Shown: positions 1 through 64,000 of the stretch, one piece after another
Position numbering within the stretch: position 1 is the first letter of the stretch
Layout: each line of letters opens with the position of its first letter
Source of the DNA: a virus
Virus record (IMG/VR): IMGVR_UViG_3300042453_003743
Coordinates: 1 to 64,000 of that record
Length of the DNA: 64,000 nt
Reading direction: 5' to 3' (one strand)
The notes under the pieces: model-generated
Databases searched by the model: none
What the model was told of the DNA's origin: nothing
The model's input: only the letters and a program-made list of their open reading frames with translations
Program-made: the position numbers and the translations under genes

Positions 1-57
1 ATGTGCGGCGTAATCTCCTATATAACCATTATTTCCACGGCTTGATCTTGTTCTCAT
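1..57 (-). CDS. 5' end of a probable virion/fibre protein, runs off the window (MRTRSSRGNNGYIGDYAAH...)
   Basis: ATG at 57 overlaps the TGA of the upstream ORF (ATGA coupling); frame open to the window edge. Confidence 0.6.
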   Translation of the reverse strand, partial: MRTRSSRGNNGYIGDYAAH

Positions 58-2372
58 AAGAACCAACTCCTAGCATTGTTTGTCACTTTAATTAAATTTG
101 CAGTTTCATAAAATCCAACATTTGAAAATATTTCATTAAAAGAAGCATAACCAAAATTTACAATAGAACTTCCATTACCGTTTAGTTCTCCTGCCGCTGC
201 TTCATACGAAATATACGCCCCCGTGTCTATACCAAACGGGTCTCCAATGTTTATAAGACCATATGGATTTGAAATATCAAGAATGCTAGTTACATCTCTT
301 AAAAATATGTAGGTACTATTGGCGGCTGCATCATAATCACCAATAGCAACTCTACTATTTGATGTGTTTGCAATATCTAATTGATTTTTTCCCCCTGCAC
401 TTTGAATTGTAGAAGCAATTAAAGTGTTTGCAGAATTTATCGTAACATTACTGTTGAAAGTTATTCCACCAGCCGCAGAGATTCCTGCATTGAATCTTGC
501 AAGTGAACTGAATGTTGCACCAGCAGCACTAATACCACCCGGGAAGTTTGTAAGAGTATTGAAGGTGTTTGTGCCAGTAAAAGTTTGAGTACCAGCAAGC
601 CCCGCAAGAGTTGTGGTATAATCTGGAAGTGATACCGTTATCGTGCTTGCTGTTGCAATAGTTGGTTGAAAAAATACCTCTCCACCAGACAGATCATTAT
701 AAAAGTATAACCTGTTAAATTCTCCCTGAAATGATACTTCGTTGAAGGAAGAGGAATCCACAATTGCCAGAGCAGCATTTGCTGCGCTTATTGTTTGACT
801 TGCACTAAAAACATTGTCTACATTAGTTTTAGCAACATTCGTAATTGCACCAGTACCACCGTCAATACTTAAAACACCAGTGTTGTTGAAGGTCATGGTT
901 TGACCAGAAACACTCAAACCGATTCCGCTTCCGTTGGTAATTCCAACGGCACCAGTCAATCCACGAACACTATTAACACCAACAACCGAACCAGTAGAAC
1001 CATTAAAAGATCCTACTCCTGTAACAGCACCAGTAAGTCCATTGAAACTCGTAACAACAGGAAGGCTGCTGAAACTTTTATTAACCCAGTGTGCAGTCCC
1101 AGAATCATAAACTAATGCTTGGTTGTTTGCAACACTGGTGATCGTAACATCATTCAAATCGTCAAGATTTGCAACCGCAACACCGCCGCCACCTACGTTT
1201 ACTGTGCTTCGGAAGAGACCACCCTGAATTATTGAATAATCACCAGTGGCACTAAAATTGCTAATACCACTCTTTATTATCAAGTAAGCGCAAAAAATTG
1301 CACTGTCTGAGGTATCTTGACTTTCAGAAAATTGTTCAAATACTAATGCGGCCTTTGCGGTATCTATACTGTTATATGTTGCTCTTCCATAGTATACGAG
1401 AAGAACTGTTGGCGAATTTGGAAAGTAAAAAACTCTTTGAATTGTGTATCTACCGCCAGGAACGGGTTGCAATGTTCCAGAACCATTATCATAATAATGT
1501 GGATCTACTGATGTGTTTACAACAGTATTCCAAGATCCGGATGTTGCGCCTCTGTATTGACGATAAATTACAGAAGCAGGATTTGCATTTGTGTCAGAAA
1601 CTAAATTTGGGCTATTTGGATCGTTGGGATAATTTCTTCCAATCGCATAAGCGGAACCAGATGCTCTTGAAAGTTGCAGCGTCGCACCATATCCACTTAT
1701 GTCATGACCAGAAATTTTTAATGGACCAAAGGAACGAATGAACAGATCGCTTTGCCCAGCTTGGTCATAGGCAACGTGGGGATAACTTTGAGCAAATGTA
1801 ATGTAACTTCTTGAAGGGTGAATCAGCGCCCCAAGAGGAATTTGAGTTTCATATTGCGAGCTGGTAAACGGTACTGTTGTCTGTACAAGTTGCCCGCTGC
1901 TGTTTACCGAAACGAATGAAATATCCGCGCTCGTAAGACCAGCAAGAGTTACACCTGTTTTAGCAGTCCAAGATGCATATGATACCGTTGGTGCTGGGGC
2001 AGATGAAGTTGTTGCATTGATGTTTACGAATACGCCAAGTCCAGCAGTTACATCAAAGGTTGCGGTATTTCCAGAATTTATGGATAATAAACCGCCATAT
2101 AACAATCCAGTTTCAAGATTTTCTATAAACCTTTCACCAGATACACCATCCAAAAGATCAGCATCAAGATCACTTCCATGCCCTTCAACGACATTTACGG
2201 AAAAAGTAGCACCCGAAAGAGATTCCTGGTATCCAACCGAAATTTGGTTTCCAGCAGATATTCCTGGATGATTGTCCAATTTGTCCCATGCAACACCATT
2301 GTATATCCAACGGTTAATTCCGTATGAATAAGTCTGTCCTGTTGCTGGTGATGTTGGAAAATTTATTGGCAT
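54..2372 (-). CDS. Tail fibre-like virion protein, 772 aa
   Basis: N-terminal 'INFPTSPATGQTY...WIYNGVAW' and 'GSDLDADLLDG', 'LDDLNDV' and repeated 'VTSFNGLTGAV' motifs typical of T4-like fibres; Ser/Thr/Gly rich. Confidence 0.75.
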   Translation of the reverse strand: MPINFPTSPATGQTYSYGINRWIYNGVAWDKLDNHPGISAGNQISVGYQESLSGATFSVNVVEGHGSDLDADLLDGVSGERFIENLETGLLYGGLLSINSGNTATFDVTAGLGVFVNINATTSSAPAPTVSYASWTAKTGVTLAGLTSADISFVSVNSSGQLVQTTVPFTSSQYETQIPLGALIHPSRSYITFAQSYPHVAYDQAGQSDLFIRSFGPLKISGHDISGYGATLQLSRASGSAYAIGRNYPNDPNSPNLVSDTNANPASVIYRQYRGATSGSWNTVVNTSVDPHYYDNGSGTLQPVPGGRYTIQRVFYFPNSPTVLLVYYGRATYNSIDTAKAALVFEQFSESQDTSDSAIFCAYLIIKSGISNFSATGDYSIIQGGLFRSTVNVGGGGVAVANLDDLNDVTITSVANNQALVYDSGTAHWVNKSFSSLPVVTSFNGLTGAVTGVGSFNGSTGSVVGVNSVRGLTGAVGITNGSGIGLSVSGQTMTFNNTGVLSIDGGTGAITNVAKTNVDNVFSASQTISAANAALAIVDSSSFNEVSFQGEFNRLYFYNDLSGGEVFFQPTIATASTITVSLPDYTTTLAGLAGTQTFTGTNTFNTLTNFPGGISAAGATFSSLARFNAGISAAGGITFNSNVTINSANTLIASTIQSAGGKNQLDIANTSNSRVAIGDYDAAANSTYIFLRDVTSILDISNPYGLINIGDPFGIDTGAYISYEAAAGELNGNGSSIVNFGYASFNEIFSNVGFYETANLIKVTNNARSWFL

Positions 2373-2378
2373 AAATTA

Positions 2379-5261
2379 TTACCAGAATTTGAGTGTTCTC
2401 CACATTTCGAAGCCGGAGTGACGCATGATGTAGATGTACGACAGGTCATCCGCAGTCTTTACTATTTCAAACTTGTTGCTCAAGGTTGCGGTTCCGTGTG
2501 CGTATGGGATGGAGCCTGCAATGTCAACCTTGAACTTCGCCACGTCAAGCACATAGATGCGGTTGGTGTTATCCTTTGTGAAGTAATACGAGTCCGCACC
2601 ATCGTAAACATACATGGAACCAGTTGTCAAAGTTGCTGTGATGGGCGTGATAAATGGCGTGATTTCCCATGTGGATGTTGGAATGTCAAATATGTCAAAC
2701 AGATTGGAAGCTCCACCGCGAGGTGAAATCAACCACCGTCCCTTCTTTGCAGCATCAGACAGTCCAAACAACCACTTGATGTCCGTTCCTGTGCTTCTTG
2801 CAGGGATTTCGTAAACGCAGTATATGGTGTCTGTGGCGTTTGTTCCTATGGTTGATGGGATGGTTATGGCGGTGGCAGTGTTTGATGTGATTGAACCCTC
2901 GCCACCAACTGCCGTTCCGCCAACATAACGCACTCTCTTGCCTGCCAAATAGTTTACAGGGAAGTTTTTGTTTGCGTCCGTGAGCGTTGTGGTTCCGCTA
3001 CCTGTTGTTATGATTCCATACGAGTCCATGATTTCGTATTTGGAAGTGGAATCCGGTGTTGCAACTCCCCATGTGATGCCCACGGTAAGCGTGGTGGCAC
3101 TATTGGCGGTGATTACCGCATCGTTACCTTCACCTGTTCCTGCCACCACACGAACACGGCAGTTCAGGTATTGGTTGTTTCTCCAGTTCTTGGTACTGTC
3201 AACCAAAGTAGTTGCAGTTCCTGAAGTTGCCCATCCGTTGGGTGAACGCTCTGCAACCTTGTCTACACACATAGCACCAAAAGGTCGCATTTCTTGAATA
3301 ATATACCGTGACTGTCCGTTGGTCATGGCATTGATTGCACTTGCAAGCGTTAGAGTGGTGGCAGTATTTGCAGTAATTCTCCTTGATCCAAGGCTTGTTG
3401 GCGTTGCACCCGCTGTTTGCACATGAACTACACGACCAACATGCTCGTTTGTGGTCCAGTTTTGTGATGCGTCTACAATTAGAGATGTGGTGAGCGAACT
3501 TGCAGCGGTCGGGCTGGCTGCGGCAGAAGCGTTTGCAGCAATGCTGAATGTGGTCAGAGATGCTGTGCCTATAATTTGGAAAGTGGCATTGAATGTGGTT
3601 TCGGTGGCACATCCTGCAATGGTTGCATACTCACCATGACGGAAATCGTGGTTTACTGCGGTTACCACATTTCCGACCTTTCCAACTGTCAGGGTTATGG
3701 TAAGACCAGAACCGCTGCCGCCTGTGGTGTTGGACGATCCGTTAGAGTAGCCGCTGCCTGATGCTGCAAGTTGAAGCCCTGTTACTGCACCTGTTGAACT
3801 AACAGAAGTAACATATGCTTGACCCCCCGAACCTGTGGTGGAACAGGTCACCAAATCACCAACCACATAGTTTGTGCCACCAGCATTTACTGCAACAGTC
3901 AAAATTCCGCTTGCAGAATAGGTAATGCTTGTGATTGCGTACCCTTCATGGGGAGGACCATACGAACCCGTGTTTCCCGCAGCGGGAGTGGCGGATATCT
4001 GACGAGCAACGCCCGAATCAACTACAGGTGCGGTTGCCCACAAATCTTTTTCTACGGAATACTGAAGCAGGGCAGCAGAACCGTTGCCTGCCACCCACAT
4101 CTTGTCCGTATCTCCGTATATGGCGTAACCTGATGTGTTGTCTGGGGTGATGTCCCACTTATATTCAATATAGAATGTGTCTGCCGTGTGTGCAGCAATG
4201 CGTCTGCGTTGACCTGTGCCTGTGCCCGATACTATTCGTATCTGGTGGTTGGCGTATCGGTCGTATTCGTAGGTTGCTCCACTATGCACCAATGTTTTTG
4301 CAGTAGCCGAAGAAGCGGTAACACCGCTAACAAACACACCACCCGCTTCGCCTGTACGATCAATGGCAAAATCTGTGCCGAGTGCAGCGGTAATGTGAGC
4401 AGGACCAATCGGAGTCTTGGTGAACCATGTGTCCAACAGAATATCGTAGAACTGCCAAGACGCAAAAGGCGTTGCGGATGCTGCTGAAAGCAGCCATATT
4501 CCACCTGTCATAATCTGGTAGACGGAACTTGCATCGGGTGTGACATCCCAAGAGGTGTTTACAGTAAGTTCGGTAGATTCAATCACAAAATGGGTCTGTG
4601 AACCAGAAGATGTAGAAGGAACCGCAAACGGAGCCACCGCAGAGAAGCCTGTGTTGTTGAAATGGTCAACCGCTTGATGGTTGGTGTCTGAAAGATATAG
4701 TGTAGTTGTGTCGTTGTATAGAATTCTGCGTATCTGTGACTGACCATTGTTGTAGATAAGTCGCACATTGTATCCGTCCCACTGGTTTACTCTCCACTTT
4801 TTCGTTGAGTCACCAATACTTGTTGCACCTCCTGTGGTTGCCAAGCCGTTATCGTGGATGACTCCATCTGATACAGCCGTAATGGTTCGCTCTTGTCCTG
4901 CTCCTGTGCCTGCAACTATACGAATCTTGCTGCCAATACAAATGTTACCAAGTCTGCCAAGACCACCAATCGTGATGGTTCCTGATGTTGCACTGATGGT
5001 GTGTCCTCTGCTGCCTGAGTAAGCTGCGTATTTTGCTGCGACAGCCGTGACGGGTGCGATGTTTGGAGGGGCACACTCCTGCCACGAATCGCTGTAGGTA
5101 TCGTAACGCCACATGGCTTGGGCGTTGATGTAGTACATGTATCGTGCTTTTTCGTCCGAAGACACCAAAGCAGAAGTGCTGACTGTTGCGACTGGCGCAA
5201 AACGCATCCACTCAAATACTGGAAGATCAACTTGTGGTTTTAATAAATTTTGAAGTGCCAT
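2379..5261 (-). CDS. Repeat-containing receptor-binding/fibre protein, 960 aa (propeller-like blades plus ~6 repeated beta modules)
   Basis: Repeated 'T..D..KNW..N....RVR.V.GTG.G..R.I..NT.T.L' modules and 'YD....W' blade-like motifs; located in fibre operon. Confidence 0.6.
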   Translation of the reverse strand: MALQNLLKPQVDLPVFEWMRFAPVATVSTSALVSSDEKARYMYYINAQAMWRYDTYSDSWQECAPPNIAPVTAVAAKYAAYSGSRGHTISATSGTITIGGLGRLGNICIGSKIRIVAGTGAGQERTITAVSDGVIHDNGLATTGGATSIGDSTKKWRVNQWDGYNVRLIYNNGQSQIRRILYNDTTTLYLSDTNHQAVDHFNNTGFSAVAPFAVPSTSSGSQTHFVIESTELTVNTSWDVTPDASSVYQIMTGGIWLLSAASATPFASWQFYDILLDTWFTKTPIGPAHITAALGTDFAIDRTGEAGGVFVSGVTASSATAKTLVHSGATYEYDRYANHQIRIVSGTGTGQRRRIAAHTADTFYIEYKWDITPDNTSGYAIYGDTDKMWVAGNGSAALLQYSVEKDLWATAPVVDSGVARQISATPAAGNTGSYGPPHEGYAITSITYSASGILTVAVNAGGTNYVVGDLVTCSTTGSGGQAYVTSVSSTGAVTGLQLAASGSGYSNGSSNTTGGSGSGLTITLTVGKVGNVVTAVNHDFRHGEYATIAGCATETTFNATFQIIGTASLTTFSIAANASAAASPTAASSLTTSLIVDASQNWTTNEHVGRVVHVQTAGATPTSLGSRRITANTATTLTLASAINAMTNGQSRYIIQEMRPFGAMCVDKVAERSPNGWATSGTATTLVDSTKNWRNNQYLNCRVRVVAGTGEGNDAVITANSATTLTVGITWGVATPDSTSKYEIMDSYGIITTGSGTTTLTDANKNFPVNYLAGKRVRYVGGTAVGGEGSITSNTATAITIPSTIGTNATDTIYCVYEIPARSTGTDIKWLFGLSDAAKKGRWLISPRGGASNLFDIFDIPTSTWEITPFITPITATLTTGSMYVYDGADSYYFTKDNTNRIYVLDVAKFKVDIAGSIPYAHGTATLSNKFEIVKTADDLSYIYIMRHSGFEMWRTLKFW

Positions 5262-5275
5262 ATATTAATTTCCTA

Positions 5276-5923
5276 TTATGTAAATATCAAATTTCTACGA
5301 ATTGCGGTTCCGTATGCGGTTCGTGCTTCTTCAATAATGCGCCAACGCTCGTCTACAAGACCACTTACTACATGAAGAAGCGTGGTATTCGATTTTGTTG
5401 CGTATGGGCTTACTTGGTTCGACTGCACATACTGAAGGTCACTGGCTCCAATAGAAAGAGTCGTTGCGCCAGAGACAGAGGCAGTAACAGTTCCAGATAC
5501 AGGAATGGTTGTGGTTACTTCGGTGGGGCTCTGACCAGCCGTGCTGTTGCCTATTGCGTCAATGGTGATTCTCTGGCGCAAACGGTTGTCAACAACTGCA
5601 TTGCTCTCAAGGAGTTTGTTCATTCTACGAAGAAGAGTTTGCAGACTTTCTTCATATGATTCTACATCAACATAAATTTGTAGAACATCGGAGGCATTCA
5701 TGGATGTTGTATTGTAATCCAAAGTCAGAACATTGTTATTAAAACTTGCAGCACCCGTCGTTGGATCTGCAAAATTGTAAATTATAGTGTTTGCCGTGGT
5801 ATTGGTTATTAACAAAATATTGGCCAATGTTAAAGATTGAGCCAAATTAGAGAATGTCACCGTTTTTGCAGTGGGGTCGAAGGTATAAGAACCTACTGTA
5901 TCTGTGCCAAGAAGCTTTTTCAT
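5276..5923 (-). CDS. Hypothetical virion protein, 215 aa
   Basis: ORF preceded by late-promoter-like GATAAATA; 'YTFDPTAKTVTF...ILLITNTT.N.IIYNFAD' resembles a phage fibre N-terminal domain. Confidence 0.6.
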   Translation of the reverse strand: MKKLLGTDTVGSYTFDPTAKTVTFSNLAQSLTLANILLITNTTANTIIYNFADPTTGAASFNNNVLTLDYNTTSMNASDVLQIYVDVESYEESLQTLLRRMNKLLESNAVVDNRLRQRITIDAIGNSTAGQSPTEVTTTIPVSGTVTASVSGATTLSIGASDLQYVQSNQVSPYATKSNTTLLHVVSGLVDERWRIIEEARTAYGTAIRRNLIFT

Positions 5924-5933
5924 ATATCTATCC

Positions 5934-5941
5934 TATTTATC
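5934..5941 (-). promoter_or_regulatory. T4-type late promoter (GATAAATA)
   Basis: TAAATA core in the intergenic gap, 10 nt upstream of ATG 5923. Confidence 0.55.
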
Positions 5942-5942
5942 C

Positions 5943-7853
5943 TCATAATGCAACTGCCATTGCTATGATAAAGGGTTTTAAATTTACTGCTCCAGTTGCT
6001 CCATCTACTGAAATTACGTATTCTGTGGGGATTGCTCCAGTGTCTCCCTGCGGCCCTTGGGGTCCCGTGGCTCCGGTGTTTCCTTGAGGGCCTTGAGAAC
6101 CAGTGTTTCCTTGTGGTCCCTGTGCTCCAGTAGATCCTGTACTTCCTTGTGGTCCGGTTGCACCAGTTATTCCTGCTGGTATTATAGAAGCAATTGTTGA
6201 AGTAAATGTGCTATAATCTACTCTTTTTGTAGTATTATCATCTCCGTCTGCTACAAGAATGCTAGTACTTGATTTATAATTTACCGTAGATGCTTGGTTG
6301 TTGAAATAGTTCAACATATCATCCATAGTAACCAAATACATTTCATTGGCTTTGGGGTTTGCAATCAAATTTCTATCTTGCAAAAGTACCACATCAATTT
6401 TATCAATATCAGCTGAAGTTCTTAAAGGAAATGTCGCACCGCCTCTTGAATAATCAATTCCAAATGAATGGGTGTTTCCACTTATTGTATAAGTTATTCC
6501 ACGTTGTGCTCTTAAATTTATTGCTCCCGTAGTTCCATTCAAAGAAACTACATAAGGGCCGCTAATTCCCGCCCCACCCCCTGCAGATATAGAAATGTTT
6601 ACATTTTTTCTATTTGAAGTGGCAGTGATATTATCACCAACAAAATTTATAGTACTCGGATTTCTATGAATTTTTTGACCATTCAAATAGATATCCACAC
6701 CACCCCCACCACCCGGAGTAACCATTTGGCCGATTTTATTGATAGCGTCTTGAATATTAGAATTTTTAAAATTATCCAATATTCCTGTTAATTTTTCAGT
6801 ATCAACTGAAATATTTCCATCTTCAAGTACCAATGGATAGGTCGCAGTAATGATAGGAGCCTCACCAGCAGGTCCTTGTGGTCCGGGTGGCCCGTGAGGT
6901 CCTTCTGGGCCCTGTGGCCCCTGAGAGCCAATGGGACCCATCTCACCGCGTTCTCCACGATCTCCTTTTGGTCCCTGCAAACCCACTGGACCAATTTTAC
7001 CATCCACGCCATCCTTTCCCGCCAATCCCTGTGGACCTCGTTCACCTTGTATTCCTTGGGGACCTACTTTACCTTCTGGGCCCTGTGGCCCCTGTGGACC
7101 TTGTTCTCCTTGAGGACCCTTTGGGCCAATTTTTCCAGATTTCCCGGGCAATCCTTCGGGTCCGGGTTCACCTCTTGGGCCTTGGGGACCAACTAATCCT
7201 TGTTCTCCTTGTTGACCTTGAGGACCTTCTGGACCTATTTCGCCACGATCACCTTTTGGACCAGCAGGCCCAATATCTCCCCGTTCACCCTTTTCACCGC
7301 GAAGACCTTGTGATCCAGCTTGTGGAATTATTTCTTTTACAATTGTTTTTTCAACTAGCTGAACAACAGGTTTTTCAACAACTTTTGGAGCTTGCGCGAC
7401 AGGTTTTAGTGCAACTTGTTCTTCAAGGAGATTTTTTATTTGAGTTGAGTTTCCAACAAATTTTATTACCTTATTGGTATTTTTTTCAATAAAATACCGT
7501 TCTGTAATACCGTTGCCAGCATAAATTTTTTCATCTGCTGTAAGCGCTGTTGTTTCTTTTAATGTTGAATTTTGTAATAGAGAACCAATTGGTCTTTTTA
7601 CTTTAAAAATCTGTCCATCTACATTTTCAAATAAAAGAACTGGTTGGAAATATTCTTTTATTTTGGATGAGTTTCCTTCCACCAGATAAGTTTCTCCAAA
7701 CTCATCTCTAAGATACATCTGAGAAATACCAGAACCTATTTTTACAGTTTTTGGATTATTTGCAAACTCTATAATATGATAAGTAGCACCCATCGACAGA
7801 TTTGGATGCTGTTTTATCAGTTTAAGAGAATTTTTATTCTTGCCAAAAAACAT
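5943..7853 (-). CDS. Collagen triple-helix repeat fibre protein, 636 aa
   Basis: Long Gly-X-Y tract (GPQ/GEK/GER) plus a second short tract near the C-terminus; duplicated N-terminal domain. Confidence 0.8.
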
Positions 7854-7855
7854 TT

Positions 7856-10800
7856 TTAGAATACTGGACCAACTCCAGGTCTGAAGTAAATAATCCCTGT
7901 GTTTGGGTCTCCGGGTGCTGCAATTGTGGTAACATCTATATTACCACCACTCTGTATACTGGGTCCTGTGTAACCGCTATTTCCGAATGAACTTATTGTT
8001 ATTGTTGGCTCGGGGAAAGTCCAGCCTGTTATAACTTCATCTGAAATTTTAATTGCGTACCCATTATGTACCCATCTGTCTCCACGATATTTAAACTGTC
8101 TGTAATATGAATTACCAACATTTTGTCCTAATGAAAGCCCCTGCACATATGTAGACAAACAATCTGGATCGTTATTTGGACATGGTTTTAATGGAAATCT
8201 ATCTACACCAGCCTCTGTTGGGCCGGGACTCCCTTGCGCCAGCATACCGGTCTCAAGCAAATATGTCACTTCGGAATTTTGGAGTATCGGAGGATCCTCT
8301 GTATTGTAAAGCAATTCTTCCGCGCCACCCCAATTCCATTTTTCTTGACATGTGATGCAGGGAATATCCCATGGGAAATTCATTGGGTTGATTTGTTCTG
8401 ATTGTGCAGGATTTTCAATAAATCCATATGAATTCCCGGGTGGATTAATATAATACAAAGCAGCGTTTGTGTTTCCTCCTGTAACACTAATTCCAAGAAC
8501 TGGAGCAGACGGAAATAGCACAGTTTCACCACTATGATATGTCATATGCACTATTTTTTGATTTTCTGCATAATATCTTGGTAAATATCCTGGTGTTTTT
8601 CTATTAGCGTTTAAAGTTGTATCATATGTCCACGGCCTCGGCCATACAGGAACAATACTAGTGTTAATCTCATTATTAGATGGAGACAATGGACCGTTTG
8701 TTTGATTTCCGGGTGGCAAAGTAGAAAATACACACGGGCATTGGTCTAACCATATTTTGTACTGCGTGATGGTATTAACAACTAGGAAAGTTCCTTTTCC
8801 GAGTGTCAAGTACTGTTCAGGATTTATTTTCAAAGAACCGAGCGGTCTACAATACGTCAGGCCACCTGTAAGACCAAAGGAGAATGTAAAATTTGTCCAG
8901 TTCATGGCATCACCCATGAATCTTAATGTTACTCCCTTTGTACTAACTCCGCTGCCACTCGACCAACCTGCAGTTCTTCCAAGACCATGATTGTAAAGAA
9001 TGGGACGATTCGGAATTATTCCACCTTTGAGACCTTGAATTCCCTGAATACCCTGAATACCCTGTAGACCTTGTGGGCCTTGTGGGCCTTGTGGGCCTTG
9101 AATACCCTGTAGACCTTGTGGGCCTTGTGGGCCTTGAATACCCTGTAGACCTTGTGGGCCTTGTGGGCCCTGAATACCCTGTAGACCTTGTGGGCCTTGA
9201 CGGCCTTGGATTCCTTGGGTTCCTTGGATTCCTTGTGATCCAACAGAACCTTGAATACCACCAATACCTCCGATTCCTTGAATACCTTGAACTCCTTGGA
9301 AACCTCTTCGACCATCATAACCAACAGGGCCAACCGATCCTATAAGTCCTTGAACTCCTTGACGGCCTTGAAGTCCTTGAACTCCCTGAATACCTTGAAT
9401 TCCTTGTGGTCCTTGTGGTCCTTGAATTCCTTGTATTCCAAGTGTTCCTTGTCTTCCTTGAATTCCTTGTGAACCAATAGTTCCTTGAGCACCATTAGAT
9501 CCCTGTGCACCAGCAGATCCTTGAATGCCTTGGCGACCTTGAATGCCTTGAATTCCTTGGACACCCTGACGCCCCTGAACACCCTGAATTCCCTGAGCAC
9601 CAGTTTGTCCAGATCCGCCGGAGCTTTGTTCCTCTACCCAAGTAGACCAAAATACTCCGGAACCTTCTGTATCATAACCACTTCCAGGATCAGTTCCTCT
9701 TTTTATAATACCATAACGAATGTACTTCGTATTCGGAGAAGCAGTAAAACCATTCGAAGTTATGTCTGTTACATCGTTTTCTAGGAAGAATCCAGTCTGT
9801 CTTATTACTCTATAAGGAAGTTCTTCACCAGCCACTGAAATGTCGGTTGATTTTGCGTATGTAAACCAATCATTTATTACGCAGCACGGGTCTGTCACTT
9901 CAACAGAAGAATTGGTGCTTCCCGGATAATTTATTATACGTCCAAATTGCGTCGAATCTTCTTGATACCAATAAGTTCCACCCAAGAATATTCCAAGATC
10001 CGTAGCATTTACTGTTCCATCATTATTCAAATCACCGGTTGGACCGGCAGTTCCCCAGTTTGCTAATATCAATGAACCCATCAAAGCAGCTGCGCCGTTG
10101 TTGGCAATTTGAGGTACTACAGTATAAACACCGGGGGTTGTTATATCATTAATATCATAAACAAATACGTTTGTATTGTTGTTTTCTCCATTGTTTGATG
10201 CCGCAAGTGGTGGATCCCATATTGCATTACCAAAAGATGATCCGCCTCCGGCATCCCCACCCAAAGATCTTTGTGAGAATGGGAATGGTTCTGTTATATC
10301 TGGATTACCAGCCCCACCAAAATGACAGCTAGAAGGATATTGTTGGGTTAAACATGTAGTAGTGGGAACATTATAACTACCAGTCGGTGAAGTAATACCA
10401 AAGTATTTTACACTGTTTAGATTTAAATTTCTTGTATATGTTGATCCCGGAACATAATTTACAAAATTACTAAGATTTGTAGTGCTGGAAGTAGTTTTAT
10501 CATAAACATTTACATTTGTAACAAACAGAGAGTAATATGTAATTCCACCGCGATATCGTGGAATTTGTATTTTATTGTTTATTTTTGTTACTTGACCAAT
10601 GTAATAAGTATCACCGAATCCCTGTTCACTCAATACAACTTTTGATAGATATGTTAGACCTGCAACGAAATTTGGGTTATTTGTATCTAATATTGCAGGC
10701 TCGGTCCAACCAGTAAATAATTCATAAACATCATTAGTTGGGTTTGTAATACCCGGAGTATTGATAAATCCATTTCTTTGATCTAAATTGTCTAGATAAA

Positions 10801-13800
10801 CATGATTTGAAACGTGGCCAGAGGGTGTGTCAGAATACCATTTCGTGACAACCATATCATCTGTTTTAAACAGTCTTGGATCAAATTTAGAAAGCCATGT
10901 TGCTGCAGCTTGCTTATATGCAGGAGAATCTGTTTCTAGATGTGAAATATAAGCAGTAGTTCCATAAATTGAATGTGCTCTTTTTCTGCCATCTTGATTT
11001 ATAAAATATTCAAATCCTGTAGCACCTGCGATTGCACCGTTGTTGCTGAATAGAACTTGTCTATTTGGTGCATTTGTAGTTGCTGAAGAGCTGCCAGCAG
11101 CACCTTGAACTCCCTGAACACCCTGCGTTCCAGATCCTATTGCTCCTTGGATTCCCTGACGCCCATCCGCCCCCTGAACCCCCTGCCTTCCTTGAACTCC
11201 TTGAACACCTTGAAGCCCCTGAATTCCTTGAATGCCCAGATTTCCCTGAATACCTTGAATTCCTTGTGGTCCTTGTGGTCCTTGAAGCCCTTGAATTCCT
11301 TGTGGGCCTTGAACCCCTTGAATTCCTTGGAAACCTTGGTTGCCTTGCAATCCTTGCAAGCCAATGAAACCTTGTATTCCTATAGAACCTTGTGTTCCTT
11401 GTCTACCTTGAAGACCTTGTATTCCTTGTGGACCGCGACGACCATCATATCCAACTGGACCAACTGCGCCATTATTTCCCTGAACTCCCTGTCTTCCATC
11501 ACCGCCTTGAATACCTTGTATTCCTTGTATACCCTGTGGTCCCTGGACTCCTTGAATTCCTTGTAAACCTTGAGGGCCTTGACGGCCTTGAATTCCTTGA
11601 ATTCCTTGGATTCCTTGGATTCCTTGTGATCCAACAGAACCTTGAATTCCATTAGTTCCTTGGGGGCCTTCACGACCTTGAATTCCTTGAATTCCTTGAG
11701 GGCCTTGGATGCCTTGACGACCATCTGCTCCTTGCAGTCCCTGTCTTCCTTGTATTCCCTGAGTTCCAACAGAACCTTGAATTCCTTGAACGCCTTGTGA
11801 GCCCGAGCCAGCTGCACCCTGTATTCCCTGTATACCAAAAGTTCCTTGGATTCCTTGGACTCCTTGGACTCCTTGGGATCCCGCTCCAATTGCACCTTGA
11901 AGTCCTTGAAAACCTTGTTGTCCTTGAAGTCCTTGAAGTCCTTGAATTCCTTGTGTACCTTGAAGCCCTTGAATTCCTTGTGTACCTTGAACCCCCTGTA
12001 TTCCTTGAATACCTTGCAGTCCTTGTGATCCCTGAACACCTTGTGCACCACTTCCTATGGCACCTTGTGTTCCTTGTCTACCTTGAAGACCTTGTATTCC
12101 TTGCGGGCCTCTGCGACCATCAAAACCTACTGGACCTACAGCACCATTGTTTCCTTGAATTCCTTGTCTGCCTTGAACTCCGTCCCCACCCTGAATGCCT
12201 TGTATTCCTTGTGGGCCCTGTGGGCCTTGAATACCCTGCAGACCTTGTGGGCCTTGACGGCCTTGAATACCCTGTAGACCTTGTGGGCCTTGTAGACCTT
12301 GAATACCCTGTAGACCTTGGGTTCCAGCACCAACAGAACCTTGAATACCAATTTGGCCTTGTGCTCCTTGTATTCCTTGGACACCCTGAGATCCAGCACC
12401 AGCACTTCCCTGAACGCCCTGTCTGCCTTGAAGACCTTGAACTCCCTGTGCACCATTAGAACCCTGTGCTCCAATAGCTCCCTGGGTTCCAACAGAACCC
12501 TGAATTCCTTGGACTCCTTGGAAGCCTTGAACTCCCTGCGACCCAGAACCAATCTGACCCTGTATACCTTGAAGACCTTGTGGGCCTTGTAAACCCTGTC
12601 TTCCTTGAATTCCTTGAGGACCTTGTATTCCTTGTGATCCTTCACGGCCCTGAATACCTTGTATCCCTTGGGTTGCGGCTCCAACAGATCCTTGAATGCC
12701 CTGTATTCCTTGTAAACCGCGACGACCATCAAATCCAACTGGGCCTACGGCACCATTGTTTCCTTGAATGCCTTGTATTCCCTGACGCCCTTGAATTCCT
12801 TGAATTCCTTGCGATCCTGCAGATCCTTGTATTGAAAGACCACCGGCTCCTTGTGTTCCAATGGAACCTTGTATTCCCTGCACTCCCTGAGAACCAGAAC
12901 CTATGGCTCCTTGGATGCCTTGTAGTCCAGCTTGCCCCTGAACACCAACAGAACCTTGAATTCCTTGGGAACCGACACCAGCGCCCCCTTGAATTCCTTG
13001 CAAACCTTGCGTACCTTGACGACCTTGGATTCCCAGTGCTCCCTGAGTTCCCTGTATACCGGATCCAATAGCACCCTGCGTTCCCTGTGCTCCCTGTGTG
13101 CCAACACCTACAGATCCTTGTACGCCAACAGACCCCTGTACGCCAATTTGTCCTTGTATTCCTTGGACTCCCTGTGTCCCAGAACCAATCGCTCCTTGTA
13201 TACCTTGGCGACCTTGTATACCTTGAATTCCTTGTTGTCCTTGAATTCCTTGCGACCCAGAACCAGCAGAACCCTGAATTCCCTGTGTTCCAGAACCAAC
13301 AGCACCCTGGACACCCTGTATTCCTTGCGGGCCTCTGCGACCATCAAAGCCTACTGGGCCTACAGCACCATTGTTTCCTTGAATTCCTTGCGATCCTTGG
13401 ATTCCCTGTGTGCCCTGACTTCCCGCTCCAGCAGAACCCTGAATTCCAATTTGCCCTTGGATGCCCTGACGACCCTGAACACCTTGTGAACCGATACCCA
13501 ATGATCCTTGAATGCCCTGTGCACCACCCGAACCTTGAAGTCCTTGTACGCCTTGTATTCCTTGAGAACCATTTTGGCCTGCAGAACCTTGCAACCCGGA
13601 AGAACCTTGAAGCCCTTGAACTCCCTGAGAACCAGAACCAGCTTGGCCTTGTATTCCTTGTCTTCCCTGTGCTCCTTGGATTCCTTGTAGTCCTTGTATT
13701 CCCTGCGAACCATTTTGTCCAGCGTTTCCCTGTATTCCTTGTGAACCTGCACCAGCAGAGCCCTGAATACCAATAGTTCCTTGGGCACCAACAGAACCCT

Positions 13801-15259
13801 GAACGCCTTGTGTTCCCGATCCTATTGCGCCTTGAATTCCTTGACGACCTTGTACCCCCTGTGCTCCAACTGCTCCCTGTGCGCCAAGTGTTCCTTGGGC
13901 ACCAAAAGATCCTTGCGCTCCAACAGAACCTTGAACTCCTTGCACCCCCTGCACACCAGATTGCCCCTGTATACCTTGGGCACCTCTTCGCCCATCAAAT
14001 CCTACAGGACCTACTGATCCCGGGATACCTTGAGCTCCAGTGCCGCCTTGAATTCCTTGCGGTCCTTGTCTTCCTTGAACTCCTTGTAGCCCCTGAGAAC
14101 CTTGAACTCCTGCACTACCAGCAACTCCTTGCAATCCTTGAGCCCCAACAAGTCCCTGAATGCCCTGCAGACCAGATGAACCCTGCAGCCCAGCAAAGCC
14201 TTGAATTCCCTGAGAACCAAAGCCAGCGGATCCTTGCAATCCTTGAAGACCTTGAGCGCCACCTGCGCCTTGTATTCCTTGACGACCTTGAATTCCCTGT
14301 ACACCTTGAACACCTTGAACACCTTGGGATCCATTAGATCCGGCAGAACCTTGTATGCCTGCAGATCCTTGAATGCCCTGAGAACCAACGCCAGACGATC
14401 CTTGTAAACCTTGAACACCTTGGGTTCCCTGTGTACCTTGTCTTCCTTGAATTCCCTGAGCACCATTTATACCTTGTAAACCAACAGAACCCTGTAGTCC
14501 CTGTGCTCCTTGTGAGCCATTAGTTCCTTGAATTCCTTGAATACCTTGCGGGCCTCGACGCCCATCAAATCCAACGGGTCCAACTGCTCCGGGGATTCCT
14601 TGCAATCCTAATGATCCCTGTGTTCCCTGACTTCCTTGTATTCCTTGGGACCCAACAGACCCCTGAAGTCCAGAAGATCCTTGAATTCCAGCAAACCCCT
14701 GAATACCCTGAGCACCAGTATTTCCAAGAGAACCATTTGAACCTGCACTACCTTGAAGACCGATAGACCCCTGAATACCTTGCGATCCAAAGCCTGCAAC
14801 ACCTTGAACGCCTTGAACACCCTGTGTGCCCACAGTACCCTGACTGCCCAAAACTCCTTGCACACCCTGTGTTCCTTGTGTACCACGGCGACCGTCGAAT
14901 CCTGCGGGACCAACAGATCCTATAAAACCTTGGTTGCCTTGGACACCTTGAACACCAAGAAAACCTTGTATTCCTTGAATTCCCTGAATACCTTGAACAG
15001 TCTGTACGTTTAAATATGCTACATTCCACACCCAATTTCCAGGTGTGCCGGTGAGATAATAGTATGTTGTATTTGCTACAACATATACAATCATACCCAC
15101 CTCTCTGCGCTCGTCTGGAATGCTGTCTCTATCAGCGAGAGTGGCAACAGTTCTTAGACCACCTAATCCATATATTGGTTTAGTAACAGGATAAGTATCA
15201 GTCGAATCAAACGGACTGATGAAACCTCCAATTGGTACTCCACCTGGTATTTCAGCCAT
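7856..15259 (-). CDS. Giant collagen-like fibre protein with Gly-X-Gln repeats, 2467 aa
   Basis: About 1300-aa and about 200-aa G-X-Q tracts separated and followed by globular Cys/Pro-containing domains; N-terminal 'GGLRTVAT...[17 protein letters not shown]' domain. Confidence 0.85.
9045..9200. repeat. Near-perfect 36-bp tandem repeat (aataccctgtagaccttgtgggccttgtgggccttg), about 4 copies, inside the collagen gene
   Basis: Read directly; built from 9-bp subunits encoding GPQ/GLQ/GIQ. Confidence 0.8.
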
Positions 15260-15274
15260 ACGGTTGCTTTGTCA

Positions 15275-16255
15275 TTAGACTATAAGAGAAATGGTTATGT
15301 TTGCGGAAGTAGCGTTAGGCGTTCTGTAATATTTATAATTCAGAGTTAAACCATATTGGTTTGTAATATTCACTGTTCCGGTAGTAAAAGATGTAGTAAA
15401 ACCATTGATTGAGAATGTAGGAGTACTAAAAGTTTCTGGTAAAAAGTAATAGACGTATCTGGGTTGACCAATAGATGTAAATGTTTTTGTAAATGATGAA
15501 ATATTGGTTAATAATTGTCTTTCATAATTTGCGCCATAAATTTCAGTTCTTGCAGTTCTAAAATCGTCTGTCGTAGATGAACCCCAGAACCCCGAATATC
15601 TCCATTCATGAGTTTCTGTTAAGAAAACTGGCGATCCCTGGAATTGATTCCCCTGAACTTTAAAAACAATAGATCCTGGAACATTTACTTGATATGCTGG
15701 ATGGGTATAATTTTGTGGTGAACTATTATAGTTCAGAGCAGCCCCAACAGGAGTTCCAAGAATTTGTGTAGTATCTTTGTATAATTTTATGCTCCCCGAT
15801 GTCCAATTTGTAACGCCAGTGGTAGCCCAAGTAAATTGTCTGGTTGCAGAGGAAATGGTGTAACCTATTTCATAAATTTTTGACCCTGTTGTTATACCAG
15901 AAGTAAACGATGTGAAGGTAACTGGAATATAAGGATATAAAATTTGTTCTAATACTTCTATAGCATTTTTATTAGTTAAAACGGTTCCTGCAGTCAGACC
16001 CCCAACTGTGGTTGTTGTCGGTGATGGATTAGTCCACAATAAGTTTCCACCAGCGATGCCCTGTATTCCTTGAATACCTTGTGGTCCCTGTGGGCCTTGT
16101 TGACCCCCTCCCCCACCGGAACTAGTTACAACAGTAGACCCACCTCCAATAACAATATCTCTTTGTGGTGTTATGGTAATAGAAGGATATTGTGAAGACG
16201 TTGTCAGTGTCAGCTTCGGATAGTCGGATTCCTCATTTACCGTTATATCTGCCAT
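15275..16255 (-). CDS. Virion structural protein with short collagen segment, 326 aa
   Basis: GPQ/GIQ short tract and 'TN..PT...VGGL.AGT......EVLEQILYPY' motif; in fibre operon. Confidence 0.65.
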   Translation of the reverse strand: MADITVNEESDYPKLTLTTSSQYPSITITPQRDIVIGGGSTVVTSSGGGGGQQGPQGPQGIQGIQGIAGGNLLWTNPSPTTTTVGGLTAGTVLTNKNAIEVLEQILYPYIPVTFTSFTSGITTGSKIYEIGYTISSATRQFTWATTGVTNWTSGSIKLYKDTTQILGTPVGAALNYNSSPQNYTHPAYQVNVPGSIVFKVQGNQFQGSPVFLTETHEWRYSGFWGSSTTDDFRTARTEIYGANYERQLLTNISSFTKTFTSIGQPRYVYYFLPETFSTPTFSINGFTTSFTTGTVNITNQYGLTLNYKYYRTPNATSANITISLIV

Positions 16256-16650
16256 TACAATCTTGTAACCTCATTCAATACTTCTATTGAACCACGCAAA
16301 AGCGTTGTAACGGAGTTATTATTTGGACCTATCACTTGTATGTCATATTTTGGGGTAGATCCTGCGGCTAATTGACTGGTATATGTTGCTCCTATAGAAA
16401 CATAAATTGTTCCTCCGGTTGCAGATCCAGACAATCCTCCAATTATACCCTCGGGCATGGTTGCTCCAGATGCATTTGATGATATGTATACATTATAGGA
16501 TGCAACCAATGGGGCTGGATAGTAGCCCTTTCTTAATTGCATCGATAGCGTACACCCACCTAGATTATAAGGAGAACCCTCATTGTCTAGGTACATGGAC
16601 CACCTATAACTGTCTCCCTGTATAATTGTAAAATCGTAGTTTGCGCTCAT
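16255..16650 (-). CDS. Small fibre/baseplate adaptor-like protein, 131 aa
   Basis: 'YDFTIIQGDS...YNL.GCT..MQLR...KYDIQV...TTLLRG.I.V..EVTR' pattern common at the head of phage fibre operons; GGAG SD. Confidence 0.6.
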   Translation of the reverse strand: MSANYDFTIIQGDSYRWSMYLDNEGSPYNLGGCTLSMQLRKGYYPAPLVASYNVYISSNASGATMPEGIIGGLSGSATGGTIYVSIGATYTSQLAAGSTPKYDIQVIGPNNNSVTTLLRGSIEVLNEVTRL

Positions 16651-16659
16651 TGGTTCTCC

Positions 16660-16693
16660 AAAAATAATAGCCTATTTTTAGTAGGCTATTATT
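16660..16693 (-). terminator. 12-bp hairpin with T tail (terminator-like or 5' leader stem-loop)
   Basis: AATAATAGCCTA-7nt-TAGGCTATTATT followed by TTT on minus. Confidence 0.55.
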
Positions 16694-16696
16694 AAA

Positions 16697-16704
16697 TATT
16701 TAGG
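16697..16704 (-). promoter_or_regulatory. T4-type late promoter (CCTAAATA) for the fibre operon
   Basis: TAAATA core at the boundary between replication and structural genes. Confidence 0.6.
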
Positions 16705-16717
16705 AGTTGTGCAAGAC

Positions 16718-17944
16718 TTATAATTTTACAGTCTGAGCCTTCTCTAGATCTACATTTAGAGTAGTTTTATTCTCTAAATTTTTAATTTTTTGTTCCTGTT
16801 CGGCTTTCATTTTTTCTTGATTTTGATTAAATTCTGCAATAGCCTTTAAGTAGACTTCTTTATTTTTTTCAATTCTTGGTCGGTGTTCTTCTGGCATGTA
16901 AGGCTCCGATAGAAGTTTTTCACATGCTGCTAGACCCATATGAATTTTTCCAACATAAAATGCTGTTGTAGAAATTTCATCCAAAATTCCCCATTGATAT
17001 ACTGCTTTGTCAACAAACAAAATATCATCTTTTGGAATGGGAATCGTCAATGCCTGAGCAGCAGCCATAAACGCGTTTCTTGGTCTTTCGTATTTTCTAT
17101 AGATGCAAGAAAGGTGATACAGCGCTTCGGCGCGATTTGGCCTTGCTTCATAAGATCTTAAGAAAGCATCGGTAACTTGTTCTTGTGGCTTGCCCATGAT
17201 CTCACGGCATATTCCAACACGAATCCAAGAATAGAACACTTCTTCTGGCCAACTTCCCATTTCAATTCTTCTAAGATATTCTTTTTCAGCTACTTCAAAA
17301 AGCTGCGCATCAAATGCAGATTGTGCTGCATAGAATTGCTTTCTCACTGAAGAAGGATCTTTTTCAAGATATTTTTTTAGTAAGAAGTAATCTCTCGCGT
17401 ATTTTTCTCTGTCACTATTAACTTCTCTTGAACGACAACCCTCAGTACGAACGTTCCACGAATAATTTCCTTCAAGTCTCTCAACCTTCATTGGCTGTTC
17501 GCAAATTGCGTATTCGTGCAAAGGCTCTTCGTACCACCAAAGTTTTTTGGCAAGATTGAAGACTTGGGCGCGATACCATACCATATTTCCACGGGAAATT
17601 TTTACAACATAACCATCTAGATCATCATTGAAAGAATCTACAGGAAGTGTTCCTTCGATAGTGTCGTCAGCATCAATCATCAGAGCCCATTTTGTTTTAC
17701 CATGACAGTGCTTTAAAACTTGTGACCGATTTGTTCCAAAGTCTTCCCATTTATGATCTAAAATTTCACCGGGAATGTTTTTCTTTTCAAAAAAATCTTT
17801 GATTAATTGTTTTGTGTTATCTACAGATCCGGTGTCTGCGATTACATAATAATCAATATATGGTGCGACTGACTCCAAGCATCTTTCGATATTTGGAGCC
17901 TCATTTTTTACGATCATTGCTAATGTTAATTTGTGCATTTTCAT
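16718..17944 (-). CDS. GT2-family glycosyltransferase with TPR repeats, 408 aa
   Basis: 'LAMIVKNEA.NIERCLES', 'DTGS.DNT', 'DF..NR', 'MIDADD' (DxD), 'LHE', then TPR-like helices. Confidence 0.88.
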   Translation of the reverse strand: MKMHKLTLAMIVKNEAPNIERCLESVAPYIDYYVIADTGSVDNTKQLIKDFFEKKNIPGEILDHKWEDFGTNRSQVLKHCHGKTKWALMIDADDTIEGTLPVDSFNDDLDGYVVKISRGNMVWYRAQVFNLAKKLWWYEEPLHEYAICEQPMKVERLEGNYSWNVRTEGCRSREVNSDREKYARDYFLLKKYLEKDPSSVRKQFYAAQSAFDAQLFEVAEKEYLRRIEMGSWPEEVFYSWIRVGICREIMGKPQEQVTDAFLRSYEARPNRAEALYHLSCIYRKYERPRNAFMAAAQALTIPIPKDDILFVDKAVYQWGILDEISTTAFYVGKIHMGLAACEKLLSEPYMPEEHRPRIEKNKEVYLKAIAEFNQNQEKMKAEQEQKIKNLENKTTLNVDLEKAQTVKL

Positions 17945-17946
17945 CC

Positions 17947-18372
17947 TTATGAATTAAAAAATTTACGTAATGAACCTGGATTAAATTTGGGTATCAGATC
18001 CCAATCATCCTTCTCTTCATATCTAATTATCTTCAAAGCATTGACGGGTATTGTATTTTTTATTTTTTCCTTGTCAAGTACTTCTAACAATTCCCAGTCT
18101 TCTAATAATTTTACAATCATATTTCTTCTTTTTAGATCTTCCTCACTAGTATTGGATGGAAGGCCGTCCAAAGAAAATAATTCTTTAAAATGTGCAATTA
18201 TATAAACTTCATTTTTATGAATTAAATGACAAGATTGATATAATACTTTTTTTCCTTTTGGAGAAACACCTATTCTAGATAGGGTTTCCTTTACAACCAT
18301 GTAATCTTCTGGATCTAGTAGTTTTACATGAACACCAACGTTATTAAATACTTTATCTGAAATTTCTGACAT
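17947..18372 (-). CDS. regA: Translational repressor RegA
   Basis: 'VKETLSRIGV...LYQSCH.IHK...YII.HFKELF.LDG...RRN.I..LL.DW.L'; follows gp62. Confidence 0.95.
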   Translation of the reverse strand: MSEISDKVFNNVGVHVKLLDPEDYMVVKETLSRIGVSPKGKKVLYQSCHLIHKNEVYIIAHFKELFSLDGLPSNTSEEDLKRRNMIVKLLEDWELLEVLDKEKIKNTIPVNALKIIRYEEKDDWDLIPKFNPGSLRKFFNS

Positions 18373-18384
18373 ATCACGTCCTTA

Positions 18385-18768
18385 TCAAGATTTTGGACCA
18401 CCTTTGTATAAAGAAGCTTCTATTTTAGCGAGTTCTTCTGGTCCAATAATATTTAGCACTTCTCTGGCCTTTGTTTCGCTGTAATTAAATGCCTCTTTAA
18501 TAGCGGTCAAATCTTTATCAACTACCTTTTTCATCCACGGAGAATATCGTTTCTTTTTTCTAACTGCGATTCTGTAAAAATCAAATTGGGATTTGGAGTC
18601 TAGCCACGGGCAACAGTTCATTTCGTTTGCGTGAAAAATAGTATCATTAAAATATGACATTATTTTGTTTACTATGAATGGTGGATATGATTTTTTTTCA
18701 TCGTCCCCAGAATCCAGCAGTGGTTTTTTGTCATGATTTATGCTATTTAAAAAATCTTTTAGTTCCAT
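18385..18768 (-). CDS. gp62: Clamp loader small subunit gp62
   Basis: 'LKDFLNSIN..K...YPPFIVN..MS...DTI..ANEMN...Q.DF....RK.KR.S.W'; synteny. Confidence 0.93.
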   Translation of the reverse strand: MELKDFLNSINHDKKPLLDSGDDEKKSYPPFIVNKIMSYFNDTIFHANEMNCCPWLDSKSQFDFYRIAVRKKKRYSPWMKKVVDKDLTAIKEAFNYSETKAREVLNIIGPEELAKIEASLYKGGPKS

Positions 18769-19712
18769 TAAATAAACTCACATTCCATCATAATTTGAAC
18801 CAACAAAGCCATTGTATTGATTTCTTGGTCCGCAGCAAAAGCGGACTTATATTGGTATTCCGCAATAATAAGAATAGCTTGCGGAATTGAAGGATTTTTT
18901 AATGAAGTATACAATTCGGTGTATAATTTTTTAAAAAACTCCGATGTATTCAAATCCAAATTTTGGATCACCCATTTTCGGCATGAAGTAAAATCCTTTG
19001 CTTTCATGTATCCTATTAATTCTTTATACGATTCTGTGCTACCCTGTGCAAGAATTCCGACATCAACTTTTCCAGAAGCAGAATACTTTTGAAGTTCGTT
19101 AATGATTCTGCGCAAATCTGGAAAATGCCTTTTGATAAGATTTGCAAGAACCGATTGTTCGTATGGTATTTTTTCATTTGTAAGTATGTATTCAATCCGC
19201 GAAAGCATTGATTTTGCAATCTGCGCTTTTTCGGAATTTGGAACAGTAAAATCGATACCCGTGCAACGAGAGTGAAGTGGATCTATAATTCTGCCTTTGT
19301 AATTACAGGTTAGAATAAATCTGCAATTTTTATGAAACTCTTCGATAGCTCCACGCAAAGCAGGTTGCATAGATTGCTGGTTTGCATAATCAAACTCATC
19401 AAGAATAATAACTTTCATGTTTCCATTCAAAGAAACAGTAGAAGCGTATTGACGAATTTTTGTACGCAACGTATCAATACCACTGTCTTCCGAGCAGTTG
19501 ATAACCATACATTCCAAATCAAGATCTTTGGCAAGAGCACGGGCAACTGTTGTTTTGCCCGTGCCAGCTTTACCATAAAACATCATGTTGGGTATTGTTC
19601 CTTCTTTGATCATACCATTAAAAACAGTAGTAAGATCAATAGGAAGAATACAATCAGACAAAGACTTGGGTCGATATTTTTCAACCCATAGCACACTGTT
19701 TATATCAGACAA
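18768..19712 (-). CDS. gp44: Clamp loader large subunit gp44 (AAA+), TTG start
   Basis: 'LWVEKYRP', Walker A 'GKAGTGKTT', 'ILDEFD', 'PLHSRC'. Confidence 0.96.
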   Translation of the reverse strand: MSDINSVLWVEKYRPKSLSDCILPIDLTTVFNGMIKEGTIPNMMFYGKAGTGKTTVARALAKDLDLECMVINCSEDSGIDTLRTKIRQYASTVSLNGNMKVIILDEFDYANQQSMQPALRGAIEEFHKNCRFILTCNYKGRIIDPLHSRCTGIDFTVPNSEKAQIAKSMLSRIEYILTNEKIPYEQSVLANLIKRHFPDLRRIINELQKYSASGKVDVGILAQGSTESYKELIGYMKAKDFTSCRKWVIQNLDLNTSEFFKKLYTELYTSLKNPSIPQAILIIAEYQYKSAFAADQEINTMALLVQIMMECEFI

Positions 19713-19714
19713 AA

Positions 19715-20386
19715 TTAACCTCGCTTAGTACCGATATAGTAGGTAAGGTTTTGAGTTTTGTGAGAAAACTTTGTAATAACAGTTTCTGTCAAAGAAACGG
19801 AATAGGACCCGGGAACAAATTTAATTTCAGAAACGTTTAACATTCCATCATAATCTGGTCCGTTGTAATTTTCATCAATGATTACAGTAAAGCTGTTTGA
19901 TGTATCATTAGTTTCATCATTTACTATAATTTTTAGAACTCCATCTTCTCCCAAAATTTGTACATCGCTAACCTGAAGAATTCTTGAGGCTTTTAAAATT
20001 TCATTTAAATCATTTTCATCCAAATCAAATGATACCAAAACGGGAGGCATTTTAAAGTCCTTTGTGGGAACAGTCAAAAGCTCCGGTTCACTATAATAAT
20101 AACGAACAGATGAACGCCCGTTCGAAATGTCAACATAGTTTTCATTAAATTCTAAATCTGGATTTGCAAACATGCTAACAATTCCCAAAAATTTATTCAA
20201 ATCCCAAATAGAAATTTCAGTCTCAAACTCTTCCTGAACTTTTGCTTCCGCATAGGTATTTTTTTGTGGTGAAACTGTTTTAATAACATTTCCAGGTTTA
20301 ATTAAAATGTTTGAGTTAATTTCTGAAAAATTTTTAAGAAAAGTATATGTTTCTTTAGATAGACGCATTTTAGTCACGGTTGTCAT
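19715..20386 (-). CDS. gp45: Sliding clamp gp45
   Basis: 'M.LSKET...LKNFS.INSNILIK.GN.I.T....KN..AEA...E.F.....IWDL..FL'; synteny. Confidence 0.94.
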   Translation of the reverse strand: MTTVTKMRLSKETYTFLKNFSEINSNILIKPGNVIKTVSPQKNTYAEAKVQEEFETEISIWDLNKFLGIVSMFANPDLEFNENYVDISNGRSSVRYYYSEPELLTVPTKDFKMPPVLVSFDLDENDLNEILKASRILQVSDVQILGEDGVLKIIVNDETNDTSNSFTVIIDENYNGPDYDGMLNVSEIKFVPGSYSVSLTETVITKFSHKTQNLTYYIGTKRG

Positions 20387-20537
20387 AGTTTTCCTTTGTT
20401 TTGTAAATCATATCATTGAGCTGTTGTTTTTGCTCATGACGGTTTCCACGTTTAGTTCTGTTTTCTTGCTTTCTTCCGAAATTAGAAGGCTTTTTCTTTC
20501 TGCGATTAGTAAACTTTTCAAAGCTGTCTTCATTCAT
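20370..20537 (-). CDS. Small basic hypothetical protein, 55 aa (not in ORF track)
   Basis: Manual translation MNEDSFEKFTNRRKKKPSNFGRKQENRTKRGNRHEQKQQLNDMIYKTKENYDNRD*; fills the gap, sits behind a promoter and overlaps the gp45 start. Confidence 0.6.
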   Translation of the reverse strand: MNEDSFEKFTNRRKKKPSNFGRKQENRTKRGNRHEQKQQLNDMIYKTKENYDNRD

Positions 20538-20543
20538 AATCGT

Positions 20544-20571
20544 ATTATAACTCCAATAATTTGTAAATCAA
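20544..20571 (-). promoter_or_regulatory. Sigma70-like promoter TTGATT-N16-TATAAT
   Basis: Perfect -10, 6 nt upstream of ATG 20537; heads the clamp/clamp-loader operon. Confidence 0.65.
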
Positions 20572-20852
20572 GTTTCAATCCACTGAGAACTGTCACCGTC
20601 TTTTTGCCAAACATATTTTATCCCGGCACCAGATACCCAAAGTTGTCCTACTATAGGATTTATAGGTGGATTTTCTGAATAATAAACTTCTGTATTTCCT
20701 GCATATTTCCAATACTTGCTATTTTGTAATGGGGAAAGGGTGGTTGTACGAATACATTGATAATGCTTTCCCTGAAAAGAAATTATTTCTCCAGGAAAAT
20801 AGTTTTGTGGTTTGCCACTTATTGTTTTGAATTCAAATTCTCCGCGAAACAT
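20568..20852 (-). CDS. Small late protein with carbohydrate-binding-like and fibre-type motifs, 94 aa
   Basis: 'Y.PG.II...GK.YQC.......P......W' (CBM5/12-like) and 'P.NP..GQLW...KYVW..DGDSSQW.E'; own TATAAATA. Confidence 0.55.
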   Translation of the reverse strand: MFRGEFEFKTISGKPQNYFPGEIISFQGKHYQCIRTTTLSPLQNSKYWKYAGNTEVYYSENPPINPIVGQLWVSGAGIKYVWQKDGDSSQWIET

Positions 20853-20857
20853 AAAAA

Positions 20858-20865
20858 TATTTATA
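20858..20865 (-). promoter_or_regulatory. T4 late promoter TATAAATA
   Basis: Exact T4 consensus, 5 nt before ATG 20852, overlapping the gp46 stop. Confidence 0.7.
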
Positions 20866-22582
20866 TTTGTGTTTTGATCTTTGAAAAATTATTTTTCTTT
20901 TCAAAGTGCATTTGTTGATCAAACTTATCGGCCAGCTGTTCAGACTTGTGACTGATGATGTAAATAGAACATTTGTTCTTCATCTTGTTAAGCAATTTCA
21001 AGAATGATTCTGTTCCGGTCGTATCCAAAGAAGAATCAAGAATCTCGTCAAAGATTAACAAGTTGCAGTTCAGACTGTTCTTCATCTTGGCAATCTCGCG
21101 CCAAGTCAGCAGTATGGCCAGATCGATACGCTGTTTCTCTCCCTCAGAGAAAGAGGAATATGAAAATTCATCGCGGTATCTGGATTTGATTGTCTCCTTG
21201 AACTCTTCATCGATTGTGAAGTCAACATATAGGTTGAGTTTGGCGAGGAACTTGTTGACAAGTCCATTGATGATTGGCACGTAGTGCTTGATGATTCGGC
21301 TCTTGAGCCCGCCATCTTTGAGAATATCATATACAACGTCGTGGTGAATTTGTTCATTGATAAGTGCCTGAAGTTTCTTCGAAAGTTCTTCTTTTTGAGA
21401 TTCAGATTCTTCTAGACTTTTTTGCAGAGAAGCAATGTTACTCGATGCTTCCTTTTCTTCTTTTTCTTTCTTCAAACGCTTTACGTTTTCTTCTCCGTTG
21501 CCAATTCTGTAGTCGATTCCCATGATATCGCTGTCCAGTTGATCCATGGTGGTCTTGGTTTTTTCAGCTTCGTCTTGTGCCTCTTGAAGTTTTTGACTCT
21601 TATCTTTGGCAATCTTAATTGCCTTCTGGCACTCTAGGAGTTTTGCCTGCTTATCTGCAATGTGTTTTTCTTTTTGTGCTTGGGGGAGGTTTTGGCCGCA
21701 GCAATTGCATACAGCAGAAGTCTTTAACGATTCAATTTCCTCGTTTAAAGTGTACTCCATTGCTTCTGCCTTAGCCAACATAATCGGAACCTGTTTGAGA
21801 GATTCGATGGTTTTCTTTTGTTTTGCAAGTTCGGCACCAAAGTGTCTCAATTGTTTGACATGTTCCGCCGACTCAGATTTACTGAGTTTGATATTTTCTT
21901 CAAAAGACTTAATTTTTTCATCAATTACTTTAATGTCATCTGCATTATGCGTCTTGACTTGATCGATGAAACTTTTCTGGGATTTAATCTTTTCGTGAGC
22001 GATCTTTAAAAGGGAATCCTGTTCTGCTATATCAAACTTAAGTGAACTGAGCTGGCCCTTGACATAGGTATTCATATCTGCAAGGATGTCCAGATCAAGC
22101 AGACCCTCAATGATCTTTCTACGCTCTGCAGGAGTCAACTGCATGAAAGGCACAAAGTTTGACTTGCCAAGGATAACTACTTGTTTGAAAGCAGCGTAAT
22201 TAAACCCAAGAATGTTTTCTTCAAAATTTTCTTGATAATCTTTGGATTTGGCGTTTTGATCTAAAAGTTCGCCATCTTTAAATATTTCAAAAAGTTTGGG
22301 ACTCAGACCCCGTCGAACCAAATATTTTGATCCAGATCTGTTGAACTCTATCTCAACAACGCACTGCTTGCTGTTAACACTGTTGACCAGCTGAGGTATG
22401 TTAATAGGTCTAAAAGGCTTCCCAAAGAGTCCGAAGCAAAGGGAGTCCAAAAGGGCAAAGGACTTGCCGTGGCCGTTTATACCGGTTACTAGGGTCGTCT
22501 TATTGGTGTTTAAGTTGATCTCGCTGAAGTTGTTGCCGAACGAGCCAAAATTTTTAAAGCGAACACAAACAAATTCAATCAT
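20861..22582 (-). CDS. gp46: Recombination endonuclease ATPase subunit gp46 (Rad50/SbcC-like)
   Basis: Walker A 'GINGHGKS', CxxC zinc hook, signature 'FSEGEKQRIDLA', 'IFDEILDSSLD'. Confidence 0.96.
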   Translation of the reverse strand: MIEFVCVRFKNFGSFGNNFSEINLNTNKTTLVTGINGHGKSFALLDSLCFGLFGKPFRPINIPQLVNSVNSKQCVVEIEFNRSGSKYLVRRGLSPKLFEIFKDGELLDQNAKSKDYQENFEENILGFNYAAFKQVVILGKSNFVPFMQLTPAERRKIIEGLLDLDILADMNTYVKGQLSSLKFDIAEQDSLLKIAHEKIKSQKSFIDQVKTHNADDIKVIDEKIKSFEENIKLSKSESAEHVKQLRHFGAELAKQKKTIESLKQVPIMLAKAEAMEYTLNEEIESLKTSAVCNCCGQNLPQAQKEKHIADKQAKLLECQKAIKIAKDKSQKLQEAQDEAEKTKTTMDQLDSDIMGIDYRIGNGEENVKRLKKEKEEKEASSNIASLQKSLEESESQKEELSKKLQALINEQIHHDVVYDILKDGGLKSRIIKHYVPIINGLVNKFLAKLNLYVDFTIDEEFKETIKSRYRDEFSYSSFSEGEKQRIDLAILLTWREIAKMKNSLNCNLLIFDEILDSSLDTTGTESFLKLLNKMKNKCSIYIISHKSEQLADKFDQQMHFEKKNNFSKIKTQI

Positions 22583-23625
22583 TCTTCATCCTTGGACAGA
22601 GCACTATTATACGCTGAGTTTATGATCTCTGCAAGCATATTTTTGTTTACGCTTGTTTCGGTAATAGTGTCCAGTTCTTCGTGGAGCAATTGAAGCGTGT
22701 CCTTGTGAATATCCACCGCAACCAATTCAGGATTTGCCGTGACTTCCTCTGCAATCTGCAACTCTGCCACACCGGCCTCATAAAACTTATCCATAAATTT
22801 TTCAAACTGGTTCTGTTTTGTTCTTTTCTTAATAAAAATTTTAACGTACTTATCTTTAAAATCTGAATAATTCAGTTTTGGGATTTCGTCTTCGTTATAA
22901 TCAAACGTATAGAAAAGTTTTTCTGTATTTTGGATGAAATCAAGCGTCCTACTCTTAAAGTCAAATACGTGAAACCCCTTTTCCTCCCAAACGTCCGAAT
23001 AAGCCATTTGATATTGTGTGCCGAGATAATAAATGTTATCGCGGCTAGACTTAACATGATAATGCCCACTAAGAACATACTCAAACTTGTTGAAGTGCTT
23101 ATGGTCATAGCCCTGCTCCACAGATACACCACGAATACTTTGAAATCCACATAATTCTAAATGACCCAACAATATTGAACAAGATGTATTTTGTATGAAC
23201 TCGTATACATGAGATTCATTTTCTGGATTTATCCAAGGCAAAAGTGCCACGCACCCGTCTTTTAAATTTATCTCTGTTGGTTCAGAATATACAGTCCAAT
23301 TTGAATAATGAGAAACCAATTCATCTAAAGAATTTACTTTATTAGTATTTCTAAAAAATGTATCATGATTACCACAAATAATGTGGACTCTTATACCCAT
23401 CTCTCTTAAAGGTTCAAAAAACCTTTCTCTAACAAAATTTAATGTTTTAAAATTAATATATTTTCTTCTATCAAAAAGATCGCCTAAATGGAATATCGTA
23501 GTAATATTGTTGTTTTTAACATATGGAAACAACTGATTTTCAAAAAAAGAAAGTGTGTGTTCCAAGACAATAGTAGAATCAGCTTTGTAACCAAAATGTG
23601 TATCGTTTAGTATTACTGCTTTCAT
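22579..23625 (-). CDS. gp47: Recombination endonuclease subunit gp47 (Mre11/SbcD-like)
   Basis: 'DTHFG', 'HLGDLFDRRK', 'GNHD', 'GHLE', 'SGHYH'. Confidence 0.96.
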   Translation of the reverse strand: MKAVILNDTHFGYKADSTIVLEHTLSFFENQLFPYVKNNNITTIFHLGDLFDRRKYINFKTLNFVRERFFEPLREMGIRVHIICGNHDTFFRNTNKVNSLDELVSHYSNWTVYSEPTEINLKDGCVALLPWINPENESHVYEFIQNTSCSILLGHLELCGFQSIRGVSVEQGYDHKHFNKFEYVLSGHYHVKSSRDNIYYLGTQYQMAYSDVWEEKGFHVFDFKSRTLDFIQNTEKLFYTFDYNEDEIPKLNYSDFKDKYVKIFIKKRTKQNQFEKFMDKFYEAGVAELQIAEEVTANPELVAVDIHKDTLQLLHEELDTITETSVNKNMLAEIINSAYNSALSKDEE

Positions 23626-24203
23626 ATGTCAAAAATGTCCAATTTTGATTTTCTTTTCTTTTTAATTTTTTCTTTCTTTTCTTTCTTTTGACCCAACATC
23701 TCATCAAATCGTTCCATATCAGAATCAGTAAGTCCAAAAAAATCTTTTCTACCAATATCTACCCCAGCATAAACTTCATTAAACCAATTTTGGAAGTCTT
23801 TATTATTTTGTTGTTCTGCAAACTTATATTGTGTATATTTTTCTTTCTTTTCTTTGTTTATTATACGAACAAAAGAAAACCAGCATATTTGGGTTAGGTA
23901 ACCAAATGGGCTGGTTGAAAGTTTTGGATCAAAGTTATCTATGTATGTTATACAATTTAATACACCATCTGATACCATTTCTTCTCTGTATGGATAATTT
24001 GCAAAATTAGGTCTATAAGAAAGTCTTGATGCTATCTTTAATATACATTCACCGATATAATCTGGCAACTTTGGTTTTTTGCGTCCTGCATTCTCTGCAT
24101 CTTTTAACTTTTTTTTATATTCAACCAAAGCATTGTAAAGCTGCTGATTATCGACATAATCAGCATCTGATGGTTTGGCTTTCTTTTTCTTTAGTTTTTT
24201 CAC
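23622..24203 (-). CDS. gp55: Late transcription sigma factor gp55, GTG start
   Basis: 'YVDN..LY.AL', 'YIGEC.LKIA..LS.RPNF.NY.YREEM..DG..NC..YI.NFDP..S..PF.Y.TQI'. Confidence 0.96.
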   Translation of the reverse strand: MKKLKKKKAKPSDADYVDNQQLYNALVEYKKKLKDAENAGRKKPKLPDYIGECILKIASRLSYRPNFANYPYREEMVSDGVLNCITYIDNFDPKLSTSPFGYLTQICWFSFVRIINKEKKEKYTQYKFAEQQNNKDFQNWFNEVYAGVDIGRKDFFGLTDSDMERFDEMLGQKKEKKEKIKKKRKSKLDIFDI

Positions 24204-24209
24204 GGATTT

Positions 24210-24237
24210 ATATTACCACATAAAAATCAATTGTCAA
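24210..24237 (-). promoter_or_regulatory. Sigma70-like promoter TTGACA-N16-TAATAT (with TG extension)
   Basis: Perfect -35; -10 is 6 nt upstream of the gp55 GTG. Confidence 0.7.
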
Positions 24238-24355
24238 CTATAACTAATTTATTGACTATATTATTGATTTCCATAAAAATTTTTTATTTTAAAATTGTTT
24301 GATAGAGTTATTTTTATACCGTGCAGGGACTGTTGGAGATATTGATGTGTATAAA

Positions 24356-24979
24356 TTATTTTTTTAATAGAAAAATGGCACATCCATTCCACCACGTATT
24401 TGCATCCGGATAATCAGTAAAATATTCTATCTGTTTATATATTTTTAAATTTAAATCTTGTATAGCTCTGTTTGTGCCTTTTCGAACTTGTTCCCAATTC
24501 CAATCATCTACTATAAATATAAAACAATCATTTAAACTGTCGTAGTAATACTTCAAAGCATTGTATTGATCTATTTCATCATGTGGTCCATCAAAAAAAT
24601 AAACATCAATATTTTTAATATTGTATTTCTCTAAATCTAGAGAAAAACAGTCAGCGTCTATTATATTACACGATTTATTTAAAAATTTTTCAAAATTATT
24701 TTTAAATTCATCTTTTGGCCCATCAAATAAAGAAAAATTATCTATTAAAAAGTAATTTGACAAATTATTATTTTCATATAGAGCAGATATGCAAGTAGAA
24801 CCCTTCCAAACACCAATTTCAAGATAGTTTTTTATAGATTCTTCTTTTAATAAATTATTTAATAAATTTTTAAAAAATTTACCAGACATACCTTCAATTT
24901 GAAAAATTGATTCGGGTAAAGAAGATTTTAAATAATCAATATTATTTAATATATTTGTAAATTTATCTAGTTTATTCAT
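24356..24979 (-). CDS. Class I SAM-dependent methyltransferase (Methyltransf_24-like)
   Basis: 'YLEIGVWKGST', 'FFDGPH', 'IVDDWNW'. Confidence 0.85.
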   Translation of the reverse strand: MNKLDKFTNILNNIDYLKSSLPESIFQIEGMSGKFFKNLLNNLLKEESIKNYLEIGVWKGSTCISALYENNNLSNYFLIDNFSLFDGPKDEFKNNFEKFLNKSCNIIDADCFSLDLEKYNIKNIDVYFFDGPHDEIDQYNALKYYYDSLNDCFIFIVDDWNWEQVRKGTNRAIQDLNLKIYKQIEYFTDYPDANTWWNGCAIFLLKK

Positions 24980-24981
24980 TT

Positions 24982-26208
24982 TTATTTTAAACTTTCTATT
25001 TTTAATTTTGGAAAAAAAGAAATAACTTTGTAATCATACATTTTACAAAAAGACAATTTGTTTACTTCTTCTTTAATATTTTTTACTATTTCATCATAAA
25101 AATTCCAAGCAAGTGGTAAAAATACTGTATTATTAGCCAACAATTTAATAGAATCTTTTGATAATATTATAGTATTGCTTCCCGGTGTTAACATATTTTG
25201 TTTTAATGGATTATCATCGATTATAAAATGTAATTTTATATCCGCTGCATTTAAAAATGTGTTACCTTTAGCTGCAGCCCCATAACCAACAACCAAATAT
25301 CCCTTTTTCTTATATTCGTCAATAGTTTTTTTTGTATCTTTAATAATTTTTAAAACTGATTTTTTATATTCTTTATATCTTTTTTTATTATATCTTTTAT
25401 TTTTCTTTTCTAATTTTAAACTTTCATCAACAGATTTATTTAAATTTTTTATTTTAGAAATTTTAAAAATATAGCTTCCACCATGAATTGGAACTCTTTT
25501 TACATCATTTAAATATAAACCAACTCTACTGCATAACTTTTGCATAGATAATGTTGAAAAAAAAGATAAATGTTCATGATAAATTGTATCAAATTGATTA
25601 TTTTCTATCATGTCTGCCTGTGATGTTTGAATATACAAATTGCTTTCGTCTTTCATTAATTTTTTACAACAAGTTAAAAAATCAACAACATCATTTGTAT
25701 GCGCAAAAACATTTTGTGCAATAATCACATCATAATTTTTATTTGGTAATTTTTTTATTGCAGTTTCATTAAAATAATCTTCCACAACATAATGGGCATT
25801 TTTTGATGAAATGTGAATTAAATTCTTTGCTGGATCAATCCCATGTGCCACCCATCCTTTATTTTTAAATTTTAAAAGCTGCGTTCCATCGTTACAAGCT
25901 ATATCTAAAACAGAACCACATTTATTTTCTTTTTCTACCATTTCTACAAACCATTCAAAATAATCATGTAAAGTTTTAGATGTGCCACTAACATATAGAT
26001 AATTTAAAAACATTTTGTCGGGATCTACTACGCATGATAGCTGGGTGTGGAAACAATCGTAACAAACATTTATAGCTAATGGATATGAATCTAATTGTGA
26101 AGTACCATCGTGGTAGCTATTTGCCAGTGGCTGAGTTTTTAAATCTAAAACTTTATTTAAATTTTTTTTACCGCAACATCTGCAAAAATTTATAATTTTA
26201 TGTGACAT
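24982..26208 (-). CDS. NDP-hexose C-methyltransferase-like protein
   Basis: N-terminal CxxC...'QPLAN'...CxxC zinc site, 'VLDIACNDGT', 'QNVFAH', 'FDTIYHEH', 'IHGGS', 'YGAAAKGNTFLN', 'DDNPLKQ', 'LAWNF'. Confidence 0.88.
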   Translation of the reverse strand: MSHKIINFCRCCGKKNLNKVLDLKTQPLANSYHDGTSQLDSYPLAINVCYDCFHTQLSCVVDPDKMFLNYLYVSGTSKTLHDYFEWFVEMVEKENKCGSVLDIACNDGTQLLKFKNKGWVAHGIDPAKNLIHISSKNAHYVVEDYFNETAIKKLPNKNYDVIIAQNVFAHTNDVVDFLTCCKKLMKDESNLYIQTSQADMIENNQFDTIYHEHLSFFSTLSMQKLCSRVGLYLNDVKRVPIHGGSYIFKISKIKNLNKSVDESLKLEKKNKRYNKKRYKEYKKSVLKIIKDTKKTIDEYKKKGYLVVGYGAAAKGNTFLNAADIKLHFIIDDNPLKQNMLTPGSNTIILSKDSIKLLANNTVFLPLAWNFYDEIVKNIKEEVNKLSFCKMYDYKVISFFPKLKIESLK

Positions 26209-26209
26209 A

Positions 26210-27148
26210 TTAACCTTCGTAATTAAATGGTGTATTTCGATTCGTTAAAATCATTTTATTTTTATATTTTAATAAATCTTCTAATATAGTATCGCAACTT
26301 TCCGAAAAAACAAAATTAAATTCTTTTTCAAATTTTTGACAACACAATGAAAAATTATATTTACTAGAAATAAGTTTTTCATTAATAGAATTTTTATTAT
26401 ACTCTTTTGGATCTACCAATTCTAGTTTGCAATTTAAATGTTTTGACACATTTTGCGCAATTTCTCCAGATGTTAAAGTGAATGATGCTAAATTGTATAT
26501 TCCAGATTTGGCATTTTTCGAATTTATAATAGATTTTATGGCATTCACTAAATCTTTTATCCCCAAAATTGATCTTTTTGTTGATTCGTTAAATAAAAGA
26601 ACTTTATTATTTTTCCAAAAACTAGATACCATTGCATTTATCATGACATCATCCCTTAAAACGGGAGAATAACCATTAACCGTGCCAAATCTTAAACCAA
26701 AAAATTTTGGTTTTGGGTTTATAAGTGTAATATAACTGTCTATAGTTTGTTTTGTAAAATCATACATGTTATATGGTTTTCCAAAATTATAGTCTTCCCT
26801 TACGGATTCTATTGAACAATCACCATAAACACTACCACTACTGGCATAAATTAGTGTTTGAGATTCGTTCATTTTAGATACCAATGAAATAAAATTTCTA
26901 ACATTATTGTTAAAAACTGTTTCTGGAAATGAATCACACATCCTAACACTGGAATGGCCTGCCAAAAGAATTACATCACTAAATTGTTTTAAAAAATTAG
27001 AATCTATTTTATTATAATCAATTTTATAATTTAATAAATTTGTGGTAGAAAAAAGTTCTAAATCTAGAGATGTAATCGGATAATCTAAATCTTGTGTTAA
27101 TCTAGAACCAATATAACCTTTTGCTCCTATAATAAGTATATTTTTCAT
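26210..27148 (-). CDS. NAD-dependent nucleotide-sugar epimerase/dehydratase
   Basis: 'IGAKGYIGS' Rossmann motif, 'YASSGSVYG', YxxxK ('YDFTK'), 'LRFGTV.G.SP'. Confidence 0.9.
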   Translation of the reverse strand: MKNILIIGAKGYIGSRLTQDLDYPITSLDLELFSTTNLLNYKIDYNKIDSNFLKQFSDVILLAGHSSVRMCDSFPETVFNNNVRNFISLVSKMNESQTLIYASSGSVYGDCSIESVREDYNFGKPYNMYDFTKQTIDSYITLINPKPKFFGLRFGTVNGYSPVLRDDVMINAMVSSFWKNNKVLLFNESTKRSILGIKDLVNAIKSIINSKNAKSGIYNLASFTLTSGEIAQNVSKHLNCKLELVDPKEYNKNSINEKLISSKYNFSLCCQKFEKEFNFVFSESCDTILEDLLKYKNKMILTNRNTPFNYEG

Positions 27149-27156
27149 AATAATTT

Positions 27157-27870
27157 TTATTTTATTAAATCACTGATCGTATAATATATATCTATATTAT
27201 GTTTGTAACCGGTTACAAAATAATAATGATAAATTGATTCTATTTCTTCTTTTGTAAAAATATTACTGGATACATCTTTTCTATTAGAATGTATGATAGT
27301 GGGTTTCATTGCCAAAATTGTTTTTCCTAGATAAACATCTTCTGGATATTCTGTATTGTTGGCAATAAAATCTAAATGTTGTGGTAAATTTTTTATAATT
27401 TGCTCTATTATATTTCTTGATATGAGCAATCCAGAACCTGATAAATATAATTCATTGCCTGTATATGTTCCCAAAACAGAAGATACTATATTTGTATTAT
27501 TTAATAAATTTTTAGAAAAACTGTTTAAAATTTTTAAATTTATAAAACTTCCCGTGTGCGTTCTAAAATAAAATTGATGATCCGTTTTTAAAAAATCTAT
27601 CATATTTGATAAAGTTTTGTAGAGCATTTTGGAGCCAATTCCATCTGGAACATTATAAAAAATATCAATAGAATCTATTATTGGATTTTGGTTTAAAAAA
27701 TCATCATAGTTTATAGATTTTAATTCGGTATCACCATATATAAAATGAACTTCATCACCGGGTATCAAAGTTTTTACCCAAGTTTCTTTGCATGCTTCTA
27801 TTTGTTTTTTCCACAGTTCATTTCTTTCTTCATCTGTTTTTTTACATGCTATTGCTGCTATATAAATCAT
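27157..27870 (-). CDS. Putative glycosyltransferase (GT31/galactosyltransferase-like)
   Basis: 'CKETW', 'KTL', 'FR...SFIN', 'YLSGSGLLISR', 'PEDVYLG'. Confidence 0.6.
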   Translation of the reverse strand: MIYIAAIACKKTDEERNELWKKQIEACKETWVKTLIPGDEVHFIYGDTELKSINYDDFLNQNPIIDSIDIFYNVPDGIGSKMLYKTLSNMIDFLKTDHQFYFRTHTGSFINLKILNSFSKNLLNNTNIVSSVLGTYTGNELYLSGSGLLISRNIIEQIIKNLPQHLDFIANNTEYPEDVYLGKTILAMKPTIIHSNRKDVSSNIFTKEEIESIYHYYFVTGYKHNIDIYYTISDLIK

Positions 27871-27871
27871 T

Positions 27872-28564
27872 TTAAATCTTTTTTGCTAAAACCCAAGTCT
27901 GTGCTTGGCATACTGGATCATATTTTAATAAACCATTTTCATCAAGAACTTCTTTATAAGTACACCAATCGCCATGGGTAAAAATATAATCAATATATTT
28001 TTTATTTCCCCAATAGCCACATTCTAAAACTTCAAATCCTGAAGATTCTACCAAAGCACACAATCCATTTGGAGTGTATCCATTAAAATGTATTGGAGTC
28101 ATGTGTGGAATATTTATTGTTGGAACTGTGATATAAATAAAACCATTGTCTTTTAAATGTTCTTTTATTTTTAATAAAGCTAAAATAGGAGTATGTAAAT
28201 GCTCTATTGTCTGATTAACTAAAACAAAATCATAGTTTTTATTTTCAAGATTTAATGTGTGTAAATCGTGGTTAGGATATTCTGCGTTTGTTTGGTTTTT
28301 ATAATTTAAATATCTTAACTCTGGATCGGCTGAACATGTTGATAATAAATTCTCCCCGGTTTCAATATTATATTTTTTTATCCATTCTTTAAAATCTATA
28401 ATAGAAACTACTCTGGGGGGATCCATTTTTGAATAGCGATTCAATTCTTCTGAACTTAAACAATCTTGAAGTTTTTCAAATTTTTTAAAATAAGAGTAAG
28501 GTTTTACTACAAATTTATGATATAATTCTTCCGTATAATTATTTGTTAAAAAATTAATTTTCAT
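27872..28564 (-). CDS. SAM-dependent methyltransferase (type 11-like)
   Basis: 'YDFVLVNQTIEHL..P...L..I...LK.NG.IYITVP...H..P'. Confidence 0.75.
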   Translation of the reverse strand: MKINFLTNNYTEELYHKFVVKPYSYFKKFEKLQDCLSSEELNRYSKMDPPRVVSIIDFKEWIKKYNIETGENLLSTCSADPELRYLNYKNQTNAEYPNHDLHTLNLENKNYDFVLVNQTIEHLHTPILALLKIKEHLKDNGFIYITVPTINIPHMTPIHFNGYTPNGLCALVESSGFEVLECGYWGNKKYIDYIFTHGDWCTYKEVLDENGLLKYDPVCQAQTWVLAKKI

Positions 28565-29372
28565 TTTTTTTCTTTATTTTGTTTATCCACCATGAAGCAT
28601 TTAACATTTCACAATTCCATTTTATGGAATTATATTTTTCATAAGTTTTATTCAGCAAGTCTTCATTTAATTCATCATAAGAATTTAAAAAAAGTATTGG
28701 AAGATTATTTTCTAAATTATCGTGAGTTTTATGTCTAATAACTACCGGTATGACATTTGAATATAATGCCTCCCACATTCTATGTGTATCTATTCCATTT
28801 CCACGGGGGCACAAAATAAATTTATGATCAATCAATTCGTTTTGATATTCTTCAATTGTTTTGATTGATTCTGGATTTCTTGTGGTAGCCCAAGTTTTAT
28901 TTAAAAATTTATTGTAAAGTGGTTCTCTTATTTGTGGATAAGTAGATATTCTATGATTTATATAAAGTAATTTTTTTGGTGCAATAGATTTTTTAAATTT
29001 TTTTAATGTTATATTACAATAAGAGTTTGCAATACCTATTGGAATCGAATTTGCATTCTGTGATTCACAATTTATACCCCACCAAGAAAGATTTTTATTA
29101 TTAAATGACGAAATTATGTCGTCGGTCAAAGAATAATCGCTGTCATGCGTTATAATATTTAATTTTAAATTATTTAAAGAAAAATTTTCTAAACAATTTT
29201 TTAACAAATAAATATAATCCGTTTTACAAAAAATGATATTTCCATCACTTAATTTTGGAAGTGTTTCTGCAATATAAAAATTTGGCATTCCATTTTTTGA
29301 TTTTGTTTGTGCAAAAATAAAATCACATTTTTGTGCTAAATTTTCACCACATATAAATTCGTCATTAATCAT
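28554..29372 (-). CDS. Exostosin/GT47-like glycosyltransferase
   Basis: 'ITHDSD', 'IPIG', 'KFILCPRGNGIDTHRMWEALY...IPV'. Confidence 0.75.
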   Translation of the reverse strand: MINDEFICGENLAQKCDFIFAQTKSKNGMPNFYIAETLPKLSDGNIIFCKTDYIYLLKNCLENFSLNNLKLNIITHDSDYSLTDDIISSFNNKNLSWWGINCESQNANSIPIGIANSYCNITLKKFKKSIAPKKLLYINHRISTYPQIREPLYNKFLNKTWATTRNPESIKTIEEYQNELIDHKFILCPRGNGIDTHRMWEALYSNVIPVVIRHKTHDNLENNLPILFLNSYDELNEDLLNKTYEKYNSIKWNCEMLNASWWINKIKKKNEN

Positions 29373-30094
29373 TTTAAATTTAAAATATTGAGTAAAGTAT
29401 TTATATCATTTTTATATAATTCAATTGGTCTTAGTGAATGGCAATCAATATATTGTTCTTTTTCAAGTCGCCTTACATCATAATTCCAAAAAACTCTATC
29501 AATTCTATTTGAAGCAATTCCATAATTCCATCCACGATTTAATTTTATAATTTTACTCTGATCGTGGTATGTATCAATTTTATTTCCAAAGTATAATTCA
29601 TCAGTATCCCAACCAAAACCAAACGATAATAATCTTTCACAGTATTCATTAAAAGAACAATTTAAATCCAAAAGATTATAAAAAAAACTTCCTTTTGCAG
29701 CATTATAGCATATTGGATATCTTGATTGGTTTTTATAAGCATCTGAAGAAAAAATTACAATAGAATCGTCGGAATATGGTTTTGTTGTTTCTAAAAAATA
29801 TTTTTTAGAAATTGGAAACATATCTATGTCAGAAGTTAAACATATTTGTTCGGAATAATATTTTGTAACATACATCCGAGCTATTTGAGCTTGAAACCCA
29901 GAATCTATATTTGGTATTTTTTTTATATAATGAATTATACAATCATCTGAGTTTTCTATTTTTTCTTGATCATCTATGAGACATAATATAGGTTTTATTC
30001 CTATATGTTTATTCCAAAATAATTTAGTAAGTTCCCAAAAATTTTTATATAATGGGGTTTCGTTTGATGAAACTATGCTATAATCAATTTTCAT
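29369..30094 (-). CDS. Putative GT-A glycosyltransferase
   Basis: 'AQIAR', 'TSDIDM.P', 'YPICY', 'W.TDE', 'RIDR', 'DCH'; island context. Confidence 0.55.
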   Translation of the reverse strand: MKIDYSIVSSNETPLYKNFWELTKLFWNKHIGIKPILCLIDDQEKIENSDDCIIHYIKKIPNIDSGFQAQIARMYVTKYYSEQICLTSDIDMFPISKKYFLETTKPYSDDSIVIFSSDAYKNQSRYPICYNAAKGSFFYNLLDLNCSFNEYCERLLSFGFGWDTDELYFGNKIDTYHDQSKIIKLNRGWNYGIASNRIDRVFWNYDVRRLEKEQYIDCHSLRPIELYKNDINTLLNILNLK

Positions 30095-30861
30095 TTTTTT
30101 AATTCATCTAAAATATATCTTGCATCTGAATAATTTTTACAACCATGAAATAAAAAATATTCGACTGGACAGTTATATTTAATATAACCTTCTCTTATCA
30201 TTTCCCCCGGATTTAAACCTTTAATATAATCTTTATAACATTCCCACCACGGAAAGTAATTGTAACCTATATCTTCAGTAAATCCATGTTTTGTTGCAAG
30301 TGCATTCACTAAACCTTCATCTTCTGCATAAAACCAAATATTGTGTTTTATAGCATATTCTAAATTCCATATCATATCATCTATAAACCACATATGTTTT
30401 TTTGTATTAAAAACACAATTAGCAAAAATATAATTTATTTGTGGTTTATTTTCAGTAAAAATTTTAATAAATTCTTTTAATTGTTCTTTATTTTCTGGAT
30501 TTTCAAATGGATTGTGGGGATGTTTTGCAAATAAAGGATAATTTATAGTGTTTAATTTTTCATAATTTTTATAAAAAATATTATCTACTTCTTTTGTTGC
30601 AATCATATCACAATCTAATATTAAACAATAGTCAAATGGATTATTTTTTAATCCAATCCATTTTTGTGCATGTATATTCATCCTATTTACATTTTCTAAA
30701 TTTATTTTTTCAGTAATAACTTTACTAGAATTAAAATTATAATCAAAATTTATTGTATTAACTTTAATTTTAAAAGTACTAAATTCTTTTATTGAATCTA
30801 CTAAAACTTCCAATAAAGGTAACCAATTTTCGGTCGCAAAAGTAACAAATCCACAATTCAT
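30091..30861 (-). CDS. Putative GT-A glycosyltransferase (GT8-like)
   Basis: 'LILDCDMI' DxD, 'DEGLVN', C-terminal 'FHGCK'. Confidence 0.6.
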   Translation of the reverse strand: MNCGFVTFATENWLPLLEVLVDSIKEFSTFKIKVNTINFDYNFNSSKVITEKINLENVNRMNIHAQKWIGLKNNPFDYCLILDCDMIATKEVDNIFYKNYEKLNTINYPLFAKHPHNPFENPENKEQLKEFIKIFTENKPQINYIFANCVFNTKKHMWFIDDMIWNLEYAIKHNIWFYAEDEGLVNALATKHGFTEDIGYNYFPWWECYKDYIKGLNPGEMIREGYIKYNCPVEYFLFHGCKNYSDARYILDELKK

Positions 30862-31508
30862 ATTTTTCCTTTAAAAAATTTATAATAATCTGGGTGTCTA
30901 AAATCATTCTCATCATAAACTTCACCAACAAATTCTGTTGTTACTCTTTTAGTTGGAAAAGGTTTATTTTCAAAAAATTCATCATGAACTAAACAATTAT
31001 TTTTAATATTAGGATACACAATAAATTCTAAAAAATCTTGATCAACTTGATAATAATTTTTTTTATCAAAGTTATTTATAAGATTTTGTATACCTTTTAA
31101 AATACCATTTCTGCATCCCCACATACCAGCCAATATAGGTCTACCATGCCATTTGTGGTCTCGCATTATATGAAAATCTTTATCACTTTCAAGCCACACA
31201 TCAACCGCTTTTTTTTCTCTATAAGAAATTCGCGAATCTGTATCTCTACTAATAAAAACATCATCACCATCTGCGTATTGGAATCTCCAAAATGTATTTG
31301 ACCATGATGTTTCATCAGGCATTAGAACTACTTCTACATTTGAAAATGATTTTAACGTGTCTACAATATTTTGTGGAACCGATGAATTGATACAAAATTT
31401 ACATTCCCATCCAGAATAATACACAGAAGCCAATTCTGCATTTTTTATTGCACCCACTGTATATTTGGGGTTATCCCCCCATAGACTGAATGCTATAATT
31501 TTTTTCAT
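30858..31508 (-). CDS. Putative glycosyltransferase-like conserved protein
   Basis: 'IIAFSLWG..PKY..GA..NA', 'WRF', 'SRDTDSR', 'FHIMRDH', 'AGMWG', 'DQ.FL'. Confidence 0.6.
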   Translation of the reverse strand: MKKIIAFSLWGDNPKYTVGAIKNAELASVYYSGWECKFCINSSVPQNIVDTLKSFSNVEVVLMPDETSWSNTFWRFQYADGDDVFISRDTDSRISYREKKAVDVWLESDKDFHIMRDHKWHGRPILAGMWGCRNGILKGIQNLINNFDKKNYYQVDQDFLEFIVYPNIKNNCLVHDEFFENKPFPTKRVTTEFVGEVYDENDFRHPDYYKFFKGKI

Positions 31509-32167
31509 GTAAACAATTCTTTCATGTGTCTTTCAAACACTTTTTTATCTACTTCATACATACCAGCATTTTCATTTCGTGCATGAAGTTCATCCCATGG
31601 TAAATGTGTCCATTCGTGGCGAATAATGCATTTATCACAGATAGCAAACTTATTCATTTTTTTAAATACGATTGTCTGCTCTGTATCGGAATACACGGAA
31701 GTATACTCTGGGTGATAAATGTACCCAAACTGTCTGTAAAGTGGTTCTCCCATTACACACAGTGTCATAAGTTCATCGTTTCTTAGACCATCGTTAAATT
31801 TTATTGCTCCATCGAAATTTGGAAAATGTTTTGCATATTCTTCAAAAATGATAGAATCGTAATTTTTAACTTGGGGGATCATGTCATCTGATGCCACCAA
31901 AAGAACATCAAATGTTTCATTTTCCATATCAGCATTTACTGCTTGAATTTTATTTTTTGAATAACCGTAATTATACTTTAATGGGACAGATAAAGAATTT
32001 AACCATGAACGAATATCTTCATTGTTCATGGTTAAGTCATCTTCATCCATAGTTATTACAAATTTTACATCATTAAGTCCCGAAAGATTATCAATGTAAA
32101 GTTGTAAAACTTTTTTAAATTTGTCTGGTCTGTTTCTTGTTGGAAATTTAATTAAAAGTTTTGGCAT
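31505..32167 (-). CDS. GT2-like glycosyltransferase
   Basis: 'LIKFPTRNRP', 'D.DD', 'K..A.N', 'ASDDM.P', 'Y.S...D.E', 'IRH'. Confidence 0.7.
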   Translation of the reverse strand: MPKLLIKFPTRNRPDKFKKVLQLYIDNLSGLNDVKFVITMDEDDLTMNNEDIRSWLNSLSVPLKYNYGYSKNKIQAVNADMENETFDVLLVASDDMIPQVKNYDSIIFEEYAKHFPNFDGAIKFNDGLRNDELMTLCVMGEPLYRQFGYIYHPEYTSVYSDTEQTIVFKKMNKFAICDKCIIRHEWTHLPWDELHARNENAGMYEVDKKVFERHMKELFT

Positions 32168-32184
32168 CTAAAATTCTCACAGTC

Positions 32185-32251
32185 AATATATATCTATTTT
32201 AAATAAATGTCAAATATATTTATTTGACTTTACTCTAGAGTACTTTAATAT
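32185..32251. promoter_or_regulatory. Divergent sigma70-like promoter pair (TTGACA-N17-TATATT on minus; TTGACT-N16-TAATAT on plus)
   Basis: Back-to-back -35 boxes form the inverted repeat GTCAAATA-tatt-TATTTGAC between the GT island and uvsY. Confidence 0.65.
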
Positions 32252-32263
32252 ACATCTTAAAAG

Positions 32264-32701
32264 ATGAATCTAGAGAACCTTAAAGAACTTATTATTAAAG
32301 ACTCTCAAATAGACTCTACAGAGTTAGGTATAGAGTCTCTTAAGATACCTCAAATACATTCTAAGTATCTTACAATTTTATCAGATGTCAAATTACTTTT
32401 GACAAAGCAACAAAGCGATCTTGCCATATTAAAACTTCGCAAATGGAAAATTTATACAGGAAAAGCCTCACAGGAGGAGCTTGAATCTTGGGGCGAAGAG
32501 GCTTGTGACTTTACATTGTTAAAAAGTGATGTTGAACAGTTTGTAGAAGCTGATCCGAAAGTAATAGAACTAAAATCAAAAATTGCTGTCAGCGAAGTTA
32601 AACTTCGTATGGTAGAAGAGTTTATAAAATCCGTAAATAACAGAAATTTTATGATAAAATCTGCTATTGAGTGGCAAAAAATGATGAACGGCATAGTATA
32701 A
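32264..32701 (+). CDS. uvsY: Recombination mediator UvsY
   Basis: 'DS.ID..EL..ESLKIP.IHSKY', 'YTGKA', 'LKSD', 'R.F.IK.AIEW'; precedes uvsW. Confidence 0.92.
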   Translation: MNLENLKELIIKDSQIDSTELGIESLKIPQIHSKYLTILSDVKLLLTKQQSDLAILKLRKWKIYTGKASQEELESWGEEACDFTLLKSDVEQFVEADPKVIELKSKIAVSEVKLRMVEEFIKSVNNRNFMIKSAIEWQKMMNGIV

Positions 32702-32704
32702 ATA
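32697..32704 (+). promoter_or_regulatory. T4 late promoter TATAAATA
   Basis: Exact consensus, 4 nt before the uvsW GTG. Confidence 0.7.
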
Positions 32705-32708
32705 TTGA

Positions 32709-34205
32709 GTGGATATAGATGTTGAATCTACAGATGAAGTTAGATATTATGTAAAAGCCGAAAAAGGACTAAAACAAGAACTGAGAGATTACTTCTCATT
32801 CATGGTCCCCGGAGCCCAATATATGCCTTTATATAAAAAAAGGATTTGGGATGGAAAAATTCGTCTTTATGATATTTTATCGTCTACATTGCCCAGAGGG
32901 CTAAAAACATATTTAAATAAATTTTGCCAAGAACGTGGATATAGCTTAAATATAAAGGAGAGCAAAAATCCTTTATGCGTAACAGAGGAGGAACTTCAGG
33001 CTTTCTACGAATCACTGAAAGTTTGCGTCCGCAAACAACCAGTAAAGATGCACACACATCAGGTGCAAGCTATTATGCATGGATTGAACAATCATCGTTC
33101 AGTTCTGATATCTCCGACTGGCTCTGGAAAAAGTCTTATTATATACGTATTGGTTCGATATCTACAAAAGGTATTAAATACCGACCGCAAAATATTGATT
33201 TTAGTTCCAACCGTTGGCCTCGTCAATCAGATGGAGGCCGATTTTTTTGATTACTCAAGTCAAGATAAATCCTGGTCCTGCAAAAAGTATATTCACAAGA
33301 TATCTGCTGGTGCAGACAAAGAAACAAAGAAACAGATAGTAGTCTCGACATGGCAATCAATCTACAAATTGCCTAGAGAATGGTTCGATCAGTTTGATGC
33401 CATATTCTTTGATGAGTGTCATCAAGCAAAAGCAGAATCAATCAATTTCATCGGACAGAAACTGACCAAGGCTTGGTTCCGTTGTGGTACAACAGGAACA
33501 CTACAACAAACACAGGCACACAGATTAAGCATCGAAGGAATTCTTGGTCCAGCTGTTCAGTTCATCCAAACAAAAAACTTAATGAACAAAGGGTTACTTG
33601 CAACACTCGGTATTGATTGTATTCTATTGAAATACACAGACGAAGAAAAACAGCTGTTAAAAAAACAAAAATATGCAGATGAGATAAAATGGATCATAAG
33701 TAATGATAAGAGAAATGAGTTCATCTGGCAACTGGTCTCCAGAACAAAGGGCAATGCGCTTGTACTCTTCAATTATGTTGAAGCGCAAGGCAAGCCTCTC
33801 TACGAACTTTTCAAAGAAAAAGCGGGAACACGCAAGGTCTATTTTATCTCAGGTAAAACAGAAGCAGAGGCGAGAGAGTACATTCGAAGAATTATTGACT
33901 CTGAAAAAGATGCCATTCTGGTGGCGAGTTACGGTACAACTAGTGCTGGCATTAATATCGTTAATCTTGATAATATTGTTTTCGCCTCTCCTACAAAATC
34001 CGTAATTCGTTTACTACAAAGCATTGGTCGTGGATTAAGAGTTTCAGAAAAGAAAAAAACATTGAAGGTGTTTGATATTGTTGATGATCTATCTTGGAAG
34101 TCACACAAGAATCATGTATACAGACACTTTGAAGAGCGTATAAAAATTTACAAAAAAGAAAAATTTGATTACAAAATATATTCGATGCCTTTTACAGAAA
34201 CTTAA
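32709..34205 (+). CDS. uvsW: SF2 DNA helicase UvsW
   Basis: 'WDGKIRL', 'SPTGSGKS', 'DECH', 'GTTGT', 'QSIGRGLR'. Confidence 0.96.
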   Translation: MDIDVESTDEVRYYVKAEKGLKQELRDYFSFMVPGAQYMPLYKKRIWDGKIRLYDILSSTLPRGLKTYLNKFCQERGYSLNIKESKNPLCVTEEELQAFYESLKVCVRKQPVKMHTHQVQAIMHGLNNHRSVLISPTGSGKSLIIYVLVRYLQKVLNTDRKILILVPTVGLVNQMEADFFDYSSQDKSWSCKKYIHKISAGADKETKKQIVVSTWQSIYKLPREWFDQFDAIFFDECHQAKAESINFIGQKLTKAWFRCGTTGTLQQTQAHRLSIEGILGPAVQFIQTKNLMNKGLLATLGIDCILLKYTDEEKQLLKKQKYADEIKWIISNDKRNEFIWQLVSRTKGNALVLFNYVEAQGKPLYELFKEKAGTRKVYFISGKTEAEAREYIRRIIDSEKDAILVASYGTTSAGINIVNLDNIVFASPTKSVIRLLQSIGRGLRVSEKKKTLKVFDIVDDLSWKSHKNHVYRHFEERIKIYKKEKFDYKIYSMPFTET

Positions 34206-34232
34206 GAAGATAAATATTATGGAAGGGAGGAC

Positions 34233-34889
34233 ATGCATATGTCCGAATCGCTTCCTGAGAATTCTTTCTCAGGCGTACTAAAAGTTGTTAAACTGCTCAC
34301 CGGAGAAGAAGTGGTTGGTTTGGTGAGTGAACCTACGCCAGATAAAATTTTAATAAAATTGCCAGCAAGGCTGGATAATTATTACACAAAAACTGAAAAA
34401 GAGGGCATTGTTGAATACGTTAAATTAACAAACTATTTTGTAAATTTAAACTCTCAAGAAGCATCTTTTTTCAAGACAGCGGTGGTCTATATCGGAGATC
34501 CATCTCTTGAACTTCAAAAAATGTATGAAGTATATTTTCTGGCAATGCAAACTGATCCAAAATCTTTATTAGAAAATATGCCTGCAAGCGAAAATAATAC
34601 AGACAACGGATTACAGCTTTTAAACGATTTGTTTAATAATGAAGATTTTGTAAATTTTGTAAATGATTTGATTGAAACTTATGAAGATTCAGAATTGTTT
34701 GAAGATGATGGAGAAGAGGAAGTCGTAGAACTGGATATGGAAGAGGCTGAACAAGAACAGCCCAAAGCCCAACCAAAGCCAAAGAAACGCACCAGAGTCA
34801 AACCAGAAACGAATAAGCTACCATACAATCCAGAGCAGCCACCAGAAAACCCCGAAAGCTGGTCAGATAATCCATCTGACTATATTTAA
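34233..34889 (+). CDS. Conserved hypothetical protein (Sm-like N-terminus, acidic tail)
   Basis: 'VVKLLTGEEVVG' pattern typical of the gene following uvsW in T4-like phages; GGAGG SD and GATAAATA at 34209-34216. Confidence 0.6.
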   Translation: MHMSESLPENSFSGVLKVVKLLTGEEVVGLVSEPTPDKILIKLPARLDNYYTKTEKEGIVEYVKLTNYFVNLNSQEASFFKTAVVYIGDPSLELQKMYEVYFLAMQTDPKSLLENMPASENNTDNGLQLLNDLFNNEDFVNFVNDLIETYEDSELFEDDGEEEVVELDMEEAEQEQPKAQPKPKKRTRVKPETNKLPYNPEQPPENPESWSDNPSDYI

Positions 34890-35413
34890 GCAGTATTTTT
34901 TAGATTTGAAGGTGCGTCTGGGGTAATAATATAATGTGAATATTTAAATCTACAAACGGCCTTTTGTATTATTACGTCTGAGCTATCAGACTGAAAAGAA
35001 AACCCCCCAAGTTCTACTGGAATTATATGATAAAATTTAAATGTTGTGGGTGTTGTTTCATTAAAACCATCATATATCAATAAATTTGCCTGATGATGCC
35101 AATCTTGATACTCAAGATTATGGTCTGTATCTGTATCGATGTTTGTTAAATTTCTTATCCAAGAATACAAATTTTTCCAATTTTGTAAATTTGAATCTAC
35201 AATAAATTCAACAGTCAGTGGAGCAAATTGTATTGCATGGGTTGGGATTGGAATAGTTGTTCCAAGTGTTGTGGGCTGCGGTTGTTCTCCAATTGATATT
35301 CCCGGAACATTTACTTTTTGGCAAAGCAATTCCATTTGTTTCAAACCTCTACCAAAAATTAATCTGAAATAACTGTTATATAATGGGTTTAAGTTTGGAG
35401 AACAAGTTGTCAT
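34886..35413 (-). CDS. gp3: Tail tube terminator/completion protein gp3
   Basis: 'CQ.VNVPGISIG', 'L.VEFIVD.NL.NW..LY.W', 'P..L.G..F'; follows gp23. Confidence 0.8.
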   Translation of the reverse strand: MTTCSPNLNPLYNSYFRLIFGRGLKQMELLCQKVNVPGISIGEQPQPTTLGTTIPIPTHAIQFAPLTVEFIVDSNLQNWKNLYSWIRNLTNIDTDTDHNLEYQDWHHQANLLIYDGFNETTPTTFKFYHIIPVELGGFSFQSDSSDVIIQKAVCRFKYSHYIITPDAPSNLKNTA

Positions 35414-35418
35414 AAAAA

Positions 35419-35426
35419 TATTTATG
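35419..35426 (-). promoter_or_regulatory. T4-type late promoter CATAAATA
   Basis: Immediately after the gp23 terminator, 5 nt before the gp3 ATG. Confidence 0.7.
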
Positions 35427-35428
35427 GT

Positions 35429-35462
35429 AAAACAAAAACCTCCCGATTACTCGGGAGGTTTT
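35429..35462 (-). terminator. Rho-independent terminator after gp23
   Basis: AAAACCTCCCGA-GTAA-TCGGGAGGTTTT followed by TGTTTT (GNRA loop). Confidence 0.9.
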
Positions 35463-35484
35463 CGAAAGAGTTAATTTATACTAT

Positions 35485-36888
35485 TCAGATTGTATTACCG
35501 TGGAGGTTTTGAACAGCAGTCAAACGGTAGTATTGGTTCAGTCCAGTGGTGAGGGTTTCACCGTCTGGAATACCCGAGCTATTGAGTACGTAGGGGTTGG
35601 CTACAACACCATAGCGGGTCTTGAATGCAATACGTGGTTGGAAAGTGTTAGGATCGACTGCACGTACCATTTGTAGCGGGACGTATGGGCAGTAGAACAA
35701 TCCAGCATCGTATGGTGATTCACCCTTATAGCCGACGCAGAAGAAGTTATATCCTGCTGGGCTATATGGATCAATGTACACACGAATCTTACCATTGATT
35801 ACACCAGCGAAGGTGCTTTGTGTATCATCAACGTTAAGTTGTGGTGCGATTGCTGGGCTGAGGCTCATGAAACCGGACATTGCAAGAGCAGCAGCAGTGT
35901 CGCTGTCGCAGATGATGAAGTTTCCACGGCCACGGCGTGTTTCCTTAGCAAGGTAGTTGCATTCACGTTCAATTTGGAAGCTGAGGCCACGGAAGCGTTC
36001 AGCAGACCAACGACCGTCCGAGTCAACATCAAGATCGTATGTACCGGGAGCTGTCAAATCTCCTTGTACAGAACCTTGACGAGCAACGTAATAAATGGTC
36101 TTGACGATTTCGCGGTTGATTTCGGCAAGAATTTCGGTGCTGAGAAGGTTAGCAAGTTCAGCTTCAGCGTCGAGACCGTGAACAGCCTTAAGGTCTTGTG
36201 CCAATTCAACTGTGTAGTTGCTGCTTAGAGCGCGAGTCTTGGCCACGACTGAAACGCGGTCGATTGAGAACGCCATTTGGTTCCAGTTGGCAAACGGTGA
36301 GCTCTTACCGATTGCTTCGCCTTGCGAGGTCAAAATACCTCTGAGCAAGTTTAGAGCAGCATCGTTTGCTGGTTTGACTGCAGTTCCGATAGAAGCAGAC
36401 AGACCTTTGGTAGATGCAAATGTTGATCCTAATGTCCAACCTGAACCACCGAATCCAGCTTGTGGTTCTTGGAACATAGCTTCAACATATCCAGCGTTTC
36501 CGTAGGATGAACCAACGGTTCCGCCGTAGGCATAGTTAGCGCGCATTGCAAAGATGAGGCCAGTTGGGGCAGTCATTGGTTGAACGCCGCAAATGTCATA
36601 AGCCATCAAATTTGGCATTGCACGGCGAACTAGGCTGATGAGCACTGGGTCATAACCAGAGACAGCAGCTGTGTTGTAGCCGGTTGAGGTTGCTGGACCA
36701 CCAAGGTTTCCAGAACCCATGTCTTCAACAAGGTGTTGTTGGCGAATGGATTGCTCTTGGTTTTCCAAAAGAACTGCGGTGACTTTCTTACGATAGTCAT
36801 CTTGAATTGAAGGGAGAGCTTCGTGACTGAGCACTGGATCCCACTTCTCTGTTAATACGTCATATGGTGTGTTTTCTGCGAATTGCAT
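35485..36888 (-). CDS. gp23: Major capsid protein gp23
   Basis: 'KW.PVL', 'LLENQE', 'DPVLISLVRRAMPNLMAYDICGVQPMTAPTGLIFAMR', 'ELAQDLKAVHGLDAEAEL', 'FYCPYVPL', 'FKTRYG'. Confidence 0.99.
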   Translation of the reverse strand: MQFAENTPYDVLTEKWDPVLSHEALPSIQDDYRKKVTAVLLENQEQSIRQQHLVEDMGSGNLGGPATSTGYNTAAVSGYDPVLISLVRRAMPNLMAYDICGVQPMTAPTGLIFAMRANYAYGGTVGSSYGNAGYVEAMFQEPQAGFGGSGWTLGSTFASTKGLSASIGTAVKPANDAALNLLRGILTSQGEAIGKSSPFANWNQMAFSIDRVSVVAKTRALSSNYTVELAQDLKAVHGLDAEAELANLLSTEILAEINREIVKTIYYVARQGSVQGDLTAPGTYDLDVDSDGRWSAERFRGLSFQIERECNYLAKETRRGRGNFIICDSDTAAALAMSGFMSLSPAIAPQLNVDDTQSTFAGVINGKIRVYIDPYSPAGYNFFCVGYKGESPYDAGLFYCPYVPLQMVRAVDPNTFQPRIAFKTRYGVVANPYVLNSSGIPDGETLTTGLNQYYRLTAVQNLHGNTI

Positions 36889-36915
36889 TTTTTAGTTATC
36901 TCCTGTGAGTAAAAT

Positions 36916-36923
36916 TATTTAGA
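36916..36923 (-). promoter_or_regulatory. Late promoter TCTAAATA with AGGAG SD downstream
   Basis: Upstream of gp23. Confidence 0.7.
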
Positions 36924-36934
36924 AAATTTGTTAT

Positions 36935-37933
36935 TTAGACCTTCTTGTTAAGTCTTCCAATCGCTCCAACATAATTTTCTACTAAAGTTGTTGGAGTTTG
37001 TTTTACGGTAGCAAATGTTTGTTCTGGTTGAACTGTTTTTGCTGGGTTTGATACTTTTCCTGAATTGATATAATTTTCACGAATTGCAACTAATTTTTCT
37101 TTGTATTCTTCTGGGGTTTCGAAAGAAACGCTTTCCATCAAAGATTGTAGTTTTGCAATTTGTGTGTCAGCAAGATCTCTTGTTTCTGCGACAAAAATCC
37201 CAGCACACTCAGTCAACGAAACTTCTTTTTTCAATTCAATGTTGGTATTGACAGCTTCATTCAACTTGTCTTGTAGTTCTCTATTTTGTCCGTAGAGTTC
37301 ATCAAGGACATTATATTTTTCTGCTGGTACATCAATGTAGTGATTTTCAAAAAGATTTTTTAGACCATTAATAAAGTTTTCTGCAATTTGTGTTTTAATG
37401 CCTTGTTCAACGGCAACAACATTGTCTTGCATCCATTCTTCTACAACGTAGTCTAGATAATCGTCAACCTTTTCAACCAAAGCTTCAGTTAGATTATCAA
37501 GATATTCTTTAACATTTTGATCAACGCCTTCAGCAATTACATTCATGTTCTTTTGAACACGATCTGAAACAGCGGCTTCAAAAATTCCTTCAAGCTTGAT
37601 GACAAGCTCTTCGCTTGCATTTTCTTCACCGAGAAGACCTACGAGAGCATCTCTAAATTCTGCGCGAGCTTGCTCTTGCATTTCTTCTTCCCCCTCCTCT
37701 GTTTCTTCTGTTTCTTCTGTTTCTTCTGAGTTTTGTGCAGTTTTTCCTGCAACAGAGTTTGGGACAACAGGTGCGGGGACTGGTGTTGTGGCTGGTGCTG
37801 CAGAAACAACTGGTGTTGCTGTCATAGAACCCTTGCCGGTTGCGTCGAAGTCTGGTTTTCCATCTGAAACAGCTCCCAAGCCCATGGCTTGTGCTACGGC
37901 TTCAGAAATTGTTTTTTTGTTTGTGTTTTTCAT
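36935..37933 (-). CDS. gp22: Prohead core scaffold gp22
   Basis: 'IFEAAV', 'VDDYLDYVVEEWM..N..AVE.GIK..IAE.FI.GLK.LF..HYIDVP.EK'. Confidence 0.95.
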   Translation of the reverse strand: MKNTNKKTISEAVAQAMGLGAVSDGKPDFDATGKGSMTATPVVSAAPATTPVPAPVVPNSVAGKTAQNSEETEETEETEEGEEEMQEQARAEFRDALVGLLGEENASEELVIKLEGIFEAAVSDRVQKNMNVIAEGVDQNVKEYLDNLTEALVEKVDDYLDYVVEEWMQDNVVAVEQGIKTQIAENFINGLKNLFENHYIDVPAEKYNVLDELYGQNRELQDKLNEAVNTNIELKKEVSLTECAGIFVAETRDLADTQIAKLQSLMESVSFETPEEYKEKLVAIRENYINSGKVSNPAKTVQPEQTFATVKQTPTTLVENYVGAIGRLNKKV

Positions 37934-37959
37934 AAAAAAAGAATCCTTTTAGTGTAAAA

Positions 37960-37967
37960 TATTTATA
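37960..37967 (-). promoter_or_regulatory. T4 late promoter TATAAATA
   Basis: Exact consensus upstream of gp22, with AAGGA SD. Confidence 0.72.
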
Positions 37968-37978
37968 ATAAATTAAAT

Positions 37979-38647
37979 TTATGGTGTTCTGCTTCTAGCC
38001 GACCCAGTTCCAGAAGATGTAGCATCTTCTGGATTCAGTGGCATAATTTTTGGTGATTTGGGAATGGAAAATGATTTTTTTCCTGAACCTTGCATTATAT
38101 CTGAAATATTTCTAGCACCAATTTGACTCAACTCTTGATTTACAAAATCATAACCAGAAATAGTTTTAAGCTGACCCATCAACGTACCCATGAATGCACC
38201 ACCTAAACTTTCACCAAATTTTCCAGCAAGATTTTTTCCAAACTGGCTAACAGCACCACCAAGACCAGGACCAAACATACTCAACAAACCACCTGCAGCA
38301 TACATGCCCAGAGCTTTCTTTAAATCGTCAGCTTCAGTAGCCCCAAACATTATACTTGAATCTTTTTTAGATTTTGAAGGCGCACCCATTCCACCACCAC
38401 CCTTCACACCACCAAAACCAGTTTTTGTCGATTTTGATGGATCTGCTGGTTTTGCCGAACCTGTTGAAGAGGGGGGGGCCGAAGCCGTGGCTCCCGGTGC
38501 AGTAGCTTCACCCAAATAATGATTTTCTGGAAAAAGAATACAATAACGACTCATATTGTTTCTGGGGCCATTATCTTTTTTAATTGCCTCGGAAAGAGTA
38601 TGTTGTAAATATTGTTTTTCTTCGTTTCCTAAAAAATTATTTTTCAT
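37979..38647 (-). CDS. Hypothetical Gly-rich protein between gp21 and gp22, 222 aa
   Basis: ATGA-coupled to gp21; no recognised family. Confidence 0.7.
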   Translation of the reverse strand: MKNNFLGNEEKQYLQHTLSEAIKKDNGPRNNMSRYCILFPENHYLGEATAPGATASAPPSSTGSAKPADPSKSTKTGFGGVKGGGGMGAPSKSKKDSSIMFGATEADDLKKALGMYAAGGLLSMFGPGLGGAVSQFGKNLAGKFGESLGGAFMGTLMGQLKTISGYDFVNQELSQIGARNISDIMQGSGKKSFSIPKSPKIMPLNPEDATSSGTGSARSRTP

Positions 38648-39288
38648 AGATTTTTAAAATAATTTTCAAATATTTTTGTAATATTTTTGTTTAAATTGCG
38701 AGAAGATGAATTTTTAATTAATTTTTTAGATTCTTCATGCATTCTTTCTGACCAAATTCCATTATTAAAAATCCACTCCCTGCCTTCCATGATTCCATTT
38801 ACAAATGCGTTTGGTGCAGAAGGATCAGCGACAATATCGATTGCTGCCAACATAAAATCTTCTTGTACTTCTTGATAGCCATTTTTTGATTTGAGAGAAC
38901 CCATACCCCGCGTAGAAACTCCAAGTTGAGCGCCCTCATCAATGAGATTTTTTACAATTTTTCCCATTGGTGTATCTAAAACTTTTGCTCTACCGATTAT
39001 GTTATTTCCGTCCTCATGTAATTCTTTTACAATGTGTGAAACTCTATCAAGATTAACTGTTGGACCAGATGGGTGGTTCAACTCTCCCAGTGCACGGCCT
39101 TTGTCTACATACTCCGAAATATATCTTTTACATTCTTTTATTAAAGTATTTTGCGGATAGATGCGACCGTTTCTATTTTTTACACCACTTTGCATAAAAA
39201 TACCGTCGATATAATAATTTTTATCGCCGTTTCCCACATTTTCTTTAATATATTTTACGTCTTCAGTTAGTTCTGTTATCAGTTTCAT
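38644..39288 (-). CDS. gp21: Prohead protease gp21
   Basis: 'MKLITE', 'NRNGRIYP', 'RALGELNHP..P.VNLDRVSH', 'GVSTRGMGSL', 'DIVADPSAP.AFV'. Confidence 0.98.
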   Translation of the reverse strand: MKLITELTEDVKYIKENVGNGDKNYYIDGIFMQSGVKNRNGRIYPQNTLIKECKRYISEYVDKGRALGELNHPSGPTVNLDRVSHIVKELHEDGNNIIGRAKVLDTPMGKIVKNLIDEGAQLGVSTRGMGSLKSKNGYQEVQEDFMLAAIDIVADPSAPNAFVNGIMEGREWIFNNGIWSERMHEESKKLIKNSSSRNLNKNITKIFENYFKNL

Positions 39289-39445
39289 TTGATTTGCTTT
39301 GGAAAATGGTTTTTGAAATTTCTTTATATTTTGTCTCTAACTTGTGACCAATTTTTTCATATAAAACTTTTGATGTTTTATCTTTGAATTCAATGGCATT
39401 TTCTTCGATTGCTGTTTTTAGCATGTTTCTAATTTCGTTTTTCAT
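39263..39445 (-). CDS. Small prohead core-like protein (gp67/68 position), 60 aa
   Basis: Position between portal and protease; helical charged sequence. Confidence 0.55.
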   Translation of the reverse strand: MKNEIRNMLKTAIEENAIEFKDKTSKVLYEKIGHKLETKYKEISKTIFQSKSNETDNRTN

Positions 39446-39855
39446 ATAATTCCTTTTGCTTGTTCAGAAAATTTTAAATGCTCTTTAAAAATTTCTGGAG
39501 TATCAAATATTTTTTCTGCCATTTTTTTTCTGTTTTCTGGATTCAAAGATTCAAACAAGTTAATTAAATTTTTGATATCTTTGTTGCTAATATTTATATT
39601 CATTCCATTTTTAAACGTATATTTTCCATTTTCAAAATTTTTAACAAAATTTACAAACTCTTGAATGTTTGAATTTGTTTCTGTAACTGATTTGGATAGC
39701 AACAATTTTTGTTGAACTTCTTGTTTTGCTTCCTTTAATGATTCATTCAATTTGAATGTGATTGTATCAATCACATTGTGTTTAAAGTATTCTTCATCTT
39801 CATGCAGAAGGCCATTTATGCCTCGCTTTAACAGAACTTGACTTATTTCTTTCAT
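39442..39855 (-). CDS. Prohead core-like hypothetical protein, 137 aa
   Basis: Coupled to portal; 'F.NG......I..L...LN.ENRKKM' pattern. Confidence 0.6.
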   Translation of the reverse strand: MKEISQVLLKRGINGLLHEDEEYFKHNVIDTITFKLNESLKEAKQEVQQKLLLSKSVTETNSNIQEFVNFVKNFENGKYTFKNGMNINISNKDIKNLINLFESLNPENRKKMAEKIFDTPEIFKEHLKFSEQAKGII

Positions 39856-41402
39856 TGTTGTTCCTGTTGTTGGTTTGCCTGCATCATTGCTGCCATTTGT
39901 TCTTGTCGTATTCTTTCTCTGTCAACTTCCATTTCTTTGTCCATTTTTTTCATTTCTTCTTCGCTTTGTCTCAATACATTTTTTCTGATGTATTCAGTTG
40001 AAAAATATTTGCCAATGTAAGGATCAACAAATGAAAGCATCTTCAATCTCTCAGCCAATATTTCAGCTTCTTTTAAATCCCAGAAGTAATTGTCAGTATT
40101 AAAAATTACTATAATTTTTGACTTTAAATCGTGCCAGTCATCATCAGTCATAACTCCCTTCAGGAGCAGCTGAACTCTTAGTGTATCTAAAAATAGCTTT
40201 GTGAATTGGTGACGAAGTCGTTCAATAAATTTATAAAATTTAATTTCTTCTCGACTTATTTCAGTGCTTCTGCCTAAATTAAATCCAGTAGAATCGGAAG
40301 TAAGTCGGCTTATTGGAACGTTGAGAGCGTTTAATAATTTTTTCTTAAAAAATTCTACGTCTTCAATTTGAGACATTGCTTGCCCACCCGGCAAGGTGCT
40401 AATTTCAGTTCCTCTTGAACCCTCTCTGCGCGGCAACCAATAGTCTTCCAAAATTGAAAGATGGTTTCTTTCATCGCGAACTTCTCCAGTTGCTTGATTG
40501 TAAACCAATTTATTGCGGAATCGGCTCATCATATCCCGCATGTATTGTTCGGCTTTTTGTTTGGGTAATTGACCCACGTCAACGTAAAATACTCTTCTTT
40601 CGGGAGCTCTAGCGACCCTATAAACAAGAAGAGCATCTTCCAACTGACGTAACATGTTTAATGGACGAATTGCTTTATGTAAATAACCCAAAACACGTTT
40701 GGTATTCAAATCAAGCAAACCGGAAGGAACATAAACAACGCTATCCAAAGATAACTGCAATCCATTTGGACCAGTCATCATGTAAGTCTCTTTATCTGTA
40801 TTTGTATACTGATAATATTCTTCTATTTCCTTGATAAGAGAAACAGACTGCCCTTCGACTCGTTCCATTTCTTTTTTGATCTTTCTAACTTTTTTAATTT
40901 TTAGAGGATCGATGGGAATTATTTCTTTAATACCGTCTGTTGGAAGATCTTTATCAATTACAATATTATAATAAATTTTTGAATCAATATACCATCTTCT
41001 AAAAATTTCATATGACTTTGAATTAAAATCCATCAAATGTAAAATATTTTCAAATTCTTTGTATATTTTTACTTTTATATTTTCAGATATTGGTAAATTT
41101 GTTAAATCTATTTTAACAGGTTTTCTGTCAATTCCAGAAACAATTGCAGCATTAACTATTTCATCGACAGCATTATCAACTTCTGGATAAACAGACATAT
41201 TTCTATATTGTATTACCGAAGAATTTTCATCTCTTAAATTTGAAGCATAGTCAAGAGCAGTTCCAAAAAACCCTCCAGCTTCTACAGTAACAGTTCCATC
41301 AAATAATTCTGGTGCGGCAAATGCTTGTAATGCTTTTTTTTGTGCATTTTCTTTTTTCTTAGATTCTGCACCAAACTGAAATCCAAAAGCTTCAATTTCC
41401 AT
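39852..41402 (-). CDS. gp20: Portal protein gp20
   Basis: 'YR.M...PEVD.AV.EIVN', 'RRWYID', 'YLHKAI', 'RAPERRVFYVDVG.LPK.KAEQY', 'EDYWLPRREG.RGTEI.TLPGGQ'. Confidence 0.99.
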   Translation of the reverse strand: MEIEAFGFQFGAESKKKENAQKKALQAFAAPELFDGTVTVEAGGFFGTALDYASNLRDENSSVIQYRNMSVYPEVDNAVDEIVNAAIVSGIDRKPVKIDLTNLPISENIKVKIYKEFENILHLMDFNSKSYEIFRRWYIDSKIYYNIVIDKDLPTDGIKEIIPIDPLKIKKVRKIKKEMERVEGQSVSLIKEIEEYYQYTNTDKETYMMTGPNGLQLSLDSVVYVPSGLLDLNTKRVLGYLHKAIRPLNMLRQLEDALLVYRVARAPERRVFYVDVGQLPKQKAEQYMRDMMSRFRNKLVYNQATGEVRDERNHLSILEDYWLPRREGSRGTEISTLPGGQAMSQIEDVEFFKKKLLNALNVPISRLTSDSTGFNLGRSTEISREEIKFYKFIERLRHQFTKLFLDTLRVQLLLKGVMTDDDWHDLKSKIIVIFNTDNYFWDLKEAEILAERLKMLSFVDPYIGKYFSTEYIRKNVLRQSEEEMKKMDKEMEVDRERIRQEQMAAMMQANQQQEQQ

Positions 41403-41416
41403 AATAAAAATATCCT

Positions 41417-41968
41417 TTAAGTTAATGGCGTCAATCGATCATCATCACCACCAGCAAACAATTCAATATAATCATACACAATGATGACGTTAAAAGTATT
41501 TAACAAATTGTTTGAAGACATGTTTAATGCCAAGGGATCAATAGATGTTGGCCAGCAGCCATGCATTCTAAATTGTTTTAGCGGCTCTCCCTGATCATTT
41601 ATGTTGAGGTGTTTTACAGTCCAGTTGTCGGCTTTGTAAGACTGGGTTGTATTTAAAATAGAAGATTTGTTGGTATTGTGTTCGTTGATTATATTTTGCC
41701 ATGTGTGAAACATTGACCACAAATTTTTTCCCTGCCCCGTATCATCCAAAATACTAAATGACCACGTAGAATATTGTTTTTCTCCGGGATAATAATATTT
41801 TCTTCCAAAATGTGAGTATTCAATCGTAGTTGAAGAGAGCTGTGGTATTTGTGTTGATCTTACGTGAAATTTAGTAAAAGCCCCCCCACCGGGTATTGTT
41901 CCTGTGATTTCAAACCTATTGGCCCTTGTTCCACCACTAAAGTTTGTTTTAAATTCATTTAAACTCAT
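41417..41968 (-). CDS. gp19: Tail tube protein gp19, copy 2
   Basis: 'F....GG.RANRF', 'P.....I....FGR....PGEK.Y..W', 'GCWP', 'F.V...YD'. Confidence 0.85.
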   Translation of the reverse strand: MSLNEFKTNFSGGTRANRFEITGTIPGGGAFTKFHVRSTQIPQLSSTTIEYSHFGRKYYYPGEKQYSTWSFSILDDTGQGKNLWSMFHTWQNIINEHNTNKSSILNTTQSYKADNWTVKHLNINDQGEPLKQFRMHGCWPTSIDPLALNMSSNNLLNTFNVIIVYDYIELFAGGDDDRLTPLT

Positions 41969-42513
41969 AATGAAGCTCCATTATTGATCCCTGAAGTTAT
42001 TTCCATATGGTCATAAGTCAAAGACACGTTAAAAGCTACAAAATTAGTTTCGCCCATGTTTAAATTTATGTCACCCACAACGTTTGGCCAACATTTAAAC
42101 AAATTAATTTGTCTTATAGGTGTTCCATTCAAATCAAGTTGTTTAATTGTCCAAGTTGTTTGAAGAGACGCATAAGCATAATCGTTGTTTAACACTTTGT
42201 GTGAATAGTGTCCATCCAAAGATTCTTTCCACTTGTTAAAGCACCTCCAAAGACTAGTTGTATCGCCGTCATCATAGACACCAACAATCCATGGTTCGTA
42301 TGTTCTATCTCCAGCATAAGTTATAGTTCTTCCTCTGTAAGGAATTCCTATAGTATTAATTTTTGCTCTTGGCAAAGAAGCGGATACAATTTTAAATTTT
42401 AAATGGTTTGCTGGTGGTGAGATGCCTGTTGGCCAAACAGCTGAAACTTCAAATCTGTTAGGACGACTACCACCATTAAATTGATTTTTAAAATTTACTA
42501 GAGAATTGCTCAT
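41965..42513 (-). CDS. gp19: Tail tube protein gp19, copy 1
   Basis: 'FK..F.GG.RPNRFEV', 'ASLP', 'IPYRGR....AGDRTYEPW', 'QLD', 'CWP'. Confidence 0.9.
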   Translation of the reverse strand: MSNSLVNFKNQFNGGSRPNRFEVSAVWPTGISPPANHLKFKIVSASLPRAKINTIGIPYRGRTITYAGDRTYEPWIVGVYDDGDTTSLWRCFNKWKESLDGHYSHKVLNNDYAYASLQTTWTIKQLDLNGTPIRQINLFKCWPNVVGDINLNMGETNFVAFNVSLTYDHMEITSGINNGASL

Positions 42514-43802
42514 TATTGTGTAAGATTAACGTCGATGGTAAAGGATTCTACGCCCAGAATTGGTTTAATGATTACTTTAATGTTTAATGTAGCAGAATAA
42601 TCAGTATTGTTTGAAGAATCGCATATAATTTGCGTAGCATCGGTTTGCAAATACGAATTATATGCTTCAAGAGTGGTTGTTATTTCTGATGTTACTGCTT
42701 GGCGAGTTGTGGCAGTGTTGACATCAAAAGAATACTTCAATCCAATATCAGTTATTTTCTTAGTCAAATCAATTTTCATTTTTGCTGGACCAATTCTATC
42801 TGAAACTGTTACTGTGGTTCCAGAAGTAGCGCCAACAAGGTCTGAACCCAAAAATCTTGGTGTGTGAACAACAAAGAAGTTTACTCTTGCATTTCTTAGA
42901 GTATTTTTAGTGGAGCTAGACCACTCAACAGCCTCATTTATAGTTCCATTGATGGCGATTGCTCTGTCCAAGCCACCAATGGTCAAAAACTGCTCACCAC
43001 GATCTTTAGCTCTTGCACAGAACCCTGCTATATCAGCAGTGGTGTTTATTCTGTATGTAAATGTACCATTTTCGTAAAGAGAACTAATATTGTAGTTTGA
43101 ATCAATTGTTGACTGGGTTTTTGTACCGTATATATTAAATATTCTCTTCCCATAATCACCAGCAAGACTTGCACCCGGAGCCAAACTTCCAAAATTTTGC
43201 ATGGTTTGTGACGCACCTGTTACTCCAGATGTTGCCTGTGTTGGGAAGATTCCTAAAGTATTTGTTTGCGTATCTAGCCATGCAGCCAAAGAAGATTCTG
43301 CATTTTTTGCAATAACAACATCAAGATATTTTCCAGTTTGATTCTGATATTCAGAAAGACCAGCAGTTTCTCCGGCCAAGATCAGCGTACCACCGTAAGC
43401 CAAATAGTTTATGCAGTGAATAAAATCTAAACCAACTACTGTTGCGCTTACTTCACTACCAATATTTGTAAAAATTGCAGAAGTTGCGCCAGTCAAAGAT
43501 GAAATCAAACAATTTGTAATTCCAGAAAGCTTATTAAGATCGTTTACCAACTCACCAGGATTTGTGTAAACAATGTATTTGTCGGTAGTAAAACCCTTTG
43601 CAGGATTAAAAAAGTTAGTATTTCCTCTTGAATAAATGAGCCAACCAAAAAGACCACCGGGATCCAAAATTACTCCACCGGTGCTACTACCAAAAGAAAC
43701 TCCCTTGAACGTGGAGCCAGCTAGAATACCAGCTAAAAACTCTGTTCCAATTGTTTGTTTTGTATAATGACTTGGATTTATAAAGGAACTTAGTGATGCC
43801 AT
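42513..43802 (-). CDS. gp18: Divergent, short tail sheath protein gp18, 429 aa
   Basis: Between gp17 and gp19; C-terminal 'DIAG.CAR', 'L...RVN', 'DRI', 'IICD.SNN', 'I.IKP'. Confidence 0.75.
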   Translation of the reverse strand: MASLSSFINPSHYTKQTIGTEFLAGILAGSTFKGVSFGSSTGGVILDPGGLFGWLIYSRGNTNFFNPAKGFTTDKYIVYTNPGELVNDLNKLSGITNCLISSLTGATSAIFTNIGSEVSATVVGLDFIHCINYLAYGGTLILAGETAGLSEYQNQTGKYLDVVIAKNAESSLAAWLDTQTNTLGIFPTQATSGVTGASQTMQNFGSLAPGASLAGDYGKRIFNIYGTKTQSTIDSNYNISSLYENGTFTYRINTTADIAGFCARAKDRGEQFLTIGGLDRAIAINGTINEAVEWSSSTKNTLRNARVNFFVVHTPRFLGSDLVGATSGTTVTVSDRIGPAKMKIDLTKKITDIGLKYSFDVNTATTRQAVTSEITTTLEAYNSYLQTDATQIICDSSNNTDYSATLNIKVIIKPILGVESFTIDVNLTQ

Positions 43803-43824
43803 CGATTATGCCTTTTCTATGTAA

Positions 43825-43832
43825 TATTTAGA
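43825..43832 (-). promoter_or_regulatory. Late promoter TCTAAATA
   Basis: Upstream of gp18 with AAGG SD. Confidence 0.65.
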
Positions 43833-43835
43833 AAA

Positions 43836-45491
43836 TTAAGTAGGACGCCACACAACACCATCGCTAACAAAATCTTGATCATCATCAAAATTTTCATTAT
43901 TTAACATAAACAATGTGTTATCATCTTCTGGTTTTTTTGCTTCTTCGTAATTAAATTTAGCATTTTCAATTAAATCTGCATAATACTCTTGCCTGCAGAG
44001 CCAAGCAAAAAAGACAAGAGTCATAACCAAATCATCATTGTGGCCTTCGTCGGCCTTATACGTATTTGATTTTGAAACAAATGTCATCAATTCCTGAATA
44101 ATTCTTTCATCGTTTACTAAAATTTTATCTTCTTCGATGAGTCTTTTTAAAATGGCACATCCCAATTTTTTGGTTTGAGCTGTAGTTCTTATACCCATTT
44201 CACTTTTGCCGCTAGCAAAACCCTGAGATAAAATTTGTCCTTTTCTGCCCATAATTTTTGTCATCAACACGTTTTCATATTCCAAATCATTATAAAGTAT
44301 AGAAGAAACTTGACCGCCTATGTCATTTGTTTCAACCAATATGTAAGCATTATTATATTTTTCTCCAACTTTTTTTAGTACTGTTGGAAAGTTGAATGGA
44401 CTTATAGTATTATTTTTATATGTGCATACTACTTTATATGGAGCAGCAGTCCCATCGATAACAGTGAAGGCAGAATAATCAGACCCCTGACCTCTCGACA
44501 CATCTGCCATTATAAAATAAATTTTATTTTTATCTGGCTGTTCAAAAACTCTTAATCCTTCTTTGTCCTCTTCTAAAAATTCTTCCGATGCAAGAACACT
44601 GAGTTTGCTTGAAGATATTAAAGTATTTGATGATCCCAAAAAATTGCAACCATACTCTTGTTCAAATTGGTCTGGGCTGGTGTTTGCAATCTGTTCTTCT
44701 GCCCAAATGTCATCTCTTAATTTTGGTGCTCCTGGACTTATTGGCGTTTCTCTCCAGCTGACTTCAACTGGTATAAATTTATTTTTTAACTTGTGGCCAT
44801 CCGGTCTTTTTGCATCAACCCAAAGTTTATGAAAATGATTCATACCATTTGGAGTTGATACGATGATCAATTTTGTAGTAGTACCAGCAGATATTGTTGG
44901 ATAGGTTGATGTATAAAATTCTTCGGCCAAGTGGCTTGCCAAGAAGGCATACTCGTCAAGGAGCAGTAAGTTGTAAGAACCTCCACGAATGGCTGTTGAG
45001 GACGTTGCATCACACATGACTCTAGAGCCGTTTTCTAGCTTAAAGCTCGTCTTATTCCATTCTACAACTCCCTGTTGTAAAAAATGGGGTAGGTTCTCAT
45101 ATGCTAATTGTAATTTTGAAAAAAGCTCTTCTTTTGCAGTTTTTAATCTGTTTGCTAAAATTGCAACATTTACACTTTGATTAAATGTTATGTAATGGCA
45201 TATGTAACTGGTTACGCATGTTGATTTTCCACATTGACGTGGCCATTTAGAAATTACAAATCTGTTTTGATCTATTGCGTTTATAAATTTTTTTTGATAT
45301 GGATATAAATCAAACGGAACTATTCCTCGATCCAATGTTTTTACTTTTACATACTTTTCACAAAAATAAACAGGGTCTTTTGCACATTTTATATATTCTT
45401 CTAGTTGCTCTTTTGTATATTGTAATTCGACTCCTGGTAATTTTAAATTTGGGTTATTTCGATAACCCTGTATTTCATTCCCTTTTTTCAT
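43836..45491 (-). CDS. gp17: Terminase large subunit gp17
   Basis: 'Y.NNPNLK', 'KC..DP.YF', 'PRQCGKST', 'AIRGGS', 'LDEYAF', 'STPNGMNHF', 'DVSRGQG.DYS', 'HNDDLVM'. Confidence 0.99.
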   Translation of the reverse strand: MKKGNEIQGYRNNPNLKLPGVELQYTKEQLEEYIKCAKDPVYFCEKYVKVKTLDRGIVPFDLYPYQKKFINAIDQNRFVISKWPRQCGKSTCVTSYICHYITFNQSVNVAILANRLKTAKEELFSKLQLAYENLPHFLQQGVVEWNKTSFKLENGSRVMCDATSSTAIRGGSYNLLLLDEYAFLASHLAEEFYTSTYPTISAGTTTKLIIVSTPNGMNHFHKLWVDAKRPDGHKLKNKFIPVEVSWRETPISPGAPKLRDDIWAEEQIANTSPDQFEQEYGCNFLGSSNTLISSSKLSVLASEEFLEEDKEGLRVFEQPDKNKIYFIMADVSRGQGSDYSAFTVIDGTAAPYKVVCTYKNNTISPFNFPTVLKKVGEKYNNAYILVETNDIGGQVSSILYNDLEYENVLMTKIMGRKGQILSQGFASGKSEMGIRTTAQTKKLGCAILKRLIEEDKILVNDERIIQELMTFVSKSNTYKADEGHNDDLVMTLVFFAWLCRQEYYADLIENAKFNYEEAKKPEDDNTLFMLNNENFDDDQDFVSDGVVWRPT

Positions 45492-45924
45492 CTTGGATCA
45501 CCTCAGCATCAACAACATCTTTATTGGTGCTTCTTTCTTTGTTCAACAAGTTTTGAAGATCTTTTGTCGAACCAACAAAAACTGAATTGTTTGTTTGTTT
45601 TATTTCTACTTTTGAACTAGTAGTATCTTTTGCTTTTTTATGTACATCTAAAACATTATTATTTAAATCTGCCATCGTTTTGAGTAATATGGCAACCACC
45701 TCAAATGCCCTTGGGCTATCGGATTCGGTTGCAACTTTTAGTGCACTTTCAAGAGCAACACTACCCGTTCCAATTAAATTTTTTAAATTTTCTTGAACCA
45801 ATTTATAATCTTTATCAAAATTTCCAGAATCAAATGTGCCACCCTGTATGGGTTTTTCTGAGGCTGGTAGTTTTGTTTCTGGTATAGAAAAAAATTGTGC
45901 TAAATTTTTATTAATATGCATCAC
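45475..45924 (-). CDS. gp16: Terminase small subunit gp16
   Basis: 'DY....NL..LI..G', 'A.ESDSPRAFEV', 'NN.VFVGST.DLQ'. Confidence 0.93.
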   Translation of the reverse strand: MMHINKNLAQFFSIPETKLPASEKPIQGGTFDSGNFDKDYKLVQENLKNLIGTGSVALESALKVATESDSPRAFEVVAILLKTMADLNNNVLDVHKKAKDTTSSKVEIKQTNNSVFVGSTKDLQNLLNKERSTNKDVVDAEVIQDEKRE

Positions 45925-46606
45925 TTATTCCAAAAGAATTACCATCTCCGCCAAGCCCTTCTATATTTGCTGCCATGCTTCCCAAAGTTGTTGTCGGAAC
46001 TGTTTTTCCAAAAATATATGCTTTTGCAACAAAACTAAAAGAGGAGATATTTATTCTTCTTGTAGAAAAATCACCATCAAATCTTTCACTTAAATTATTT
46101 GGACCCATGACAATAGGAACAATAACATCTTTATTTACATCGCTATAATCTAGTTTTATAATATGATCAGGTACAAAGTATGGCATTATTTGTTCTACAA
46201 TTTGCATTGTATCGTCAGTGTGCCGAGTATATATGTATAAATTAAAATTTAAGTTTACGGGTATTTCGTTTGCTATTGAATAACCGCTTGGCTGGCAATT
46301 TCCAGCTGGACCTGTAGTTGGACTATACTGCGTAAGTCTTCCTTTTTTTCTTGAGGGGTCTGGAACGATTCCACTCATTATATAACTCATTCTGGGCAGC
46401 TGATTCTCTATTCTTGTTCCTTCGCTTATAGAAGACGGGTTTAAATATCTTTGTATAAATTTTTCTTGAGATGCATAAGCAAGTGGAACCTTTATTTCTT
46501 TAAAAGATCCATCACTTTCTGAGTGTCTTACACTAATATTATTAAATAGAGTTCCAAAAGCAACTACTATTTTTTTTAAATTTTGGTTATATATGTAACT
46601 AAACAT
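45911..46606 (-). CDS. gp15: Tail sheath stabiliser/completion protein gp15
   Basis: 'VVAFGTLFNNI', 'VPLAYA..EKF', 'LPRMS', 'QIVEQI.PYF.P'. Confidence 0.95.
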   Translation of the reverse strand: MFSYIYNQNLKKIVVAFGTLFNNISVRHSESDGSFKEIKVPLAYASQEKFIQRYLNPSSISEGTRIENQLPRMSYIMSGIVPDPSRKKGRLTQYSPTTGPAGNCQPSGYSIANEIPVNLNFNLYIYTRHTDDTMQIVEQIMPYFVPDHIIKLDYSDVNKDVIVPIVMGPNNLSERFDGDFSTRRINISSFSFVAKAYIFGKTVPTTTLGSMAANIEGLGGDGNSFGISDAY

Positions 46607-46618
46607 TTATTTTTCCGT

Positions 46619-49600
46619 TTAATCGAAAGGATTATTGATATCAAAGTTTATTTCTTCTGCTTTTTGATCTAGCACATCATTTATACCAGCAGTAGTTCCT
46701 AAAATATTATTTTTAGGGATAATATAATTTTTAATACCATAATATTGTATATCAGAATCATTTGTGCTGGATATAATATACGCCGAAGCTCCTGTATAAC
46801 TAAAACTTCCAGTTATTCCTGTAATTTTGATAACATTATTGTTTACTTGCTCTATAATACCTTCAGCCAATGTGATTTGATTATCGACTATAAGTGATCT
46901 TTGTGTTATTCCTTGAGCGTAAAAAGGAGTATTATTTGGTAGCTGTGAAGTAATACCTGGGAAAGGATTTAAAGTTACACCATCAAAATAAATTGTTGGT
47001 ATTCTTATTGGTGGTTCGTTCGGTATTTTTTGTGGGGTTAAAGACGGCAGAGCTTCACTTATTGGTGTTGATCTTACATCTATATCAATTTTTACAATAA
47101 GCTCTTCTTTTGGAACACCCTTGGATTCCATAAAATTATTTAAAAATGCCACTGCCTCATCTGGCATTTCTATGAACGAATGATATCCGTTAGAGAATAT
47201 ATGATTGGTGAATGTAGTCCACGGTGGAGCAAGCATAATTGTTGGCTGGTGTGTTACACCAGATATCACATTATAGTAAGCGGTATGCCCCAAACCCTGA
47301 ATAAAAAATGGACTTCCGCTATCTCCGACAAAAGCCTCATATCCGCATTGATGTGGTTCTATGTCGCTTCTTGCTGGCATTACTGTCTCTAACAGGTAGT
47401 ATGTTATTCCAGAAGTAATGCCCGTTATAGGTTCAGCATTACCGGCAAAGAAATATTCATCATTTGTTTCTTTAACTTTTAATGATCTGGTAGATACAAG
47501 CCTTTCCTGTCCGTCTATTCCCCACACTCTTCTTCCTATATGTTTTTGATAATTTACAGTACCATAATTTTCTGAAACTAATGGATAAAAATTTTTGTAA
47601 ACAGCTACGGGAAAATCAATTGTTTTTCTTCCAGTAAAATTTTTAAATTTTGCCCATTTATTATAAATTGCTATTTTTGATAATTCGTCATTTTTTAAGG
47701 GCTGATCTAATTCATATAGGTACAAATCATACGGGTGATAAGGCAAACCAAAAATATCTGGAGGAAGTGGAATCAACCCAGCTTCGCTGTTTACTTGTGT
47801 CAAATCTCTGCTTATAATAGAATTATCATGCAGCATCCATTTTACATTATTAACTTGTAAGTTAGGTCCTGCATAATGAGCACAGGCCAGAGCAAATTTT
47901 CTATTAATTAATATAAAACACCAATACCCAGAGTTGTGTGTATTGACATCTACTCTGTAGGGATCTATTATATTCGCCCCATACGAAAGTGGGAATGCGT
48001 CATAAAAAGGCAAGTAATCCGCACCCAATCGCCGTGGCCGCATAGAACAACCACTAAAATCAATTTTATTATAACTGTCGTGAACTAAAAGATTATTTAG
48101 GGGATCTCTGTATTCTAACCAAGTGGTATCATTTTTTGCAATTGGCCATATTTCTGTATAATATGGCCTGGGTTCTAATGCAGAAGATTTATATTTAAAT
48201 CTATCATGTAGTTTTTCTGTATATCCACTTTCAAAAGTAAGTCTTGCAGGGGAAGGAACTGATTTTGGTTGTGATTCGTATTTATCAAATGTGTTTAAAT
48301 GTTTTTTTGCTATTGCTACCGCTTCCCGGGTTTTGGGGATGCTAAAGCCTGGACCGGCAACATCATCCCATCCAAGATTATTAAAATTGTACAAAGCTAT
48401 TGTAGAATTTTTACCACAAATAATTTTTTTTACATTTTCTCCGTATGTTACTGGATATGCATACCAGTGTGAATGCCAAGTTCCTTGCTCTCTGGTTAAT
48501 GAATACTGATTATCTGAAATAGTTCTCCATAAGGTTCCGCCTTTTTCTGGTGGAGATACAGGAGTATCTAATTGATTATATGTGTTTCCACCCCAACAAA
48601 TTACATTCTTGTTTTTAGTCAACAATACAGTGTGGTCCATACCACCAGATATTTGAAACCCCCCCGTACCAACTGTCTCGGGCACAGTGCACTGACCAGA
48701 TGCAGTCAAGCCCCAGCAGACAACAGTTCCATCCGTTTTTACTGCCATGCTATGGTAATACCCGCTACCTATACTAGCTACACCACTAAGTCCAGCCGGA
48801 ACAGAACATTGTGAATGTGTGTTTCCACCCCAACAAACAACGGTTCCATTTTCCTTGAGAGCAACAGTGTGGTCTAAACCACATGCCAGTTGTATAACTT
48901 TACTTTCCAAAGCCATTCCGTTTTCTTCAGCACTGTCTAAATCCAATCCCGCTGGAATGTTAATTCTTCCATTTGCAGTGGAACCCCACGCAATTATTCT
49001 TCCATTTTCAAATAAGGCGATTGAGTGACTTGCTCCAGCAACAATTTGTTTTAAATTTCCAGTGTAAAGTGCACCAACTGGTACATTGCATTGTCCCGAT
49101 TCATTGGCACCCCAAGCGTACAGTGTATACCCGTAACCCATTAAAAAATGGTTTTTTCCTGCGGCTATTAAATTATATTTTTCTTCGCTTGTTATTAATG
49201 GCAAACCACCAGTTCCGCCACTTGTTTCTAAACATATATTTGGATCCATTGCCCACGTATATTGTCTGAACACACCCTGTGATATTGGTGTATACAATTG
49301 CTCGACTGAAAAACTGGATCCAAAACTATTATAAAGCGTGTAATATTTTGAAACAAATTCGGGGATAGGTGCCCCGCCAGTCATTCCTTCTTTGTTTACA
49401 AATACAATCGCCGCACATCTACCAGTTTTTATACAGGAACTTTGGTTCAATTCAGTAGTACACAATGGTTCGTTATACTGATCGACAAAGCCAGTAACAT
49501 AAGCCCATTCAAAAATTTGAGGCGAACCGCCTCCTCCCGTCGAATCAAAAGAATCTATATTTCTTATACCTATCCCAAAACCACTATTTTCGCCCATTAC

Positions 49601-49849
49601 AAAAGATTTTATGTCAAGTTGTTCATAGCGTGGAAAAATTGCTGGCTCTAAAGAGGTATTTGTAAAATTGACACCCAACACGTTTACAGAACCTTGGGGA
49701 TTATTAATTTCTTCTAGCACATAGTGATTTCCAAAAGAAAAATCTTTTGTTGCATTATTTTTTCCAAAATCACCCCAAGCCATGAATGTTGTAAATTCAT
49801 TACCCGGGTATCCACCAGTTATACCATAATTTCTATAAAATACTGCCAT
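46619..49849 (-). CDS. RCC1-repeat plus trypsin-like serine protease protein with gp14-like C-terminus, 1076 aa
   Basis: Several RCC1 repeats ('I..G..H..AL...G.V.CWG.N..QC.VP'); His 'ALACAHY', Asp 'YDLYLYEL', Ser 'GDSGSP'; ends 'INFDINNPFD'. Confidence 0.75.
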   Translation of the reverse strand: MAVFYRNYGITGGYPGNEFTTFMAWGDFGKNNATKDFSFGNHYVLEEINNPQGSVNVLGVNFTNTSLEPAIFPRYEQLDIKSFVMGENSGFGIGIRNIDSFDSTGGGGSPQIFEWAYVTGFVDQYNEPLCTTELNQSSCIKTGRCAAIVFVNKEGMTGGAPIPEFVSKYYTLYNSFGSSFSVEQLYTPISQGVFRQYTWAMDPNICLETSGGTGGLPLITSEEKYNLIAAGKNHFLMGYGYTLYAWGANESGQCNVPVGALYTGNLKQIVAGASHSIALFENGRIIAWGSTANGRINIPAGLDLDSAEENGMALESKVIQLACGLDHTVALKENGTVVCWGGNTHSQCSVPAGLSGVASIGSGYYHSMAVKTDGTVVCWGLTASGQCTVPETVGTGGFQISGGMDHTVLLTKNKNVICWGGNTYNQLDTPVSPPEKGGTLWRTISDNQYSLTREQGTWHSHWYAYPVTYGENVKKIICGKNSTIALYNFNNLGWDDVAGPGFSIPKTREAVAIAKKHLNTFDKYESQPKSVPSPARLTFESGYTEKLHDRFKYKSSALEPRPYYTEIWPIAKNDTTWLEYRDPLNNLLVHDSYNKIDFSGCSMRPRRLGADYLPFYDAFPLSYGANIIDPYRVDVNTHNSGYWCFILINRKFALACAHYAGPNLQVNNVKWMLHDNSIISRDLTQVNSEAGLIPLPPDIFGLPYHPYDLYLYELDQPLKNDELSKIAIYNKWAKFKNFTGRKTIDFPVAVYKNFYPLVSENYGTVNYQKHIGRRVWGIDGQERLVSTRSLKVKETNDEYFFAGNAEPITGITSGITYYLLETVMPARSDIEPHQCGYEAFVGDSGSPFFIQGLGHTAYYNVISGVTHQPTIMLAPPWTTFTNHIFSNGYHSFIEMPDEAVAFLNNFMESKGVPKEELIVKIDIDVRSTPISEALPSLTPQKIPNEPPIRIPTIYFDGVTLNPFPGITSQLPNNTPFYAQGITQRSLIVDNQITLAEGIIEQVNNNVIKITGITGSFSYTGASAYIISSTNDSDIQYYGIKNYIIPKNNILGTTAGINDVLDQKAEEINFDINNPFD

Positions 49850-49852
49850 TCG

Positions 49853-50500
49853 TTAATCTCCGAAAGTAAAGGTTGAGTAAGGGAATACACCATCAGGGAG
49901 AGTTTGCATGGTTATACTATAACCAACCTCAAATTGACCACTACCATTACTTAGCACAAATTGCGAATCGTCTTGTGACTGCTTATAAACGATATCAATA
50001 TTATTATTTTTAGTATTGATTTTTTCGTAGCTGTATGTAAATAGTTCTGCAGTTATGACGTATGAATACAATTTTCCAAGGGGATATAGTGGATTTTCAT
50101 GTTCGACAAAATTTATTTCAAATAAAGATTTGGAAAGAGGAAAGTATATCAAATCCCCTTCTCTTGGCCTAGTTAATGTAACGTCATAATTTGATATTTG
50201 CTGCTTAAATCTTCGTCGTGCTAAAAGTAAATTTATTTTGTCTTTAATTTCAACACCAAATTGTGTTATTATATCCGTTCCCTCAAAACCTTTATAAGAT
50301 AAAATATACATTTCAACTGTATAAGTTTTTTCAAAAGAAGAAGCGGGATCTTCTCCAAAAATTTTATCAATGTTGAAATATTTTCTAGGAATATAAAGGC
50401 AATCCTGACCAGTTGCTTTTATCAATTCAACAGTGATATCCTCTACCAAATCTTGTTCGGAGTGTCTTTTTGTTAGATTTAGGTATGGATTTGTCGCCAT
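49853..50500 (-). CDS. gp14: Neck protein gp14 (conserved N-terminal part), 215 aa
   Basis: 'NPY', 'EQ.LVED...E.I...G.D..YIPR', 'FGED', 'RPREGDLIYFPL...LFEI.FVEHE.P.Y.LGK', 'ELF.YS.E'. Confidence 0.93.
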   Translation of the reverse strand: MATNPYLNLTKRHSEQDLVEDITVELIKATGQDCLYIPRKYFNIDKIFGEDPASSFEKTYTVEMYILSYKGFEGTDIITQFGVEIKDKINLLLARRRFKQQISNYDVTLTRPREGDLIYFPLSKSLFEINFVEHENPLYPLGKLYSYVITAELFTYSYEKINTKNNNIDIVYKQSQDDSQFVLSNGSGQFEVGYSITMQTLPDGVFPYSTFTFGD

Positions 50501-50503
50501 TTA

Positions 50504-51331
50504 TTATCCTATTAAGGGATCAACCGGTAGCTCTTGTGTTTTCAAGAGTGTTGCTTCTATTTCAGCAAGTTCTCTTACTGCATCCGACATCATTGCACCG
50601 GCATTTAACTGGGCTCCACCCGGCAAAGGAATTCCAGAAAACTTCATCAAATTTTGAGCCCACTGTTTTTTAAGAATAGCAGAAAAATATAATTTAAAGA
50701 CACGATCATTCCATATGTTTGGGTATTTTTCTGGATCTATTTTAACATATGTTTCTAAAAGAATATATTTTGTGCTAGAAAGTTTTGTATAGTCTGTTTC
50801 TAAGAAAAGCCTATTTGTTGTTTTGGTGTAAGTATAAGACATTGGATAATTAAAAATATTATCAACGTTGTTTATATAAGACATGGCTTCTATGTAAGAA
50901 GCCAGCGGTGCCATTGGATAACCAGTTTGATTAAAGTATATTCCAAAAAAATCAAATAAAGTCATCTGATATCTTAAATCAAACATGTAGTCCCCAATAG
51001 GATGGCTGGGTGCATATACTTTGCTAACAGTTCTTATGTCTTGCGCTCTTGGCCAATAGCCAGTAGATCCGTCTGCAAACGTTCTTAACTGAGCACCAAT
51101 TGCATCACCAAACGTAGAGACATCGAAAAATTTTTGAGCAATTTCTTGATTTGATACTTGGTGTGCAAACAAGGCTCTTTGATTAAAATCAAAATGCCTG
51201 TCGTACATATATTCTAGGGCTTCGTCCAAACGATCTTCAATTTGTTGGCTATCTACGTTTACCTGTATAACGGGATGCCCCAAATGTCTTAAGGTATAGT
51301 CAATAAATTCTTGTCGGTTTGCAATGGCCAT
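50504..51331 (-). CDS. gp13: Neck protein gp13
   Basis: 'R.E...Y.LR.LG.PV...NV...Q..DR..EAL', 'HFD', 'K.QW..NL.KF.G..LPGG..LN'. Confidence 0.95.
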   Translation of the reverse strand: MAIANRQEFIDYTLRHLGHPVIQVNVDSQQIEDRLDEALEYMYDRHFDFNQRALFAHQVSNQEIAQKFFDVSTFGDAIGAQLRTFADGSTGYWPRAQDIRTVSKVYAPSHPIGDYMFDLRYQMTLFDFFGIYFNQTGYPMAPLASYIEAMSYINNVDNIFNYPMSYTYTKTTNRLFLETDYTKLSSTKYILLETYVKIDPEKYPNIWNDRVFKLYFSAILKKQWAQNLMKFSGIPLPGGAQLNAGAMMSDAVRELAEIEATLLKTQELPVDPLIG

Positions 51332-51336
51332 AGAAA

Positions 51337-51344
51337 TATTTATG
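51337..51344 (-). promoter_or_regulatory. Late promoter CATAAATA
   Basis: 5 nt before the gp13 ATG. Confidence 0.7.
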
Positions 51345-51368
51345 AAATTTGTATGACCTGTTTACCTA

Positions 51369-51764
51369 TTAAGTTTGGTTAGCTGCACCGTTGATTGTGA
51401 CTTCTACAAAATTTAACTCTTCTTCTGGCATTTTTTCTATCAGCGTTTTTCTTTCAGAAACTACATTTGGATCGTAGTTTGTAAATCCAGGCATTTGAAG
51501 AGGACAATTTAATTTGGGATAATCCAATTTAGAATAATTTTGATTATTTTTTAGTAACCATGTATGAGGGAAATCACCGCACCCACACTTACCACAATAA
51601 TGCATTTCACCATATTGGCTTTTTTTTAAAAATTCACAGGCCGAAATTTCTTTGTGCCCAAAACAAGAAACGGCCCTTAATTTTTTTGTTAATAAATCTG
51701 CTTTTGTATTATTTAATCCCCTAGAAGCTACAGACATAGCCAAAGACACAATTTTATCTAACAT
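51369..51764 (-). CDS. Cys-rich hypothetical protein, 131 aa
   Basis: 'SCFG....C..L.....HYCGKCGCGD...WL......SKLDYP.LNCPL.MPGF.NY' suggests metal binding. Confidence 0.7.
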   Translation of the reverse strand: MLDKIVSLAMSVASRGLNNTKADLLTKKLRAVSCFGHKEISACEFLKKSQYGEMHYCGKCGCGDFPHTWLLKNNQNYSKLDYPKLNCPLQMPGFTNYDPNVVSERKTLIEKMPEEELNFVEVTINGAANQT

Positions 51765-51766
51765 TA

Positions 51767-52402
51767 TTATACGCTCCTATAAACTATTACACTTCCTGCT
51801 GAAAATACGTATTCTCTTAAAAATGAATCGAAAGACAATAAATTATAATATTCAGAAGAATCTACTTCTATTGTTATAAATCCAGGAGAACTTGTGTGAA
51901 CAAAGACATCAGTTACCGATATGCCAAGCAACGTTACCAACAAATACTTTATAGAATCTTCTGTTCCTTTTTTGTTTGTAAACTCTTCTTTTGCTTTTAA
52001 AGCAAATTTTCTTATATTTTTACGTATGGATGCTAGAGGCTCTTGTGAAAAATCTGCATTAGGAAAATAATATTCAGCAACAGCCTCTAAAAAAATAGAA
52101 TTACAGTAAATTGGTACTCTTAAGTTTTCCCACTCCAATTGTGCGCCGTATCCTTGATCGATACTTAAAAGCCATCTTAAATAATTTTTTATAATAGGAA
52201 CTACCAAAACGTCACTGGGATTTGTTTCATATTTTTTTATTATCCAATTTGGAAAAAGAGATTCGATTGTAAGATCATCTCCTAAAAATTTAAATCCTTC
52301 CACGTTATAAAATTCCGAAGCATACAAAGTTTTGGCCTTTTCGACCATTTTTTCAATTTTATAACTTTCAGTTACTGGAATGTTATTGAATAATAATATC
52401 AT
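51767..52402 (-). CDS. Short baseplate wedge protein, gp7-like
   Basis: Follows gp6; 'YLRWL', 'KKGTE.SIKYL...L.G' resembles the gp7/tail protein I motif. Confidence 0.6.
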   Translation of the reverse strand: MILLFNNIPVTESYKIEKMVEKAKTLYASEFYNVEGFKFLGDDLTIESLFPNWIIKKYETNPSDVLVVPIIKNYLRWLLSIDQGYGAQLEWENLRVPIYCNSIFLEAVAEYYFPNADFSQEPLASIRKNIRKFALKAKEEFTNKKGTEDSIKYLLVTLLGISVTDVFVHTSSPGFITIEVDSSEYYNLLSFDSFLREYVFSAGSVIVYRSV

Positions 52403-53469
52403 AAGCTATAAGTTATTTTTATGCCAGCTGGGGCTTTATCAGCTAAATATGCCATAAGGGATGTTTGACCACTGACGCTTAATCCAGTAACATATATCTT
52501 TACTTCTCCGGGCAAACCGCTTGTCACTGTTATTTTTGTAAGGTCATCCGTGCCAGATATATTTGATGCTAAAATTGCATTTTTATAATCATTTATCGTA
52601 ACACATCTTTCATAACCAGTTACTTTAAAATTTAATCTATTTTTTGCTTGTTTGAGGTCTAAAAGATCGTAACCTCCAGCTGGAGAGTCGGTAGTCCCAA
52701 AACTAATGTCTGATCTCGCATTTATAACAGCGCTATTGCCAATACTCCCATTTGACTGTATTCCGGTCACCGTTACTCTATATCTTGTAGTGATGTCCAT
52801 TGCTGTGGGCAAATTGGTTGTAACTACATACCCAAGATTGCTGTTTTTGATTACATAATGTTTATTATTTGTTGTTGTTACTTTTGAAATGTTTGTAACT
52901 TCTGTCCACAATTCAGTTGTATTTGTATACGTATCAGTAACAGTAAAAGTTACTGTTTCTGGATCTATAGTATAAGGTATTTCAATTGATTTGGTGTTAT
53001 AGTCATACTCATTATATGAATACACTAAACCAGAATAAAGGGATTCGGTGACACTCGTATTTGGCAAAATTTTATTTTTATTGAAAAAATAAATTTCAGA
53101 ACCTTTAGTCGTAGTGGCTGTAAAAGTTGAATAAGCTTCTAACGTAATACCACCAGTAGTGATTGTTCTTGTTGTTTTTGCTGTTTTTGTTGGTTCAAGC
53201 AATACCTGAGAATTTGATGCAATACCCAGCAAGCCATTCAAATTTGTGCACGTTGAAGCAAATGTGTTCAGATAGCCATATTGTGCATAAACTCCATTGT
53301 AAGCGGTCGCAGTGGCAAGTATGTTTATCAACATGCTTATAGCACTAGCAGGATTATCATAATCTAGATCAGAAATATCATCTTGTTTTTTAAAAAAAGA
53401 TATTAATGAAGATTTTATATTATTAAAATCAAGAGAAGCTACATTTAATTTTTTAAGATCATAAGCCAT
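52399..53469 (-). CDS. gp6: Baseplate wedge gp6 (short form); start reassigned to 53469
   Basis: 'LNV..LDF..IK.SL..F', 'D.DY...', 'LA..T.YN', 'R.VT..DY'. Confidence 0.85.
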   Translation of the reverse strand: MAYDLKKLNVASLDFNNIKSSLISFFKKQDDISDLDYDNPASAISMLINILATATAYNGVYAQYGYLNTFASTCTNLNGLLGIASNSQVLLEPTKTAKTTRTITTGGITLEAYSTFTATTTKGSEIYFFNKNKILPNTSVTESLYSGLVYSYNEYDYNTKSIEIPYTIDPETVTFTVTDTYTNTTELWTEVTNISKVTTTNNKHYVIKNSNLGYVVTTNLPTAMDITTRYRVTVTGIQSNGSIGNSAVINARSDISFGTTDSPAGGYDLLDLKQAKNRLNFKVTGYERCVTINDYKNAILASNISGTDDLTKITVTSGLPGEVKIYVTGLSVSGQTSLMAYLADKAPAGIKITYSL

Positions 53470-53849
53470 TATATTTCTACCTCGACAAAACAAGACGATT
53501 TGTTTTGATTGTGAATTTTAGTCATTGTAGTATAGTCAACTTTAAATTCAATGTTTGAATCAGTAAAAGATAAAATATTTACACTAACATTTGTCAAATA
53601 GTATATTTGTGAATGTATATCTGCAGCCAACTTTATTTGAACAACTCCAGCATCTATTTTACCACCAAATATATAATTAAAATAATCTGATCCTAAATTT
53701 TTATCACCAGGCAATTCTCCTTTTTGAGTCTTTGCAACTTGCTCTACATATTGGCTAATTGCATTAAAACCAGTAACAAACCCCACATCTTTTTTTGATG
53801 ATGGTGTATTCAATTTTTTAAGTGTAATTTCAAAATCTTTAATAGCCAT
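53469..53849 (-). CDS. gp25: Baseplate wedge gp25-like; start reassigned to 53849
   Basis: 'AI.Q.......T..GE.P....GS' motif; precedes gp6; own TATAAATA at 53855-53862. Confidence 0.7.
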   Translation of the reverse strand: MAIKDFEITLKKLNTPSSKKDVGFVTGFNAISQYVEQVAKTQKGELPGDKNLGSDYFNYIFGGKIDAGVVQIKLAADIHSQIYYLTNVSVNILSFTDSNIEFKVDYTTMTKIHNQNKSSCFVEVEI

Positions 53850-53854
53850 CAAAA

Positions 53855-53862
53855 TATTTATA
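53855..53862 (-). promoter_or_regulatory. T4 late promoter TATAAATA
   Basis: Exact consensus, 5 nt before ATG 53849. Confidence 0.72.
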
Positions 53863-54669
53863 TCAAATATATGTTGCGCCCAAATCACCTATTTGGGATA
53901 GAGAAAGCGAAGCTTCGTGGCTTGTTGGTGTTGCTACGTGTTTTATTCCTACAATATAATAATATCCATTCGTATAAGAATCGGTTTCTGCATAAGGATA
54001 ACCGCTGGCCGCATTTACATTTAAGTAAACAAGTTGTCCCAATTTTAAACTAAAATCACCAGCAACAGTAACATCAATTTTCTTTGCATATTTTAAAGCA
54101 TCTAAAAATTCTGCTCTATCAACTGGAGTTTGCTTTGGTGTGTTCCAAAATGTTGCATTATTGAGTCTTAATTTTGCGTATGCTTCAAACATAGGACGTA
54201 TTTCTGGGCAAGCGCAGCTATAGTCAGCACCGGGGGACCCCCATATACAACCTTGCCAATCGCCTCCGAGTTTATCCGTTATTTGCACACATTCTACGGA
54301 GTTATCATCAAAGTATGAGTCAACTCCATCTTCATAACTTATTAAATCTGGTGTTTCTGGAACAGTGGTTGCCCCTTTCCATAGTGTATAACTTTCTGTT
54401 GTTGCTCCAGTCGGGCCAGCAGAGCCACTCGGTCCACTTGCACCAGTTGGTCCAGTTGTTTTTAAAAAACCCAAATCTTTTGCTATATTTTTTATTGTTG
54501 GAAATTTTTCAAAACATTTATCTAAACTTTCAGGTATAGAAGTTGCACCACGATTTAAAAATGCATTGGCACACTCATAAGTTCCCTTGGAAGTTACTGG
54601 ATAGAAAGCTTCTTGAGAATAATTTGTACCATACGTTTTAATTTGTTTTGGTTCAGCTTTTTTTGCCAT
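53863..54669 (-). CDS. Baseplate hub-like protein, C-terminal part (268 aa); start reassigned to 54669
   Basis: Ends with 'V.VAGDF.L..G..V......NGYY.I..IKH......H...L' typical of gp27-like hub C-termini; purine-rich GAGAG upstream of ATG. Confidence 0.6.
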   Translation of the reverse strand: MAKKAEPKQIKTYGTNYSQEAFYPVTSKGTYECANAFLNRGATSIPESLDKCFEKFPTIKNIAKDLGFLKTTGPTGASGPSGSAGPTGATTESYTLWKGATTVPETPDLISYEDGVDSYFDDNSVECVQITDKLGGDWQGCIWGSPGADYSCACPEIRPMFEAYAKLRLNNATFWNTPKQTPVDRAEFLDALKYAKKIDVTVAGDFSLKLGQLVYLNVNAASGYPYAETDSYTNGYYYIVGIKHVATPTSHEASLSLSQIGDLGATYI

Positions 54670-54680
54670 TTTATTCTCTC

Positions 54681-56696
54681 TTATAATACAGGCCCACCAC
54701 CGCCGGGCTCCTCTCCGCCACCTTCGGGACCAGTGCTTCCAGTCCCCCCAGTCCCCCCAGTACCACCCGTACTTCCTGTTGTTCCAGTCGTTTCGCAGCA
54801 ACCATCTACAACATTTTCGACTGTGAAGTAGTATACATAATTTTCTCCATCAGAGTGTTTACAGAGCCTCACAATGTGAAATATATTTTCTGCTGGGAGC
54901 AGATTTGCAGTTTTTGCTCCCACTGGTCTAAAATAAAAATTATCTGGTAAACAAGAGTCTACCCAACCCGGAGGAAGATAAGTTCCGGTGATCCCACGTT
55001 CATTTAAATTAATTGCCCAACTTTCATCTTGGGTTGCAGATGATTGAAGACCACTATCCAGTGCCCATTTTTCTATTTGATGGTAATAAGTCCCCCCGGT
55101 ACTTCCAGTTGGTCCAGCTGGTGCTCCAACTATAGGAGGACCCTGACCAGTAGATCCTGTGGTGCCCGTTACACCCGGATCATAAACCAATTTTGACCAT
55201 TTATATCTGTATTTTTTTGCGTTAGCCTTTGTTCCGCTTACTGGTGTCACATTATCAATTTCATATCTTTGCAATAGGGCAAAGAAACAATCTTCCCGAT
55301 TTCCCATACAACACAATGAATACATTATAAAATTTTGAAGCTCTATATCTCTAATTTTTTGCAATCTATCTTTTGAACCTTTTATTTTAGATTTAAAAGC
55401 CTCATATCGTATATCCAATACTTTTGATAAGTTTGTTGCTGCTGTGCTGGATGAACCATCTGGATAATTTGGATGGACTTCAGTCATATCAAACATATTT
55501 TTCCACATATCTGCCGTATCCACATAAGGCATTATTCCAGTAAGTCCCATCAAAGGAAGCCCTGCGTAAGGTGCGTCTAGACCGAATTGATTACTTATGT
55601 GATTTAAATAATTTTCAGAGTTTACAGCATCTAAGTCTGTATAAAATCCCCAGTGGGAATCATAAACCAATTGATCTGCTCCAGGTATGCCTTGTGTAGC
55701 TCCACCACTTGCAACCAATTCAATATTATATTTTTCTCCTTCATCTTGGAACTGAAAGGCCAAGGCTTTTATTGCATAAGATTCGTCAGCTCCCGTACCC
55801 GTTGGTTTTAAATCTAAAAACTTAGGAGTTTTTTTGATGTAATAATAATTTTTAGAAATGTATTGAAACCCAGGATTACTTAATACGGCATATGCTTTTC
55901 TATAAAATTTATCATCAGATAAACGACGAACTACATCATCGCCATCATATACGCCTATTCTTCCGTAATTTGAATCAATTGTGGAAAATGAAGGATCGTC
56001 CGCAGGAATTCTGTGAAAATATTTAAAATTAATTTTTGACTGCAAATCGGTCCAAAATAAAAAATTAGGTTTTTTATTTACTAAATCTACAGCATACGTA
56101 GAAAGATAGTTTAAATACTGTATTGGGTTATCTGAAGGAAGGTTTTCTCTAGTCCCAATAGCATTTAAGGGTTTGTATAACACAAAATTTGATGTTTTAT
56201 CTACAGTTCCTAACCCACCAACAGATCCAAAACTTTTTTGACTTATTTCTTCTACAAATTTATCAATAATTTCAATTACAGGTTTTTTATAACCCAAATC
56301 TTCAATTAAAGATGTATTTTGAGCTGTTTTATATATTTCAGTAGAAAAATATATTCCAACAAAATTTTCTTCCGTATCCGATGATGCATTATTCAAATAA
56401 CTGGCTGAAGTTATTACAAACTTATAATCTGGTTGCGGAGTATCAAACAAAGATACAACTATTTTTGTTATTTCAAATTGCAATATTCTACTAAGAATGT
56501 CTTTTCTATCTTGAACAATAAGAACACCATTTGGAAAAACATCATTAATGTTTTCCACCATTTCTATTCTTTCAAATAAACATTCTGTATTGGATTTTGT
56601 TATATCGACAGATTCACTCCCATCATCATTTGTTAAAAATATTCCGCTAATATTGGAATATGCTGGATTAAAATTTGGTCTGGAAGTATTAGGCAT
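54681..56696 (-). CDS. Baseplate hub-like protein, N-terminal part, 671 aa
   Basis: Follows gp53; 'E.I...FP.G.L.V.D', 'P...LNYL...A......FLFW......F' resemble hub N-termini; Gly/Thr tail. Confidence 0.55.
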   Translation of the reverse strand: MPNTSRPNFNPAYSNISGIFLTNDDGSESVDITKSNTECLFERIEMVENINDVFPNGVLIVQDRKDILSRILQFEITKIVVSLFDTPQPDYKFVITSASYLNNASSDTEENFVGIYFSTEIYKTAQNTSLIEDLGYKKPVIEIIDKFVEEISQKSFGSVGGLGTVDKTSNFVLYKPLNAIGTRENLPSDNPIQYLNYLSTYAVDLVNKKPNFLFWTDLQSKINFKYFHRIPADDPSFSTIDSNYGRIGVYDGDDVVRRLSDDKFYRKAYAVLSNPGFQYISKNYYYIKKTPKFLDLKPTGTGADESYAIKALAFQFQDEGEKYNIELVASGGATQGIPGADQLVYDSHWGFYTDLDAVNSENYLNHISNQFGLDAPYAGLPLMGLTGIMPYVDTADMWKNMFDMTEVHPNYPDGSSSTAATNLSKVLDIRYEAFKSKIKGSKDRLQKIRDIELQNFIMYSLCCMGNREDCFFALLQRYEIDNVTPVSGTKANAKKYRYKWSKLVYDPGVTGTTGSTGQGPPIVGAPAGPTGSTGGTYYHQIEKWALDSGLQSSATQDESWAINLNERGITGTYLPPGWVDSCLPDNFYFRPVGAKTANLLPAENIFHIVRLCKHSDGENYVYYFTVENVVDGCCETTGTTGSTGGTGGTGGTGSTGPEGGGEEPGGGGPVL

Positions 56697-56697
56697 A

Positions 56698-57549
56698 TTA
56701 AATATATTTTGCTGTTACAAATAGGCTTTTAATTCTTCCCGTTACTGACTTATCAAATGCTTTTATTTCTTTTGAAGAACTGTTAAGATAATCTTCTAAA
56801 GTTGCAATATCTGATGATGATGTATTGCCAGATCCAATAAGAACTGGTTCTAGGGATGCAGCATCAAATCCTTTTGGTGGTGCATTGCCAGTCAATTTTG
56901 TTTGATTTACATATTTTCCGGTAGTTGAATTAAAAAGAGTTAATGTTCTAGATGTAGACGGTACGATAGAACTTGAATATAGTAATTTTTGAATACCATA
57001 AGATCCCCCATCATTTGGATATATTACCACATAAGAACCGCCCGTGGTCCCTTCTGTTAATATAGTACCATTTTTTTGTTTTTTGGTTATCATGGAGTCG
57101 CTTGAATAAAATTCATCTTCAATTAGTGTAAATGCTCCCTCTATGTTAAAATTTCCAACTGAGGAAAACGATGCTGAATTTCCGCTGTTTGCTGTATACT
57201 GTAAAATTATACTACCTTTGGGAAATACATAACTAGTTGTTCCCGATAAATCACCCGCAAATCCTACACTAAATTTACCAGCTTCATTTTTTTTAAAAAC
57301 CGTTGCATTTGGTGGTGATATTTTAAACGGATTTATTTTATTATTTGCTAAAACAAAAAGCCAAAATGAATCTGGATTATCATATATTCTGTTAGATGCC
57401 TCTACTAAGGTAGTTCTGTCATCCAGTTCCACATTAGTTTTTTCAAAAGTAATATTATACGGATCAATATAAGTAAAAAAATCAGAAATAGAAAATGATC
57501 CTATGGTAGATTCAAAAGAAATTTTTGGTAAATTATCATAGTATTTCAT
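56698..57549 (-). CDS. gp53: Baseplate wedge gp53
   Basis: 'MKY...LPKI', 'S..IY..PD.FWL..L.N..INP'; follows gp48. Confidence 0.75.
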   Translation of the reverse strand: MKYYDNLPKISFESTIGSFSISDFFTYIDPYNITFEKTNVELDDRTTLVEASNRIYDNPDSFWLFVLANNKINPFKISPPNATVFKKNEAGKFSVGFAGDLSGTTSYVFPKGSIILQYTANSGNSASFSSVGNFNIEGAFTLIEDEFYSSDSMITKKQKNGTILTEGTTGGSYVVIYPNDGGSYGIQKLLYSSSIVPSTSRTLTLFNSTTGKYVNQTKLTGNAPPKGFDAASLEPVLIGSGNTSSSDIATLEDYLNSSSKEIKAFDKSVTGRIKSLFVTAKYI

Positions 57550-57565
57550 TTTTTACACTCTAAAA

Positions 57566-58384
57566 TTATTGATTCATCGCAGAAATTTCAGACTTAGAAT
57601 ATACGCCACCGGAACCATAACTGTCTGCGCCTCCTGGAACGTAGGTGCCAGTTTCAAATTCGGTAAACTGCAAACCCAGTAACGTCACAGATGACGTGCC
57701 GTTAGGTAAATATCTGACAACCGGATCTGCATTATCATTTCTTTTTACCATGACAGTATTTAGAACACATACTAGGGGTTCACCCAACCAGTCTGCGGTA
57801 AGATCATCTTCATTACCAAATCCAACTGCGCCATTTCCTTTTGTAATTTTTAAAGACCATAAACTTTGTGGATATGATCTTTCTGGTAAATTTGAAGCAA
57901 GAACCGGATATGAAGACTTTCTAAAAGAACCAACAATCTGTTCCACAGCCTCTGCCTCATCAGAGTTTTTTGGAACAAAGATGTATTGGAAAAAATACTG
58001 TTTTCTTGCTTCCGAAATCATAGACATTTCAGCTATATTGCTGAATCTTCTATAGGTTGATGTGGCAAAAACTCTTTCATAGTAAGACATAGCCGGAGCA
58101 GCCATTCTTTCAAGCTGTCTGAGAATACCACCACTCCCAGCATTTGCTATACCAGCCTTTGTTAGGATCGGACCTACGGGGTTGCTGTTGCTTTCGCCAA
58201 ATTCGTGTTGGGCAACATAACCCGGTTCTTTTGCCAACGGCAATTTTATGTGGTTAAATGCTCTAGAAATTATGTTCCAGCGAGTTCTCTGAGTATTAAT
58301 CAATGAATAGTCGGCAGCAAAAAAGTTTAACCACAGTGGTTGTTCTGAAGCATAATTGCCTAAAGGGTATTGAAAGAAAGCCAT
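57566..58384 (-). CDS. gp48: Baseplate tail tube cap gp48
   Basis: 'I.LP', 'R...F.Y.F.PKN..EA..V..I...F', 'CVL..V.V', 'L.L.F.E.E'; divergent from gp4. Confidence 0.75.
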   Translation of the reverse strand: MAFFQYPLGNYASEQPLWLNFFAADYSLINTQRTRWNIISRAFNHIKLPLAKEPGYVAQHEFGESNSNPVGPILTKAGIANAGSGGILRQLERMAAPAMSYYERVFATSTYRRFSNIAEMSMISEARKQYFFQYIFVPKNSDEAEAVEQIVGSFRKSSYPVLASNLPERSYPQSLWSLKITKGNGAVGFGNEDDLTADWLGEPLVCVLNTVMVKRNDNADPVVRYLPNGTSSVTLLGLQFTEFETGTYVPGGADSYGSGGVYSKSEISAMNQ

Positions 58385-58390
58385 TTTAAA

Positions 58391-58413
58391 TATTTAGATA
58401 AATAACCTAAATA
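58391..58413. promoter_or_regulatory. Divergent late promoters (TCTAAATA on minus; GATAAATA and CCTAAATA on plus)
   Basis: Packed into a 34-bp gap, 6 nt and 5 nt from the gp48 and gp4 ATGs. Confidence 0.72.
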
Positions 58414-58418
58414 TTTTG

Positions 58419-58838
58419 ATGGCATATAAAACAAAATATAAACCCATAAATAGGGAAAAATATGTGGGTGATATAGAAACCATTACATGCCGTTCACTTT
58501 GGGAACGCTCTGTATGCAAGTTTCTGGATGAAAATGAAAACATATTAAAATGGTCTTCTGAAGAATTGGCAATTCCATATGTCAACCCATTTGATAAAAA
58601 AATTCATAACTACTATCCAGATTTTTTAATACAATTCAAAGAAAAAAATAATTTAAAAAATTGGATAGTGGAAATAAAACCCAAAAAACAAACGCTTCTA
58701 AAAGAAAATGCATCTAAAAAAGAAAAAATTACTTGGCTAATAAATCAAGCAAAATGGAAGGCAGCTGAAGCTTATTGTTTGAAACATAATTTTGAATTCA
58801 AACTCCTAACCGAAAAAGAGATATTTTCTAATGGCTAA
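58419..58838 (+). CDS. gp4: Head completion nuclease gp4 (TnsA-like)
   Basis: 'Y.P.N.EKYVGD...I..RSLWER', 'WSSEE..IPY', 'H.YYPDF', 'EIKP..QT', 'NQAKW.AA', 'F..LTE'. Confidence 0.93.
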   Translation: MAYKTKYKPINREKYVGDIETITCRSLWERSVCKFLDENENILKWSSEELAIPYVNPFDKKIHNYYPDFLIQFKEKNNLKNWIVEIKPKKQTLLKENASKKEKITWLINQAKWKAAEAYCLKHNFEFKLLTEKEIFSNG

Positions 58839-59400
58839 TCCACAAAATTCAATATTTGAAATAAAAAACTTTTTTCAACGGCACAGCGGTTTACAGAGAG
58901 ATAATAGGTATACTGTAAGCTTTAGCGGATTGCCAACGGGCGTTCCTGCTTGGGGTGAAGAAGATTTGTATTCAATATCCACTGCTGCAGGTGCAAGAGG
59001 AATTGATGCAATTGCAGACAATCTGGCAGGCTATGGGCCAGGAAGAATTGTGCCGAGATCACAAAAATTTGTTGGTGGTATATTATTGACTTTTCCTGTA
59101 ACAAATGATAATTTTATAACTGATTTTTTTCACATATGGTTTAACAAAATTTATTCTGGTGGCAATACAAATTCTTCCTTCAATGCACCATATGTTGTGC
59201 AATACTATGACGATATAGTAAGAAATGTTAAAATGCGATTAAAAATTTTAAATCCAAATGGGGAAGTAAATAGAATAATAACATTCAATGAAGTTTTTCC
59301 AATAGAATGTATGCCGTTTGAATTTAATATGATGCAAGCAAATGAATATTTAAAATATCAAGTTTTAATGAATTATCGCGATTTTACAGTTGGAAATTAA
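58831..59400 (+). CDS. gp54: Tail tube-like baseplate-tube initiator (gp54-like)
   Basis: 'GL.R.NRY.V', 'F..W...I', 'YYDD', 'E.FP', 'V.M.YR'; gp19-family fold; synteny. Confidence 0.65.
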   Translation: MANPQNSIFEIKNFFQRHSGLQRDNRYTVSFSGLPTGVPAWGEEDLYSISTAAGARGIDAIADNLAGYGPGRIVPRSQKFVGGILLTFPVTNDNFITDFFHIWFNKIYSGGNTNSSFNAPYVVQYYDDIVRNVKMRLKILNPNGEVNRIITFNEVFPIECMPFEFNMMQANEYLKYQVLMNYRDFTVGN

Positions 59401-59401
59401 T

Positions 59402-60064
59402 ATGGAAATTTTAAAACAAATAAACTCATTTTTACCAAAATATAAAACTACCTTGCCTTTTTGTAAAAAAGAAGTAATTTTTGTGCCTTTTAGAGTAAAA
59501 GATGCAAAAAATATAGCTACAATTTTACAAGAACAAAACAGACATCTTGCTTTTATAGCAATGATTGATATTGTTAAAAGGAACTGCGAAAATATAAATC
59601 CAAATGATTTGTGTCTAGCGGACGCAGAATATCTTTTTTTACAAATAAGATCAAAGAGTGTTGATGAAACTTTAAATCTTATTTACAATAAAGAAAAAAT
59701 TCAAGTTAACATATCCGAGATAAAACCAATAAATGAAATACAAGAACAACAAATAAACATAGGAAACGACATTTCTATTGTTGTAAAAACACCAACTATA
59801 AAAAATTTGTTAAAATTAAAAAATACAGAAAAAGAAGATTTTATAAAAGCATCAATTAAGAATGTAATATTAAAAAATGAAATATACGATTGTTCAAAGT
59901 TTGTGCCAGAAGAATTAAAAGAAATACTAGCAAATCTCCCCCTATCGATTATAACAAAATTGGATGATTTTTTGAAAAAAGAACCACAGTTAAAATTGGA
60001 AGTTAATACATCGGAGGGAAAAAAGGAGGCATCTGGATTACTAAATTTTTTTACTTATCGGTAA
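59402..60064 (+). CDS. gp26: Baseplate hub/tail assembly chaperone gp26
   Basis: 'LPKY...LP....V.F.PF.VK..K', 'D.EYLFLQIRSKSV.E', ends 'GLLNFF'. Confidence 0.8.
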   Translation: MEILKQINSFLPKYKTTLPFCKKEVIFVPFRVKDAKNIATILQEQNRHLAFIAMIDIVKRNCENINPNDLCLADAEYLFLQIRSKSVDETLNLIYNKEKIQVNISEIKPINEIQEQQINIGNDISIVVKTPTIKNLLKLKNTEKEDFIKASIKNVILKNEIYDCSKFVPEELKEILANLPLSIITKLDDFLKKEPQLKLEVNTSEGKKEASGLLNFFTYR

Positions 60065-60105
60065 AGTTTTTTGATCTAGCTGATTATTTTTCTACAAACT
60101 TTACC

Positions 60106-60261
60106 ATGATGTACAAATATAATTGGTCGTTGAATGAAATAGAATCTATGTGCCCATGGGAAAGAGAAATTTACTTAAACTTAATAGTAACAAACGAAGA
60201 AAAAAAGAAACAGTATGAAATGGAACAAGCAATGTTAAGAGGAGGTATGCCCAATGGATGA
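60106..60261 (+). CDS. gp51: gp51-like baseplate hub assembly protein, 51 aa (not in ORF track); frame open from 60046
   Basis: Manual translation MMYKYNWSLNEIESMCPWEREIYLNLIVTNEEKKKQYEMEQAMLRGGMPNG*; '.SL.E.E.M.PWER.IY' signature. Confidence 0.8.
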   Translation: MMYKYNWSLNEIESMCPWEREIYLNLIVTNEEKKKQYEMEQAMLRGGMPNG

Positions 60262-60820
60262 AGAAAATATATCAATGGATTTTGAGGCAGAAAAACAACT
60301 GATGTCTCCTATAATCCAATTCAATGAATCCGATGAGGTTGAAGCTCTTCAAAATCCAATGTTTGAAACTCCATTACCAGAACCAATCTTGATAAAAAGT
60401 AATGATATTGAGTTAAATTCAGAGCCTATTATAAATTCTTTTTCAGATCAAAATCAAACAGCACAAAATAGTCTATTACCAGAACCAGAATTTATTGCAG
60501 AAACAATGCAGATACAGCTGCCTGAAGCAGAGTACATAGTTCCAACCAAAACAACAGATTCATTTTCAACGCAACAGGTTCAGTCACAGTTTTCTAAAAC
60601 TATGCAGTCTTCGACAGTAAATAACGATCTGGATATTGTTTACCAAAAAACCAAAACGCTAGAAGCGGAGATAATTGATATCCAAAATGCAAATATCAAA
60701 GATGGTTGGTTGCAAACAAATGAAAAGGATAGGTTCGAAGAAAGGCCAACAGTAGAACCCAATAATCTTGTTTTTGAACAAAGAAAAATGAGGATGTCAA
60801 CTTTGCCCGAATGGGCATAA
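60254..60820 (+). CDS. Acidic hypothetical protein, 188 aa
   Basis: GGAGG SD; last gene before the bidirectional terminator. Confidence 0.7.
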   Translation: MDEENISMDFEAEKQLMSPIIQFNESDEVEALQNPMFETPLPEPILIKSNDIELNSEPIINSFSDQNQTAQNSLLPEPEFIAETMQIQLPEAEYIVPTKTTDSFSTQQVQSQFSKTMQSSTVNNDLDIVYQKTKTLEAEIIDIQNANIKDGWLQTNEKDRFEERPTVEPNNLVFEQRKMRMSTLPEWA

Positions 60821-60845
60821 AAAAAGCCCCTTTCGGGGCTTTTTC
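60819..60845. terminator. Bidirectional rho-independent terminator
   Basis: AAAAAGCCCC-TTTC-GGGGCTTTTT between convergent genes. Confidence 0.9.
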
Positions 60846-61701
60846 AATCTTTATCCATTTCTGAGAAATACTGCAGTGGATCTTTATCCTCTACATCCTC
60901 AACAACAGAAGTTTCCTCAACATCATCTTCAATGCTCTTGCTTTCGGTAAATTGTGCACGAATGTCGTCCCCAACAGACTTCTTGAAACGAGCATTGAGT
61001 TCGTCAAAACTCTTAAACTGACTCTTATCAACAAAGGGCTTGAGGGGATATTGCTTCTTCCAAATTTCCTCAAGTTTTTTATCATCCCCACCAAATAGAG
61101 GTGCTGGAGAAGAAAATTCGCTGCGGTCGTAATTTACATAACCACCAACATTTCGAATTTTAATTTTAAAATCTGCCCCAGACCAAAAATTAAATGGATC
61201 CACGGCGACTTCGTCCTGAAACTCTGGATGCGCTAGGCTTTGAATTTTTTGAAAGATTTTTGTTCCGTATTGATAAAGAAAAACTTTTCCCTTGTTTTCC
61301 GGATTTGCTGGGTCTTCGATGACCAAGATATTTGAAATATAGGTTAGCTTGCGCTTACGTTGACGTGCAACGTTTTTATCATCTTCAATTCCACTATTCC
61401 AAAGTTCAGTATTTGCCGAACAGACCGGACATTTTTCACCAATAGTGGTAGGACAATTTTCATAAAACCATCCACCCTTACCTTTAAATGTGTGGCTATA
61501 GACGGCGACAAACGGACTATCTTCTCCGGCAATTTCAGGAAGAAAACGGATAACAGCATATCCATTTCCAGCCTTATCAATACCTGGCTTCCACAGCCTC
61601 TCGTCTTTATACCCCTCTTTAGAGGTCATCTTATCAAGACGCTCGGTGAGTGCTGCGACTGAATTCTTACTCTTCTTTTTAAAATCTGAAAAATTTCCCA
61701 T
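60844..61701 (-). CDS. gp32: Single-stranded DNA-binding protein gp32; start reassigned to 61701
   Basis: 'DER.WKP..DKAGNGYAVIRFLP', 'H.F', 'ENCPTT.G..CPVC', 'RKL.YISNI.V..DPA.PEN.GKVF', acidic tail. Confidence 0.97.
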   Translation of the reverse strand: MGNFSDFKKKSKNSVAALTERLDKMTSKEGYKDERLWKPGIDKAGNGYAVIRFLPEIAGEDSPFVAVYSHTFKGKGGWFYENCPTTIGEKCPVCSANTELWNSGIEDDKNVARQRKRKLTYISNILVIEDPANPENKGKVFLYQYGTKIFQKIQSLAHPEFQDEVAVDPFNFWSGADFKIKIRNVGGYVNYDRSEFSSPAPLFGGDDKKLEEIWKKQYPLKPFVDKSQFKSFDELNARFKKSVGDDIRAQFTESKSIEDDVEETSVVEDVEDKDPLQYFSEMDKD

Positions 61702-61743
61702 GTGTTTCTTTCCCCAAGGAACTACCTTGGCCTTTGTTAAAGT

Positions 61744-61771
61744 ATTATAGTAGCAATCATTCAAAAGGCAA
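61744..61771 (-). promoter_or_regulatory. Sigma70-like promoter TTGCCT-N16-TATAAT for gp32
   Basis: Perfect -10 upstream of a structured leader. Confidence 0.6.
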
Positions 61772-61990
61772 ACGTTTTATTTTTCTTTTTTTGATAAAGT
61801 GCAAAGTTATTGCTTCTGCTTCAATTTTTTCTATTAACGGCTTGGTTAGCAATTTTCCAGCAGCATTCGGTTCAATATTCATCTCTTCTGCAAGTTCTAA
61901 AACACAATCCATAAAAGGTAGTTTTGTAGATTTTACTCTCTCTATTACCTTAGTAGAAAATTTTTCTTTTGCAGAATCATCTATGTACAT
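61757..61990 (-). CDS. gp33: Late transcription coactivator gp33; start reassigned to 61990
   Basis: 'FS..V...V......MD.V....E...IE....KL....L.EKI..EA..L......LP'; adjacent to gp32. Confidence 0.85.
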   Translation of the reverse strand: MYIDDSAKEKFSTKVIERVKSTKLPFMDCVLELAEEMNIEPNAAGKLLTKPLIEKIEAEAITLHFIKKRKIKRLPFE

Positions 61991-61995
61991 GCTAT

Positions 61996-62023
61996 ATTGT
62001 ATCCCATAATCCCCAAAAAGCAA
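61996..62023 (-). promoter_or_regulatory. Sigma70-like promoter TTGCTT-N16-TACAAT for gp33
   Basis: -10 is 5 nt upstream of ATG 61990. Confidence 0.6.
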
Positions 62024-62035
62024 TAATAAAAAGTA

Positions 62036-62043
62036 TCTAAATA
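62036..62043 (+). promoter_or_regulatory. Late promoter TCTAAATA
   Basis: Upstream of a structural gene, with GAGGA SD. Confidence 0.6.
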
Positions 62044-62067
62044 TTCTAGAACTATTTAGAGGATAAA

Positions 62068-63051
62068 ATGCCATCAGACAATGACCCCAATCTTGTTATA
62101 GAAACATCAGGTTTTACAGCCGCAGTTGCTACAGATTCTGTAATTTTTTCAGGAACTACTGCTCATTTTCAATTAATTAAACTTGCATATGGTGTAACTG
62201 GCTCTGCAACTGTTGTTTCATCCTCCAACCCACTTCCCGTAAGCGTTGCTGCTGGTATGACAGCCACCATATCCGGCTTCACTGGAACGCTGGCTGTAGA
62301 AGGTGTGATCGGTGGTGAACCCCTTCCAGTAACTGGAACTGTAATAGCAACTGGCGTTACAGCTTCTCCACTTTATGTGTCTCATGTCTCTGGTTCTCCA
62401 GTTGAAGTTACTGGTGGCAGACAATTATCAAAAACAACAGACGCTATCTCTGTATTTGGTCCAGCTGGAAACACATGGATTTACACCAATTTGGTAAATT
62501 CATCAGGTACACAACTCGGAAATACAGCAAATCCGTTGATTGTCCAATTGAGTGGCGCAACAATAAGTGCAACTTTAAGCTCTACCGTTGGAGTCACAAA
62601 TGATAGCGCAACCAGCGGCTTAAGAGTTCAAGGTCTTTCGGGTGGAACCTCTTTAGCGGTTACTGTTGGCAACACAGTTGGAATAAATGATACGGCAATT
62701 TTAAGCTCTTTGAGTGGAATTTCTGCACAACTCAATACATTAAATACCAATCTTTCAACTTTGGGAATTTCAGTCCCATCTACATTTAAAACCGGAAGAG
62801 TGAGTGTAACTTCATCTGCTGTTATTCAAATGGATTCTGTAGGATTTACTTGCGAAAATGGGGTAACTGTGAAGTCTATAAATGCAAATACTAATTTAGT
62901 GTATATGGGAAATACATCTGGATTGGTTGGAAGCTCTTTTGGTTACTCTCTATATGAAGGTGATGAAATTTTCTTAAAATTAAATAATACAAATAAAGTT
63001 TATTTAATATCTTCATCCGGAACACAAATTGTAACATACGCAGCATCATAA
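62068..63051 (+). CDS. Virion structural/fibre-like protein, 327 aa
   Basis: Ser/Thr/Gly-rich beta repeats; C-terminal 'GV.VK....NT..VY.G......GY.L..G..IFL...N...VY' domain. Confidence 0.65.
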   Translation: MPSDNDPNLVIETSGFTAAVATDSVIFSGTTAHFQLIKLAYGVTGSATVVSSSNPLPVSVAAGMTATISGFTGTLAVEGVIGGEPLPVTGTVIATGVTASPLYVSHVSGSPVEVTGGRQLSKTTDAISVFGPAGNTWIYTNLVNSSGTQLGNTANPLIVQLSGATISATLSSTVGVTNDSATSGLRVQGLSGGTSLAVTVGNTVGINDTAILSSLSGISAQLNTLNTNLSTLGISVPSTFKTGRVSVTSSAVIQMDSVGFTCENGVTVKSINANTNLVYMGNTSGLVGSSFGYSLYEGDEIFLKLNNTNKVYLISSSGTQIVTYAAS

Positions 63052-63052
63052 A

Positions 63053-64000
63053 ATGGGATCGTCTTCTTTAAATCAAGTAAGAACCTTATCAAATTATGGT
63101 TTTTATGTATCTGGAAATACTGTAGACCCAATTTTTTCTTTAGGAAAAATTGACACTAAACCAAATGTATCTATCCAAGGATCGTGTTTGTATATTGATT
63201 ATACACACACAACAAACATGTCAGATCTTGTTTACCTTGTTAAAACTTTTAAATCATTTACAGCTGGAGTCACATTTTATGTGCCCCCAGTTCAATATTA
63301 TGATGGATATAACAATATTCAAACTACAATTGGTGGTACTGCCTATTTTACAAAACTTATAGGCGGAAATAAAATTATACTTGGAAACATTATTAGTGGA
63401 TTTACTTCACCTACAAATTACACATTTTTTGATAAACAAAATTTTATTAAAAATATAGAATATAATTTTTCATCGACACAATCTTTGACTGGATACTTTT
63501 TAGTAAATTCCATACCGGGAACCAGCTCAACAAAATTTAAAAATTTAGGTATAATAGGTAGCAGATTTGGATTCGAAGAATACTTGTCCTTTGAGAGTGG
63601 TGGTACTGCTGAAAATTTAGAAAGAATACCAATTGATTGTTATGCTGAATTTAAAGATGGAAGAGAGGCAATATATTTTGAAACAGGGGGCACTGCTCAA
63701 AATTTAATTGAAACATTTTCTCAAATTGGGTTATATATTAGAGGGGACCCAGATTTAATTACAGCACCAAAATCTTCCACCATTCCTGTTGTATTAATAG
63801 TAAAAACAACGTCTACTGCTTCTTTAGTTGCCTGCTATGAAAATCAAAATTTAAATCAAGCATTATTAAGAAAAAATTATTTTGATACTTCAAATACAAC
63901 ACCTTTTTATGCAATAATAGACAATTGCAGTACATGTATCGACGCAAATTATTTCGATCCAGCGCAGGGTACAAAAAGTGATATTGGGGAATTTTTTAAT
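63053..64000 (+). CDS. Hypothetical virion protein, partial (runs off the window)
   Basis: Manual translation MGSSSLNQVRTLSNYGFYVSGNTVDPIFSLGKI... open to 64000; starts 1 nt after the upstream stop. Confidence 0.75.
   Translation, partial: MGSSSLNQVRTLSNYGFYVSGNTVDPIFSLGKIDTKPNVSIQGSCLYIDYTHTTNMSDLVYLVKTFKSFTAGVTFYVPPVQYYDGYNNIQTTIGGTAYFTKLIGGNKIILGNIISGFTSPTNYTFFDKQNFIKNIEYNFSSTQSLTGYFLVNSIPGTSSTKFKNLGIIGSRFGFEEYLSFESGGTAENLERIPIDCYAEFKDGREAIYFETGGTAQNLIETFSQIGLYIRGDPDLITAPKSSTIPVVLIVKTTSTASLVACYENQNLNQALLRKNYFDTSNTTPFYAIIDNCSTCIDANYFDPAQGTKSDIGEFFN

Follow-up and report, generated by a model that had tools for sequence, protein, structure and literature searches.

How does a T4-like phage use a neck gene that is interrupted by more than three thousand nucleotides of other coding sequence? 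The question is raised by a 64,000-nucleotide stretch of DNA (hereafter the window; positions 1 to 64,000 of IMG/VR record IMGVR_UViG_3300042453_003743) from an uncultured freshwater T4-like phage that encodes gp14 as two separate proteins. The first, gp14N (49853..50500; 215 aa plus TAA), is identified by the Pfam T4_neck-protein family. The second, a large ORF of 1076 aa (46619..49849), carries a cargo and, after it, the C-terminal portion of gp14, as judged from the ORF list and its homologues. The flanks of this pair hold the neck adaptor gp13 (50504..51331, 275 aa; phrog_211 head-tail adaptor Ad2, E 2.6e-30), the tail terminator gp15 (45911..46606, 231 aa; Pfam T4-gp15_tss, E 9.9e-51), TerS and TerL. 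gp14 lies between gp13 and gp15 as in T4, and the gene order gp13-gp14-gp15-gp16-gp17 is that of T4. All of the features described here lie on the minus strand. Giant collagen-repeat proteins are encoded near the large ORF.

A module inside gp14

The closest uncultured relatives (L004–L012 and P0203) encode an uninterrupted gp14 of 287 aa, whose core is 85–89% identical to that of the window and 95% identical over the first 172 aa; gp13 of one of these insert-free relatives, L004, is 90.5% identical to that of the window. Against L004 gp14, gp14N aligns over residues 1–209 at 85% identity, and large-ORF residues 994–1076 (46622..46870) align with the last 83 residues, 205–287, at 61% identity (E 8e-30), the homology that the preliminary description had looked for at the large-ORF C-terminus. 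blastn of the window against L004 finds homology at 54000–49967 and 46843–43002, and between the breakpoints at 49967 and 46843 lie 3123 nt of window-specific DNA (46844..49966) in place of 105 nt in L004. Since the relatives have an uninterrupted 287-aa gp14 and the large ORF ends in a gp14 C-terminus, a module of ~3.1 kb lies inside gp14, as had been proposed: gp14 is truly split in this phage and carries an inserted module. Of 80 related loci, 78 have a complete gp14; in these the protein is 287 aa long and ends like the large ORF in 9, is 218–228 aa long in 64 and is truncated in 5. We found no second gp14 copy in the phage's own record, no direct repeats flanking the insert and, as signs of an intein, homing endonuclease or transposon, no Hint, endonuclease or transposase Pfam domain in the window.

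gp14N contains the complete core, which builds the hexameric neck ring on gp13; it continues into the first strand of a small accessory β domain and closes with a tail of 16 aa. It matches PF11649 (T4_neck-protein) at E 2e-40 and 139 bits (cut-off 25), covering only profile positions 30–196 of 278, and phrog_679 at E 1.6e-61. By this Pfam match its core is homologous to that of T4 gp14 (PDB 9lu4–9lu7, 9mkb, 9mof and 9x3o), which spans residues 5–177 in the available excerpts of the T4 structural reports (PMC12929587, PMC12929629), and residues 3–163 of L004 gp14 match solved T4 gp14 residues 27–183 (E 1.7e-32). The β1 strand region of gp14N (aa 184–199, SNGSGQFEVGYSITMQ; 49904..49951) was assigned by sequence pattern only, because the model of L004 gp14 has low confidence there (pLDDT 27–53 over residues 156–287). 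Within it S184, G186, S187, G188, Q189, F190, V192, G193 and T197 do not vary among 6 gp14N sequences, the pattern G-x-G-x-F-x-x-G-x-x-V recurs in L087, L091, L095 and L141, and the β1 motif is retained in every split allele. The split would accordingly be placed within the small β domain.

The C-terminal piece supplies the rest of the small β domain and an acidic arm (6 acidic and 1 basic among the last 30 aa). The large ORF ends ...GINDVLDQKAEEINFDINNPFD; its terminal NFDINNPFD aligns with the T4 gp14 end SFESSPFD, so that both phages have an acidic C-terminal arm ending F-x-x-x-(N/S)-P-F. N1047, N1048, L1050, G1051, T1052, T1053, A1054, G1055, F1069, N1072, P1074 and F1075 do not vary among the 11 homologues compared. 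Both gp14 halves are under constraint.

An exchangeable cargo and its probable place at the neck

T4 gp14 is one chain of 256 aa. In the window the chain is instead broken after the core, ~990 residues of cargo precede the arm, and the arm is found on the next ORF rather than on the same chain as the core; the insert-free gp14 of L004–L012 and P0203 has the same small β domain and arm without cargo and without a split. The T4 reports, in the excerpts available, describe an acidic helix and a hook, formed by gp14 residues 212–245, with which gp14 clasps gp15 (PMC12929587, PMC12929629), and place the fibritin whiskers on gp13 (PMC12929629). The window gp15 retains a basic residue at each of the T4 positions R11, R38 and R74 and not at K46 and K160, in an alignment of 30% identity.

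Because in T4 the acidic arm winds around the ring of the gp15 tail terminator, we propose that the large protein would attach where neck and tail meet. With one copy for each gp14 subunit there would be six, each fastened to gp15 through the arm and probably also by completion of the β domain with the strand left on gp14N. We favor, with fair though incomplete confidence, the reading that gp14 is split and that its second product, cargo plus gp14 remainder, is mounted at the neck. The earlier suggestion that the C-terminal piece anchors the cargo agrees with 13 of 13 split junctions and with the T4 gp14-gp15 structures.

The cargo itself varies. P0006–P0009, P0011 and P0013 are full-length homologues of the large ORF, and further full-length homologues occur in L013, L048, L075, L076, L086, L087, L091, L095 and L139. 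L075 and L076 are 97.5% identical in gp13 and in gp14N and 96.5% identical in gp15, against 49% in the large ORF; L048 and L051 share 92% and 97% identity in backbone genes, against 47.5% in the large ORF. The cargo is therefore hypervariable, at 47–49% identity on backbones that are 92–97% identical. In a tree of gp14 cores the window groups with insert-free alleles (support 100/96), apart from the split-allele clade, and the module is absent from close relatives. Related freshwater T4-like phages exchange the module by recombination as an optional cassette, and the neck of this phage probably bears an enzyme that can be swapped for another. Given this divergence on near-identical backbones, and the presence of window DNA, at half or more of the sampled words, in 14 lake or freshwater runs, the module may matter for host interaction in lake phages.

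The divergence of the cargo, together with the extracellular-type relatives of its protease domain, suggests that the enzyme acts outside the cell, where its target would be proteinaceous. A role in entry sits awkwardly with the position of the neck, which in a contractile-tailed phage is remote from the host surface. A different role, which we regard as improbable, is that the large protein is not a lasting appendage and acts inside the cell or during assembly, for example by cutting itself to release the gp14 C-terminal piece or by processing collagen-repeat fibres. Its gene does sit in the late structural block with the collagen-repeat genes nearby, no signal peptide is evident from the large-ORF N-terminus, and the arrangement can be likened to self-cleaving phage fibre chaperones, in which a protease stands beside a structural piece. 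However, the model confidently makes the stretch that follows the protease (QIDIDV) a strand of the domain and not a free linker, a dockerin domain in 5 of 29 weak homologues scanned points to extracellular use, cargo divergence on near-identical backbones fits an exposed, host-facing part better than a housekeeping assembly enzyme, and close relatives assemble without the module.

Neck-mounted cargo has partial counterparts in other phages. Appendages of phi29 place an enzyme domain at the head-tail joint, and the neck or collar appendages of other phages are encoded by separate genes with their own adaptor domains. The window differs from these in that the attachment piece is a severed part of a neck protein and the cargo is a protease. 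Other gp14 proteins hold different cargo within one chain, such as the Laminin_G_3 insert in P0119, and a full-text literature search returned no paper describing a split gp14 with protease cargo. We tentatively propose, as a generalization that may well not hold, that the post-core linker is a plug-in socket at the T4-like neck-tail joint, receiving protease, lectin-like (P0119) or possibly glycosidase-like (P0083-type) cargo; in the window phage the socket would operate through the severed protein, with the arm brought by the cargo chain and the β domain completed by the gp14N strand.

Mounting of the cargo at the neck would mean that a second polypeptide can provide in trans the gp14 arm, which T4 virion structures have only recently revealed; this would be a direct test case for the construction of the head-tail joint and a natural split-protein docking device for mounting large enzymes. 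If the socket reading is true, the neck would be a second hypervariable organ facing host or environment, besides the baseplate fibres, and would carry a receptor-destroying or surface-layer-cutting protease of an uncatalogued family. If neck-mounted enzymes are general, host-range prediction from tail fibres alone misses a component.

Domains of the large protein

The N-terminal region of the large ORF (aa 1–227; 49169..49849, delimited by alignments) begins with ~30 aa (MAVFY...AWGDFG) that are conserved across alleles. The region has no Pfam, NCBIfam or PDB sequence match; ESM features hint at RCC1 clusters (0.89), a lead and no more. An RCC1-like β-propeller follows at aa 228–487 (48389..49168), matched by Pfam RCC1_2 in 4 stretches (E 4e-36; 122 bits, cut-off 22). 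The RCC1 repeats noted earlier are thus present, although their Pfam extent differs from the ~48540–49180 first given. Five WG blade motifs lie at aa 246, 288, 340, 379 and 419 with one further N-terminal WG, and the WD40_RLD model scores 123.8 bits against a cut-off of 150 over profile positions 36–314 of 363. The best solved relative is β-lactamase inhibitor protein II (BLIP-II; E 1.3e-38), followed by UVR8 (E 2.9e-31). Short-bladed RCC1 repeats are common to the window propeller and BLIP-II; unlike BLIP-II, the window propeller sits within a phage structural protein. Cellular proteins that pair RCC1 with Trypsin domains also exist (P0021 and P0031).

Residues 540–935 (47045..48232) form what is predicted, from its triad, Foldseek, VIA and a profile search, to be a chymotrypsin-fold serine protease domain. 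The structural model has a pTM of 0.73 and a mean pLDDT of 64.6, with a pLDDT of 49 in the block that holds Asp708. Foldseek returned 245 PDB matches at E ≤ 0.001, with E about 1e-5 for the chymotrypsin-fold serine peptidases, and the best 50 of the 245 are all chymotrypsin-fold proteases or their homologues. VIA ranks SepA first (Z 12.4, in a range of Z 11–12.4) with thrombins within Z 1, and 948 of 1000 re-aligned PDB chains reach Z ≥ 8. In the profile search of PDB sequences, 36 of 40 matches are S1 proteases (best E 0.004). An HMMER alignment to 3rp2_A sets the triad on the LTAAHC, DIMLLKL and GDSGGP motifs, aligning it with the rat mast cell protease II residues His57, Asp102 and Ser195. 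The approximate positions given in the preliminary description hold: His658 at 47876–47878 ('ALACAHY'), Asp708 at 47726–47728 and Ser844 at 47318–47320 ('GDSGSP'). These residues are invariant in 11 of 11 full-length homologues, and with the three structure and profile searches they bear out the trypsin-like fold and triad described there.

Peptidases of family S1 and of family S6 (SPATE autotransporters such as SepA, IgA1 protease) share the predicted fold, the His-Asp-Ser order and the GDSGSP motif with the window domain, which differs from them in its long insertions (396 aa against about 230), in an extra conserved N-terminal Y-x-x-x-x-H-D motif and in escaping curated models. None of the Pfam, NCBIfam and PHROG models matches it, no Pfam family appears at E ≤ 10, and it stays below the curated S1 (PF00089) and S6 (PF02395) cut-offs. 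Among the 29 weak homologues scanned, the remote homologue P0061 alone passes the Peptidase_S6 cut-off, with 24.4 bits against 23.3. We found 31 relatives of the protease among 1.84 billion representatives. We conclude that the large ORF holds a very divergent predicted chymotrypsin-fold serine protease with an intact putative triad, adding a lineage of this fold that no curated model finds.

Could the protease be a pseudo-enzyme, and the module only a binding appendage analogous to an adhesin or whisker? The domain is too divergent for curated family models, and the propeller's nearest solved relative, BLIP-II, is a pure binding protein. Against this, all 11 alleles compared keep His, Asp and GDSG, although elsewhere they are only 33–39% identical to the window protein. 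Among 20 remote standalone homologues, all have His, the triad Asp and the GDSG Asp, and at least 18 have Ser. Because the triad is retained across divergent alleles and remote homologues, a dead site is not expected, and we consider this alternative unlikely.

Translation at the junction

The minus strand reads ...TTC GGA GAT TAA CGA ATG GCA GTA... at the junction (GGAG AT TAA CGA ATG, 49847..49861), with TAA at 49855–49853, CGA at 49852–49850 and ATG at 49849–47. As originally described from the DNA, the gp14 stop is separated by one codon from the 1076-aa ORF in the same frame, and translation through TAA (as X) gives 1293 residues. A GGAG lies 8 nt upstream of the large-ORF ATG, and the large protein is translated from this start of its own (GGAG-N8-ATG), immediately downstream of the gp14N stop.

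The preliminary description had raised partial readthrough, in which programmed or leaky decoding of the lone TAA would produce a gp14-cargo fusion of 1293 aa that serves as the functional, minor neck subunit. The window arrangement, with the ORFs in frame and one stop and one codon apart, invites this reading, and the frame is kept at 9 of 13 split junctions, representing 4 of 6 junction types, which leaves room for rare readthrough in the window allele. However, 4 of the 13 are out of frame, 6 have two in-frame stops, and all 13 large ORFs have a stop before them and an ATG of their own, preceded in each case by a purine-rich stretch. In-frame placement alone has a chance of 1/3 and is not conserved among relatives. 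We detected no structured RNA around the stop codon (z -1.42, with an equally good fold in 14 of 200 shuffles), and TAA, generally the least leaky bacterial stop codon, is the phage's most frequent stop, closing 32 of 50 ORFs. The junctions thus lack the conserved single in-frame stop and stimulatory context of programmed readthrough, which we regard as very improbable. Of the fused, split and insert-free alleles that were to be sought among relatives, the split and insert-free forms were found; a fused RCC1 form was absent from 50 matches of 591–1883 aa and from the 120 best long gp14 proteins.

That the TAA is an assembly or sequencing error within a simple 1293-aa fusion, for which nothing speaks beyond the in-frame arrangement, is ruled out by contigs from 4 independent runs of 4 studies (spanning 49300–50093 or more) that are identical over 49847–49861, with no indel and with the stop at 49853–49855, and the 1076-aa protein starting at this Met is itself a recorded protein with 6 member sequences. 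The in-frame junctions may be a trace of an ancestral fusion.

An insertion that divides gp14

On the minus strand of the window, gp13 (50504-51331), a 215-aa gp14 homologue (gp14N; 49853-50500), a large ORF of 1076 aa (46619-49849), and gp15 (45911-46606) follow one another and lead into the small and large terminase subunits. The source record is an IMG/VR virus contig of 137 kb with an estimated completeness of 76%; its large terminase shares at most 49.6% identity with counterparts from cultured phages, and these are cyanomyophages.

gp14N covers only positions 30-196 of the 278-position Pfam gp14 profile. Neither the last 150 nor the last 250 aa of the large ORF gave a Pfam or PHROGs match at E<=10, and the gp14 homology of this end is detectable solely against close relatives. 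A viral-contig scan with gp14N as query yielded 541 confirmed relatives, from which 80 loci were kept, 78 with a complete gp14. Nine of the 78 (L004-L012; 85-89% identical to the window) are insert-free, encoding a 287-aa gp14 that ends PKNNILGTTAGINDNL..EE..ELNFDINNPFD; 64 encode a gp14 of 218-228 aa; and in five gp14 is cut off at 204-209 aa, lacking an NFDINNPFD-type ending. Behind each of the five truncated genes comes a homologous ORF of ~1030-1060 aa that carries at its end the gp14 arm, the acidic C-terminus that in T4 grips gp15. Most of the short 218-228-aa alleles of the clade (L014-L083) have Cys-containing tails a few residues past the NPF motif (e.g. CDNT, CGSTSGTEGCN).

The preliminary description held that gp14 is interrupted by an RCC1-propeller and serine protease cassette, and the close relatives settle this, as their 287-aa gp14 matches both pieces. 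gp14N aligns to residues 1-209 of L004 gp14 at 85% identity, and residues 994-1076 of the large ORF align to residues 205-287 at 61% (E 8e-30). At the DNA level, the match to L004 runs down to 49967 and resumes at 46843, such that 3123 nt of the window occupy the place of 105 nt. Both halves of gp14 are conserved around the insertion, and no second gp14 copy was found in the window's own record.

A 131-aa Cys-rich ORF (…CGKCGCGDFPHTW…; 51369-51764, minus strand) sits immediately upstream of gp13, separating gp13 from a preceding ORF of 211 aa. This Cys-rich ORF matches no family and is conserved at the corresponding position in relatives (L004, 4743-5138; L075, 534-980).

Two translation units

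The junction reads GGA GAT TAA CGA ATG, and gp14N and the large ORF share a frame, giving 1293 residues when translated with X at the stop. The junction is spanned by contigs from four runs, each belonging to a different study, and these leave 49847-49861 unchanged and without an indel; the TAA is therefore real rather than an assembly error. At position 49910 the window has G and the contigs of 4/4 runs have A, making the window base a minority variant among those assemblies.

The shared frame had led to the proposal that partial readthrough of the TAA joins the two products, which the wider set of alleles makes unneeded. Further scans raised the visible split junctions to 13, in six junction types, and every one has its own stop and its own ATG with a purine-rich stretch upstream. 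Only the window, L087, and L088 are in frame with one stop; six are in frame with two stops (L013, L048, L075, L086, L139, L095), and four are out of frame, by +1 (L051, L076) or +2 (L091, L141). The relatives include split and insert-free alleles, and no fused gp14-RCC1-protease chain was present among 50 matches of 591-1883 aa or among the top-ranking 120 of 4563 long relatives of gp14. RNA around the gp14N stop is not unusually structured (z -1.42). Thus, the split is the conserved state, with two separate translation units, and readthrough is not required. The in-frame arrangement of four of the six junction types may go back to an ancestral insertion that was in frame.

Stop codons of 50 minus-strand ORFs in the window are TAA (32) and TGA (18), with no TAG, and a search of the window detected no tRNA genes. 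The sequence TATAAATA occurs 10 times against 7.2 expected, never near the junction.

The cargo and its predicted mounting

The cargo comprises an N-terminal region, a propeller, and a protease domain. Residues 1-227 of the large ORF have no significant PDB sequence match (best E 0.07), and their ESM features lean to RCC1 (0.89), which we treat as a lead only. Residues 228-487 are RCC1 repeats, located where the preliminary description had put them; among solved proteins they come closest to beta-lactamase inhibitor protein II (E 1.3e-38) and then to UVR8.

No curated family matches the segment at residues 540-935, and neither NCBIfam nor PADLOC gave a match to the large ORF, whole or in parts. 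The segment is assigned as a chymotrypsin-fold serine protease domain on the basis of an invariant triad, structural matches of the predicted model, and sequence matches to S1 proteases. His658, Asp708, and Gly-Asp-Ser844-Gly, which agree in position with the trypsin-like triad originally noted, are invariant in 11/11 full-length homologues and conserved in a 20-sequence alignment that includes remote relatives. A model built from this alignment (pTM 0.73, mean pLDDT 64.6) retrieves 245 matches from the PDB at E<=0.001; the 50 of them that are listed are without exception chymotrypsin-fold proteases or homologues. On re-alignment the top chain was the S6 autotransporter protease SepA (Z 12.4, rmsd 4.2, 214 residues), with thrombins (~Z 11.5) within its tie margin. 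Against PDB sequences, a five-sequence profile (A3) found only a chance Fab match and a wider profile (A4) was needed; S1 proteases then made up 36/40 matches (best E 0.004), with the three residues aligned on the His57, Asp102, and Ser195 motifs. We infer that the predicted protease is active and that its target is extracellular and proteinaceous.

Relatives of the protease domain are few: among 1.84 billion representatives, a profile search recovered no more than 31 proteins at E<=0.001. A Pfam scan took in 29 of them: two are RCC1-bearing family members, one matches Peptidase_S6 above the cut-off (24.4 bits vs 23.3), one matches S6 weakly below it, one has a weak fn3 match, five carry a dockerin, and 19 have no family. 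The dockerin-bearing proteins (P0070, P0072, P0076, P0077, P0081) are standalone remote homologues of 319-355 aa with a type I dockerin at the end, which suggests a small uncatalogued family of secreted proteases.

Residues 3-163 of L004 gp14 match residues 27-183 of T4 gp14 in solved structures (E 1.7e-32). Accounts of the T4 neck describe a gp14 core of residues 5-177, a last 80 residues that are disordered in the isolated neck, and, in the virion, an acidic helix and hook (residues 212-245) embracing the gp15 hexamer (PMC12929587, PMC12929629). By this alignment, gp14N holds the complete ring-forming core. At its C-terminus the large ORF carries the counterpart of the T4 arm: its last 30 residues include six acidic and one basic, and its terminal NFDINNPFD, located as first described, aligns with T4 SFESSPFD. 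Arm residues are invariant in 11 alleles that are just 33-39% identical to the window's large protein.

Between core and arm, the 287-aa relatives and marine gp14 proteins of 378 aa contain a short beta-rich stretch with the pattern G-x-F-x-V-G-x-x-V ... G-E-G-x-V ... N-x-I-x-L-x-G-I-x-G-x-F. The window break follows the first element of this stretch (beta1; aa 184-199), and because that element is kept at the end of every gp14N, we argue from sequence that beta1 could still pair in trans with the rest of the domain. In the AlphaFold model of L004 gp14 (mean pLDDT 54.5), residues 195-200, 203-213, and 217-221 are strands and residues 272-278 a helix, but the model gives the beta domain no support because pLDDT there is 27-53, as it is over residues 156-287. 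A PDB sequence search with P-RSM6 gp14 returned T4 gp14 alone and no solved beta domain. Six copies of the large protein would be mounted at the gp14-gp15 joint, probably through the arm and strand completion.

Cassette exchange, allele history, and other cargo

The cassette is exchanged between otherwise similar backbones. L075 and L076 share 97.5% identity in gp13, 97.5% in gp14N, and 96.5% in gp15, and only 49% in the large ORF; the pair L048 and L051 behaves likewise (92% and 97% vs 47.5%). DNA homology is lost ~140 nt inside the large ORF and is regained ~250 nt ahead of its end, and therefore the backbone retains the beta1 strand and the C-terminal piece. By region of the cargo, identity is 64-90% in the RCC1 core, 10-38% in the stretch behind the propeller, and 24-78% in the protease.

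In a tree of gp14 cores, six distinct split alleles cluster in a single clade (support 97/91). The window falls outside it, beside the insert-free L004 and L006 (support 100/96; 95% identity), so that two changes on the tree are needed to explain the split state. The window's beta1, SNGSGQFEVG, resembles that of the split clade and is unlike AGGTGSFTVG of L004, as expected if recombination brought in the cassette together with its flanks; the alternative account is a loss in the sister lineage. No RCC1-protease was found elsewhere in the records of four insert-free relatives (fragments of 17.7-43 kb), and insert borders have no direct repeats. GC content is 0.34-0.42 in the insert vs 0.30-0.36 in the flanks, with no clear foreign signal.

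The single 1076-aa protein retrieved no related locus, and an alignment (A2) was required; tblastn against cultured phages matched only the RCC1 part (13 records). A metagenome scan with A2 RCC1 patterns gave mostly unrelated RCC1 proteins, adding only L139, L141, and L207; the contig of L140 is as long as the record behind L076. Among longer proteins, the last 117 aa matched only the window's own protein and 287-aa gp14, a hint that other cargo types with a severed arm are absent. A full-text literature search turned up neither a split gp14 nor a neck-mounted protease; a hypervariable 'host recognition cluster' is reported to adjoin gp14 in pelagi- and cyanomyophages (PMC7029224, PMC12379486).

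Single-chain gp14 proteins with other cargo do exist among the relatives. P0119, P0091, and P0153 (457-602 aa) carry inserts between the core and a C-terminal DFSESNPFG motif, a Laminin_G_3 (concanavalin-like lectin) domain in P0119 (E 7.9e-9) and repeats in the other two. P0083-P0090 (771-851 aa; core identity 64-68%) instead bear, in the same chain, a ~600-aa extension behind the arm motif; it matches no Pfam family, and its ESM features lean to glycoside hydrolases (0.84-0.92), again a lead only.

Elsewhere on the minus strand of the window lie two proteins with collagen triple-helix repeats, one of 2467 aa (7856-15259; Pfam matches in 18 stretches, E 2.9e-186) and one of 636 aa (5943-7853), which are presumably fibres, and a family 2 glycosyltransferase (16718-17944; E 1.2e-12) adjoins their genes.
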